This document shows, piece after piece, positions 1 through 53,942 of a stretch of 53,942 nt of DNA. The notes under the pieces are model-generated. The model saw nothing but the letters and a program-made list of their open reading frames with translations, was not told the origin of the DNA and made no database searches. Positions within the stretch are counted from its first letter, which is position 1, and the number at the start of each line of letters is the position of its first letter. This stretch comes from Macrostomum lignano (lineage: Eukaryota). A program made the position numbers and the translations under genes. The stretch spans positions 1-53,942 of the forward strand of contig NIVC01001858.1 of the NCBI GenBank assembly GCA_002269645.1, in the 5' to 3' direction.

Positions 1-239
1 CAGCTGTACTGTCAGTAGCTAAGTTTGCTCTTGTCACTGTATTTTGATGGGATAAAAAAGTTGATTTAAAAACCTGTTTTCAAAATCATGCCAGTATTTG
101 ACACTAATTACCTGTATCTGGCACCCATTGTCTTTATCTGACACTAATTTCCTGTATCTGACACCATTGTCTATATCTGACACTAATTTCCTATATCTCA
201 CACTAACTACCGATCTGACACCCAGTGCTTGTATCTGAC

Positions 240-1280
240 GGCTTAAATTTAGCATCTGACACTCAGTTTTAGCATTTGACACTCAGTTTTAGCATCTGAC
301 ACTCAGTTTTAGCATCTGACACTCAGTTTTAGCATCTGACACTCAATTTTAGCATTTGACACTCAATTTAGCATCTGACACTCAATTTTAGCATCTGACA
401 CTCAGTTTTAGCATCTGGACACTCAGCGATTTTAGCATCTGACACTCAGTTTTAGCATCTGACACTCAATTTTAGCATTTGACACTCAATTTTTAGCATC
501 TGACACTCAGTTTTAGCATCTGACACTCAGCGATTTTAGCATCTGACACTCAGTTTTAGCATCTGACACTCAATTTTAGCATCTGACACTCAGTTTAGCA
601 TCTCTCACTCAGTTTTAGCATCTGACACTCAAGCGATTTTAGCATCTGACACTCAATTTTAGCATCTGACACTCAGTTTAGCATCTGACACTCAATTTTA
701 GCATCTGACACTCAGTTTAGCATCTGACACTCAGCGATTTTAGCATCTGACACTCAGCGATTTTAGCATCTGACACTCAGCGATTTTAGCATCTGACACT
801 CAGCGATTTTAGCATCTGACACTCAGGAGCATCTGACACTCAGTGATTTTAGCATCTGACACTCAATGCCAGCATCTGACACTCAGCGATTTAGCATCTG
901 ACACTCAAGCCAGCATCTGACACTCAACGATTTAGCATCTGACACTCAATGCCAGCATCTGACACTCAACGATTTTAGCATCTGACACTCAATGCCAGCA
1001 CCTGACACTCAACAATTTTTAGCATCTGACATCAATGCCAGCATCTGACACTAAACGATTTTAGCATCTGACACTCAATGCCAGCATCTGACACTCAACG
1101 ATTTTAGCATCTGACACACAATGCAGCATCTGACACTCAATGCCAGCATCTGACACTCAATGCCAGCATCTGACACTCAATGCCAGCATCTGACACTCAA
1201 TGCCAGCATCTGACACTCGACGATTTTAGCATCTGACACTCAATGCCAGCATCTGACACTCAATGCCAGCATCTGACACT
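240..1280. repeat. Minisatellite, ~19-22-bp unit with core agcatctgacactca
   Basis: Direct tandem repeats. The unit drifts from ttttagcatctgacactcag to atgccagcatctgacactca along the array, with a degenerate lead-in from ~95. Confidence 0.95.
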
Positions 1281-1681
1281 CATTGTTGGTATCAATTTCG
1301 CAGGCTCTCAGTCTCAAGCACAAGCGCATACGCATACATACGCTCGCATATGCTTTCATTCACAAATCTATCTAACCCTTGCAAATCGTACAGTTCAGTG
1401 TACACTGGTCCGCATGCCTACCAGTACAGGCTGCGTAAAGGCGTACAAGTACACTGCACTCACGCATGCCACTGGAGCAGTGCGTACACCATTGAGCAAG
1501 GAAAATCTGGATGGGGTGTGTGAGACGCATCGCTCAGTGAGAGCACTGCCCGCCCATGCTCTCTCATCCACACTTCTCTCTCCTCGGTCGGTAATAAAAT
1601 GGACGGCTCACAGCAAGAAAGTTTTGAGCGAGCCTGCAATCCAGAGAAGGCCTTTAATTTGCAGAAGAGGCAAATAAAATC

Positions 1682-4600
1682 ATGCCGAATGCCAGGCAGC
1701 TGCACATTCTGCACTTCAACGACGTGTACACACATCGAGCCAGCCGGCACAATCGGCGGCGCTGCCAGGTTCGTCACGGCGCTGCGCTCTTTCGCCGAGC
1801 TCCAACCTCTGGTGCTCTTCTCCGGCGACGTGTTCAGCCCGTCGACTATCAGCACGGCGACCCGCGGCCAGCATCTGGTCCAGGTGCTCAAAGCCTGCAA
1901 CATCGACGCCGCGTTTTTGGCAATCACGACTTCGACTTTGCGTGGACAATCTGGTGCAGTGCAGCCAGGAGACCGGATTTCCCTGGCTGCTGTCCAACAT
2001 CATCGACAGGGAGACTGGCAGGCCGCTGGCCGAAGGCCTCGAGACCGTCTGCATCGACCATCGCGCCTCCGACTGCGGATTGGCATCGTGGGTCTGGTGG
2101 AGCTGAGGGGTGGATACCCTGTCCACCGTAGACCCGGAGGACATCCGTTTCTTTGATTTCTGCACCCGAGGCGAGCAGCTGGCCGCCAAGCTGAAGTCTG
2201 AGCAGTCCTGCGACCTGGTGATCGCACTGACCCACATGCGCTGGCCTAACGATAGGAAGCTGGCCCGGGCGGCTCACCACATCGACATCATTCTGGGTAG
2301 GGCTCCGGGACTGCTTGGGATTTTGTAGGATAGGGCTCTGTAGGTAGGGTTCCCTGGGTTTATCCGATTGGTTCTTCCCACAGATTATCTGGTAGGATCT
2401 CCGCTGAGATTATCTGGTAGGATCTCCGCTGAGATTAACTGGTAGGACTCCCCAGAGATTATCTGGTAGGATTTCCCTGAGATTATCTTATAGGTTCTCC
2501 CCTGAGATTATCTGATAGGTTCTCGCTTGAGATTATCTGGTAGGATCTCCCCAGAGATTATCTGATAGGTTCTCCCCTAAGATTATCTGATAGGTTCTCC
2601 CCTGAGTTTTTTCGGGTGTGGGATCTCATCTGAGATAATCGGGTGGGGCTCTTCCCTAAGATTATCTGGTAGGATCTCCCCTGAGATTATCTGATAGGTT
2701 CTCCCCTGAGATTATCTGATAGGTTCTACCCTGAGTTTTTCGGGTGTGGGATCTCATCTGAGATTATCGGTGGGGATCTCATCTGGATTATCGGGTGGGG
2801 ATTTCACTGAGAAATTGGATGGTTCTCTCGGATTACCTGGGACTATCATGTGGGCTCTAAACTTATAAGATAATAAATAAAACCTCTCTGACACTCGCAA
2901 GGCGGTCACGATCACAATTACGGCATCGAGTTTGTGAACAACAGAGCGATCGTGAAGAGCGGCACGGACTTCCGCCAGTTCAGCGTGTCAGCCTCTCTAT
3001 CGATAAGTCTTCGCCACTCGAAGTCAAGATACAGACTGTGGACGTTGACAGCTCGAAATACAGCGAAGATCCGGAGGTGGCCAAGGCTGTTGAGGTTAGG
3101 ATGTTCACTCAATCTAGCCTGGAGATCTATTTCACTCCATCTGGTCCGGAGGTCTATTCTCACTTCATCTTGTCTGGAAATCTATTCTCACTTCATCTTG
3201 TCTGGAGATCTATTCTCACTCCATCTTGTCTGGAGATCTATTCTCACTCCATCTTGTCTGGAGATCTATTCTCACTCCATCTGATCCGGAGGTCTATTCT
3301 CACTCCATCTGGTCTAAATTAAATCTATTCTCACTCTATCTGGTCTGGAGATCTATTCTAACTTTAGCTGGTCTATGGGAAATCTATTCTCACTCCATCT
3401 TGTCTAGAGATCTATTCTAACTTTAGCTGATCTATAGGAAATCTATTCTCGCTCCATCTGGTCCGGAGATCTTTTCTCATCCATCCATTTGTCTGGAGAA
3501 GATCTGTTCTCACTTTAACTGGTCTATATGAAATCTATTCTCACTCCATCTGGTCTATATGAAATCTATTCTCACTCCATCTTGTCTGGAGATCCATTAT
3601 TGAAGTAAGATGTCGAAATAATCAACCTCTTTTTTTCTCAGTTTCTAATCTTTCATTCCATCTCCAGCTAGCATCCAATGTCACCCACCGCTCCCACCGC
3701 CACAGAGTCACGTGGAGAACCTGGAGAAGAGCATGCAGCGCGTGCTGGGCCAGGTGGACTGCCCCCTGGAGTGCCGGTTCGAGCACATTCGCACCAAGGA
3801 GACCAACATGGGAAACTTCATGTGCGACATCGTGCTCACCGCGCTGCAGGCGGACTTCGTGCTGGTCAACTCCGGCTCGTTCAGGGCCGATTGTGTTGTG
3901 CCGGCTGGTGACTTCCGGCTGGGGGATCTCAGCCGCCTGTTCCCCATGTTGGACCCCCTGGTGGTGATCAGCATCGACGGCCGAACCCTGCTGGCCGCCC
4001 TGGAGAACGGCGTCTCCATGTGGCCCGCGCTGGAGGGCCGATTCCCTCAGGTTGGGTGGAATCCGCCCCTTACTCACATTGAATCCGCCCCTTATTCACA
4101 TTGAATCCGCCCCTTAATCACATTGAATCCGCCCCTAACTCTCCATGAATCCGCCCCCTAATTCCCGAAGAAACTTTCTCCTCACTCCCATGAATCCGCC
4201 CCATAACTCTCATGAATCCGCCCCCTAACTCCCATGAATCCGCCCCTCAAATCCCATGAATCCGCCCCTCACTCCCCATGAATCCGCCCCTCAGCCCCTC
4301 ACTCCCCATGAATCCACCCCTCACTCCCCATGAATCCGCCCCTCACTTCCCATGAATCCGCCCCTCACTCCCCATGAATCCCCCCTCACTCCCATGAATC
4401 CGCCCCTCACTCCCATGAATCCAGCCCCTCACTCCCCATGAATCCACCCCTCACTCCCATGAATCCGCCCCTCAGCCCTCACTCCCCATGAATCCCCCTC
4501 ACTCCCCATGAATCCCCCTCACTCCCCATGAATCCGCCCCTCACTCCCCATGAATCCCCCCTCACTCCCATGAATCCCCCCTCACTCCCCATGAATCCGC

Positions 4601-6366
4601 TCCTCACTCCCCATGAATCCCCCTCACTCCCCATGAATCCGCCCTCACTCCCCATGAATCCGCCCCTCACTCCCCATGAATCCGCCCCTCACCCCATGAA
4701 TCCGCCCCTCACTCATATGAATCCGCCCCTCACTCCCCATGAATCCGCCCTCACTCCCCATGAATCCGCCCCTCACTCCCCATGAATCCGCCCCTCACTC
4801 CCCATGAATCCGCCCCTCACTCCCCATGAATCCGCCCCTCACTCCCCATGAATCCGCCCCTCACTCCCCATGAATCCGCCCCTCACTCCCATGAATCCGC
4901 CCCTCACTTCCCATGAATCCGCCCTCACTCCCCATGAATCCGCCCCTCACTTCCCATGAATCCGCCCCTCACTTCCCATGAATCCGCCCCTCACTCCCAT
5001 GAATCCGCCCCTCACTCCCCATGAATCCGCCCTCACTTCCCATGAATCCGCCCCTCACTTCCCATGAATCCGCCCCTCACTCCCCATGAATCCGCCCCTC
5101 ACTCCCATGAATCCGCCCCTCACTTCCCATGAATCCGCCCCTCACTTCCCATGAATCCGCCCCTCACTCCCATGAATCCGCCCCTCACTCTCCATGAATC
5201 CCCCCTCACTCCCATGAATCCGCCCCTCACTTCCCATGAATCCGCCCCTCACTTCCCATGAATCCGCCCCTCACTTCCCATGAATCCGCCCCTCACTCCC
5301 CATGAATCCGCCCCTCACTTCCCATGAATCCGCCCCTCACTTCCCATGAATCCGCCCCTCACTTCCCATGAATCCGCCCCTCACTTCCCATGAATCCGCC
5401 CCTCACTCCCCATGAATCCGCCCCTCACTCCCCATGAATCCGCCCCTCACTTCCCATGAATCCGCCCCTCACTTCCCATGAATCCGCCCCTCACTCCCCA
5501 TGAATCCGCCCCTCACTCTCCATGAATCCGCCCCTCACTCCCATGAATCCGCCCTCACTTCCCATGAATCCGCCCCTCACTCCCCATGAATCCGCCCCTC
5601 ACTTCCCAAGAATCCGCCCCTCACTCCCCATGAATCCGCCCCTCACTAATCCCCATGAATCCGCCCCTCACTCTCCATGAATCCGCCCCTCACTCCCCAT
5701 GAATCCGCCCCTCACTCCCCATGAATCCGCCCCTCACTTCCCATGAATCCGCCCCTCACTCCCCTCCGCGCAGGTATCCGGCCTGCGCTTCCGCTTCGAC
5801 GGCACGCGGCCCCCGGTAGCAGGGTCGACCCATCCAGCGTCCAAATCGGTGACAAGCCGATGGTTGCCGACACGCAGTACCGCATGGCAACCAAATATTA
5901 CCTGTACTGCGGCAAGGACGGCTACGACATGCTGCCCGGCTGCCAGCTGCTGGTCGACGACGAGGACGGGCCGGTGTGGAGCGTGGCGGTGCAGAACTAC
6001 TTCACCGCCAGCGGGGTGCTGCGCGGCTGGCTGCAGCTGAAGAACCGGCACCGCTGCCGCCTGCGGCCAATGAACCGTCGACTGTCCTGCGTGTGGACAG
6101 CCGGCCGGAGACGGAGCCGGAAACTGCCGGGCCACCGCGACCAAGCGGTCCCGGCTGAGAAAAAATCCGCGCGAGAATTGGGCCACTGTGCGCCGGAGTT
6201 CGCGCCCTGCGCCGCGGCAGAATCCAATTCGACTGATGAGGAGCCGGCTTTTGCGGCGCCGCGGCCGAGCGTGGAGGGCCGCATTGTGGAGACCTCCGGG
6301 CTGGCGGCCGGGGACGGGGAAACCGGCCGAGGCGATGAAGAGGATCAGCGGGAGGCTGGGGAGTGA
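1682..6366 (+). CDS. 5'-nucleotidase / calcineurin-like metallophosphoesterase + 5'-nucleotidase C-terminal domain, no signal peptide (4 exons; several 1-nt indels)
   Basis: Exons ~1682-2296, 2902-3094, 3706-4050, 5774-6366. Motifs across frames: LHILHFNDVY, GGAARF, LFSGDVFSPS, FGNHDFDF, LTHMRWPND, ILGGHDH, VKSGTDFRQFS, IRTKETNMGN, NSGSFRAD, LENGVS, EGRFPQVSGLRFRFD, GKDGYDML. At least 6 frameshifts must be corrected. The exon 2 acceptor reads AAG. Confidence 0.88.
2380..2810. repeat. Intronic minisatellite, ~25-bp unit gagattatctggtaggatctcccct
   Basis: Tandem repeats filling intron 1 of the nucleotidase gene. Confidence 0.9.
3105..3595. repeat. Intronic minisatellite, ~28-bp unit ggagatctattctcactccatcttgtct
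   Basis: Tandem repeats filling intron 2 of the nucleotidase gene. Confidence 0.9.
4058..5763. repeat. Intronic minisatellite, 22-23-bp unit catgaatccgcccctcactccc
   Basis: About 1.7 kb of tandem repeats filling intron 3 from just after the GT donor (4051) almost to the CAG acceptor (5773). Confidence 0.95.
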
Positions 6367-7261
6367 GGCCGCCAACTGGGAGCCAAAAAACAGCTCAATT
6401 CATCAGCTAAATAGGAAATTTTCAGTTTTATTGCCAATCGAGTCTCGACTCAACTCGGAACAATTTGTGTCCTTGAGCAAGACGCTTAACTCTGCATTGC
6501 TTCAGTTCACTCAACTGTAAAATGGGTGCCAGCATTGAGGGTGTGTCTGGCGACCCCCCAGTCACATCTGCTCATAAGGGCAGGTGTAATCAATAATTAT
6601 ATTCCCACTAAAGCGAAAATCGAAGCCAAGGGCCCCAAGGCGACATCGGGGCCATTCAAAATAGATCCGCATTATTTTGAAGTGCGTCAAAACGGGTCCT
6701 TGGTACTAACCAATTACCAGCAAAATTTGCATGAAGCTAAACAAATATTCTATTTATTAGTTCCTATATTATAATTCAAACTCACACGTCAATCCTACTC
6801 ATTAGTTAAGTAGTATGCTGTAAGTTTTTTATAGTTATATTTGCAAAATCAGCTTCCTTGTGCTACTAAATTTTATAATTTTTCACTTGAAAGGTGCTTT
6901 GTTTGCCTATGTAATCTCTGGGTTCGTGTGGCTTCAGTTGTAGAGTAAGATTACGCTTTTTTTTAGATATTAATCAAATTTTAATTAGCTAGATAAAATA
7001 TTTTAGTAGCATTGGAATAAGCTGCACCCTTTTCAAATTTGTTTGTCATTCCTTCTGTTAGTTTTTCTATAGTGTCGTATTTTCTTACTGCAACTGTCAA
7101 TCACCTTCTGCACTACTCGCTCCCATTATGCTGTGCCCAGATAGAAATTGAAATACAGTCTGCATACTTTTTGCATGCAATTTATGGACACGGATTTCTA
7201 TCTTGAAAATGGAAGCTGGTAAATATGCTGATCATATGTTCGAATTTGGCCCTTTATCTTG

Positions 7262-9070
7262 TACTCCAGTCAGTGTCTCTTCTACTCCAGTCAGTGACTC
7301 TTCTACTCCAGTCAGTGTCTCTTCTACTCCAGTCAGTGACTCTTCTACTCCAGTCAGTGTCTCTTCTACTCCAGTCAGTGTCTCTTCTACTCCAGTCAGT
7401 GACTCTTCTACTCCAGTCAGTGACTCTTCTACTCCAGTCAGTGACTCTTCTACTCCAGTCAGTGTCTCTTCTACTCCAGTCAGTGACTCTTCTACTCCAG
7501 TCAGTGTCTCTTCTACTCCAGTCAGTGACTCTTCTACTCCAGTCAGTGACTCTTCTACTCCAGTCAGTGACTCTTCTACTCCAGTCAGTGACTCTTCTAC
7601 TCCAGTCAGTGTCTCTTCTACTCCAGTCAGTGACTCTTCTACTCCAGTCAGTGTCTCTTCTACTCCAGTCAGTGTCTCTTCTACTCCAGTCAGTGTCTCT
7701 TCTACTCCAGTCAGTGTCTCTTCTACTCCAGTCAGTGTCTCTTCTACTCCAGTCAGTGTCTCTTCTACTCCAGTCAGTGTCTCTTCTACTCCAGTCAGTG
7801 TCTCTTCTACTCCAGTCAGTGACTCTTCTACTCCAGTCAGTGACTCTTCTACTCCAGTCAGTGTCTCTTCTACTCCAGTCAGTGACTCTTCTACTCCAGT
7901 CAGTGACTCTTCTACTCCAGTCAGTGTCTCTTCTACTCCAGTCAGTGACTCTTCTACTCCAGTCAGTGTCTCTTCTACTCCAGTCAGTGTCTCTTCTACT
8001 CCAGTCAGTGACTCTTCTACTCCAGTCAGTGACTCTTCTACTCCAGTCAGTGTCTCTTCTACTCCAGTCAGTGTCTCTTCTACTCCAGTCAGTGACTCTT
8101 CTACTCCAGTCAGTGACTCTTCTACTCCAGTCAGTGACTCTTCTACTCCAGTCAGTGTCTCTTCTACTCCAGTCAGTGTCTCTTCTACTCCAGTCAGTGA
8201 CTCTTCTACTCCAGTCAGTGACTCTTCTACTCCAGTCAGTGACTCTTCTACTCCAGTCAGTGACTCTTCTACTCCAGTCAGTGTCTCTTCTACTCCAGTC
8301 AGTGTCTCTTCTACTCCAGTCAGTGTCTCTTCTACTCCAGTCAGTGTCTCTTCTACTCCAGTCAGTGTCTCTTCTACTCCAGTCAGTGTCTCTTCTACTC
8401 CAGTCAGTGACTCTTCTACTCCAGTCAGTGACTCTTCTACTCCAGTCAGTGACTCTTCTACTCCAGTCAGTGTCTCTTCTACTCCAGTCAGTGACTCTTC
8501 TACTCCAGTCAGTGACTCTTCTACTCCAGTCAGTGTCTCTTCTACTCCAGTCAGTGTCTCTTCTACTCCAGTCAGTGACTCTTCTACTCCAGTCAGTGAC
8601 TCTTCTACTCCAGTCAGTGTCTCTTCTACTCCAGTCAGTGACTCTTCTACTCCAGTCAGTGACTCTTCTACTCCAGTCAGTGACTCTTCTACTCCAGTCA
8701 GTGACTCTTCTACTCCAGTCAGTGACTCTTCTACTCCAGTCAGTGACTCTTCTACTCCAGTCAGTGACTCTTCTACTCCAGTCAGTGACTCTTCTACTCC
8801 AGTCAGTGTCTCTTCTACTCCAGTCAGTGACTCTTCTACTCCAGTCAGTGACTCTTCTACTCCAGTCAGTGACTCTTCTACTCCAGTCAGTGACTCTTCT
8901 ACTCCAGTCAGTGACTCTTCTACTCCAGTCAGTGACTCTTCTACTCCAGTCAGTGTCTCTTCTACTCCAGTCAGTGTCTCTTCTACTCCAGTCAGTGTCT
9001 CTTCTACTCCAGTCAGTGTCTCTTCTACTCCAGTCAGTGTCTCTTCTACTCCAGTCAGTGACTCTTCTAC
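7262..9070. repeat. 21-bp minisatellite actccagtcagtg(t/a)ctcttct, ~86 units, two variants
   Basis: Near-perfect tandem array varying at a single A/T position. It produces the long repetitive ORFs on both strands. Confidence 0.97.
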
Positions 9071-9385
9071 TCCCCCCACACTCCAGTCACAGCCTCCCCC
9101 CACTCCAGTCACAGCCCCCCCACACTCCAGTCACAGCCTCCCCACACTCCAGTCACAGCCTCCCTCGCACTCCAGTCACAGCCTCCCTCGCACTCCAGTC
9201 ACAGCCTCCCTCGCACTCCAGTCACAGCCTCCCCACACTCCAGTCACAGCCTCCCTCGCACTCCAGTCACAGCCTCCCTCGCACTCCAGTCACAGCCTCC
9301 CCACACTCCAGTCACAGCCTCCCTCACACTCCAGTCACAGCCCCAGTCCAGTCACAGCCCCACTCCAGTCAAAGCCCCACTCCAA
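9071..9385. repeat. Related minisatellite cactccagtcacagcctccc(c/tcg)
   Basis: Abuts the 21-bp array and shares its actccagtca core. Confidence 0.9.
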
Positions 9386-10372
9386 TCACAGTATCTACAG
9401 CCAATGACTAGTGTTCACTATCACATTTTAGGTCACTTTTTCAATGGCAGGGACAGTCAGGGGTAACTCGTATGTGGGCTCCTGCAAATCCAAATTTGCG
9501 TTAATATTTCCTGTCCATCATCTGCTCTCTCTGAATACAAATCATCCATATCTTGTGCAAGCAAAATAGAAAATATAAAATTTTAATGTTAATTTATCAC
9601 AAGATTTAAAGTACAGATTATCAGATTAGCAGTAAAACAAAAAATCGGGGGAGTTGGGGTTGAGTTGAGGACTTTACAATGGGTCCATGGTGTCTTGGTA
9701 CCTCCTGTTGAAGGTCCAGAAGCTCCGCCTGGATGAAGGTCAGTGGCTACCGAAGTCAGACACATGTGGTCGACGTGCTGATGAAATTTGAAGGCTTGGC
9801 AAGGCTGCACTGAGGTGCAGTGCTGATTGGCGCACAGGGGTGTACTGAATACACTGGCGCTTATGGGAAAAATCCGACCTTCTGGCAGAGTTTTCGAATA
9901 CCTTGATGGTCCGGACGGCTGGCGACTTGATTCTTGTTTGAGAAGGTGCGCAACAAACCGCTGGCCCGTGTTCTTGAATTTCGTGTGCCTGCATTGCTCC
10001 GTTCCCGTTCTCTTGGTTGTTTGACAGGCGGAAAATGGCCGTTAGATTTATTGGTTTCTGTCCGACACCGACTAAACTGCGGTTATCAGCAACAATAAAT
10101 CCATAACTTTATTTCATTCAGTCTCCGAATAAAGTAAAAATTTGTTTTGGTAAAACAGCTGAACAGATGTTGAGCAGACTTGAGTCTACAACATACAACG
10201 AAATGAGGTCATTTTTCGTCACCTTTTCTTCGCCCTACAGCACCCGGGATTTTGCTTTCATAAGCTCAAAATTTCAATCGTCAAAATTATGAAACTTTTT
10301 TAGCTGTCCTGGTGGAAGTGACTGGCTAAGATTTTTCGAGGTTGCGCACTTTGAGATTGAGCTCATAGGGTG

Positions 10373-11008
10373 CAGGGGCGTCGCCGGGGGTCTTATGGTT
10401 GAGGTGGTTGGGGGGGGACAAAGTCAAGAATTCTACATGGACAATATTTTGAGAATAGGTGTTGTTAGCACTCATTTAGGCGCCCCAGGCAGGCACTCAC
10501 ATTGGCGCCGCAGGCACTCATTTTGGCGCCCCAGGCAGGCACTCACATTGGCGCCGCAGACACTCATTTTGGCGCCCCAGGCAGGCACTCACATTGGCGC
10601 TGCAGACACTCATTTTGGCGCCCCAGGCACTCATTTTGGCGCCACAGGCACTCATTTTGGCGCCACAGGCACTCATTTTGGCACCACAGGCACTCATTTT
10701 GGCGCCACAGGCAAGCACTCATTTTGGCGCCACAGGCACTCATTTTGGCGCCACAGGCAAGCACTCATTTTGGCGCCACAGGCACTCATTTAGGCGCCCC
10801 AGGCAGGCACTCACATTGGCGCCGCAGACACTCATTTTGGCGCCGCAGGCAGACACTTATTATGGCGCCACAGGCAGGCACTCATTTTGGCGCCGCAGAC
10901 ACTCATTTTGGCGCTCTGAAGCAAAACTATTGATTTCCACAACGGATCACAAAGTGGGGTGGAGGGGGGCAAAGCGTTGGCGTGTCCCCTATAGTTTTTA
11001 CGCCCCTG
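10373..11008. mobile_element. hAT-like non-autonomous element (MITE) with internal ~21-bp tandem repeat
   Basis: TIRs caggggcg (10373-10380) and cgcccctg (11001-11008). Flanks atagggtg / atggggtg match 7/8 as a TSD. Internal array ggcactcattttggcgccaca at ~10480-10920. Confidence 0.65.
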
Positions 11009-11271
11009 ATGGGGTGGCGGAGCAGCTCTGCGGTGAAGGCCCCTGGTTCGATCCCGTGACCGCCCACATTCGTTTGGGACTTCTGCATAAAAACTGGCAC
11101 ACCGGAGCACACCGGAATGGCCAGAATTGCCATCAGAGCTGGTTGTGGGAGGATGTCGCCAAAGGCGTTTCGCCAAGGTGGACAACCTAAAAATGAACTG
11201 CACAAGTATTTAGGGCGTTGCTGAACAGTTGCAGGATAAAACTCAAACCAAGGTCAGCGCAGTCCATTGTT

Positions 11272-11587
11272 TCAGAACTCGTCAAATTCCTCGCCGAACT
11301 GGTCGAACTGATCGCAGCCGATGTCCTCGCAGCCGATCTCGGTCTCCGGGAACATGCTGGCCTCCGGGTTGGGCTGGAAGTCCGGCTTGGCCGTCTGGTT
11401 CTGCAACGCGAAGAAGTCGATGGGATCGGCGGAGGAGCCGGAGCTGGCGAAGAACTGATGGCCGCGCAGTTCTCTGATGCCGGCGCGGCCGCAGCCGAGG
11501 CGGAGATTCAGACGGACGCTCAGCAGGCCGGAGATCATCCCGAACATGTGCTGCTGATCGCGATCGCCGCTCTGCCTGACTAACAGC

Positions 11588-11627
<40 letters not shown>

Positions 11628-14600
11628 TGTCATCGCCAAATTTCACGGCCAGCTCCCGAAGGTCGTGCATGTAGTGAGAGAGGCCTGCGTGGCTGCGCTC
11701 GACATTGAACATGGACTGGCCGGTGAGCATCTCGTACATGAGCACACCGAAGGCCCAGTAATCCACCGATGTTGAGTAGCCGCTGTACGGATCAAGTCGG
11801 GCTGAGGGATTTCAAGCAGAGGATTTTAAAAGTGCATGCACGTTGAAGGTGGGCTAAAAGAGCTGACGGGAAGCGTTACTAGGGGTCTGTGGTTGTGTGC
11901 GAGCTTAATGCAATCGGTTGTGAGCTCTCGAAGCTTAGTTTTAGGGATTTTTTGGAAGGCCCGTCTGCAGTTGGGAGGCTTGGTGAATTTTTTAGGTAGG
12001 CGAGTGTACATTGGAGAGGGTTAGTGGGGTCTGCATTGGAAGAAGCGTGTACATTGAAGAGGGCTAGTGGGATCTCCATTGGAAGAAGCATGTACATTGA
12101 AGAGGGCTAGTGGGATCTCCGTTGGAAGAAGCATGTACATTGGAGAGGGGTAGTGGTGGGGTCTGCATTGGAAGAAGCGTGTACATTGGAGAGGGTTAGT
12201 GGGGTCTGGATTGGAAGAAGCATGTACATTGGAGAGGGTTAGTGGGTCTCTGTACCGAAATGCGTGTATAGATGTACATTAGGGGGTCAAGAAGTCTCTA
12301 ATGGCAGATCAGAGTCCGTTAAGGCAGATTAATTCGATTTTTAGATTGGTATTTCATTAAGACTAAATTATGACCAAATGCTATGCGTTCAGTGCAGATC
12401 GTAAATGACAAAAACGTTGAGAGCCTCACCGCAGCCGTCAGCGTCGGTTGTTGACCAGCGAAACAGGCACTGCAGCATCTCTGGCGCCATCACGTCCGGA
12501 CAGCCAATCATAGTGTAGGCTCGGCCGTCTGCGCGGGACAGGAAAATTCGATTCGTGAGAAAATTCAACAGCTTCTTGGATAGCATCAAGGCAGCAGCGA
12601 CAGATACAGAATTACTCAACTGAGACTATAGACAACAATTGACCTGCAACCATTTAGCTGAAGCCATGGAGCAGTCGTACGCACTCACACATGACATAGA
12701 ATAAAACGCCTGAGACGAATTGGAGCTCTCAGCTGTTGTCCTATCACAGCAGGGGGGGGGCTGAGATCTGAGAGCTGCTGCCCAATCACAGCAGGGGGAG
12801 CTGAGAGCTGCTGCCCAATCACAGCAGGGGGCTGAGAGCTGCTGCCCAATCACAGCAGGGGGGCTGAGAGCTGCTGCCCAATCACAGCAGGGGGAGCTGA
12901 GAGCTGCTGCCCAATCACAGCAGGGGGAGCTGAGAGCTGCGGCCCAATCACAGCAGGGGGGCTGAGAGCTGCTGCCCAATCACAGCAGGGGGAGCTGAGA
13001 GCTGCTGCCCAATCACAGCAGGGGGAGCTGAGAGCTCAGATCTGCTGCCCAATCACAGCAGGGGGAGCTGAGAGCTCAGATCTGCTGCCCAATCACAGCA
13101 GGGGGAGCTGAGAGCTCAGATCTGCTGCCCAATCACAGCAGGGGGAGCTGAGAGCTCAGATCTGCTGCCCAATCACAGCAGGGGGAGCTGAGAGCTCTCA
13201 GCTTTTAGGTGGCCCTCATGGGAGTGAATCGGACGACAAGTCAGCTAGATTGCATTTGTAGGAACCAGAAGACAAATCAAGATTTTATCCCATAACCTTG
13301 CAACCGTTTAGCGCAGGTAAAGTCGGTCAGGTACACGTAGCCTCGATAATCGAACTGGATATTCTCGCTGCGCAGATCTCGGTGCACGATTCGCAGGTTG
13401 TCCAAATACTCGAGCGCCAGCACCACCTGTGCGGCGATGAAGCGGATCTCCTGCACGCTGAAGCAGGTCCCCACCGAGGCCAGGCCTCGGCTGCCCTCCT
13501 CCAGCTCCTGGGCGACCTCCGTGACCTTCTTGGCGGCGGCACTGCCAGCGGGCCGAATAATCTGAGCTCGCATGGCAATGTGCTGCCGCAGGGTGCCTGC
13601 TCGGCAGTCGGGCTTCACAAAGTACAGGTTGCAGTGGTCCTTGAAGCTGTCGATCAGGCGGCAGATGAACGGGCTGCGCATGGCCTGCTGCAGCCGCCTG
13701 GCCTCCAGCAGTTGGCCGATCAAATTCACGCCGCTGCGACGGCTCTTGTGAACCAGATGAGCCTGTTGGAAACGGGTGCTCACGTGCATATATCCAGTGA
13801 GCTAATCCAAACTGAGCTAATCCAGTGAGCTAATCCAAACTGAGCTAATCCAGTGAGCTAATCCAGTGAGCTAATCCAGTGAGCCAATCCAGTGAGCTAA
13901 TCCAGTGAGCTAATCCAGTGAGCTAATCCAGTGAGCTAATCCAGTGAGCTAATCCAGTGAGCTAATCCAGTGAGCTAATCCAGTGAGCTAATCCAAACTG
14001 AGCTAATCCAGTGAGCTAATCCAGTGAGCTAATCCAGTGAGCTAATCCAGTGAGCTAATCCAGTGAGCTAATCCAAACTGAGCTAATCCAGTGAGCTAAT
14101 CCAGTGAGCTAATCCAAACTGAGCTAATCCAGTGAGCTAATCCAAACTGAGCTAATCCAGTGAGCTAATCCAAACTGAGTTAATTCAGTGAGATAATCCA
14201 GTGAGCTAATCCAGTGAGCTAATCCAGTGAGCTAATCCAGTGAGCTAATCCAAACGGAGCTAATCCAGTGAGATAATCCAGTGAGCTAATCCAAACTGAG
14301 CTAATCCAATGAGCTAATCCAAACTGAGCTAATCCAGTGAGCTAATCCAAACTGAGCTAATCCAGTGAGATAATCCAGTGAGCTAATCCAGTGAGATAAT
14401 CCAGTGAGCTAATCCAGTGAGCTAATCCAGTGAGCTAATCCAAACTGAGCTAATCCAGTGAGCTAATCCAAACTGAGCTAATCCAGTGAGCTAATCCAGT
14501 GAGGTAATCCAGTGAGCTAATCCAGTAAGCTAATCCAGTGAGCTAATCCAGTGAGCTAATCCAGTGAGCTAATCCATTGCGATAATCCAGTGAGCTAATC

Positions 14601-15205
14601 CAGTGAGCTAATCCAGTGAGCTAATCAACTAAGATAATCCAATGAGCTAATCCAATGAGCTAATCCAGTGAGCTAATCCAGTGAGCTAATCCACTGAGGT
14701 AATCCCCTGAGATAATCCACCGAGATAATCCACTGAGCTAATCCAGTGAGCATAAGCACGAGATTACCTTGCGGATGACCTCCAGCGTGTAGGTCGGCAG
14801 GTGTCTCCGGTCGTTGCCTCCGGTGTTGAAAGATTTCGCAGCCGCCGCGGCCGCAGCCGCCGCAACCGCCGCTGTCGGCGTGTTGGCCGCCGCCGGAGCC
14901 GTCGCCGCCGCAATCCTGCCGCCTTCGGAGTCGAACGAGTTGCTGCCCTCCTCGGCGGCAGGCTGCGCTCCGTCCAGCTCCAGCACGTTGTTGCAGTCGC
15001 CAGGCAGGTGGAATTTCGGCCTCGCGGCGCACAGAATATAGTGCCCGAAGTCGGCCAGCTTCTCCGTTGCGATGTACTGCCCCCGCTTCTCCGAGCGCTG
15101 CTGGGCGCGAATGTACCTGATGGCAAACTGGCCGCGCTCCCGGCGAAGCCAGGCCCGATAGTCGTTGCGGCTCTTCACTATGCAGTCAGCCATAGCGATG
15201 GCCAT
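11272..15205 (-). CDS. PKA catalytic-subunit-like protein, probable pseudokinase (510 aa, 4 exons)
   Basis: Exons 15205-14768, 13762-13297, 12528-12430, 11801-11272 join in frame (1533 nt) with GT-AG sites. Motifs SPFICRLIDSFKDHCNLYFV, AAQVVLALEYL, IVHRDLRSEN, LTDFTCAK, MAPEM, VDYWAFGVLMYEMLTG, and terminal EEFDEF* as in PKA-C. Confidence 0.88.
12000..12255. repeat. Intronic minisatellite, ~43-bp unit tgtacattggagagggttagtggggtctgcattggaagaagc
   Basis: Tandem repeats in kinase intron 3. Confidence 0.85.
12745..13200. repeat. Intronic minisatellite, 33-42-bp unit ctgctgcccaatcacagcagggggagctgagag
   Basis: Tandem repeats in kinase intron 2. Confidence 0.92.
13792..14750. repeat. Intronic minisatellite, 13-14-bp unit gagctaatccagt / gagctaatccaaact
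   Basis: Tandem repeats filling kinase intron 1. Confidence 0.95.
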
Positions 15206-15429
15206 GTTGTTGTTGGATTTGATTATGAAATATGGTTGAAATTATTTTTATTGTATTAGATAATAAAAAAGTTTATTCCTGAAGCTAATAGCCACTAAAT
15301 CGAAGCTTTTGACCATAGACGTTGCGGTTGTGCTCGAAGTTATCATCTTAGTTGCCTTTTCTACTAAACTCTACAATCTCAATGTTGTGCGCATTTAAGT
15401 ACATCTGTTCGTGGTTAAATACATTAGGC

Positions 15430-15828
15430 TATAGGTATCTAATGCATTGATTGCACAGGCCATAGGAATCTAATGCATTGATTGCACAGGCCATAGATTT
15501 CTAGTGCATTGATTGCACGGGCCATAGATATCTAATGCATTGATTGCACAGGCCATAGGAATCTAATGCATTGATTGCACAGGCCATAGGTATCTAATGC
15601 ATTGATTGCACAGGCCATAGATTTCTAGTGCATTGATTGCACAGGCCATAGATTTCTAGTGCATTGATTGCACAGGCCATAGATTTCTAGTGCATTGATT
15701 GCAACAGGCCATAGATTTCTAATGCACTGATTGCACAGGCCATAGATTTCTAGTGCATTGATTGCACAGGCCATAGGTATCTAATGCATTGATTGCACAA
15801 GCCATAGATATCTAATGCATTGATTGAA
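15430..15828. repeat. Minisatellite, 31-bp unit gcattgattgcacaggccatagatttctagt
   Basis: Tandem repeats between the kinase start and the lectin stop. Confidence 0.92.
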
Positions 15829-15993
15829 GGTTACGCAAGGTTATAACTATTGATGATATGCTTATTCCCAGCAAAGTATTCAAAGAGTTGTTATTCCAGA
15901 TCGAGTTGTATTTTCGTTAATCAAGATTTGTTGATCAATATAATATAGGGATTAAGTTAACTGTGAGTTCCAGTTTCCAGTAGTGTATTATAT

Positions 15994-17379
15994 TTAGTCG
16001 AACGGGCTGACGCACTGGCAGAGCACGAAGTTGTCAGCCCGTTCTTCCTTGTCGTTGAACTCAGCCCTGGACTTCTCCAGCACGATGCGATTCTGGTTCA
16101 CATCATTGTCGGGATCGTCAGACTCCCACAGCGAGCGGCTCATGTTCACGGGCAGGCCGGAGCCCAGCCACACCCAGCCCTGGTCCGGCTCCACGCTGCC
16201 AGGTGGTTGATAGGCGTTTAGCCAGGCCTGGTCGTCCCAGGGATAGTTGCCAATGGTGACAGCGTGGTCCATGTGCGCCCGGTCAACCAGTTCAGCCAGG
16301 CGCGACAGGCCGCCGAGAGACAGGCAGTGAGTCTGCAGTTTCACAATGACGCAAACATCTTTTTTATAAAGTTTTAAAGATAGAGAGTATCTCGCCAGAC
16401 TCTTGCGCTAAGGTACCGATCCCGTGCGAGAGGCATTACTGCCCATTCCGCCGACTCCCCTGAGCAGGCACACAAGCGCGCGGATACGTACGCAGGCACA
16501 CACTCACACAGGAGTGTACAGCGGCCCTAACTTTATATTATCGTTAGGCATGTACACTTCACTGCGCCTTGGGGGGTTGGCTCTCAAGGCCGCTAATTGC
16601 ACGAGCAGAGCCAAGCCGAGATTCCAATTCAGCCCCAAATTAATGTGACTGCACTTGGAATCGAGCCTGGGTCGCTGGCTCACACAGGGTGCACAGCGGC
16701 CCTGACTTTCTAATCGGCAGACAGGCTGGCTTTCGTGGGTGTGAATCGCCACGACAAGACCGGCTAATTTTCGTGTACAGGCTCCAAATATAATATCATT
16801 GACGCTCCTTAAGGGTCAGAGTTAAGCAGAATTAGACGCGGTTAGTACATTCAGCCAACTCAAAAATAAAAATGCTAAGCTGCGCACCCGAACCACTTAA
16901 AACACGTGAATTTGTGTGCCTTGGTCACTCACGTAGGCTCCGTCCCAAGTATAGTGACTCTTCACCAGCTTGAATTTCGTGCCAAAGAAGTCGCTGCCAA
17001 AGCCGCGGCCGCACAGCCCACCCGGCTGGGCCACTCCGGCCAGACGGCGGACAAAGACCTCGGCCGGTCGGCTCTGGCACGACTTCACCGACCGGACGCG
17101 CCGGCTGAACGCGCCGAAATTGAATCGGCGACAGCGAGCCGGAGCAGTCAGAATGGCGAAGGCCAGGCAGCTGGGCTCCTGGGCGCACCTGAAGGAGCAG
17201 GCCTGCGGATCGGCGATGCCGGGCAAGTCGGGCAGGATGAAGCGAGGGTCGATGCAGTGCAGCACCTTGGTGGTCAAGCGGTCGAAGTTCGTCCGATTGG
17301 AGCAGCCAGCCGAGCAGATGACCGACAGGCAGGTGCAGCTAAGAAACAGAAACAAGAGAGTGACAGCTATTGAGTGCAT
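15994..17379 (-). CDS. Secreted protein: signal peptide + PAN/apple-like module + C-type lectin-like domain (261 aa, 2 exons)
   Basis: Exons 17379-16933 and 16332-15994 (GTGAGT donor, CAG acceptor, in frame). Hydrophobic N-terminus MHSIAVTLLFLFLSC; PAN-like ACSFRCAQEPSCLAF; CTLD-like YTWDGAYTHC..LAEL..WL..WVWLGSG..LWESDDPDN..VLCQ. Confidence 0.75.
16420..16680 (-). mobile_element. tRNA-derived SINE copy (head truncated) in lectin intron
   Basis: Near-identical to 44715-44962. B-box ggctcgattcc on the minus strand; A-box missing. Confidence 0.8.
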
Positions 17380-17739
17380 TTTGCACCTGCTTGCTTGGGC
17401 GTTGGCCTAACGGTTTATGAGAATTATAGGCAGGCTAGGAGCTTTTTAATAACGTGGCACACGGAGTGCTAAATACAGCATCTGTAAAGCTGATTACAGA
17501 CTGGACAAATTCCTGTCCAATGAGGCTGAGCCAGCAGATGGCAACTAAAGAATTCTACATGTAATTGTAGGCTGATGTTAAAACTGCTTTACAATTGCTT
17601 TTTTAATAAAAGCTTCTCTATCGCACATTATAAAATGTAAGTTATTGCAAGTTGCATATTACAAATGCGAGTGGGTTGTACTTTTAAAGGCTTCGTGGCT
17701 GCAATCGCTTAAACTACATATATCTTCCTCAGATCCTCA

Positions 17740-17890
17740 GACCCCATCATATCTCAAAGACCGACGGGACCCCATCATCCCAAAGACCGACGACCCGACC
17801 CCATCATATCCCAAAGACCGACGACCCGACCCCATCATATCCCAAAGACCGACGTGACCCCATCATATCCCAAAGACCGACGTGACCCCT
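17740..17890. repeat. Short minisatellite gaccc(c)atcatatcccaaagaccgacg
   Basis: About 5 tandem units. Confidence 0.8.
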
Positions 17891-18919
17891 TCAGACCACA
17901 AGACCAACGGAGCCTTAGAAAAGCTGCTGTCAGCTATATACATATAATTTATCCAAATGGCATTCACATTATGGGTAGTGAGTTTCCACTCCAGACAGCC
18001 AACTCTTAAAACTCCACGAATAGCGGAACTAGAATGTCATTCATTAGCTTTCCCAAATCAAGCAACTATCGAGCAGTTTTTTTCACACTTGGTTGTCAAG
18101 CTAAACATTGGTTGCCAACTAGGGGTAGGGCTCAATCAAGTAGGGGATAATGGAAGCTAAAACACTGGGTCTCACTTTTAGTTTTATTGCTGAACATTTT
18201 CCTGCAGCAATTACACACACACACACACACACACAAATCGGCTTCCTGGTTACAATGTCTTATGCAAGGGCAAGGTAGATAGCTAATTGCAGTTTGCATT
18301 CTCCTGATAAAATACTTCCTGAAAAAGCATTAAAGCTACATCTGTGGTCGTACATGTAAATTTGCATTTGCTCCGACCAAGAGGTCAGAAATCCGAAAGA
18401 GACAGACAATCCATGACAATATCAAACACACGTGATGCTTCTCGCAAAAATGCATCTTGTCGAAGAAGCATAGTCCCTATTTTTTGGAGGAAATATGTTA
18501 CTATTGAGTCGAGCGAAGAAGATTGTCTATTCACGTTTTTTATTTGATGCAACGGAATTGTCATTTTTGATATACGAGGTATTGTCAGAGACAATCGTTA
18601 GTGTAGAACAGGTGATCGTATCTTCAAAGTATAATGTTCAACAAATTTCGATTTCCAATATCGCTTTGAAGGTACTCGCTTGAGAAAAGCACGAAGCCGA
18701 AGAAGGCATAGTATTGGAAATATTTCATGATAGAACAAATGTGCAAATAACGCTATTTATAAAGAGCCGGCTATCTGTGTATACGGTTTATTAGATTACA
18801 GTAGAAAGATTTAGAAAGCTAAATAGCAGGTAAAAAACAGTTTATTCCAAGGACGGATTGAACTTAGTAAAAGAAGGAAAAAGAAAAAAATAGAATAGAA
18901 TATGTAGTACACTTTGTAT

Positions 18920-19675
18920 AACTTTTTTCAGCCCATTTGGGCCCACGCGCATTGAATTTAATCCAAGATAAGTTTGTGGCTTCGTGGCAAGATACGTTTG
19001 CAACTGTAATGGAGCTTTTGTCTATGGTAGCAAGGCTGCCACAGCGGCATCTAATTCGGTCCAACAAGCATCAATTTGGTCCACAAGCTTCATTTGCAAC
19101 TGCTGTGGAGAAGCAAGATTGCAGCCCCAGAATTGTGGACCATATGCTAGGCTGTCCAACGAATGCCATTGGCTTGCGATCGAAGCGCTCGACAGAGGTG
19201 AACACCCAAAGGCTGCTGAATGTAAAGGAAAATACGGTTTGCAGCATCCATCAGCGCGTTGAAACCACTGCCGGCAGAGATTGCCTGTAAAAGGGTGGCA
19301 ATCGCCAAGGCAATTTGCTCGAGAGCCTCAGGTCCAACTGCTACTCGATGCAATTGAGATGCTGACGGTGCAGAAATGCAGCAGAAGTTGAAGAAACAGT
19401 TCCAGTTGGTTACCAGATTTCGGCTATCAGCAGAGCTCTGGAAAAGCGATTGAAAATTGTTGGTAGAGACGCTGACATTCCAGTGGTACGCAACAACTCG
19501 TAGACAGTTTGCCCAACGGCTCACGAGCGTTTACACCAAACTGATGCTTGTTGGACCAAATCAGATGCCGCTGTGCCAGCCCTGCTACCATAGACAAAAG
19601 CTCCGTTACAGTGGCAAACGTATCTTGGATTAAATTCAATGCGCGCAGGCCCAAATGGGCTGCAAAAAGCTATAT
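18920..19675. repeat. Long imperfect inverted repeat (arms ~18920-19080 and ~19543-19675)
   Basis: cagcccatttgggcc..gcgcattgaatttaatccaagata..ggagcttttgtctatggtagca..ggtccaacaagcatca occurs on + at 18.93-19.08 kb and on - at 19.54-19.67 kb. Confidence 0.85.
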
Positions 19676-19710
19676 TATCACACAGTAGAACAATGCCAAC
19701 AGGCAACACT

Positions 19711-21244
19711 TCAGTACATGTCGTTCCAGTAATTGCTAGAATGTAGAAAATCCCGTATAGTATGCAGGCTGTGATGCTTAGGGAATCGCAGGGCCTCCGG
19801 ATTGTCCCGATGCCTGGCCACGTGACGCCGCAGTACAGATGGCGGCACGACGTAGTCCGGTATGGAGGCCGGGCTGATGAACTCTGGCGCCGGCTTCTCC
19901 GGCTCCGGCGGCTCTGGTGGCTTTTTAACGCATGACTGTTTCAGATGGTAATTGCGCGGCGGCTCGAATAGCGAGCAGGCGCCAGCGCTGGGCAGCCGGT
20001 GCATGGCCAGCCTGCTGTACTCATCCGAGAGGTAAACTGGATCCCGAGGGTCGGCTGTGGCCGGCCGCTGCGTATTAAATAGGCTGGCATCGGTTGTGGC
20101 CTGCTCGGGGTCCGCGACTTTGTACTTGTTGAATAGGCTGGAATGCGAGTGTAACAGTTGTGGGATTTGGGAGCAGTGAATGCTACTTGTGACGATTTGG
20201 GAGCAGAGTGTCAGTTGTGGGGATTTGGGAGCAGTGAATGCTACTTGTGACGATTTGGGAGCAGAGTGTCAGTTGTGGGGATTTGGGAGCAGAGAGTGCC
20301 ATTTGTTTGATTTGGAAGCAGAGAATGCTAGTGGGAGGGATTTTGGAGCAGAGAGTGTCAGTTGTTTGATTTGGAAGCAGTGAGTGCCAGTTGTGGGGAT
20401 TTGGGAGCAGAGAGTGCCAGTTGTGTGGATTTGGAAGCAGAGAATGCTAGTGGGAGGGATTTGGGAGCAGAGAGTGTCAGTAGTGGGGATTTGGGAGCAG
20501 AGAGTGCCATTTGTTTGATTTGGAAGCAGTGAGTGCCAGTTGTGGGGATTTGGGAGCAGAGAGTGCCAGTTGTGTGGATTTGGAAGCAGAGAATGCTAGT
20601 GGGAGGGATTTGGGAGCAGAGAGTGCCAGTTGTGTGGATTTGGAAGCAGAGAATGCTAGTGGGAGGGATTTGGGAGCAGAGAGTGCCAGTTGTGGGGATT
20701 TGGGAGCTGAGAGTGCCCAGTTCTGGGGAGTTGGGAGCTGAGAGTGCCCAGTTCTGGGGATTTGGGAGCTGAGAGTGCCCAGTTGTGGGGATTTGGGAGC
20801 TGAGAGTGCCCAGTTCTGGGGATTTGGGAGCTGAGAGTGCCCAGTTCTGGGGATTTGGGAGCTGAGAGTGCCCAGTTCTGGGGATTTGGGAGCAGAGTAC
20901 CCAGAGCAGCAAAATCCACAATTACCGTCGCTTCATTCGCGGAAAGCGAATCTGGTCGGCGGTGACAAAGATGCCGTAGTCCTTGCGCACAAAAAAGTAC
21001 CGATGACCTCGGTAGAGGCCGTCCGTGTAGCCCACTAAAAGTGCAAATAGGAGTTAGTTTAGAAAACTGTCAGACTATCCCAATGATAATCTGGTGACTT
21101 GCCTGGCTCGTACAGCTCCAGACCGACCCAGTCGCCCTTCATTGAGTTGAGGCCGCCCTTGTAACGCACCTTAGCCGGATACAACTCATTCAGGTGCTTC
21201 ACCTCAACATTCTGGCCTATGGCGATGTTATCAAACAGGACCAT
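19711..21244 (-). CDS. CAP-Gly domain protein with uncharacterised C-terminus (225 aa, 3 exons; intron 1 is GC-AG)
   Basis: Exons 21244-21103, 21034-20926, 20137-19711 join in frame (678 nt). CAP-Gly pattern IGQNVEV..AKVRYKG..GDWVGLEL..PVGYTDGLYRGHRYF..YGIFV. Confidence 0.8.
20160..20900. repeat. Intronic minisatellite, ~29-30-bp unit ggatttgggagc(a/t)gagagtgcc(c)agtt
   Basis: Tandem repeats filling CAP-Gly intron 2. Confidence 0.92.
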
Positions 21245-21339
21245 TGCGCGGCGGGCCTGCTGTGCGATGCTGCAATGCGTTTGTGACAATGCATATGAAA
21301 GTGGCGTCTGATAAAGGCGCTTCTTGCCTATGATAACTG

Positions 21340-21705
21340 GAGTTGCACCTGATAATGGCACTGGTCACTATGGTGATGATGACAGTGACACCTGATAATG
21401 GCACTGGTCACTATGGATGATGACACAGTGGCACCTGATAATGGCACTGGTCAATATGGATGATGACACAGTGGCACCTGATAATGGCACTGGTCACTAT
21501 GGATGATGACACAGTGGCACCTGATAATGGCACTGGTCACTATGAATGATGACACAGTGGCACCTGATAATGGCACTGGTCACTATAGTGATGATGACAA
21601 TGGCACCCGATAATGGCACTGGTCACTATGAATGATGACACAGTGGCACCTGATAATGGCACTGGTTGATAATGATGATGAATAGTGACACCTAATAATG
21701 GCACC
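21340..21705. repeat. Minisatellite, ~42-bp unit gcacctgataatggcactggtcactatggatgatgacacagtg
   Basis: Tandem repeats about 100 bp upstream of the CAP-Gly ATG. Confidence 0.92.
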
Positions 21706-22149
21706 TGTCAATAAAAGACATTATAAATCATAGTAAAGTCAAAACCAAAGCCACAGTTCCACTTAAAACAGAGAAAACAACTCAGATCAGATTTATTTAT
21801 CAAGCCACAGAAGACAAAACGGGACTTGTAGTGGACGAACCCGGGTCAAGGGTCACGTAAGGTCAGCGTATGGTACCAGTTTTATAACAGTAATAATTGC
21901 AACACCATGGGACTAATTAGTATTTTAGCCATTCAATTCAGTTAGAGAGAGTAAAATCATGGCAAACACAAATGTATGGAAAAAAAAGTTTGTTAACTAT
22001 TGAAATAACGATAGGATACACACAACAAAGGAGCAAGACATTGAGAATTTAACTGATAAGCAACTATTAGCTAAGTAAATATTTTGAGGCCAGAGCAGGC
22101 ACATGAATCTTTATATAATAATGGGTGCTTAATCCGCTTCGGAAACCTC

Positions 22150-22596
22150 CACAGATACTAAATCAACTAGATGGGCCACTCAGGCATATACTTAGTAAAA
22201 CAGCTTTCTACTTTCAGTTCAGTAGCAAGGAAGAATACATCGGCTATTTAAAAAAATAAACACAGCTGAAATGACTTTGATAAGTTTAGAATCCCAGATT
22301 TGCAGGCGTAAACAGCTTGCTAATTGGTTCAGTAATAATGTACATTGGCCAGTCCACTGAAATGTACATGGCAGCTTTAGGCTGGAATTCCGAGAGAGGC
22401 AATAAAAATTGGGGCGGGGTCGGGGAGTATCGTGGAATGGCGTGGTTGGAGGGTTTAAGCTGAGGAGTTAAGAGCCAATAAATGAGCCTTGGCTTTAAAA
22501 GTACATTAAAATGCTTCTGTTTAACTTACTACTGAACTGAAAGTAGCTTACACGCAAATGTGCTGAGTGGCCCATCTAGTTATTCTAGTATCAGTG
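22150..22596. mobile_element. MITE (447 bp) with long imperfect TIRs and perfect 8-bp TSD
   Basis: Left end cacagatacta..aactagatgggccactcag..tttcagttcagtag mirrors right end ctactgaactgaaa..ctgagtggcccatctagtt..tagtatcagtg. TSD gaaacctc at 22142-22149 and 22597-22604. Confidence 0.8.
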
Positions 22597-23198
22597 GAAA
22601 CCTCACAGATTCAACTCGCGGCAATGGAAATTTATCAAAACATTTATTCAACAAGAATAGATTTTAATAAATTATAGCAACAAACCTACCTGAATATTGA
22701 GTCGTGCGCGGACAAAATTTAATATAAATTGAAGCGAGAACAGTCTATGCAAAAGAAAATCTGGGTGCCAGACAATAGAGAAAAACAGCAACAAGTCGGA
22801 ACACCAAGAGAGTCTCCAAGATAGGCAGCAATCCAAGAGACACCGCACTACAACAGAAAGCAATTTTTCTTAAAATCGAAACACAAAAAAGGCCCGGAGC
22901 CTAGCAAAAATGGTTAATATATGAGTCAATCAAATTTTAAAAAACAATTATCATTTAACAAGCTTATTAATTCATAAGTTGAAACCGAAGCTACGCAAAA
23001 ATGAAACACTGGGAGACATTGTTAATATTAGTCAAGTTGGGTCACGACTTTCTAACCAGTTGGCGAACCAGAATGCAGCGAATGCGATATAAATCTGTTT
23101 ATGATACTTAAATATAAATTAGCAGGCTCTTTAATAATCCTATTATTATTCAGAGTGTATTGAAGAACACCTAATGAATTTAATAAAACTGTCTGAAT

Positions 23199-26100
23199 TT
23201 ACACAACCCGGCGAACTTCAAAGAAGCGCTTCAAATAGAAGACCTGACCGACTGTCATAGCGATGAGCACCAGGGCCTCGAAGAATGACCACAGGACAAC
23301 GCGGCTGTTCGTGTTGTCGTTAACTGAAAACAGTTGGCGGTTTTGTGGCTGGCTTTTTATGCTGACGATTGTATGATGAAGATTATTATCGCGGTCAAGA
23401 CGCCTGAAGGATCGAGGACAAGGGCTTGAAGGATCGAGGACAAGGGCCTGAAGGATCGGGACAAGGGCATGAGCCATGAAGGATCGAGGACAAGGACCTG
23501 AAGGATCGAGGACAAGGACCTGAAGGATCGAGGACAAGGGCATGAAGGATCGAGGACAAGGGCATGAAGGATCGAGGACAAGGGCATGAAGGATCGAGGA
23601 CAAGGGCTTGAAGGATCGAGGACAAGAGCATGAAGGATCGAGGACAAGGGCATGAAGGATCGAGGACAAGGGCATGAAGGATCGAGGACAAGGGCATGAA
23701 GGATCGAGGACAAGGGCATGAAGGATCGAGGACAAGGGCATGAAGGATCGAGGACAAGGGCTTGAAGGATCGAGGACAAGGGCATGAAGGATCGAGGACA
23801 AGAGCATGAAGGATCGAGGACAAGGGCTTGAAGGATCGAGGACAAGAGCATGAAGGATCGAGGACAAGGGCTTGAAGGATCGAGGACAAGAGCATGAAGG
23901 ATCGAGGACAAGGACCTGAAGGATCGAGGACAAGGGCATGAAGGATCGAGGACAAGGGCATGAAGGATCGAGGACAAGGGCATGAAGGATCGAGGACAAG
24001 GGCATGAAGGATCGAGGACAAGGGCTTGAAGGATCGAGGACAAGAGCATGAAGGATCGAGGACAAGGGCATGAAGGATCGAGGACAAGAGCGTGAAGAAT
24101 CGAGGACAGGAGCGTGAAGAATCGAGGACAAGGTTCTGAAGAATCGAGGTCAAGAGCGTGAAGAATTGAGAACAAGGGTCTGAATAATCGAGGACAAGAG
24201 CGTTAAGAATCGAGGACAAGGGTCTGAAGGGTGAAGGACAAGGGTCTGAAGAATCGAGGACAAGAGCCTGAAAGATCGGGGACAAGGGCTTGAAGGATCA
24301 AAGAAAAGAAGGCAGCTAAAGTGCTAGTCAGAACCTACTGGAACGATGGATTCGCTCGCGGACCTCCATGTACTCCTGCTCGTGCTTGACAACGGTCAGT
24401 GAGGTGGACAGCTGGTTGATCATCTCCTCGAGTTTGTTGTGGTGCTCGTCAGCGCTCATGTCTTTGCTGTCCTTGGGCTTCTCTCCAATGTCCATGGAGA
24501 AGAGCACAATCTTAGGCGTCATAGTGCTCATCTTGTTGGAGAAGCAGTACTTATAGATTCCGTCCATGTGGGCAGCAAAAGTGTACTTGCCGTTGGACTC
24601 GCGGTCGCCACTGTACACAACCTTGTTGTCTGGGCCATAGAGCTGCGAGTGAATTAAGATTTAAGAGAATAAACCTATCCATTTGCATACTGAAGTAAAG
24701 GAAAAGAAATCCTAACACTAGAGAATTGTAGTTAGTTTTATTTCAGGTTATAGTCAAGGGAAACACACATGTTAGATTTAAACAAAATAAAATATTAACA
24801 TGTTACTTATATATTATATAATCAAGCCAATAATTTGAATTAGAGAAACAGTATATTTCTAAGGTACACAATATATTTTTTTAAAAAGGTCAGTGGAGAG
24901 TTAAGAGATTCCTCTACAAAAGATCCTTGAGTATTTGCAATTGCAATTGGCAAAGAAAGAGAAACAACAAGTATATTTATCTTGAATTGGTAAACAACAA
25001 AAACGAAGCAATAAAACTATTTTACTTCAAATATTTTTTTATAAAACTGCCTTTAACCTTTTTCCTATACTAATAATAAAGAAGATACTAATAAAAATGG
25101 CACAATAAAAGATAGATAGACTTAATCAAGAAAAAAAGATTATAAAGCCTTTTTAATTGTTTTTAGGTCTTAAAATTATAAGACTTACTTTTTTGGCATA
25201 TGTTATATCATACTGTTATATCATAAAGTAAAATAGTAGTTATACACAAAAGTATGAGAGTTGCCTATAGACAAATTGCCTGCCAAGATTTGCCAGCAGA
25301 TTTGCATACCAAGATTTGCAAGCAACACATTTTGCCAGCAGGTGAATTGTGTATAGTGGAATGCCTATAATTTTGTTAAAGGAAGTCTATACTCTAGAAA
25401 GCATACATAGAAAATTTGGCATAAATTTAGTTTGGCCTAAAAATGGTGGCATGTATGCCATTGGTATATATTTAGGTATTACATATCAAAGGTTGTATGT
25501 TGGCATGCTATGGCATGGAATAGCTTGATTTTATGGTGTAGAATGTGGCATGGCATGATAGTAGGACATGTCTTATTGAGACAAAAGTTTGTGAAAAGAC
25601 ATTGTTATAAAGAGAAAATTGATTTAGTTTTAACAAAAATGCAATAGTTTTGGCCAAAAATGCGACTTACATATAAAATAAACCCTAAAGCAAAATTAAT
25701 ACAACTTTGGGTAAATGGCAGGAGTAACTATGACTGTCTTATTAAGGCAAAATGCCTTATCATCTACTTAGTACTACTTGGGTATTTATTTAGGTAGGCA
25801 TTTTTGCAACTTACCTTGGTTGGCCACCAAATCAGTCAACTAGATTGGCCAACTTGGCCAACTGTTGCACATGTATGAATATTAAAATAAAGGCAGTTGT
25901 TATTGTTACAGTGACCATATAAATAACAAAATGGTTATTTTTTCAGTTAACACATAAGACACTATGCAGGCCTATGGTCTTAATTTATTATAATCGTATA
26001 AATAGCAAAACTGTTATTTTTATGGTCACCGTAGGTAAGAAACAAAATAACTATTTTTATGGTTATATGGAAGAAATTTCTATTAAATTACAAGGTAATA

Positions 26101-26812
26101 GTAACAATTACCTATAGTGAGCTACCATGACAAGAACCACTAGAAGTTACCATGGAATTTATTAATAAAATGTTTCTTTATTTTTTAAATTTAACCATCA
26201 TAGTATTTGCACAGCAAGTTTGTTTCTTCATATAGATGGTATTTGTTTTAAGTGTTAACCATAAAAATAACCGTCTCGCTATTTATACATCACCATAATA
26301 ATAACAACTGCCTAAAATAAAATAATTGCTTAGTTGTTTAGTTTAACTAGTTCATTTTACTAATTTTTTTCTAATTCAAAAGTTCTTTTTAATACATCAT
26401 TTAAATGCTTTTTTAGATAGCCTTTTAAATGACAGACCTATTTTTTATAAAAAAACACATTCAAACTTATTAAATATTAGGCCTAAAATATTTTTTGTAT
26501 AGTATAATAGTATAAGGCCTATTATAAAAATGTTAGTATAATTAATGATGCATGAATACATGTCATGAGTATAAATGTTGCATATATTGAATAAAAAATA
26601 TAATCAAAATACACAAAAATAGTTCATCATGTTTTTACCTTGACATCAATATCCAAAAATCCACCTTCAGCGACCTCAAACATCAATGTCATCTTTGTTC
26701 CTGAAACGACTCTATCAAAAAAACATTGTTCTTCGTTTGCATCAATGGTAATGAAGTAAGCATTGCAGCTAACGAATAAAGCAGAAAACAAAGCAATATA
26801 CACAGGAGACAT
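23199..26812 (-). CDS. TMED2: Transmembrane emp24 domain protein 2 (p24 beta), 200 aa, 3 exons
   Basis: Exons 26812-26639, 24642-24339, 23323-23199 join in frame (603 nt). [90 protein letters not shown]. Confidence 0.96.
23403..24300. repeat. Intronic minisatellite, 22-bp unit gaaggatcgaggacaagggcat
   Basis: Fills TMED2 intron 2. It degenerates toward the donor end and produces three spurious long ORFs. Confidence 0.95.
25626..25877. mobile_element. Decayed, one-end-truncated copy of the 28S-fragment-bearing MITE
   Basis: Colinear with ~37712-37972. Ends in gttgcacatgtatg (right TIR). 28S-like core at 25709-25772. Confidence 0.78.
25892..26312. mobile_element. MITE with ~50-bp imperfect TIRs (possibly PIF/Harbinger-like)
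   Basis: ggcagttgttattgttacagtgaccatataaataacaaaatggttatttt versus the reverse complement of aaaataaccgtctcgctatttatacatcaccataataataacaactgcc. AT-rich 3-bp flanks aaa/taa. Confidence 0.5.
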
Positions 26813-27982
26813 TTTAACCTAATGCTGTCTAGCAACAAATGTTACTATATATGAGCAGGCTAAGGCAATTGGCTTGAGAACTTAGTACGTAATTTGAGAA
26901 AAAATGACGAGTAGGACTTATACCTGTGCAATACCCTGAGTGACGTGGGGTAATTGTCCGTTTGAATTTAGTTTTGTTACCGACATTTCTTTCTCAAAGG
27001 CGAAGTTATTTGAGTTAAAAAGCATTGATGCCTTAAAAATAAAAAAAAATTTTCGAATAAAACGATTTGGAATTCGATACTATTTGTTATAAACTATGTT
27101 CTGTTTAGTACTGTTTCTAACGCAAAATTTGACTTGAAAAAAGAGTGCACTTTTTCTTAAACGCTAATAAATCACAATTGTATAAATACCATTACAGTCT
27201 GATTGTATTCTTGTGGCTACTACTTAACCAGATCTACAGAACATAAATCATTTCTAAATTTCACTGTATTCCTTTTTAATGTATTAGTTTTTTTGTAATC
27301 ATTTTTATCTGGTCGAAAAAATAAGCTTCTGTTTTTCATTAGTTTTAGTAGCTTCTATATTCTCGATATTCTGGAGCGGCTTGCTTGCTTTTTATATTAA
27401 TATCACTTGCCAAATATTGATCCTTAATTTACTCTAGGCCCTTGGACTACATAGAATCAGTTTGAGACAAATGAACAAACAAATAATAATGTGTAGAATA
27501 CTACCGCTTTGGACTATAGCTGGAAGGTTTAGGTTCTTTGTGGATTTTGGGGAACATTTCTTCTTTGTCCTTCTATACTACAAGCTAAATATATAAGAGT
27601 GCATAGATGGAGATAGCGTCCAATATCTTAAAACCCCTGTAAACCTGAGTTCCAAATGGGATAGTGTGTCTAGAAGAGTAGGAGTGAGAAAAAATTGCAA
27701 GAATTTTTTTGTAGAATTAGGTTTTAATGTACAATATTTTCGATTTGATGACTATCTTGACACTTGAAATTTTTGGAGCTAACTTGCATCGGCTCTCTTT
27801 AATAGTGTTCGATTACTTCGCAATCAATCCACGCCAAAATTGACAGTATATTTTTGTGTGGATGTTTACACCATGGCTAGATATCTGAAACACATAGCTA
27901 AAAGTAATAATAAATTATTTCCCCTTTATGCAAAAGACGAGCTATAAAGGCTAAAAAAAGCAGTGGCAATCAACAAGGCAAA

Positions 27983-30794
27983 ATGTCAGTGAAAGCTCTT
28001 GGCGTAGCTGAGCAGCAGCCAGGAGGTCAGCCGCAGCAGCGAAGCCCGGCCAAGACAGCGGCTGCCGCGGGAAAGTCGCAGAAATCCGAGATGGGCTGGC
28101 AGCTGGAGCCAGCCAGGAAGAAGCTCACGACGCTGGAGACTCAACGCATCATGGGCGTCATGATTGACGGCTCAAAGCGAGTTGAACTTCTAGCCGCCCT
28201 GCCGGCGCTGCTCCGCAACCTGGACGACTTCCAGATCGTGCTCGGCCGCGAGCTGACCGCCCTGCTGGTCGAGCACGGGAATTTGAGCCGGCAGTTCGAC
28301 TTGGTCAGCGCTAAGCTGGACGTTATCCACGATCGCAAATACGAGGCACCAAAGCCGGTCGCCCTCACTGAAGACTTCTGGAGCCAAGTAAATTTCTGGG
28401 CATTGTTTATGCAGTTTTCTGTTTGGATTTCTTGTGGTATTTTTGTACTAAAGACAATATTGCACAAAATAAAAATGAGCAATACACTTCAGAGCAGGGT
28501 TCGGCAAACTTTTTTACCTTAAGGGCCAGATAAAGAATCCAGCTCATGACTGCAGTCCAGATGAGAGAAAAAAGAAGAGGGAATAGCAGATAAGAGATGA
28601 GGGGAGTGGCAAGCTATTAAGATTCTCTAAGATTGAGAATTCCTATTAAGACTCTATCCGGCCCTCGGGTTTCAAAGGACGGCTCCCTCTGCACGGATGC
28701 GACATCCGTAATGAACTCGATTCCAGTTCAGTCAACAGTGATTAATTTTAGAATCCTTCTATCTACGCCAGTGCAAATCAACCCCAACTAATCCGCATTC
28801 GCTTAGGAGGCCGAGCCGGAGGCTGATGAAGCGCCAGTAGTGACGCAGTCCAAGGAGGAGCTGCTTCCTCTGCAGGCCGAGCTGGAGGCTGAGGCCGCCA
28901 GCCTGCTGCCGCGGCTGCAGTTCTCAGCCCGAGTTCTGCTCCGCGCCTTCCGCAGCAACCCGCCAGCCGTGACGGCCGTGCTCCAGTCTGCTAAGCTCAA
29001 GCCGCAAACCGAGACCAAAGAGATGCTGGACCGGATGGAACACCTGCGCGACATCATGGTTGTGCGCCTGATGACCACACCGGTGGAGAAGCAGGACAAG
29101 CTCACCTACCTGCACGAGATGTCCGAGCGCGAACGACAGCAAGCTGAGGTGATCAAGAAGCTCGAGGCCGAGCTGAGCGCCGCCACGGCGGATAAAGAGG
29201 CGGAGGTCAAGAAGAAGAACGACGTGATTCGCAAAATCCAATCGGACATCCACCACGTGGAGAAGTACGCCGAGGAGAGCATCAAGAACATTCGAAGCGA
29301 GGCCGAGAAGCAGCAGCAGACGGATTCGAAGAACAGCGAAGGCAAGGTGCACAAGCTCACTCAGGAGCGCAACCAGCTGCGCACTCAGCTGGACAATCTG
29401 ATCGCCGAGCACCGCGACTCTGAGCAGCAGCTGCGCTCGAAGAAGTTCAAACTGGAGACCGAGATTGAGAATATTATTAGCAAATATGACAGCGAGATGG
29501 GCACTCGGCAGGTGGGTAGTTTGCCAACGAGTTTTGCCTTTGCTACCATCAGGCGCCACAAACCAGATTTTTCGCACTAATTGCATTAACTAGATGGGGT
29601 ATTTTCTTAATTTTGCAATAAATTGCAAAAGGCTGTGCGCACCCTGGCGCACTTTAAGCGACATTGTCACAAAACCCACACATATCCCCTTGCGCAGGCA
29701 CACAAGCGCGCGGATACGTACGCAGTCATACGCACAGGCACACACTCACACAGGAGTGTACAGCGGCCCTAACTTTATTTATCCCGTTAGGCATGTACAC
29801 TTCACTGCGCCTTGGGGGTTGGCCCTCAAGGGCGTTGATTGCACGAGCCGATTCAAGCCGATATTCCAATTTATCCCCAAATTAATGTGACTGCACTTGG
29901 AATCGAGCCTGGGCCGCTGGCACATGAGAGCGCCACGCTCGACCACTTGGCTACGGCTTAGCAACCCAGTAGGAGTGCTCTAATTAGGCTTATTTTCAAG
30001 CGGTACTGTGCAAAGTTCTTACGTGCTTCACCTTCTCAACCGCACAGGAGGAATACGAAGACGTTGATGCCGCCTACACGGAGGAGAAGAAGCAGCTGTC
30101 TGAACTGGAGGAGCGGTTCAAGGTAAGACCAATCTCACCATTGCATGGTGCTTGAATGCATGTGTTGGAAATTTTTTATAAAATATGCCGGATTTGACAA
30201 AAAATTCCGAATTTTGAAGTTCTTTGGGATTATGCTGTTAAATGACCATAAGGCCAAAAGTAGTGCGCTCGTACAATACAAGGACTTGCGGAATCTTCGC
30301 TACTATAAGAAGATCTTACGTAAAAAAAACCATGTTTTCAGTAAGAGAATAGCGAAGGTGTGCATTAATTTCAAAATCTTTAATGTTTGTTGCAATGTTT
30401 TCAATGCTTTAATGATTACGAGCTATTTAGTTTGTTCAGACAGACTATCCATAGGTGCACCGTATTTTCTAAGAAATTAAACTTTCCTTTTTTCTGCTTT
30501 ACTTGAGTCGTCATTGAAGCAGACAGTCCCGTGACACTGGAGGAGAACTCGATAAATAGTAAAGCGATTCGCCCTTCCAACGCCCCACCCTACCCGCAGA
30601 CCCTGGAAGAGGAGTACCTGCAGATCATGGAGGAGCGCCGCGTCGCCGAGGAGCGCCGTCGGGCGGCCGAGCACGAGATGCAGATGATGATCAGCGCGGC
30701 AACCACCATCCAGAGCTTCTGGCGCTCCTACAAGATTCGCAAAACGATGCGCGGCAAAAAGAAGAAAGGCGGGGGAGGCAAAAAGAAGAAGTGA
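27983..30794 (+). CDS. DRC10: Dynein regulatory complex subunit 10 / IQ-motif-containing D (459 aa, 4 exons)
   Basis: Exons 27983-28387, 28807-29511, 30048-30122, 30600-30794 join in frame (1380 nt). KKLTTLETQRIM, coiled coil with LRSKKFKLETEIENIISKYDSEM, IQ motif AATTIQSFWRSYKIRK, basic tail. Confidence 0.9.
29628..29957 (-). mobile_element. tRNA-derived SINE in DRC10 intron 2
   Basis: Minus strand begins gccgtagccaagtggtcgagcg (A-box) ... ggctcgattcc (B-box). Body shared with the other copies. Confidence 0.85.
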
Positions 30795-31537
30795 AATTTA
30801 ATTAATTGGTCTTCGTCGTTTATTTACGATGTACTTTTATTTCTAAGGCTACTTGCTTCGTTCTGACAGTGACGCAACGTTTTCTTCGCTTAATCCCGCC
30901 TCTTTTCATTTTCTTTTGTATCATTTGCTTCTCTGTCTTCAAATCCGGCCATACTACCGACTTCTGTACTAACTAAGTAGTATCAGTGAGATTTTTTGCG
31001 GAATAAATTACGCGTAGAAATGGTTTTTCTTGCTACGGTTTTATGGCCTTCGACGTGTCTTAACAACTTCTCTTAGGTAGCTGACAGGGTGTTTCGGTGT
31101 TGTCTGGACTACAGGCTCTGTTCAAAATACATGCAGCAGAACAGCGAGTGTCTTTATTTTCGATGCGATTCATTCATTTCGCCGCCGTATTCAAACAAAT
31201 CGAAGGCTTCGCTGACAAGCGCTTTTACTCGTAGTGTTCATTTTCTTTGACACAAATTAATAATGTTTGTAAAGACGTTGCAATTATATCGCTTTCGCTG
31301 TTCAGCAGACCATTTTCACGATTCGGCCTTCTGGTACAGATAGGGGATGCAAAGAAACAGAACTAAGACAGCAATTTAAAACGAATAAATCTTCTGGCAA
31401 AGCGAGAATAAAGCGATGGATTTTATACTGGGTTTGGAGTTAGAAGCGAAAAGTACTGTCAGTTGATTAAGGAATGAGTGATTACTAATAAATATTTAGT
31501 CACAACAAACTGACAGCTCATGACAGCTTATGACAGC

Positions 31538-33225
31538 TCAAGCATCGCCAATGAGGGTCAGCAGAACTCTCTCGTAGTCGCCCGACGTGTCGCCACGGAT
31601 CATCACGGCGAGACTTTCGCCGTACTGTCGCTGAAAAGCGGCCTTCACGGCTGGCATGTCAGACTCGCAGAAGCCGATTATGGTTCGCTGCAGGCGCCTG
31701 TCGTTCGTGCCCGCGCCCTTCATGCTGCGGTACAGCATGCCAGCCACGTGTCTGCAAGGTGAAGAGACAGCGTAGACCTAAAATCATACTTTTTTGATGA
31801 TTCACCTCTTTCTAAAAGGCCAATAGGCTCGTAGTTAAGGGTTATTTCAAAAATCGAAGCATTCGTCACTTCATAAACCGAACACTGGGTTAAAAATAAA
31901 GCCAGAAGATGGACACGTGGCGCTACCTACTGCATGAACTTCCCACTTGACTAACACGTCACCTCAGAACCGACACTAAACCACAGGGCAATTTGACAGC
32001 AGTTAGACTACTTCAACGTAGAATTTTTTAATTGAACTTGCCTGGCCGGATCTTCAGCGAATGAGACGACGCTTAACAACGCATTGCGATAGTCGCCGCT
32101 GGTCTCCGCTGCGATAGCATCCTGTAGGCCGCGATGTCTTTTCTTCTTGTAAGCATCGGCGACGGCGGCGACGTGAGCGGGCGATCGGCTGCACAGCAGG
32201 CGGTTCAGGGTGTCCTCGTCTGTGCCAAGACGGCCCTCGCCTGCTCTGTAGAGCGTCTCAGCGTCTGCAGCCACCGCTTCCGGCCGTACCGGACCCTCCT
32301 CGCGACCGGCGGTGAGCAGTGACACCAGCACCTTGCGGAAGTCGCCGCTGGTCTCTGATCGAACGTCCGACTCCAGGTTTCGATGAAACACTGCGAGTGC
32401 AGCGTGGAAGTTAGGGAAATAATTTATAGTTAGAAATTATGCAAATTCGAACAGGTAGTCATCGTATCAATACTCACGTCTCTCAAATGCCTCCTTTATA
32501 GCTCTGATCTGATAGTTACTTCTGGTCGTCAGGATGTCTATCAGCGCCTCTTCATCTGTTCCAATTCCCTGTTGCGGACGCAGAAATACGTAATGTTTTC
32601 GTACAGATTTAAGATTTTTTAAACCAAAAGCACGTCTTGACAATTTCATTTTGGCGAATATGAATAACAGATTTCACCTTTATTCACTTGATATTATGGC
32701 TACTCAAGAATACTCATGGGAATCTACTTTACTGAATAACAAGTGATGCTGTTTCATAAATACAACTACAACTCATGTATTAGTTCGATTTAGGATTGAA
32801 TTTGCTAATGACTGCTACTGAAAAAAAACTGCTATAACTACTTGCCCTTGTGAAGCAATCCAAATGCAATGATGTCAACTACATGTATTCGTAGAATGAT
32901 GATCTGAAAACAGATTTTAACTCTATAAAACTCCCACCTCCATTGCCTCGCGCAGGCAGATTGCGTCAAACTCGCAGAGCACGTAGCACAAAGACTTGCA
33001 CGTTTTGTAGAAACTGCCACTGAGCTCAGACTTGAATGCGTCAACCAGCTCCTTGCCGTAGGCGGTCTTGAAGGCGCGCGCGATCTCGGCCCGCTGATGC
33101 GACGGTCGTCTAGCCATGACGTCAATGATTGTCTTCTCATCCGTGCCGAGGCCTTTCATAGCCTTGTAAAGTCGGCCGGCTTCTGTCTGAGCATTCAATG
33201 GCTGGTCGGCTCGAGACATGGCCAT
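31538..33225 (-). CDS. Annexin, 4 repeats, 313 aa, 4 exons (intron 3 is GC-AG)
   Basis: Exons 33225-32938, 32568-32478, 32390-32042, 31751-31538 join in frame (942 nt). MKGLGTDE..SELSG, MEGIGTDE..SETSG, GEGRLGTDE..AETSG, MKGAGTND..GDTSG. Confidence 0.95.
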
Positions 33226-34439
33226 GCTGACTGGACAGGTCTTGCTAGTTGATGTGTGCAGAGCAGTGGGCCAAGTTTGTAGCCAAAACTGTTTATTATA
33301 GCCTTAGTTGTAGCTAACCTCACGAATTGCGCGCTTTAATGGCGTTAAAACTGGCGCTATTTCACTCAATTGGCAACTGTTGTAACACTAACAGTCCGTA
33401 AAGTCGATTTGATAGCCATGCTGGACGTTTTTTGCCGTTGAGGTGGAGGGAAGACAACGTACAGGGAAGTCATTGAACAGGCAATGACTTGTTCACTTCT
33501 GCACTCCTGCCACCCCAATCTGGCATGCACTGGGGGACACTCCGTACAGTACACGGAGAGGCAAAAATTGCGAATACTGGAAGCCGCGAGTGCGTTCAGC
33601 ATGCTGCCAGAGCCAATGAAATACTGACTGCCTGCTTGCTTGGAACGAATTGTGAAGTGAATCGGGAGGGAGAGAGACGTGGCGATAAAGAATCAGGCAT
33701 GAGAGAGACAGGGTTGTACGATTGTACACAAGAGACTTGCCTAAAAAGCACACGTCTTGATTTTACTATAGAGACATAGCTGCCAGTTGAAATTGAATTT
33801 ACCCATATCTGTGGCAGCCTCTGTATCCAAATATACCGTCAGATTAAGATTAATGCAGTCGAACTGCGATGCATAACAGTCTGCAGTCGATTTGAAGGTC
33901 ATCTCGCTTTCATCAAGGGGCAGGATTCGGCAAACTCCAACCCGCGAAGCTTCTCTATCCGACCCCCCCGGGTCTTTTCAAACTTCACAATAGCAATCCG
34001 CCCCGTTGATGGTCTATGTCTCTTCTCAGCTCTCTTCCCTCTAATCTCAATAGAGACATTTAGAGACGAAGATATAGACTACGCCGCACCAGTTTCTTTA
34101 TTCACAGAAACGTAAATTAAAGCCGATCGGATTCTGCAGCCAAATTCATATACATGCAATACGGATCTAAATGCGCCAACTACTCGCGCCTAAATTATGT
34201 CCTCTAAAATTCTCATTATGGAAGAATGAGATTAGAATGAGAAAGTCATTAGAATGAGATTATGGAAGAATGAGAAAATCACAACTTTTTATTCCTAAAT
34301 TGTTTTCCATTATATTCTTTTCTAGGAAGATCAGCTCTGTCAGTCAGTCCGTTTCCAATATTAATATTAATATTATTATTATTACTACATGTATTAGTAT
34401 TTACAATTATATAAATAGACACTGGCATGGGTGGTCAGC

Positions 34440-35370
34440 GGAGCACCCGCTAGTGGAAACCAGCTGAGTCCAGCCTTAAGCCTAGCTGCAGACTGAGGGG
34501 GTAATTAAAATAGTGGAACCGGATGCCCAGGGCATTGCGCAGGAGGTGGCGATGGCGGGCCTCCAGGCTTGCCTCACGATCGTGCAGAGCAGTCATACAG
34601 CCTCCAGCCCGTAGGTCAGCACCGGCCGTCTCAACTGCCAAATCGGAATAGGCCGCGACCTTCATTCAGGCTGTCGGTGGCGAGCCGGCAGTTAAAGATG
34701 GAGCGAAGATGGGAGGCCACCTTCTGGTGGGAGGTAACCAGCTGATTGCGGTTGTTGACAATATGGCACCCGGATCAGTGACCAGGATGCCCAAGATATT
34801 TAACCTGCATAGTTAATTACACGGGGCGATAGTGTTTCCGTCCATGTAGAAGCAGAAGCAGGAGGAAAGGTGGCAATGAAGGCAGCGTACATGTACCTCC
34901 CAGCTGTCTTGCCGTAGCTGATGTGGAGCCCCACGCGCTTCCCCTCGTCAGCCAGCCTTTTCTCCGACGCTTTTTGCAGCTCTGCGCAGCTTCGGGGTTG
35001 CAGCAGGTAAGCGCAATGTCGTCGGCGTACATGTAGCTAGGCAGAGGTCAGCTTTTACAAGCTGGAAAGCGGGAGCTAGCTACCGCAAGGCACACTTCTA
35101 GCCATCTCTATGAAGTGGCTATCATAGCCACAGCGCCAGCAGCATGACGTAGTACATAGTATACAATTCAACAATTCAAATGTAGGGCCCATAGTAGAGT
35201 GAGTCTTGACAAAAGCCTTGGACTGGTTGTAGAGGTTCAAGATCCCCAGAACCAGCAGCTAATTCCATGCGACCATGCTGCTGGAGGAGCCAGGCAATGG
35301 CGCTCGACTGACGGAGTCAAAAGCTTGTAGACAGCAGAACAAGTCGCTGCGATCCGCGGTGCTACCTTTC
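34440..35370 (-). mobile_element. Decayed non-LTR retrotransposon reverse transcriptase (RTE/CR1-like)
   Basis: Broken frames give QAFDSVSR, MYADDIALTC (35032-), KYLGIL and LEARHRHLLRNALGI in the expected order, with many stops and shifts. Confidence 0.8.
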
Positions 35371-36322
35371 TAATGCTTCCATAATTAAATTATGTAGCTT
35401 AAATATGCATTAATATTAGTGCTGTAATATGCTTTAAAATTTTATGCTACCAGAGTGATGGGAGCTTTAAATGCTGAAAAAAACAAAAAAGTCTGAATTT
35501 TAGTTTAAATGAGTCTTAAAAATTAAATGTGAGTATTCCCCGAAATAACCTCCCATGTCACTATTGTACTATGTATACATCCCATCCCCGGTATCTGTCA
35601 ATAAAAAGTCATTAATTACATGTATAACAGTTCCCACATGCCAGACTAAACCGTGATCTCGATAATTGTTTTTTTATTTTTGATAATTGATTTAAGAATA
35701 AGGTTTTTATTGTAACAACTAGTAAATTAGATTAAAACTACAAACCTAGTAAGTAGTAAAAACTGTTTTGTTTCAATTTCAATTTCAACCAGTTGTTAGA
35801 GTTGTACATGTTCAAACCAGATAGGCCTACTAGCAAGCAGATCATGAAGGAAAAAATTATTGCAAGCTCCTTCAGATAAGCCTATTCTATCTATAAGATC
35901 ATGTAAGGCAGGATCTGCTAGGATAAAAGTACAGATTGTTTTCCAGGGCTATTCAATCTCATCTTATCTACATTACAACTAGGCAACTAGCATGTGGATT
36001 GTGGAATCATGCCATTTGTTTAGTTTGTTATGTACACTAGCTATGTACATTTTAATGTCAGTTTAATGTTGGTAAAAACCAATCAAACAAAGTTATATGC
36101 ATAGAAAATATAAAACCAAAACAAAGGATAGGCCCTATTATCAGTTCAGGGTAGCCATTAGCAGCAAGGCATTAGTGAATAAAAACTTGCATTACCTAGT
36201 ATATGATCTTTGAATACAATGCAAACCTTGTTAAGTATCTATATTGCTATCTTGCTAATATGCCATTAGGAAAATGCAGTCTCTTTTTAAAGCCAAAATA
36301 GATAGTTTTGGTTAGTGTTCTA

Positions 36323-36726
36323 TAGAGGTCAGATAGGATCCCGATCCCAATCCCAAAATCCCAGGATCCTAGGAAAATTGTATTCCTGCAGGACCAGGAT
36401 CCTAATCCTAAAAAACACAAGAATTGGGAATAGGTCTTTTGATCAAAAGTTTATAGAATTAGTGATTAAATTAAATATATTTTGTTTTAACTTATATTCA
36501 TTATCTTATTACTTTTTTATTATAAAACTTTGCATCTATTTTGTTGTTTTACTTTTGATCTTGACATTTTTTGCTCAATTTTGTTTAACTTTATATGGAC
36601 CTATGAACTACAATACACCAAAAGACCTGATCCCAATTCCTGAATCCCGATTCTGATCCCGATCCCAAGAAAAAATTATTCTTGATCCCGATCCCGCCCA
36701 AAGATTTCAATCCCATCTGACCTCTA
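36323..36726. mobile_element. MITE with TIR tagaggtcagat and internal gatccc subrepeats
   Basis: tagaggtcagataggat ... atcccatctgacctcta. The flanks give only a weak (5/8) TSD. Confidence 0.55.
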
Positions 36727-37381
36727 ATGTTTTGCCATAAGGGGGGTCCATGTGCCATAGCCGTAGCCGTGGCTTATATGGCTTATAAAATATGGCTTAT
36801 TCCAATTCTTTGTATTATGTAGCCATAAAGACCCCAATATTACTATATTCCTATAGTTTTCATAGCCATAACTATAGTTTTAACAAAAAGTCTAAGAAAC
36901 AAAATATTTTGAATCAAAAAGATACCTAGTGTTTAAACAAATGCAAATTAAGGTAGAAAATAAAACAAGCACTCAATTGCCTTTGTAAGATTATATTTCA
37001 TCTTTTTTATAAAGAGTAACAATACTTAATCACTATTGAAGTGAAAGTACTAGTGTTAAACTTTTTACATTAATAAAAGTTTGAGTTTGCTAGCATTTTA
37101 TTATACTTTATTAGGTATAATCTATAAGTTTCTAAGTCTATAATAGAGTTTACCAAAGTATCTTTGTTTTATTTTACTTGTTTCTAATGTTCATTTTTTG
37201 TTTTTTATTAATAAGTATAGCTATTAGAATCTATGGAATGTGACAAAAACTATCATATTTCCATAGTTGTAGCCATAAGAGCAGCTATTTACCATAGTTA
37301 TATCCATAGTTATTGTGAGCACTTATTGTACTATATTTGCCATAAGATCTTATAGCTGTAGCCGTAACTATGGCGGAACAT
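36727..37381. mobile_element. Probable MITE with TIR atgtt(c/t)(c/t)gccata and subterminal ccatagc repeats
   Basis: atgttttgccata ... tatggcggaacat, flanked by ta on both sides. Confidence 0.4.
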
Positions 37382-37667
37382 TAGTTTTGGCCAATCTTTT
37401 CTTACCAAATCAATTATACAAAGGAAATATAAACATTTATCAAGGCTAGGCTATTATGCATACTATAATTATCTAAGCTATAAAAATTGAATGATATTCA
37501 AGATGTTGCTTAATTATCAATGTAATAAAAATCAAATGCAACATTTTGTTTATGGCCTAAATGTATACATTAATAGTCTATTATAAGAAACAATAAAAAA
37601 ACCAGAAATATTGATTGAATAATGAATTTTATTTACTTAATAACTAATAATAATATTCTATTGTACC

Positions 37668-37972
37668 CATACATGCGCAACCTCTAAAATTTGGTTGGCC
37701 ATGCGACTTCCTTTTAACAAAAATATGCGACATAGTTTTTGGCCAAAAATGTGACTTACAAGTAAAAAAACCCTAGCATAAAGAAAAATTAACGCTAATT
37801 TGGGTAAACGGCAGGAGTAACTATAACTGTCTTATTGAGTCAAAATGCCTCGTCAGCTACTTAGTACTACTACTTGGGTATTTTTTGGGTGGGCTTTTTT
37901 TGCAACTTCCTTGTTTGGCCGCCAAATCGGTCGGCCGCATCGGCCGACTTGGCCGCCTGTTGTGCATGTATG
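37668..37972. mobile_element. 305-bp TIR element with perfect 8-bp TSD carrying a 28S rRNA-derived segment
   Basis: TIRs catacatgcgcaac / gttgtgcatgtatg. TSD attgtacc at 37660-37667 and 37973-37980. 37802-37865 matches the conserved eukaryotic LSU segment (53/64 by hand against the remembered consensus). Confidence 0.85.
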
Positions 37973-38224
37973 ATTGTACCATTTCAAGATATACCTACCT
38001 AGGATACTTTTTGACATTATATTCCTAATATGAGTTTTCTTACCTTTGCAAGATTAATTGTTTTTTAAATGCAATAAAAATATAGTGCACTTAGATGCTA
38101 TGGCCAGGCTAATTCATTATAATTTGACACTTTAATTATAATTTATCCATTAAATGACATTGTCTATAATACCTAGTGAGTTGTGAGAGGCATTATTGCT
38201 CATTCCACTGACTCCTCTAAGCAG

Positions 38225-38484
38225 GCATACAAGTGAATAGATACATACACAATCATATACACAGGCAAATACTCACTTAGTAATCTACAGCAGCCCCAAC
38301 TTTATTTATCATTAGGCATCTACACTTTACTATGCTTTGGCAGTTGGCCTTCAAGGGCATTAATTACACGAGTAGAGCCAAGTCAAGATTCCAATTTAGC
38401 CCCAAATTAATGTGACTGCACTTGGAATTGAGCCTGGGCTGCTGGCATATCAGAGCGCCACACTTGACCACTGGGCTATGACCC
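38225..38484 (-). mobile_element. Older, AT-drifted tRNA-derived SINE copy
   Basis: Same body as the other copies. A-box tagcccagtgg on the minus strand. Several CpG-to-TpG/CpA changes. Confidence 0.78.
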
Positions 38485-38700
38485 CCTATTAATCAGTTCA
38501 CCATATGTAAATAGATTCTGTTATAGCTAGTATTTAGTTTTATTTTTCTATGGTGGTAACCAACAAAAGAGCAATTACTATTTTCCACAGATACAATAGT
38601 TATATGATCTGCAGCTGTAGCCATGATGACAGTGAATCAGAAGTTTCTGACATTACAAAAGACTCACTTTATTTGGCTTGCTCAAACTCCAGCCAGAGTC

Positions 38701-39171
38701 ATGTCAACAGCCGCCCGGCGTCGCCTAATGAAAGACCTACAGATGATGCAGAAGGACCCGCCGCCAGGCGTTGGTGCCTGCCCCACCGACGAGAACATCA
38801 TGGTGTGGAAGGCGGTCATTCTCGGGCCAGACGACACCGCATTCGAAGGCGGAGTGTTCAAGCTCAGCATGACCTTCACTGAGGAGTATCCGAACAAGCC
38901 GCCAGCCGTGAAGTTTCTCACCTCCATGTTCCATCCGAATGTGTACGCTGACGGCTCCATCTGCTTGGACATCCTGCAGAACCAATGGAGCACCTCATAC
39001 GATGTACGCGCCGTGCTGACCTCCCTGCAGTCGTTGCTAGGCGATCCGAATCCACACTCGCCAGCCAACATGGCCGCAGCGGAGCTGCTCACCAATAACT
39101 GTCGGGAGTACACTGAGCGGGTGAGCCGCATTGTTGAGGACTCCTGGCGGCATCGGGACGACAAGCTGTGA
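38701..39171 (+). CDS. Intronless Rad6/UBE2A/B-like ubiquitin-conjugating enzyme E2 (156 aa)
   Basis: [49 protein letters not shown] (active-site Cys intact), [12 protein letters not shown]. Confidence 0.92.
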
Positions 39172-39289
39172 TGCGCGAGCGTCAGCTGATATTGATTTCC
39201 CTGTGATCCATGCTTTCCATTGTTTTCATTTCAACTGCATTATGTCTATCGCTGGTCAATATATCATTTTTAGGTCAGCAACCCTCCGT

Positions 39290-39856
39290 CTGAATGGATG
39301 GGCCAGTAACCCTTCGTCTGAATGGATGGGTCAGTAACCCTCAGTCTGAATGGATGGGTCAGTAACCCTCAGTCTGAATGGATGGGTCAGTAACCCTCCG
39401 TCTGAATTGATGGGTCAGTAACCCTCCGTCTGAATGGATGGGTCAGTAACCCTCCGTCTGAATTGATGGGTCAGTAACCCTCAATGTGAATGGATGGGTC
39501 AGTAACCCTCCGTCTGAATTGATGGGTCAGTAACCCTCAATGTGAATGGATGGGTCAGTAACCCTTCGTCTGAATGGATGGGCCAGTAACCCTTCGTCTG
39601 AATGGATGGGTCAGTAACCCTCAGTCTGAATGGATGGGTCAGTAACCCTCAGTCTGAATGGATAAGTCAGTAACCCTCAGTCTGAATGGATGGGTCAGTA
39701 ACCCTCAGTCTGAATGGATGGGTCAGTAACCCTCCGTCTGAATTGATGGGTCAGTAACCCTCAATGTGAATGGATGGGTCAGTAACCCTCCGTCTGAATG
39801 GATAGGTCAGTAACCCTCCGTCTGAATGGATGGGTCAGTAACCCTCCGTCTGAATG
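39290..39856. repeat. Minisatellite, 28-bp unit tgaatggatgggtcagtaaccctc(a/c)gtc
   Basis: About 20 tandem units starting ~120 bp after the E2 stop codon. Confidence 0.95.
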
Positions 39857-40254
39857 AACAAGGTAATTTGAGTGAACCAATTTAATCTGTAGTTATAGAC
39901 TTCACAATTCATAATTTAACCAATCGACTAATTCAGTACGAATAGCATTGTACTGCTATATACTTTTATGTTTAATAATGAACAAATGCTTGTTCCAATA
40001 ATTTGAATACAAGTTTGTTGTGTAATTATTTATCCTGTGTCCATTTTTTAATAAAGAAACCATTCAAACTTCATTTTTCTTAAGCTGTTCGTCTGAAAAA
40101 ATCATTGATTAAAATGAAGCACTTGTAGCTAATATTGTTTTATTTTTTGCTTCTTTTGCATTAAACAAAATTATATATAATATGTATACTGCAGAAATTA
40201 TACTACGAGTACAGTATCAGTACAGAAAGAATTGGGGAATCTAAGTAGGCTAAG

Positions 40255-40812
40255 CTAACTCGCGCATATACTACTGTTATCGACCGAATCAAACGAAGGG
40301 ACGAATACACAAGTGGCGTCAGTGTACAAGTCCAACCGCAGGCTTTGATAGTTCTCGGCAATCATGGCGGCAATTATCATCGGGCACGGATAATCTTTCT
40401 CGTCTTTGGATGCCGTGTTGCAGACTTTGCCTTCTGGCAGCAGCTCCCAGCAGTGGTAGGCGCCGCTGCTTTCCAGCTGCTGACGGTCCCTCTCCATGTC
40501 CGGCTGAAACTTTAGCCAGCTATGCGGGTCCTTGAACTTGACAGCCACGGCGTACACCTTGCAGTGCTTGTGCACTCGTGCCGGCACTCGCACAGTAAAG
40601 TTGGGCTTCGTCTTCCTGTCCAGCTCGCTGCACCAGGCGTGGTACATGCGAACCTTTCTAAGCTCTCCGCTCGCCTCATCGTCCAGATGGAAGAGGAAGC
40701 ATGCAACTTGCTGATCGAGTGAGTAGCGCACTTGGACAGCAGAGGTGCACTCATACTTGTCGCCGAGTCGTCTAATATAGGTCTCATTTGTGCTTAATAC
40801 GATTGGGAACAT
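40255..40812 (-). CDS. Uncharacterised 185-aa protein (orphan paralog 1)
   Basis: Intronless ORF with coding-like composition. Clear protein-level homology to 42815-43339 with diverged DNA. Confidence 0.75.
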   Translation of the reverse strand: MFPIVLSTNETYIRRLGDKYECTSAVQVRYSLDQQVACFLFHLDDEASGELRKVRMYHAWCSELDRKTKPNFTVRVPARVHKHCKVYAVAVKFKDPHSWLKFQPDMERDRQQLESSGAYHCWELLPEGKVCNTASKDEKDYPCPMIIAAMIAENYQSLRLDLYTDATCVFVPSFDSVDNSSICAS

Positions 40813-41064
40813 GCTGAGTTACTGGCTTCACGAATACAGCTGATCGCCATCGGATTCCCCGCCTTCAGAGCCGATCTTGTTGGCTGTAGACGGCGGCCGC
40901 CAAGAATTTGCCAGTCCGGCGGGCGAGCTTCGATCCGGGGGTTGCCTTAACTGGTCTATCAAGTATCCAGCTAGCTGGCCAAAATTCGAGTTTGACTACT
41001 GAACTTTTTGACAGCCCCCGGCCGAGCCCGCCGCAGGCGGCAACCTTGGATCGGCCATGCCCGA

Positions 41065-41525
41065 AAGCGGCCACCAAATATGGCGCGCCTGACAGCGCCT
41101 CGCTTGCTCAGATCCGATCTCTGCGGCCGCATCCTCACCTGCGCATTCCATTCAGATTTCAGACGAGCCGTAGCCAGCCTCTCCGACTGAGGATCAGTCG
41201 CCGCACTGAGTGCGAAGCGTCTCAAGCAACCCGGAGTCGGCGGAAACGCCCAGAAAGTGGCAGCTGTGAGCTGACTGCGGCGCGTGCGCGCGCGCCCCAC
41301 CCACCGTTGCCAATCCATGTCTTGGCCGGTAGTGGGTGGGGCGCGCGCGTGCGCGCCGCGGTCGGCTCGCAGCTGACCACTTTCCTGGCGTCTCCGCCGT
41401 CTCCGAGCCAGTCTGAGAGGCTGGCTCCGGTTCGTCTGAACCGAATGCGAAAGTTAGGCGCGGCGCAGAGATCGGAGCTGAGAAAGCGGGCGATGTCAGG
41501 CGCGCCATATTTGGTCACCGCTTGT
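41065..41525. repeat. GC-rich imperfect palindrome (foldback) upstream of orphan paralog 1
   Basis: accaaatatggcgcgcctgaca..gcgcgcgccccaccca on + mirrors tgggtggggcgcgcgc..tgtcaggcgcgccatatttggt. Centre ~41315. Confidence 0.85.
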
Positions 41526-42814
41526 CAGACCGGTCACCTCTGCGACCTAGTTTGTATTCAGCCTGTAGGAATAGGTCAAGGAAAGAATAGTAGGTTAGTG
41601 AACTGACTTTATTAGTGCTATAGTGCTTTTATATGCATAGGTGGTCTTTTAAGAGGTTTCATTCCAAAACGCACTACTTACCAAGAGTTGGAAACGCAGC
41701 CATGTTGTGCTGCGCCTGCAGAGAAAAACAAGACAAGAACGAAGCAGAGAAATCTTTCCCTCCAACCGACAAGCGCTGCTTGTTTTATACAAGCTACGTG
41801 TACATCGGGGCCGCACTGTGAACTACGGTTAAGTCCTGCACAAAAGAGAAGAGGCAGATTAGCAACGTAGAGGAAACGTCACACGCATTTCCATGCTTTC
41901 CACACAGCTGAACTGTTCACCCAAAAGAGTAGGGGCAGAGAGAGAGAGAGAGTGCATCGGAAATGTACACTGGAAAATCGACCGCTTGTACACTGTCTTG
42001 GAGGCAAGATTTTTCTCGGAAAATCCGAGTAAATTGCTGCCTTTGCTTTAACAAGAAATGCAAGTTAGCTTGGATTTTTCCTCGAAAAAGTTTAGCCCTA
42101 GCTATCACTCACAGGTTTGTTTTCTTAAAAAGTCATCCTTTCTTGCAAAATAATTTTTTAAGTTAATGCCGGTTTTTTTGCATGGAATTAAAAAAATCGA
42201 ACAGAATTATTTGTTTTAACTTTAAATATCTCTTAGTATGAATCTTTTTTTGTATTTGTAGTAGTAAAGTTTTGTTGAATCACAGCCACAATAGCATTGA
42301 ATTAGGCGCGCATTATTACCTGCCGCTCTCAGAGCGAATTCATTTTTATAGGTATCCAGGTCAGTGACAGTAATACATTTCAGGCATTTTTTCACCTGCA
42401 AAAAGTACACCAGCAATCTAGCATGGTGTCTGGGCGCTTAACGCGCTGAAAAAGAATCAAGAATCAGGCTTTTGTGCCTTGATTTGATATAAAGGACATT
42501 CTGCTCTTTGCGTTAAAGTCGAGTGAAACTTCTCGTAAATCGAGAATCGACACAGTTGAACACTTTGAATTGCAAACAGGGACACTTTGTCACAAGTCTA
42601 TAACAATTGTGTGTAACTTTGAATTACTGTGAACTCACATCTGTAAATTCAATACAGAGGGTATAACAGATTCAGAAAGATTCAACAGACCGTCTCGACA
42701 TTAACGTCGAGGAAATCGTTGCTTACTTTGAAAACGGCATGGACTGAAACCGGAGCCCCCCATACTCCGATGAGCGCAATAATAACAGATGCTAAAGGGC
42801 TAAAACGTTGACTT

Positions 42815-43339
42815 CTACTCTGTAGAAAATACAACAGGGTTTTCCTTAAAAAAATTATAAATTACTGGGCGTGTTCGGCCCAGCTCATCAGCATCTGATA
42901 GGCTGCTGACGATCACAATCGGGTCGCTAGTGCCGCAGTCGGGCACCTCGAGCTTCTCCCATCTGTGATAGCGGCCGCTGCTCCTCGCTGCCGCAGACTC
43001 GTCCTCCATCTCGGCCAGGAAACCCATCCAATTGTCTTGGACTGGGTCTTTGAATCTTACCGCCACAGCGTAGACGCTGCAGTACTTGTGCACTTTTGAC
43101 GGTAGCCGCACGCGAATGCTGGCTGCAGTTTTCTCCAGCTCTCTGCTCCAAGCGTGGTACAAAAATATTCCATCTCGCTCTCTATCTCTCTCCCTATCTT
43201 CGCCTTCAAAGTTGAAGCGGAAGCACGCTAGCTGGTCTCCGAAGCTCCTCCTTACTGTTCCAGCCTGGATGCAGTTGTACCTACTGCTCAGGCTCCTGAT
43301 GTAGCTCTTGCTGCTGCTCAACACCACACAATCAACCAT
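42815..43339 (-). CDS. Uncharacterised 174-aa protein (orphan paralog 2)
   Basis: Intronless ORF. Shares VLS..YIR, Q.ACF.F, YHAW..EL, VHK.C.VYAVAV.FKDP and SSG.YH.WE.L with paralog 1. Confidence 0.75.
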   Translation of the reverse strand: MVDCVVLSSSKSYIRSLSSRYNCIQAGTVRRSFGDQLACFRFNFEGEDRERDRERDGIFLYHAWSRELEKTAASIRVRLPSKVHKYCSVYAVAVRFKDPVQDNWMGFLAEMEDESAAARSSGRYHRWEKLEVPDCGTSDPIVIVSSLSDADELGRTRPVIYNFFKENPVVFSTE

Positions 43340-44643
43340 TTCAAAGCGCTAAGGCTCTGTAGAGTCGTCAAATCTCCATCGTTTTACCGCGTCACAGACT
43401 CCTATGGTGACAATCGGAGACTGCGTGGGGCCGCCAGTATTCTTGCCGAAAAAAATTTGACGACAAAAAATTGACGGGCCCGCTCGCCTGAGGCGAGTCA
43501 GACTGCCCCCGGATCCAGGGACAATCCGCGGTGACCCGCTCGCCGCGAACCGCCAACTCCGCCCGCAGCAACCCGGTGCAGAGGCCAAGCGCCGCACGCT
43601 GGGGTCCCGGCTGCTCTCTCAGAGCTTCCTCGATGGGGGGTTCGAGTGCCAGGACCGGCAGGGCGGAACCCAAACCGATGTCGGGCGCTTTGCAAGCATT
43701 GGAGATTGAGCGGCCGCTGCATATTGGGCGCCGCAGATCGATCTGGTCCAGCGGCAGCAGACTCAAACCTGTCAGGCCGGACACTTCAGGGATTCGACTG
43801 CGCTCTAGCCTGCAATAGGAAAGTTCGGTGACAAGCTTATTGACCCATAGAAAAGTGAATTGAAAAACTATTTACGCTCGTAGTTAAATCAAGTTTTCTG
43901 GGCTACTCACCTTGATTCGACATACTCGCAATTGCGAAAGAAGATGTGGAACAAATGTTAATTTGAAAATAAATGGAAGTGGGGCACTTCGGGGGTGATA
44001 CTGGCGGGCTTAAATACCTTTTTTAGTCTGGTGAGCTCACTTAGTACCTTCTGATTCACCCAACAAATTGGAATCTCTATCCACACGCTCCTATAGAAGG
44101 GAGTGCGTGAGCTATTCTAAGCTCATACGTAAGAGACGTATTTAAATAGGGAACAATGTACGCTTCTCGATGCTGGCTCAATAATTCTCGGAAAATCCAA
44201 GTGTTTGTAATAGCTCGGAGTTTCTAACAGTTGGCTAATAGATGCTACGATGGTTTAGTAGACAGAAACGCAATCACCTAAACATTATAATTTAGTCAGA
44301 TTCAAGAAAACTGCATGGTAAAGATTTCTAGTTCTGGAGTTTTGTTTTGTCAAATTTCTTACGAGCTACAACTCTTGGATTTTATTCCTAGTGTATAAAA
44401 CGTGTCGAAAGCGAGTCAGGATGTGGATCGATGAGAAGAGAATTAAGAAATCACATTGGTTTGTAATTAAGAGACGTAGGAGCAGAATTAATGTGACTGC
44501 GCTTGGAATCGAGCCCGGGCCGCCCGTTTGTACGAAAACAGTTCAAAGGGCTTTCATCCGACACATCCCGATGAAAAACGGTACCTAGGTTAAGAAGCGT
44601 CCCGAGTCACTTGCGTCGCCCCAGTCGTTGCGGGCAACACAGG

Positions 44644-45000
44644 GATTTTTTATTAGAGGCAGGGGGTTGTGTGCACCCTGGCGCACTTTAAGCGACATAG
44701 GCACACAACCGGCGAGAGGCATTACTGCCCATTCCGCCGACTCCCCTGAGCAGGCATACAAGCCCGCGGATACGTACGCAGGCACACACTCACACAGGAG
44801 TGCACAGCGGCCCTAACTTTATTTATCGTTAGGCATGTACACTTCACTGCGCCTTGGGGGGTTGGCTCTCAAGGCCGCTAATTGCACGAGCAGAGCCAAG
44901 CCGAGATTCCAATTCAGCCCCAAATTAATGTGACTGCACTTGGAATCGAGCCTGGGTCGCTGGCACACCAGAGCCTGCGCTAGACCGCTGGGCTACGCCC
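44644..45000 (-). mobile_element. Full-length tRNA-derived SINE flanked by a ~119-bp direct duplication
   Basis: Minus strand: cgtagcccagcggtctagcg (A-box), ggctcgattcc (B-box), body, aataaaaaa tail. Flanks 44526-44643 and 45016-45134 are near-identical. Confidence 0.85.
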
Positions 45001-46443
45001 CCCCCCCCGGGCCCGGTTTGTACGAAAACAGTTCAAAGGGCTTTCATCCGACACATCCCGATGAAAAACGGTACCTAGGTTAAGAAGCGTCCCAGAGTTA
45101 CTTGCGTCGCCCCAGTCGTTGCGGGCAACACAGGTAGGTAAAATAGAAAAGAAGTGACTCTAGACGACTCTGAAAACGACGAGATGTTGTGGTACAAGTC
45201 GCCAAAAAGTCGTCAGAGTCGGTTAGATTAGAGGCGTTTTGTTGTCTGCGACTGTGGGGTGCTTCTATTATGGCTCTAAGACCGTAGAGTCGTATCTGAT
45301 GCGAGCTAGAGTCGCTGTATAGAATCACGGAGTTGCGTCTAAAGCGCTTCTAGGTTATTTTACGAGTAATGAATTAGAATCGCATTTCGCATTCATAACA
45401 ACTCTATTTAATCTACTAGAGGTAGTAGAAAGTTAAGCGCTAACACGACACTTGTGCGACTTTTTCGCGACTCTTACGACTCAACATTTGCCTCTCGGCT
45501 CTCCGTCGCATTTAGTCGTTTGAGTCGTTAAAAATTCACAAGACGCTAGAGTCACTAGCGAGAATTGTTAGCAATGACTAGTGATTATTGTCACGTTCTT
45601 ACCAGGCAGATTCCAGAGTGTACACGCCTAATGCACAGATATAGTATCTGTGGCCTAATGATGAGAAATTCAAGGCCGCTGTGCACCCTATGTGAGAGTG
45701 TGCTGCATGAGTACATAATACCCACAGATTGACTAGAAACTTTTTGGAAATATGCGGGGAAGTTGGAATCGAATTTTGTAAATAAGAAAATGAATATCTG
45801 AGTTTTATAAAAACAAAAGCAATCGTCTATGATTGGTTATGAAGTTTAAAAAACCAAAACTCGACGAATTCAAAACAAATCGTATATTTATTATAAGCTA
45901 AATAATAAACATGACGAGTAGTTAATTAAATCAACATGCGCATGTACAACATGGAATTAATAAAACACAATTTTTGTAATTGAAAACCTGCCATTTCCAA
46001 CCAGCTTTTGTTTTCCAATTAGACTTCTAAGAAAAGATTAAACCAGCAGTAACTTTGTGGTTTTTGCATCAGTTTTTTCAGAACTTTCTGAGTAATTAAC
46101 AGAAGCAACACAATGATTCATATAACTAGATAGATAACAATAAATTTATTGCTGCAATACATAAAAAATCTATTAATGGTCAACAAACTAGTAAACAGAG
46201 CTTCTGAATATTGTCAATAAACTTAATTTTACACAGAGTAGAGCTGCAAGCTAGGACTTAGGAGCAGAATTTAATAGAATGGATTGTAACATTTTCTGCG
46301 CGTGTATCATGTCTGCTCACCAGGCAAACTAACCATAAAGCGATTAATAATTTCAACTTTTCTTCCACAGTTTAACAGAAAAGCAACTAGACAGAGGCAG
46401 CAGAGAGCAGCTCAATAAAGAATGCTTTGTTTTGTTGCTTTTG

Positions 46444-48178
<1,735 letters not shown>

Positions 48179-49869
48179 TTAAAACAAAAGGATTAGGTTT
48201 ATTGGATTTGATTGCAGCTGCAATAAATACATAGTTTGCACTCATTAGGCTGACATGAAAAAGTAATTCTATGATATAAATTAATGTAATAATATGGTAC
48301 AAAAGAAGTAAAGTAAAGTCCTCAAATATAACTGGAGTCAGATATGATGCTAATTACAGGATAGGATGACTTTAGTTTGTGTTTTACCTACTTGTCTATA
48401 AGTTAGCTTGTTATTTTTAATCATGTTCAACTTTTACACTTTTGTCAAATTGCTTTTTGAATATTCTAAAAGCTTACTGTTAGAATTCAAATAGAATTAA
48501 AAGTGAACTTGTTTTAAAAGTGTGTTTATTTTACTGCATTTTCCCTGAACATTTTTGGTACTTAAATTATGGTTCTTAAGTTCTCTTATTATAGTTATCA
48601 TTTCATGGCTCTGTTTCACACCCCTTATTGCAGTTCTCCTAGCTCTTGAATAGTCATACTGCTACAATACCAGTATATCAGTTTTATTAATGCATGTCTA
48701 CTGGCCCTCTTGGTTTACATATCATTTTATGTGTTCTTTTATCAAATATATTATATAATTTCCTATTATATTCTGCTATAGCAGTTAAAAAAGTGTTTGT
48801 CAAACAAAAACCATTAAACAAAAACAGTTTATATCAATCTGCAATAGTGATCCTATGAAAAAGGTGACACAAATATAAACTAAAATAATTGTCAGTTGGG
48901 TGCAGTTTGACACAATAAGATGCCATTATTCTTGTCTTGTCATAGAACAGACAAAATGTCTTATGGTATAATCTTAGTCCAAGTCATCAAGAATAGATGT
49001 AGTGGTATTACAGTGGTCTTACCATGGCGCAAAATTCATGAAAGAAGTGTGAATCTGCAAATATTAAGGCCAGGCACAAATTTCAGCCTTGTGAACTTTT
49101 GTGCCATTGTTTTCCTCAAATTTGTGTTGGAAGCAGTACCTTCTTCATCTTACGCTTGTACATCTCGTTTTTGTTTCATGTATTTAAGAAAGTCTAATTT
49201 ATGAAAGTCTCAGCAGAAGCAAAGCATTTTGAATATTCTTATTTATTGTTGAATAAGAACAAGAAGACTCAGAAAGAAATAGGGAGAAGGGAGAGGACAA
49301 TAGGAAGAGAAGTGAGATACACTGTAAAAATAAAGTGGCCAAAGAGTAGACAGAGTGGCCAAAAAATGACGTGGCTGTAAAGTGGCCAAAAGTGGCAACC
49401 AGTTTTTCTATAAAGAGACATATTTAATGTAATCTGTATATCACTGCATTCCACTTTTCAGATAAGGATGCTGCCTTCTGGCCTTTTATCATATGGATTC
49501 AAAGTTACAACTTAATGCTAAGGGAGATTTTGGAATCAACATAATGCATAAATAATATATGCCTCAAAAGTTTATTTATGAAAATGTACTAAGCAAACAA
49601 ACATTTGCCTTTGCTTTGTTTTAGTCTGCATTATTTAAATGAAAAAAATAGCATTTTCATTTTGTGACTTGTCTGAGGTGATAAGCCATCTTGATCATTC
49701 TCTACATGACATTATTGTTCTGAAATTGCTGGCACTCAGCTAATAATTGATTCAGAAATTTACCTTCAATCAAACCAAGTGCAAATTATCTACCATATTT
49801 TCATTTTTTACTCCAATTAAGACATTTTTGTGATTAAAAACATGCTTTCTCCTCTTAAAGATGTTCAGC

Positions 49870-51000
49870 TTGGACTTTTGTTTTTATATTGTTGTAAATG
49901 CAACTTTAAGGACAATGACTAGACAATTGTTTTTTATCACTACAAGTACTTTTGTGCCAACAAGTTTGTCAAGAATAGAAGCTTTAAGTTGTCAAAAAGT
50001 CAAAATTACTTGTTATTTGGCATTTGCAATGAAGCCATTTTTTAGACTTTTTAAAAAGGCAACTTCTTGCAACTTTACCACATTGCCAATGCTTGATCCA
50101 TTGCTTCCTCTTGATCAGGGTAGTTCTTCTGGTTCTAATTCAAGTTCTAGTGTCAGAGATCATGCTCATCATAGTCGTACTATTCGATAGCAGCCTACTA
50201 ATACTATAAGTGCCTATGATTGTTTAGCTATAGCCAATGTTTTAATGGAAAACAGAAGAGATGGTACTTCAACTGACTTAAAGGGGCAGCTTAAGAATGA
50301 TATAGCACATAAGATAATTCTCTTTTTGATTAACTCTTGCAATTTTCATAGCTTACCTCATAGTATTGCAAAGGGCCTAACTAGTGAGCTTTATGATATT
50401 CTATCAACTTTTTTATACTCATTTACTTCTCTTGTTGAACAAGTTTTGAAGGAGCATAATATTGATAATGAGCAAATGCAGGACATTATGCGTAGTATAA
50501 ATTTGAATAGTTTTTTTGATGCTTACCATGATATTATTGTTATTGATAGGCAGCTCTTGTAATACCTCAAGCAAAACTTTAGGTATGTAGAGCCTATTGA
50601 AATTCCTACTTTTCCAAAGTCATCAGCAATGTATTATGTTCCAATTTCTAATACTCTTACTACACTCTTGCAAGACCCAAATTTTTATCAGATTATTCTA
50701 GGCACAAAGATTGAAGAGAAAGGATCATTTTTTTTATTTATTTCTATATTTCAAAGACTATATTGCTCCATTGTTAGTCTCTGAGCAATATAGTAAAGCA
50801 ATTTATCTGTCACTTTATACTGATGAATTTGAAGTTATGTAACCTAATTGGAAAGGCAAAAACTAAACATAAGCTATTAGCAATTTATTATAAGATTCTT
50901 AATGTACCTCTAGAAATGCAATCTAAGCAAAACTTTACTTTTCTAGCCTGTTTAGTACAATGGAAAACTTTGAGCGCCTACAACTACTTGGCCCTGAACT
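49870..51000 (+). mobile_element. Decayed CMC/EnSpm(CACTA)-like transposase remnant
   Basis: Across broken frames: YVEPIEIP..YYVPISNTL..LL, then LYTDEFEVCNLIGKAKTKHKLLAIYYKILNVP..FLACL. This resembles the conserved DEFEV.NP.G..K.HK block of animal EnSpm-like transposases (from memory). Confidence 0.65.
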
Positions 51001-52329
51001 TGAAGCATGAAAAAGTGATTGAGAATGCGATTGAGGTGCTAGAGATTATTTATAGCTTTCAGAAGCCAAACAAAGGCTTAAACAGTTCAGACAGAATGGT
51101 GACTAAAATTCTTTTAAAGACTGAATAAGCAATTTTGTCTTTTATTTAGCAAGCCGAACTTATTTATGCTGAGTCACTTTAGTGGACTCTATTTGTCTGA
51201 AGCAATTTTTCCCAATTCTTTGGGCTTGAGCCTCTGTATGCAGTGGGGGGAATAAGGCCCGAATTTGGGCCAGGCCCAAATGCCTGGGTGCCCCAAATTT
51301 CTTTGTACCTAATGGCCCGGATTTTTCCTTTGCTAAGTCTTATTCTTTATTGACTAATCTTTCACAGATGCCTTTGATGCCTTGGCGTGAGGGAGAGAGA
51401 AAGTGGGAGAGGGATTGGAATGACACTTTTTTATTTTTAGTGTTGACATCGACTACTGAAAGCATGTCTCACTCTCTTAGTCTTTTAAATTTCTTTTGTA
51501 TCAGGTTTACTCAATGTTATTACTTTAGTTAAAAGATACGAGAAACAGTACAACAGTTCAACCTTTGTAGACATTGTTTAGTAAGTATTTATGCTACTAG
51601 TTGTTTTGTATTTATAAATGTTGTTTAGGCCCCTAGTTTGAGCCTGCAAAAAATTTCCTAACAAATAAATAATTTGTATCTATGATTTACAAGTCTCTTT
51701 TAAAAATAGTTTGGTTCAAAAACTTTTCTGGGACTCAAAAAAGGCGACCCTACTCCTCATTCCTACCACTGTCTGTATATTCTGAATTGAATGCTACACT
51801 TTCCAATGTTCCAGTTTTTGTATTTAAATTTTATTGTTTGGTGTTCAGTGTTTGCATTCTATACTTCAATGTTTTGTGTATCTTCTATGCTTAAATTGAC
51901 ATATTATAACATACATACATTCTATAACATATTTATTTTATAATATTTAAAATGCATTTTTCTTTTCCATGTGCCAAATCTCTATATAAGACTGCTATGA
52001 ATGCAAAATTTTATTTACAACAATTTGCAGCATGTGTATTTACTTTCATCCAAAGTTTGAATCTAAAGCAAGGCATTGAATAACTTACAATTCAAAATAT
52101 CTTTCTAATTATCTCAAATAAACTTTACTTTTTCAAATAAATTGAATAATAATGGTATTGTAATGTCTAATTAACAAACCAATTTATAAACGATAGGAAA
52201 TGAGACCTTTGTGTTTTGAAAGCTATGCATTTTTCCTTGATTGAATTGAATTGAATATCTTTACTTCATTTAAGTAAAGCCATCCAAGCATAATGTCCCC
52301 AAAAATTCAAGCATCAAAGGCACTCTGGA

Positions 52330-52745
52330 GGACTCTAAGATCGAGTTCTTTCTCTGCTTCCTAATCCTAGCTAAGCTTTTAAAGCTGCTTCAGCAGTTAG
52401 AGCTCCTCTTCTATCAGGAGGGATGTCATATACAGGAGCTATACAATGAGCTCACCAATATCATGAAGCAATGGCTTCTGCGCTTCGTCAAGCAGCAAAG
52501 TCTGCCCGAAGGCCGAAAAGTTTTGGACGGTAGATGAGACAGACATTATAATTCAGCTATCACCCTACCAGCTGCGTATTGGAGAGTCAGCCAGACACCT
52601 TTTCAACAACATGGCAGCTGATGATCAGAAAGTTTGTCTGCAGTCTGTCCAAAATTTTTTGCATAGGTACGTCAAAGCTTCGTGAGTACTTGCCCTTTGG
52701 CAACAAGATTTTGCACGCTGCCAAGCCATGGACCTACAAAAGCAG
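52330..52745 (+). mobile_element. Decayed hAT-like transposase fragment
   Basis: IEFFLCFL..LELLFYQEGCHIQELYNEL..WLLRFVK, then IGESAR..VQNF..KLREYLPFGNKIL across frameshifts. Confidence 0.5.
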
Positions 52746-53137
52746 TTAACGAACGAACATTAACGAACAAATGCCGGGTTGATACAAGAGCAATCTAGGC
52801 AAGGCAAGGCTAATCAGGCTAAATCAGCCAATTTCGGGGAAGAAAAAGAAGTGCCAATGTGTCCAGATTTGAATAGCGCGAATTAGTCATTCGTATATTA
52901 TGTCTTTCCTCGATAGTATTCCATTTTTTAGTGTTGTTAACTGTGCTAAATTTCGCTTTAATTAAAATGCAATAAAACAATTTATATATATGCAGATTAA
53001 AATTTGATTTTCTGCTCATTGCATTTTGATTTTTTTGACTTTTAGGGAGTCATGGCAACTTCCAAGAAACGGTTAGGGGCCTAGGCTTAGTTTTTGTTTT
53101 CGCTTCTACTTGCAAGCAATTAAAAGGCGGGATAAAT

Positions 53138-53924
53138 ATGGCAAAAATTGTTATTGCTGGTAAGTTTTTCTCAGTTGCGAATACTCAGTAATGCCATATA
53201 TATCCAAAAATTGATGTAAATTATGTAAAAATTTAGTGATTCGTATCCTTTTATAAATGTATTCAAAATATTCAATCATACTTTGCTAATACGAGTAATC
53301 ATTGAATTTTCGTCACTAACTGATTTTGCATAAAGGATATTTACGCCGCACATCATCAAACATAAAAACAAAATAATACATTTTAGGCTCATCAGACTGT
53401 CCGTACTATGCCAGAGTAGAACTACTGGCCGATTATTTAGCCAAGAATTTGCCAGCCTTCAAATTGACGAAGATCGTGAAAACTCCAGAGGAATGGCCGG
53501 TGAGAAAATCGTCAAAACTCACAATAGCCATGTCACCTTCTGGACTTCCGAATTCAAACAAAACGAAAAAAGACTATGCGTTTTGTTCGAGTTGAACTTA
53601 CAAGTTTGTCAAGAAAAAAATTGAAAGAAGCGACGCTCAATAAATTTACATAGATTTATAAACTAGGTGGGCGCACCTTGTTGTAAAATACTGTGAATTT
53701 ACACAATTGGCGGGTCCTTCTATAAACTTTGATATAAAATTCTGTTTAAGCCAAAAGAAGTCTGCATTGGCCATTTTATTTCGCCAGGACTGGTCCCGTC
53801 AGTGCTGCGAAGGAGCGCGGCTGGCATCAGTACAAATCCCCTATCGTGTGGCGAGAGCTGGTGAACCAAGGCGGCAAAGGTGTCCTGATTGGGGGCGCCA
53901 ACGAATTCCAGGAATATGCTAAAG
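53138..53924 (+). CDS. MDH1B: Malate dehydrogenase 1B-like, 5' part (gene continues beyond the window)
   Basis: Exons 53138-53159, 53387-53499, 53788-53924: [71 protein letters not shown]. One extra base near 53808 shifts the frame. Confidence 0.85.
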
Positions 53925-53942
53925 GTGAGATTGAAGTACTCA

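Follow-up and report, generated by a model that had tools for sequence, protein, structure and literature searches.

The window analysed here, the 53,942 nucleotides of Macrostomum lignano contig NIVC01001858.1, carries a four-exon gene on its minus strand, BOX15_Mlig031951g1. Exons at 15205-14768, 13762-13297, 12528-12430 and 11801-11272 splice to 1533 nt, specifying 510 amino acids followed by TGA, and all three introns have GT..AG borders. The spliced reading frame matches GenBank CDS PAA63282.1 ("hypothetical protein"), whose 520 residues consist of PYFIIKSNNN and exactly these 510; the record is labelled 5' partial and starts at 15235, 30 nt upstream of the ATG at 15205-15203. Gene annotation in M. 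lignano was derived from RNA-seq and transcript assemblies (PMC5730564), and the splice junctions are therefore transcript-supported. The uninterrupted 510-residue frame proposed in a preliminary description of this DNA is thus borne out, by the GT-AG junctions and by identity with the RNA-seq-derived record. Fragments identical to the protein, TYTLEVIRK among them, were also found in the independent ML2 assembly.

Exon 1 (14768..15205, minus strand, as are all features of the gene) holds codons 1-146. It encodes a long helix predicted at the N-terminus (aa 2-40), a low-complexity region that is rich in Ala and unstructured (aa ~40-134), and the beta3 strand YTLEVIRK. Intron 1 (13763..14767; 1005 nt, phase 0) is filled almost entirely by ~72 copies of a 13-bp tandem unit at 13792-14751, and a search of it for a hidden kinase-like exon found none. 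Exon 2 (13297..13762), running from codon 147 to the first base of codon 302, encodes alphaB/alphaC, beta4-beta5, alphaD, a 32-aa insert (aa 215-246), alphaE, the catalytic loop HRDLRSEN and DFT (13324-13316). It is followed by intron 2 (12529..13296; 768 nt, phase 1), which has a 40-bp tandem repeat at 12768-13196. The 99-nt exon 3 (12430..12528) contains Thr307, the P+1 loop IGCPDV, APE and the beginning of an 18-aa post-APE insert. Intron 3 (11802..12429; 628 nt, phase 1; 43-bp tandem repeat at 12005-12246) lies within that insert. The remainder of the insert is in exon 4 (11272..11801; codons 335-510 and TGA at 11274-11272), along with alphaF (VDYWAFG), E358, alphaG/alphaH with a poly-Q insert, R435 and the AGC C-tail EFDEF.

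The reading frame contains no in-frame stop, as against a mean of 14.4 and a minimum of 4 in 2000 shuffles; an open frame of 510 codons is far beyond chance. GC3 is 0.82 and GC2 0.44 in the coding sequence, compared with a GC content of 0.44-0.56 in the introns. The marks of a pseudogene, namely frame disruption, lost splice sites or a lack of introns or transcripts, were absent: the frame is unbroken, three introns with GT-AG borders are in place and the CDS is transcript-based. Two open reading frames antisense to the gene, 13298-13828(+) and 14801-15259(+), were rejected as genes, being an expected by-product of a GC3-rich coding sequence. A tRNA-like string 3' of the kinase gene had no match with ARAGORN or in Rfam.

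Family placement and ancestry

The protein matched the Pfam Pkinase family (PF00069) over aa 166-451 with 110.9 bits (9e-32), well above the curated cut-off of 31.7, and its modelled bilobal fold was matched by Foldseek to PKA and PKG structures with a probability of 1.00. Among the matches listed by phmmer against the PDB, the best were all PKA-C, at ~98-103 bits, with PKG at 80 bits; the best Foldseek matches were likewise PKA-C, with target-normalised TM-scores of 0.68-0.76. Identity to PKA-C is ~31-35%. In a neighbour-joining tree the protein sits on a long branch, and its sister group consisted solely of PKA or PKA-like sequences in 86 of 100 bootstraps, strict PKA monophyly being recovered in 48 of 100. 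In a comparison with Trichoplax, PKA-C intron sites coincide with or adjoin two of the three introns, the site of intron 3 being also a Trichoplax PKA-C intron site (APEIILSK|GYNKAVDWW). The C-terminus, ...GEEFDEF* (F507 at 11286-11284, F510 at 11277-11275), is of the FxxF-COOH type without a following phospho-acceptor, as in PKA-C, and aligns with the KEFSEF/KEFAEF ends of PKA-Cs. Judged by sequence, modelled fold and this C-terminal motif, PKA-C is the probable nearest family, in agreement with the homology first proposed, and the ancestor would have been an intron-containing AGC kinase gene of the PKA catalytic-subunit type.

The ATP site and the retained core

Residue equivalences (PKA-C numbering first) were taken from phmmer against the PDB, from an HMM of 37 PKA-like sequences and from a MAFFT alignment. 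In all three independent alignments Lys72 is replaced by Glu142 (GAG at 14782-14780), YAMKILDK having become YTLEVIRK; this position is Lys in 345 of 345 aligned relatives. Glu91, which is Glu in 352 of 359 aligned relatives, is replaced by Ala167 (13702-13700), with Glu166 one position before it. The catalytic loop (Y/H)RDLKPEN reads HRDLRSEN (K168>R277), DFG reads DFT (G186>T) and CGTPEY of the P+1 loop reads IGCPDV. These five changes had all been recognized in the preliminary description and stand in the three alignments, and the dismantling of the ATP site proves more thorough than that description had listed. Overlooked were the gatekeeper (M120>K196; 13615-13613), the two adenine-sandwich residues, both now polar (A70>T, L173>Q282), the ribose and P-3 Arg ligand (E127>T203) and a regulatory-spine residue (L95>Q171).

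The N-lobe was judged from the alignments together with low-confidence models. A mini-profile of beta1, the Gly-rich loop and beta2 found nothing in residues 1-138, where shuffled sequences reached 6.8 bits. MAFFT pairs the Gly-rich loop with NTGGND at 126-131, and both AlphaFold models are unstructured, with pLDDT <50, at about residues 40-134, while the C-lobe exceeds 90, as do most of residues 140-210 and 250-310. The equivalence of GTGSFG with LADFG suggested earlier is thus not upheld. Neither LADFG nor NTGGND was accepted as an established Gly-loop homologue, both being without statistical support in the mini-profile. An Ala-rich stretch had also been described, as an insert of ~70 aa separating beta2 from beta3; the stretch is there, but its placement is one of two readings because LADFG is unsupported, MAFFT offers NTGGND as an alternative and the models are unstructured. 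An alternative exon that could supply GxGxxG or a VAIK-type Lys, which would have overturned the earlier proposal, was sought in all frames of the 54-kb contig and none was found.

A pseudokinase is defined by sequence as missing one or more of three residues, the beta3 Lys, the HRD Asp and the DFG Asp, and Glu142 places the protein in this class. Of the canonical PKA-C catalytic set (GxGxxG/Lys72/Glu91/Asp166/Lys168/Asn171/Asp184-Phe-Gly) D166, N171 and D184 remain. GxGxxG is absent, Glu stands for K72, Ala for E91, Arg for K168 and Thr for G186, and the protein is thus not a canonical, catalytically competent PKA-C.

The positions listed as retained in the preliminary description (HRD Asp, the T197 equivalent, APE, DYWAFG and the terminal FxxF) are confirmed by the same alignments. 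The catalytic base survives as D275 (13378-13376) and the two metal ligands as N280 and D293, and the activation-segment Thr307 (T197; 'GRAYTM', 12514-12512) is kept with the R165/K189 phosphate anchors. Also present are APE (E318 at 12481-12479), DYWAFG of alphaF (D348) with the D220 and W222 equivalents, the R280 equivalent (R435), the P-2/P-6 arginine-binding acids E279, E358 and D313 (the conserved PKA positions E170 and E230 among them), regulatory-spine residues H273, F294 and L182, and the P+1 loop Pro. Relative to PKA-C there are six insertions, the shortest of 6 aa and the longest of about 75 aa, with tracts rich in Ala and in Gln among them. The insert before alphaE had been put at ~35 aa; it is present, at 32 aa. 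The poly-Q tract noted earlier comprises 11 Q (aa 394-404; 11625-11593). A 6-aa insert before alphaC and the 18-aa insert after APE (residues ~322-339) had been overlooked, and the alphaG region has a 4-aa insert.

Function and rival explanations

Since nearly every ATP-holding residue has been lost, the protein is predicted most likely to be a non-catalytic pseudokinase. The explanation that we favour, and regard as probable, is that a genuine, transcribed gene, descended from an intron-containing PKA-C-type AGC kinase gene, became a pseudokinase that acts by binding. The kinase fold, the C-lobe and the AGC tail have been retained and the nucleotide pocket has been dismantled; such a protein would not bind MgATP canonically or phosphorylate at a useful rate, and would function through binding, with the C-terminal FxxF clamping the N-lobe. 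In the likeliest mode, an 'active-like' C-lobe would dock basic, Arg-containing peptide motifs or partner proteins, acting as a scaffold, as a decoy or by allosteric modulation. This mode is preferred because Thr307 and its anchors, the APE-Arg280/Asp220 core, the Arg-binding acids and FxxF are all kept. Further interaction surface may come from the disordered inserts rich in Ala and Gln.

A fully dead kinase would not usually keep all three of D275, N280 and D293, and their retention leaves room for atypical catalysis. An active kinase that binds ATP non-canonically, using a compensating basic residue in the manner of WNK and transferring phosphate by means of Asp275/Asn280/Asp293, is nevertheless unlikely. 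Consistent with it are the kept activation-loop Thr and anchors, the gatekeeper Lys196, the presence of Arg145/Lys146 near the pocket and the precedent of several proteins first named pseudokinases and later found to be active. Against these stand losses that are multiple and concerted, the adenine-pocket changes A70T and L173Q and the substitutions E127T, Lys168>Arg, alphaC Glu>Ala and L95>Gln among them, and an N-lobe that neither AlphaFold model folds confidently. A WNK-type rescue, moreover, needs an intact Gly-rich loop bearing the compensating Lys in beta2, and no loop was detected by the profile or in either model.

The gene could instead be a functionless relic: in this neopolyploid genome, a transcribed duplicate under neutral drift might have a frame still open by luck or through a recent loss of constraint. 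Its isolation fits such an origin. Among 1.84 billion representatives searched exhaustively with HMMER there was no ortholog or paralog, and the gene itself was the one match with more than 50% identity; matches at ~1e-40 (P0062, P0065) were rejected as relatives, being mis-assembled tandem PKA models. A word-index search with the low-complexity-free core of the protein returned only the protein's own cluster and kinases at ≤35% identity. No Macrostomum entry, in particular no canonical PKA-C of M. lignano, was among the best 120 matches. The protein is uncharacterised and apparently lineage-restricted, and so far known from one species. Neutral drift would also accord with the long low-complexity Ala/Gln tracts, with introns filled by repeats and with the many recent duplicates in the genome, such as sister contig NIVC01003836.1, which is 96-97% identical but stops ~3 kb beyond an annexin gene, short of the kinase position. 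As to expression level or tissue, 'Mlig031951' was found neither in the full-text literature nor in the M. lignano paper supplements searched, and the gene is in no expression table searched. A relic is improbable all the same. The clean frame had been taken earlier as an argument for selection, which is reasonable as to long-term history: divergence has gone to ~33% identity to PKA-C, yet over 1.5 kb there is no stop or frameshift and every indel, the inserts included, is in-frame, suggesting long-term constraint. The structural core (APE, D220, W222, R280 and the spine residues) has been kept, and such a combination would not be expected of neutral decay. The excess of GC3 over intron GC shows a maintained codon-position signal, and no splice site has been lost or fallen out of use.

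Equally improbable is a decoy within the PKA pathway, a dead C subunit that would tune cAMP signalling by binding regulatory subunits, PKI or both. PKA-C ancestry, the kept E279, E358, D313, P+1 loop Pro and Thr307, and the ability of RII-type subunits to bind C without ATP would all suit such a role. Sequestration of R subunits or PKI, an idea of the preliminary description, is weakened because Y235, F239, Y247, K213, R133 and E127 are not conserved. The PKI-helix pocket is gone (Y235>Q363, F239>N367), R133 and E127 have become A209 and T203, and R-docking residues are altered (Y247>M379, K213>S341, W196>Y306), with the 4-aa insert in alphaG. Tight binding of PKI and RI requires MgATP, which the protein, from its residues, probably cannot bind. 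On these comparisons, PKA regulatory subunits and PKI are not the favoured partners. Improbable too is a pocket plugged by a Glu142-Lys196 charge pair, in a decoy C subunit that would work without nucleotide, might respond to cAMP, and would dock PKA-R or PKA substrates through the Arg-binding C-lobe and phospho-Thr307; no regulator of this decoy-C type in the PKA pathway was found in the full-text literature searched. Were this reading true, PKA signalling in a regenerative flatworm would be buffered by a decoy C subunit.

Comparison with known kinases and pseudokinases

The phrases 'PKA pseudokinase', 'PKA-like pseudokinase' and 'AGC pseudokinase' occur in no paper of the full-text literature searched. 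Few animal proteins are normally as conserved as PKA-C, the textbook kinase. A paralog of it with the C-lobe and tail but no ATP site, as in the pseudokinase that we favour, would be a natural experiment on the C subunit without catalysis, and the gene is experimentally tractable because M. lignano has RNAi and transgenesis. Pseudokinases are common, and the flatworm protein is predicted to be a further example; its significance is limited in that pseudokinase paralogs arise often and this one is known from one species, whose genome is rich in duplicates.

PKA-C itself is the best match in sequence and fold, sharing the bilobal fold, the N-terminal helix, the AGC C-tail with FxxF-COOH and the retained catalytic, activation-segment and structural positions, including the P-2 Arg ligands E170/E230. 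The flatworm protein differs from it in lacking a Gly-rich loop, in the eight substitutions K72E, E91A, A70T, M120K, L173Q, E127T, K168R and G186T, in its changed PKI- and R-docking residues and in its six insertions. Its 31-35% identity contrasts with the ~80% of canonical metazoan PKA-Cs among themselves.

WNK kinases also miss the canonical beta3 Lys and are nonetheless active; they have an intact Gly-rich loop with a substitute Lys, the alphaC Glu and an intact adenine pocket, whereas the flatworm protein has none of these. Tribbles and STK40 are pseudokinases with a degraded Gly loop, and use the C-lobe as a docking platform for substrates or adaptors (PMC7586955), as the flatworm protein would. 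Tribbles, in contrast, belong to the CAMK group; they have the beta3 Lys, their DFG is degraded to SLE and their C-terminal tail binds COP1. In the flatworm protein the DFG Asp is retained and the tail is of the AGC FxxF type. KSR1/2 and ULK4 (PMC7586955), examples of pseudokinases without the beta3 Lys, fall within other kinase groups, have known partners, show conservation throughout the animals and in several cases still bind ATP, whereas the flatworm protein is probably PKA-C-derived, has lost the Gly loop and adenine-pocket residues as well, and is known so far from one species. It shares with them the loss of the VAIK Lys and the retention of the catalytic-loop and DFG Asp residues, and, as for that class, signalling would be expected to occur by conformation and binding rather than by phosphotransfer.

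Gene model and surrounding sequence

A four-exon gene on the minus strand (15205-14768, 13762-13297, 12528-12430 and 11801-11272) encodes a PKA-C-like protein of 510 residues. All three introns have GT..AG borders, with phases 0, 1 and 1, and the spliced coding sequence of 1533 nt comprises 510 codons followed by TGA. The product already has GenBank and UniProt entries, in which the protein is unnamed. The GenBank record PAA63282.1 (BOX15_Mlig031951g1, 'hypothetical protein, partial', 520 aa), at 15235-11272 of the contig, consists of PYFIIKSNNN and the same 510 residues, identical throughout; 'partial' here merely denotes a short 5' UTR without an in-frame stop. The annotation of GCA_002269645.1 was built from RNA-seq and transcript assemblies only (StringTie, TACO, a de novo transcriptome and TransDecoder; PMC5730564), so that transcripts support each of the three junctions. 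UPI0007A1A94A (238 aa) and A0A1I8HUX7 (142 aa), fragments that belong to a different M. lignano gene set, are identical to the protein, TYTLEVIRK included, so that a sequencing error at the critical beta3 codon is unlikely. The ORF is no product of chance: shuffled coding sequences contained a mean of 14.4 stops (minimum 4) as compared with none in the real ORF, and GC3 was 0.82 as compared with 0.44 for GC2 and 0.44-0.56 for the introns. The uninterrupted four-exon frame noted in the preliminary description is thus confirmed.

Tandem repeats dominate all three introns and both flanks, with a different unit in each array: 13 bp in intron 1 (13792-14751, ~72 copies), 40 bp in intron 2 (12768-13196, 12 copies), 43 bp in intron 3 (12005-12246, 5.6 copies), and 46 bp (10468-10914, 10 copies) and 31 bp (15426-15826, 13 copies) in the flanks. 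A 24-nt satellite at 7203-9411 is open in three frames; its ORFs of 626-734 aa, built from repeats, among them 'STPVSVSS' and 'LLLQSVS', are mechanical and not evidently a gene. A sequence that resembles a tRNA and contains a box-B motif (GGTTCGATCCC) lies at ~11000-11060, about 210 bp 3' to the stop codon of the kinase gene; it may be a SINE or a fragment derived from a tRNA, and neither ARAGORN nor Rfam (E<=0.1) gave a match.

The upstream neighbour (15994-17379, minus strand), ~760 bp from the kinase start, encodes a 261-aa Cys-rich protein that has no Pfam match and whose hydrophobic N-terminus resembles, by eye, a signal peptide. Given their close spacing and same orientation, the two genes could belong to a common transcriptional unit with trans-splicing. 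Further away, the part of the contig at 33000-52000 has a collinear duplicate on NIVC01003836.1:50861-71385 at a nucleotide identity of ~96-97%, in keeping with the recent duplication of the M. lignano genome; this sister contig stops short of the kinase position. Two adjoining intronless orphan genes on the minus strand, 40255-40812 (185 aa) and 42815-43339 (174 aa), share 40% identity, lack any Pfam match and occur on the sister contig as well; the latter ORF appears in identical form in two records of GCA_002269645.1, one of them this contig. An annotated intronless ORF for a Rad6/UBE2A-like ubiquitin-conjugating enzyme (38623-39171, plus strand; UQ_con 2e-50) is absent from the called genes of NIVC01003836.1, yet the sister contig does have aligning DNA; a retrogene or a difference in annotation could explain this.

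Relationship to PKA catalytic subunits

The Pfam Pkinase model matched residues 166-451 (9e-32) from profile position 47 onwards only, leaving its N-terminal Gly-loop/beta3 section unmatched. When the protein was compared with all PDB sequences, the best matches listed were all PKA catalytic subunits (~98-103 bits), followed by apicomplexan PKGs (80 bits). Foldseek with an AlphaFold2 model (pLDDT 72.6, pTM 0.70) likewise placed PKA-C structures on top, at target-normalised TM-scores of 0.68-0.76, with PKG catalytic domains interleaved. Identity was 31-35% to PKA-Cs and 27-30% to PKC, S6K and MAST. In a neighbour-joining tree (287 trimmed columns, 100 bootstraps) the protein fell among PKA and divergent PKA-like sequences, with a purely PKA-like sister group in 86/100 bootstraps; a strict clade with mouse PKA, without other AGC kinases, was obtained in 48/100, as expected because the branch is very long. 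The C-terminus, FDEF-COOH, aligns with KEF(S/A)EF-COOH of PKA-C. These results favour the proposed homology: PKA-C appears to be the closest family and probably the ancestor, with phylogenetic support that is moderate and not decisive.

The positions of two of the three introns coincide with or adjoin intron sites in the PKA-C gene of Trichoplax sp. H2, which suggests descent from an intron-bearing gene of PKA type. In Trichoplax a phase-0 intron follows Lys78, and intron 1 lies two codons upstream of that site. Intron 3 falls within an 18-aa post-APE insert, exactly at the Trichoplax site APEIILSK|GYNKAVDWW, in a different phase, a hint that the insert may have arisen via splice-site shifts or sliding.

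The N-lobe and the active site

The Gly-rich loop had been placed at LADFG (aa 50-54), with a 70-aa insert between beta2 and beta3. Neither assignment was supported. A PKA-like profile alignment began only at residue 139, and a beta1-loop-beta2 mini-profile gave no match in residues 1-138, where shuffled versions reach 6.8 bits. Two MAFFT runs paired the loop instead with KSFNTGGNDR (aa 124-133), with beta2 shortened. AlphaFold runs on a mixed 38-sequence alignment and on a PKA-rich 61-sequence alignment both gave pLDDT <50 at ~residues 40-134 without a beta1-beta2 hairpin, and pLDDT >=90 for beta3, alphaB/C, beta4-5 and the C-lobe. The N-terminal part contains no GxGxx[GAS], and from alignment and modelling it appears safe to state that the loop is gone or unrecognisable.

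Since exon 2 starts directly after beta3, an alternative first exon could in principle provide a canonical N-lobe. A six-frame, maximum-sensitivity PKA-like profile scan of the contig, which includes 38.7 kb of sequence upstream of the gene and 11 kb downstream of it, matched exons 2, 3 and 4 only, and intron 1 is 13-bp satellite almost throughout. No rescuing exon exists within this contig.

Residues were mapped with a profile HMM of 37 full-length PKA-like proteins, which matched at 195 bits in two pieces. The beta3 lysine Lys72 is replaced by Glu142, and the alphaC Glu91 by Ala167; Glu166 lies one position earlier, and the register is firm because the distance between position 91 and the conserved PF motif matches exactly. 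Also replaced are both residues of the adenine sandwich (Ala70>Thr140, Leu173>Gln282), Leu95 of the regulatory spine (Gln171), the gatekeeper Met120 (Lys196), hinge residues Glu121 (Pro197) and Val123 (Cys199), Glu127, a ribose and P-3 ligand (Thr203), Lys168, which contacts the gamma-phosphate (Arg277), the DFG glycine Gly186 (Thr295), Thr201 (Cys311) and Tyr204 (Val314). Retained are His273-Arg274-Asp275, Glu279, Asn280, Asp293-Phe294, Lys298 (K189), Thr307 (T197), Gly310, Pro312, Ala-Pro-Glu318, Asp348 (D220), Trp350, Gly353, Glu358 (E230) and Arg435 (R280). Among 400 kinase domains of collected relatives, Lys occupied position 72 in 345/345, Glu position 91 in 352/359 and Gly position 52 in 324/327, and the protein is an outlier even beside its nearest relatives. 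The alignments bear out the earlier reading of Lys72>Glu, Glu91>Ala, Lys168>Arg and DFG>DFT, and of the retained HRD Asp, T197 equivalent, APE and terminal FxxF; that observation stands as a whole, with its N-lobe details corrected.

Possible function, selection and known pseudokinases

The protein keeps a kinase fold and has lost the determinants of ATP binding. Retention of all three C-lobe catalytic residues would speak for an atypical active kinase, a reading we consider unlikely. As judged from its sequence, the protein probably does not bind MgATP canonically and is catalytically inert or nearly so, and it would therefore act by binding. The retained residues suggest that the C-lobe adopts an active-like state. 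The activation-loop Thr is kept together with the HRD Arg and Lys189 equivalents that would secure its phosphate. Also kept are the scaffold formed by APE-Arg280 and Asp220, the P+1 loop proline, the acids (E279, E358, D313) expected to hold the arginines at P-2 and P-6 in basophilic substrates, and the FxxF tail, which in PKA clamps the N-lobe in cis. Given these features, a scaffold or decoy docking substrates or pseudosubstrates would be most economical. As a speculation, a salt bridge joining Glu142, at the beta3 Lys position, to the gatekeeper Lys196 might fill the adenine pocket.

MgATP is required for tight binding of PKI and RI, whereas RII binding is ATP-independent. The last point would allow the proposed sequestration of R subunits or PKI, which is nonetheless very unlikely: the need for MgATP weighs against it, the hydrophobic PKI-helix pocket is altered (Tyr235>Gln363, Phe239>Asn367), as are Arg133 (Ala209), Glu127 (Thr203) and the R-subunit contacts (Tyr247>Met379, Lys213>Ser341, Trp196>Tyr306), and the alphaG region carries an insertion. 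Of the preliminary interpretation, the pseudokinase assignment by sequence and PKA-C parentage are retained, and sequestration is weakened.

A full HMMER search of 1.84 billion cluster representatives returned, at >50% identity, only the protein's own fragment; the remaining matches were ordinary AGC kinases (30-49% identity over matched stretches). Searched by word index, the core without its low-complexity tracts matched its own cluster only, whose kinase-matching members are all from M. lignano and identical to the contig, alongside two unrelated 42-aa peptides. Neither search yielded an ortholog or paralog. This lack of relatives and the low-complexity inserts could point to a drifting relic, which is highly improbable given the evidence for selection. 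Despite divergence to about one-third identity with PKA-C, as compared with ~80% among canonical PKA-Cs across animals, there is no stop or frameshift, insertions are in-frame only, splice sites are intact and used, the codon-position signal is strong and fold-critical residues are selectively retained. Together these provide good, if indirect, evidence that selection would have acted across most of the gene's history, as had been proposed from its clean frame; recent generations are not covered.

The regenerative flatworm Macrostomum lignano has a free-living lifestyle, and the protein, known from one species, offers a neat case that can be put to the test in a tractable animal. Full-text literature searches found the gene mentioned in no paper, nor the phrases 'PKA pseudokinase', 'PKA-like pseudokinase' or 'AGC pseudokinase' in any; the Fasciola kinome paper gives five kinases of the PKA family for a fluke and no PKA pseudokinase. 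The protein would join the lineage-restricted pseudokinase paralogs, its notable feature being its probable PKA-C parentage. It would best be called PKA-C-derived and not a canonical family member, because the defining catalytic motifs, complete in canonical PKA-C, are incomplete here. By sequence definition it is a pseudokinase of the class in which the beta3 Lys is lost and the HRD and DFG Asp are kept, and it would probably act like one; its degraded Gly loop recalls that of Tribbles and STK40 (PMC7586955).
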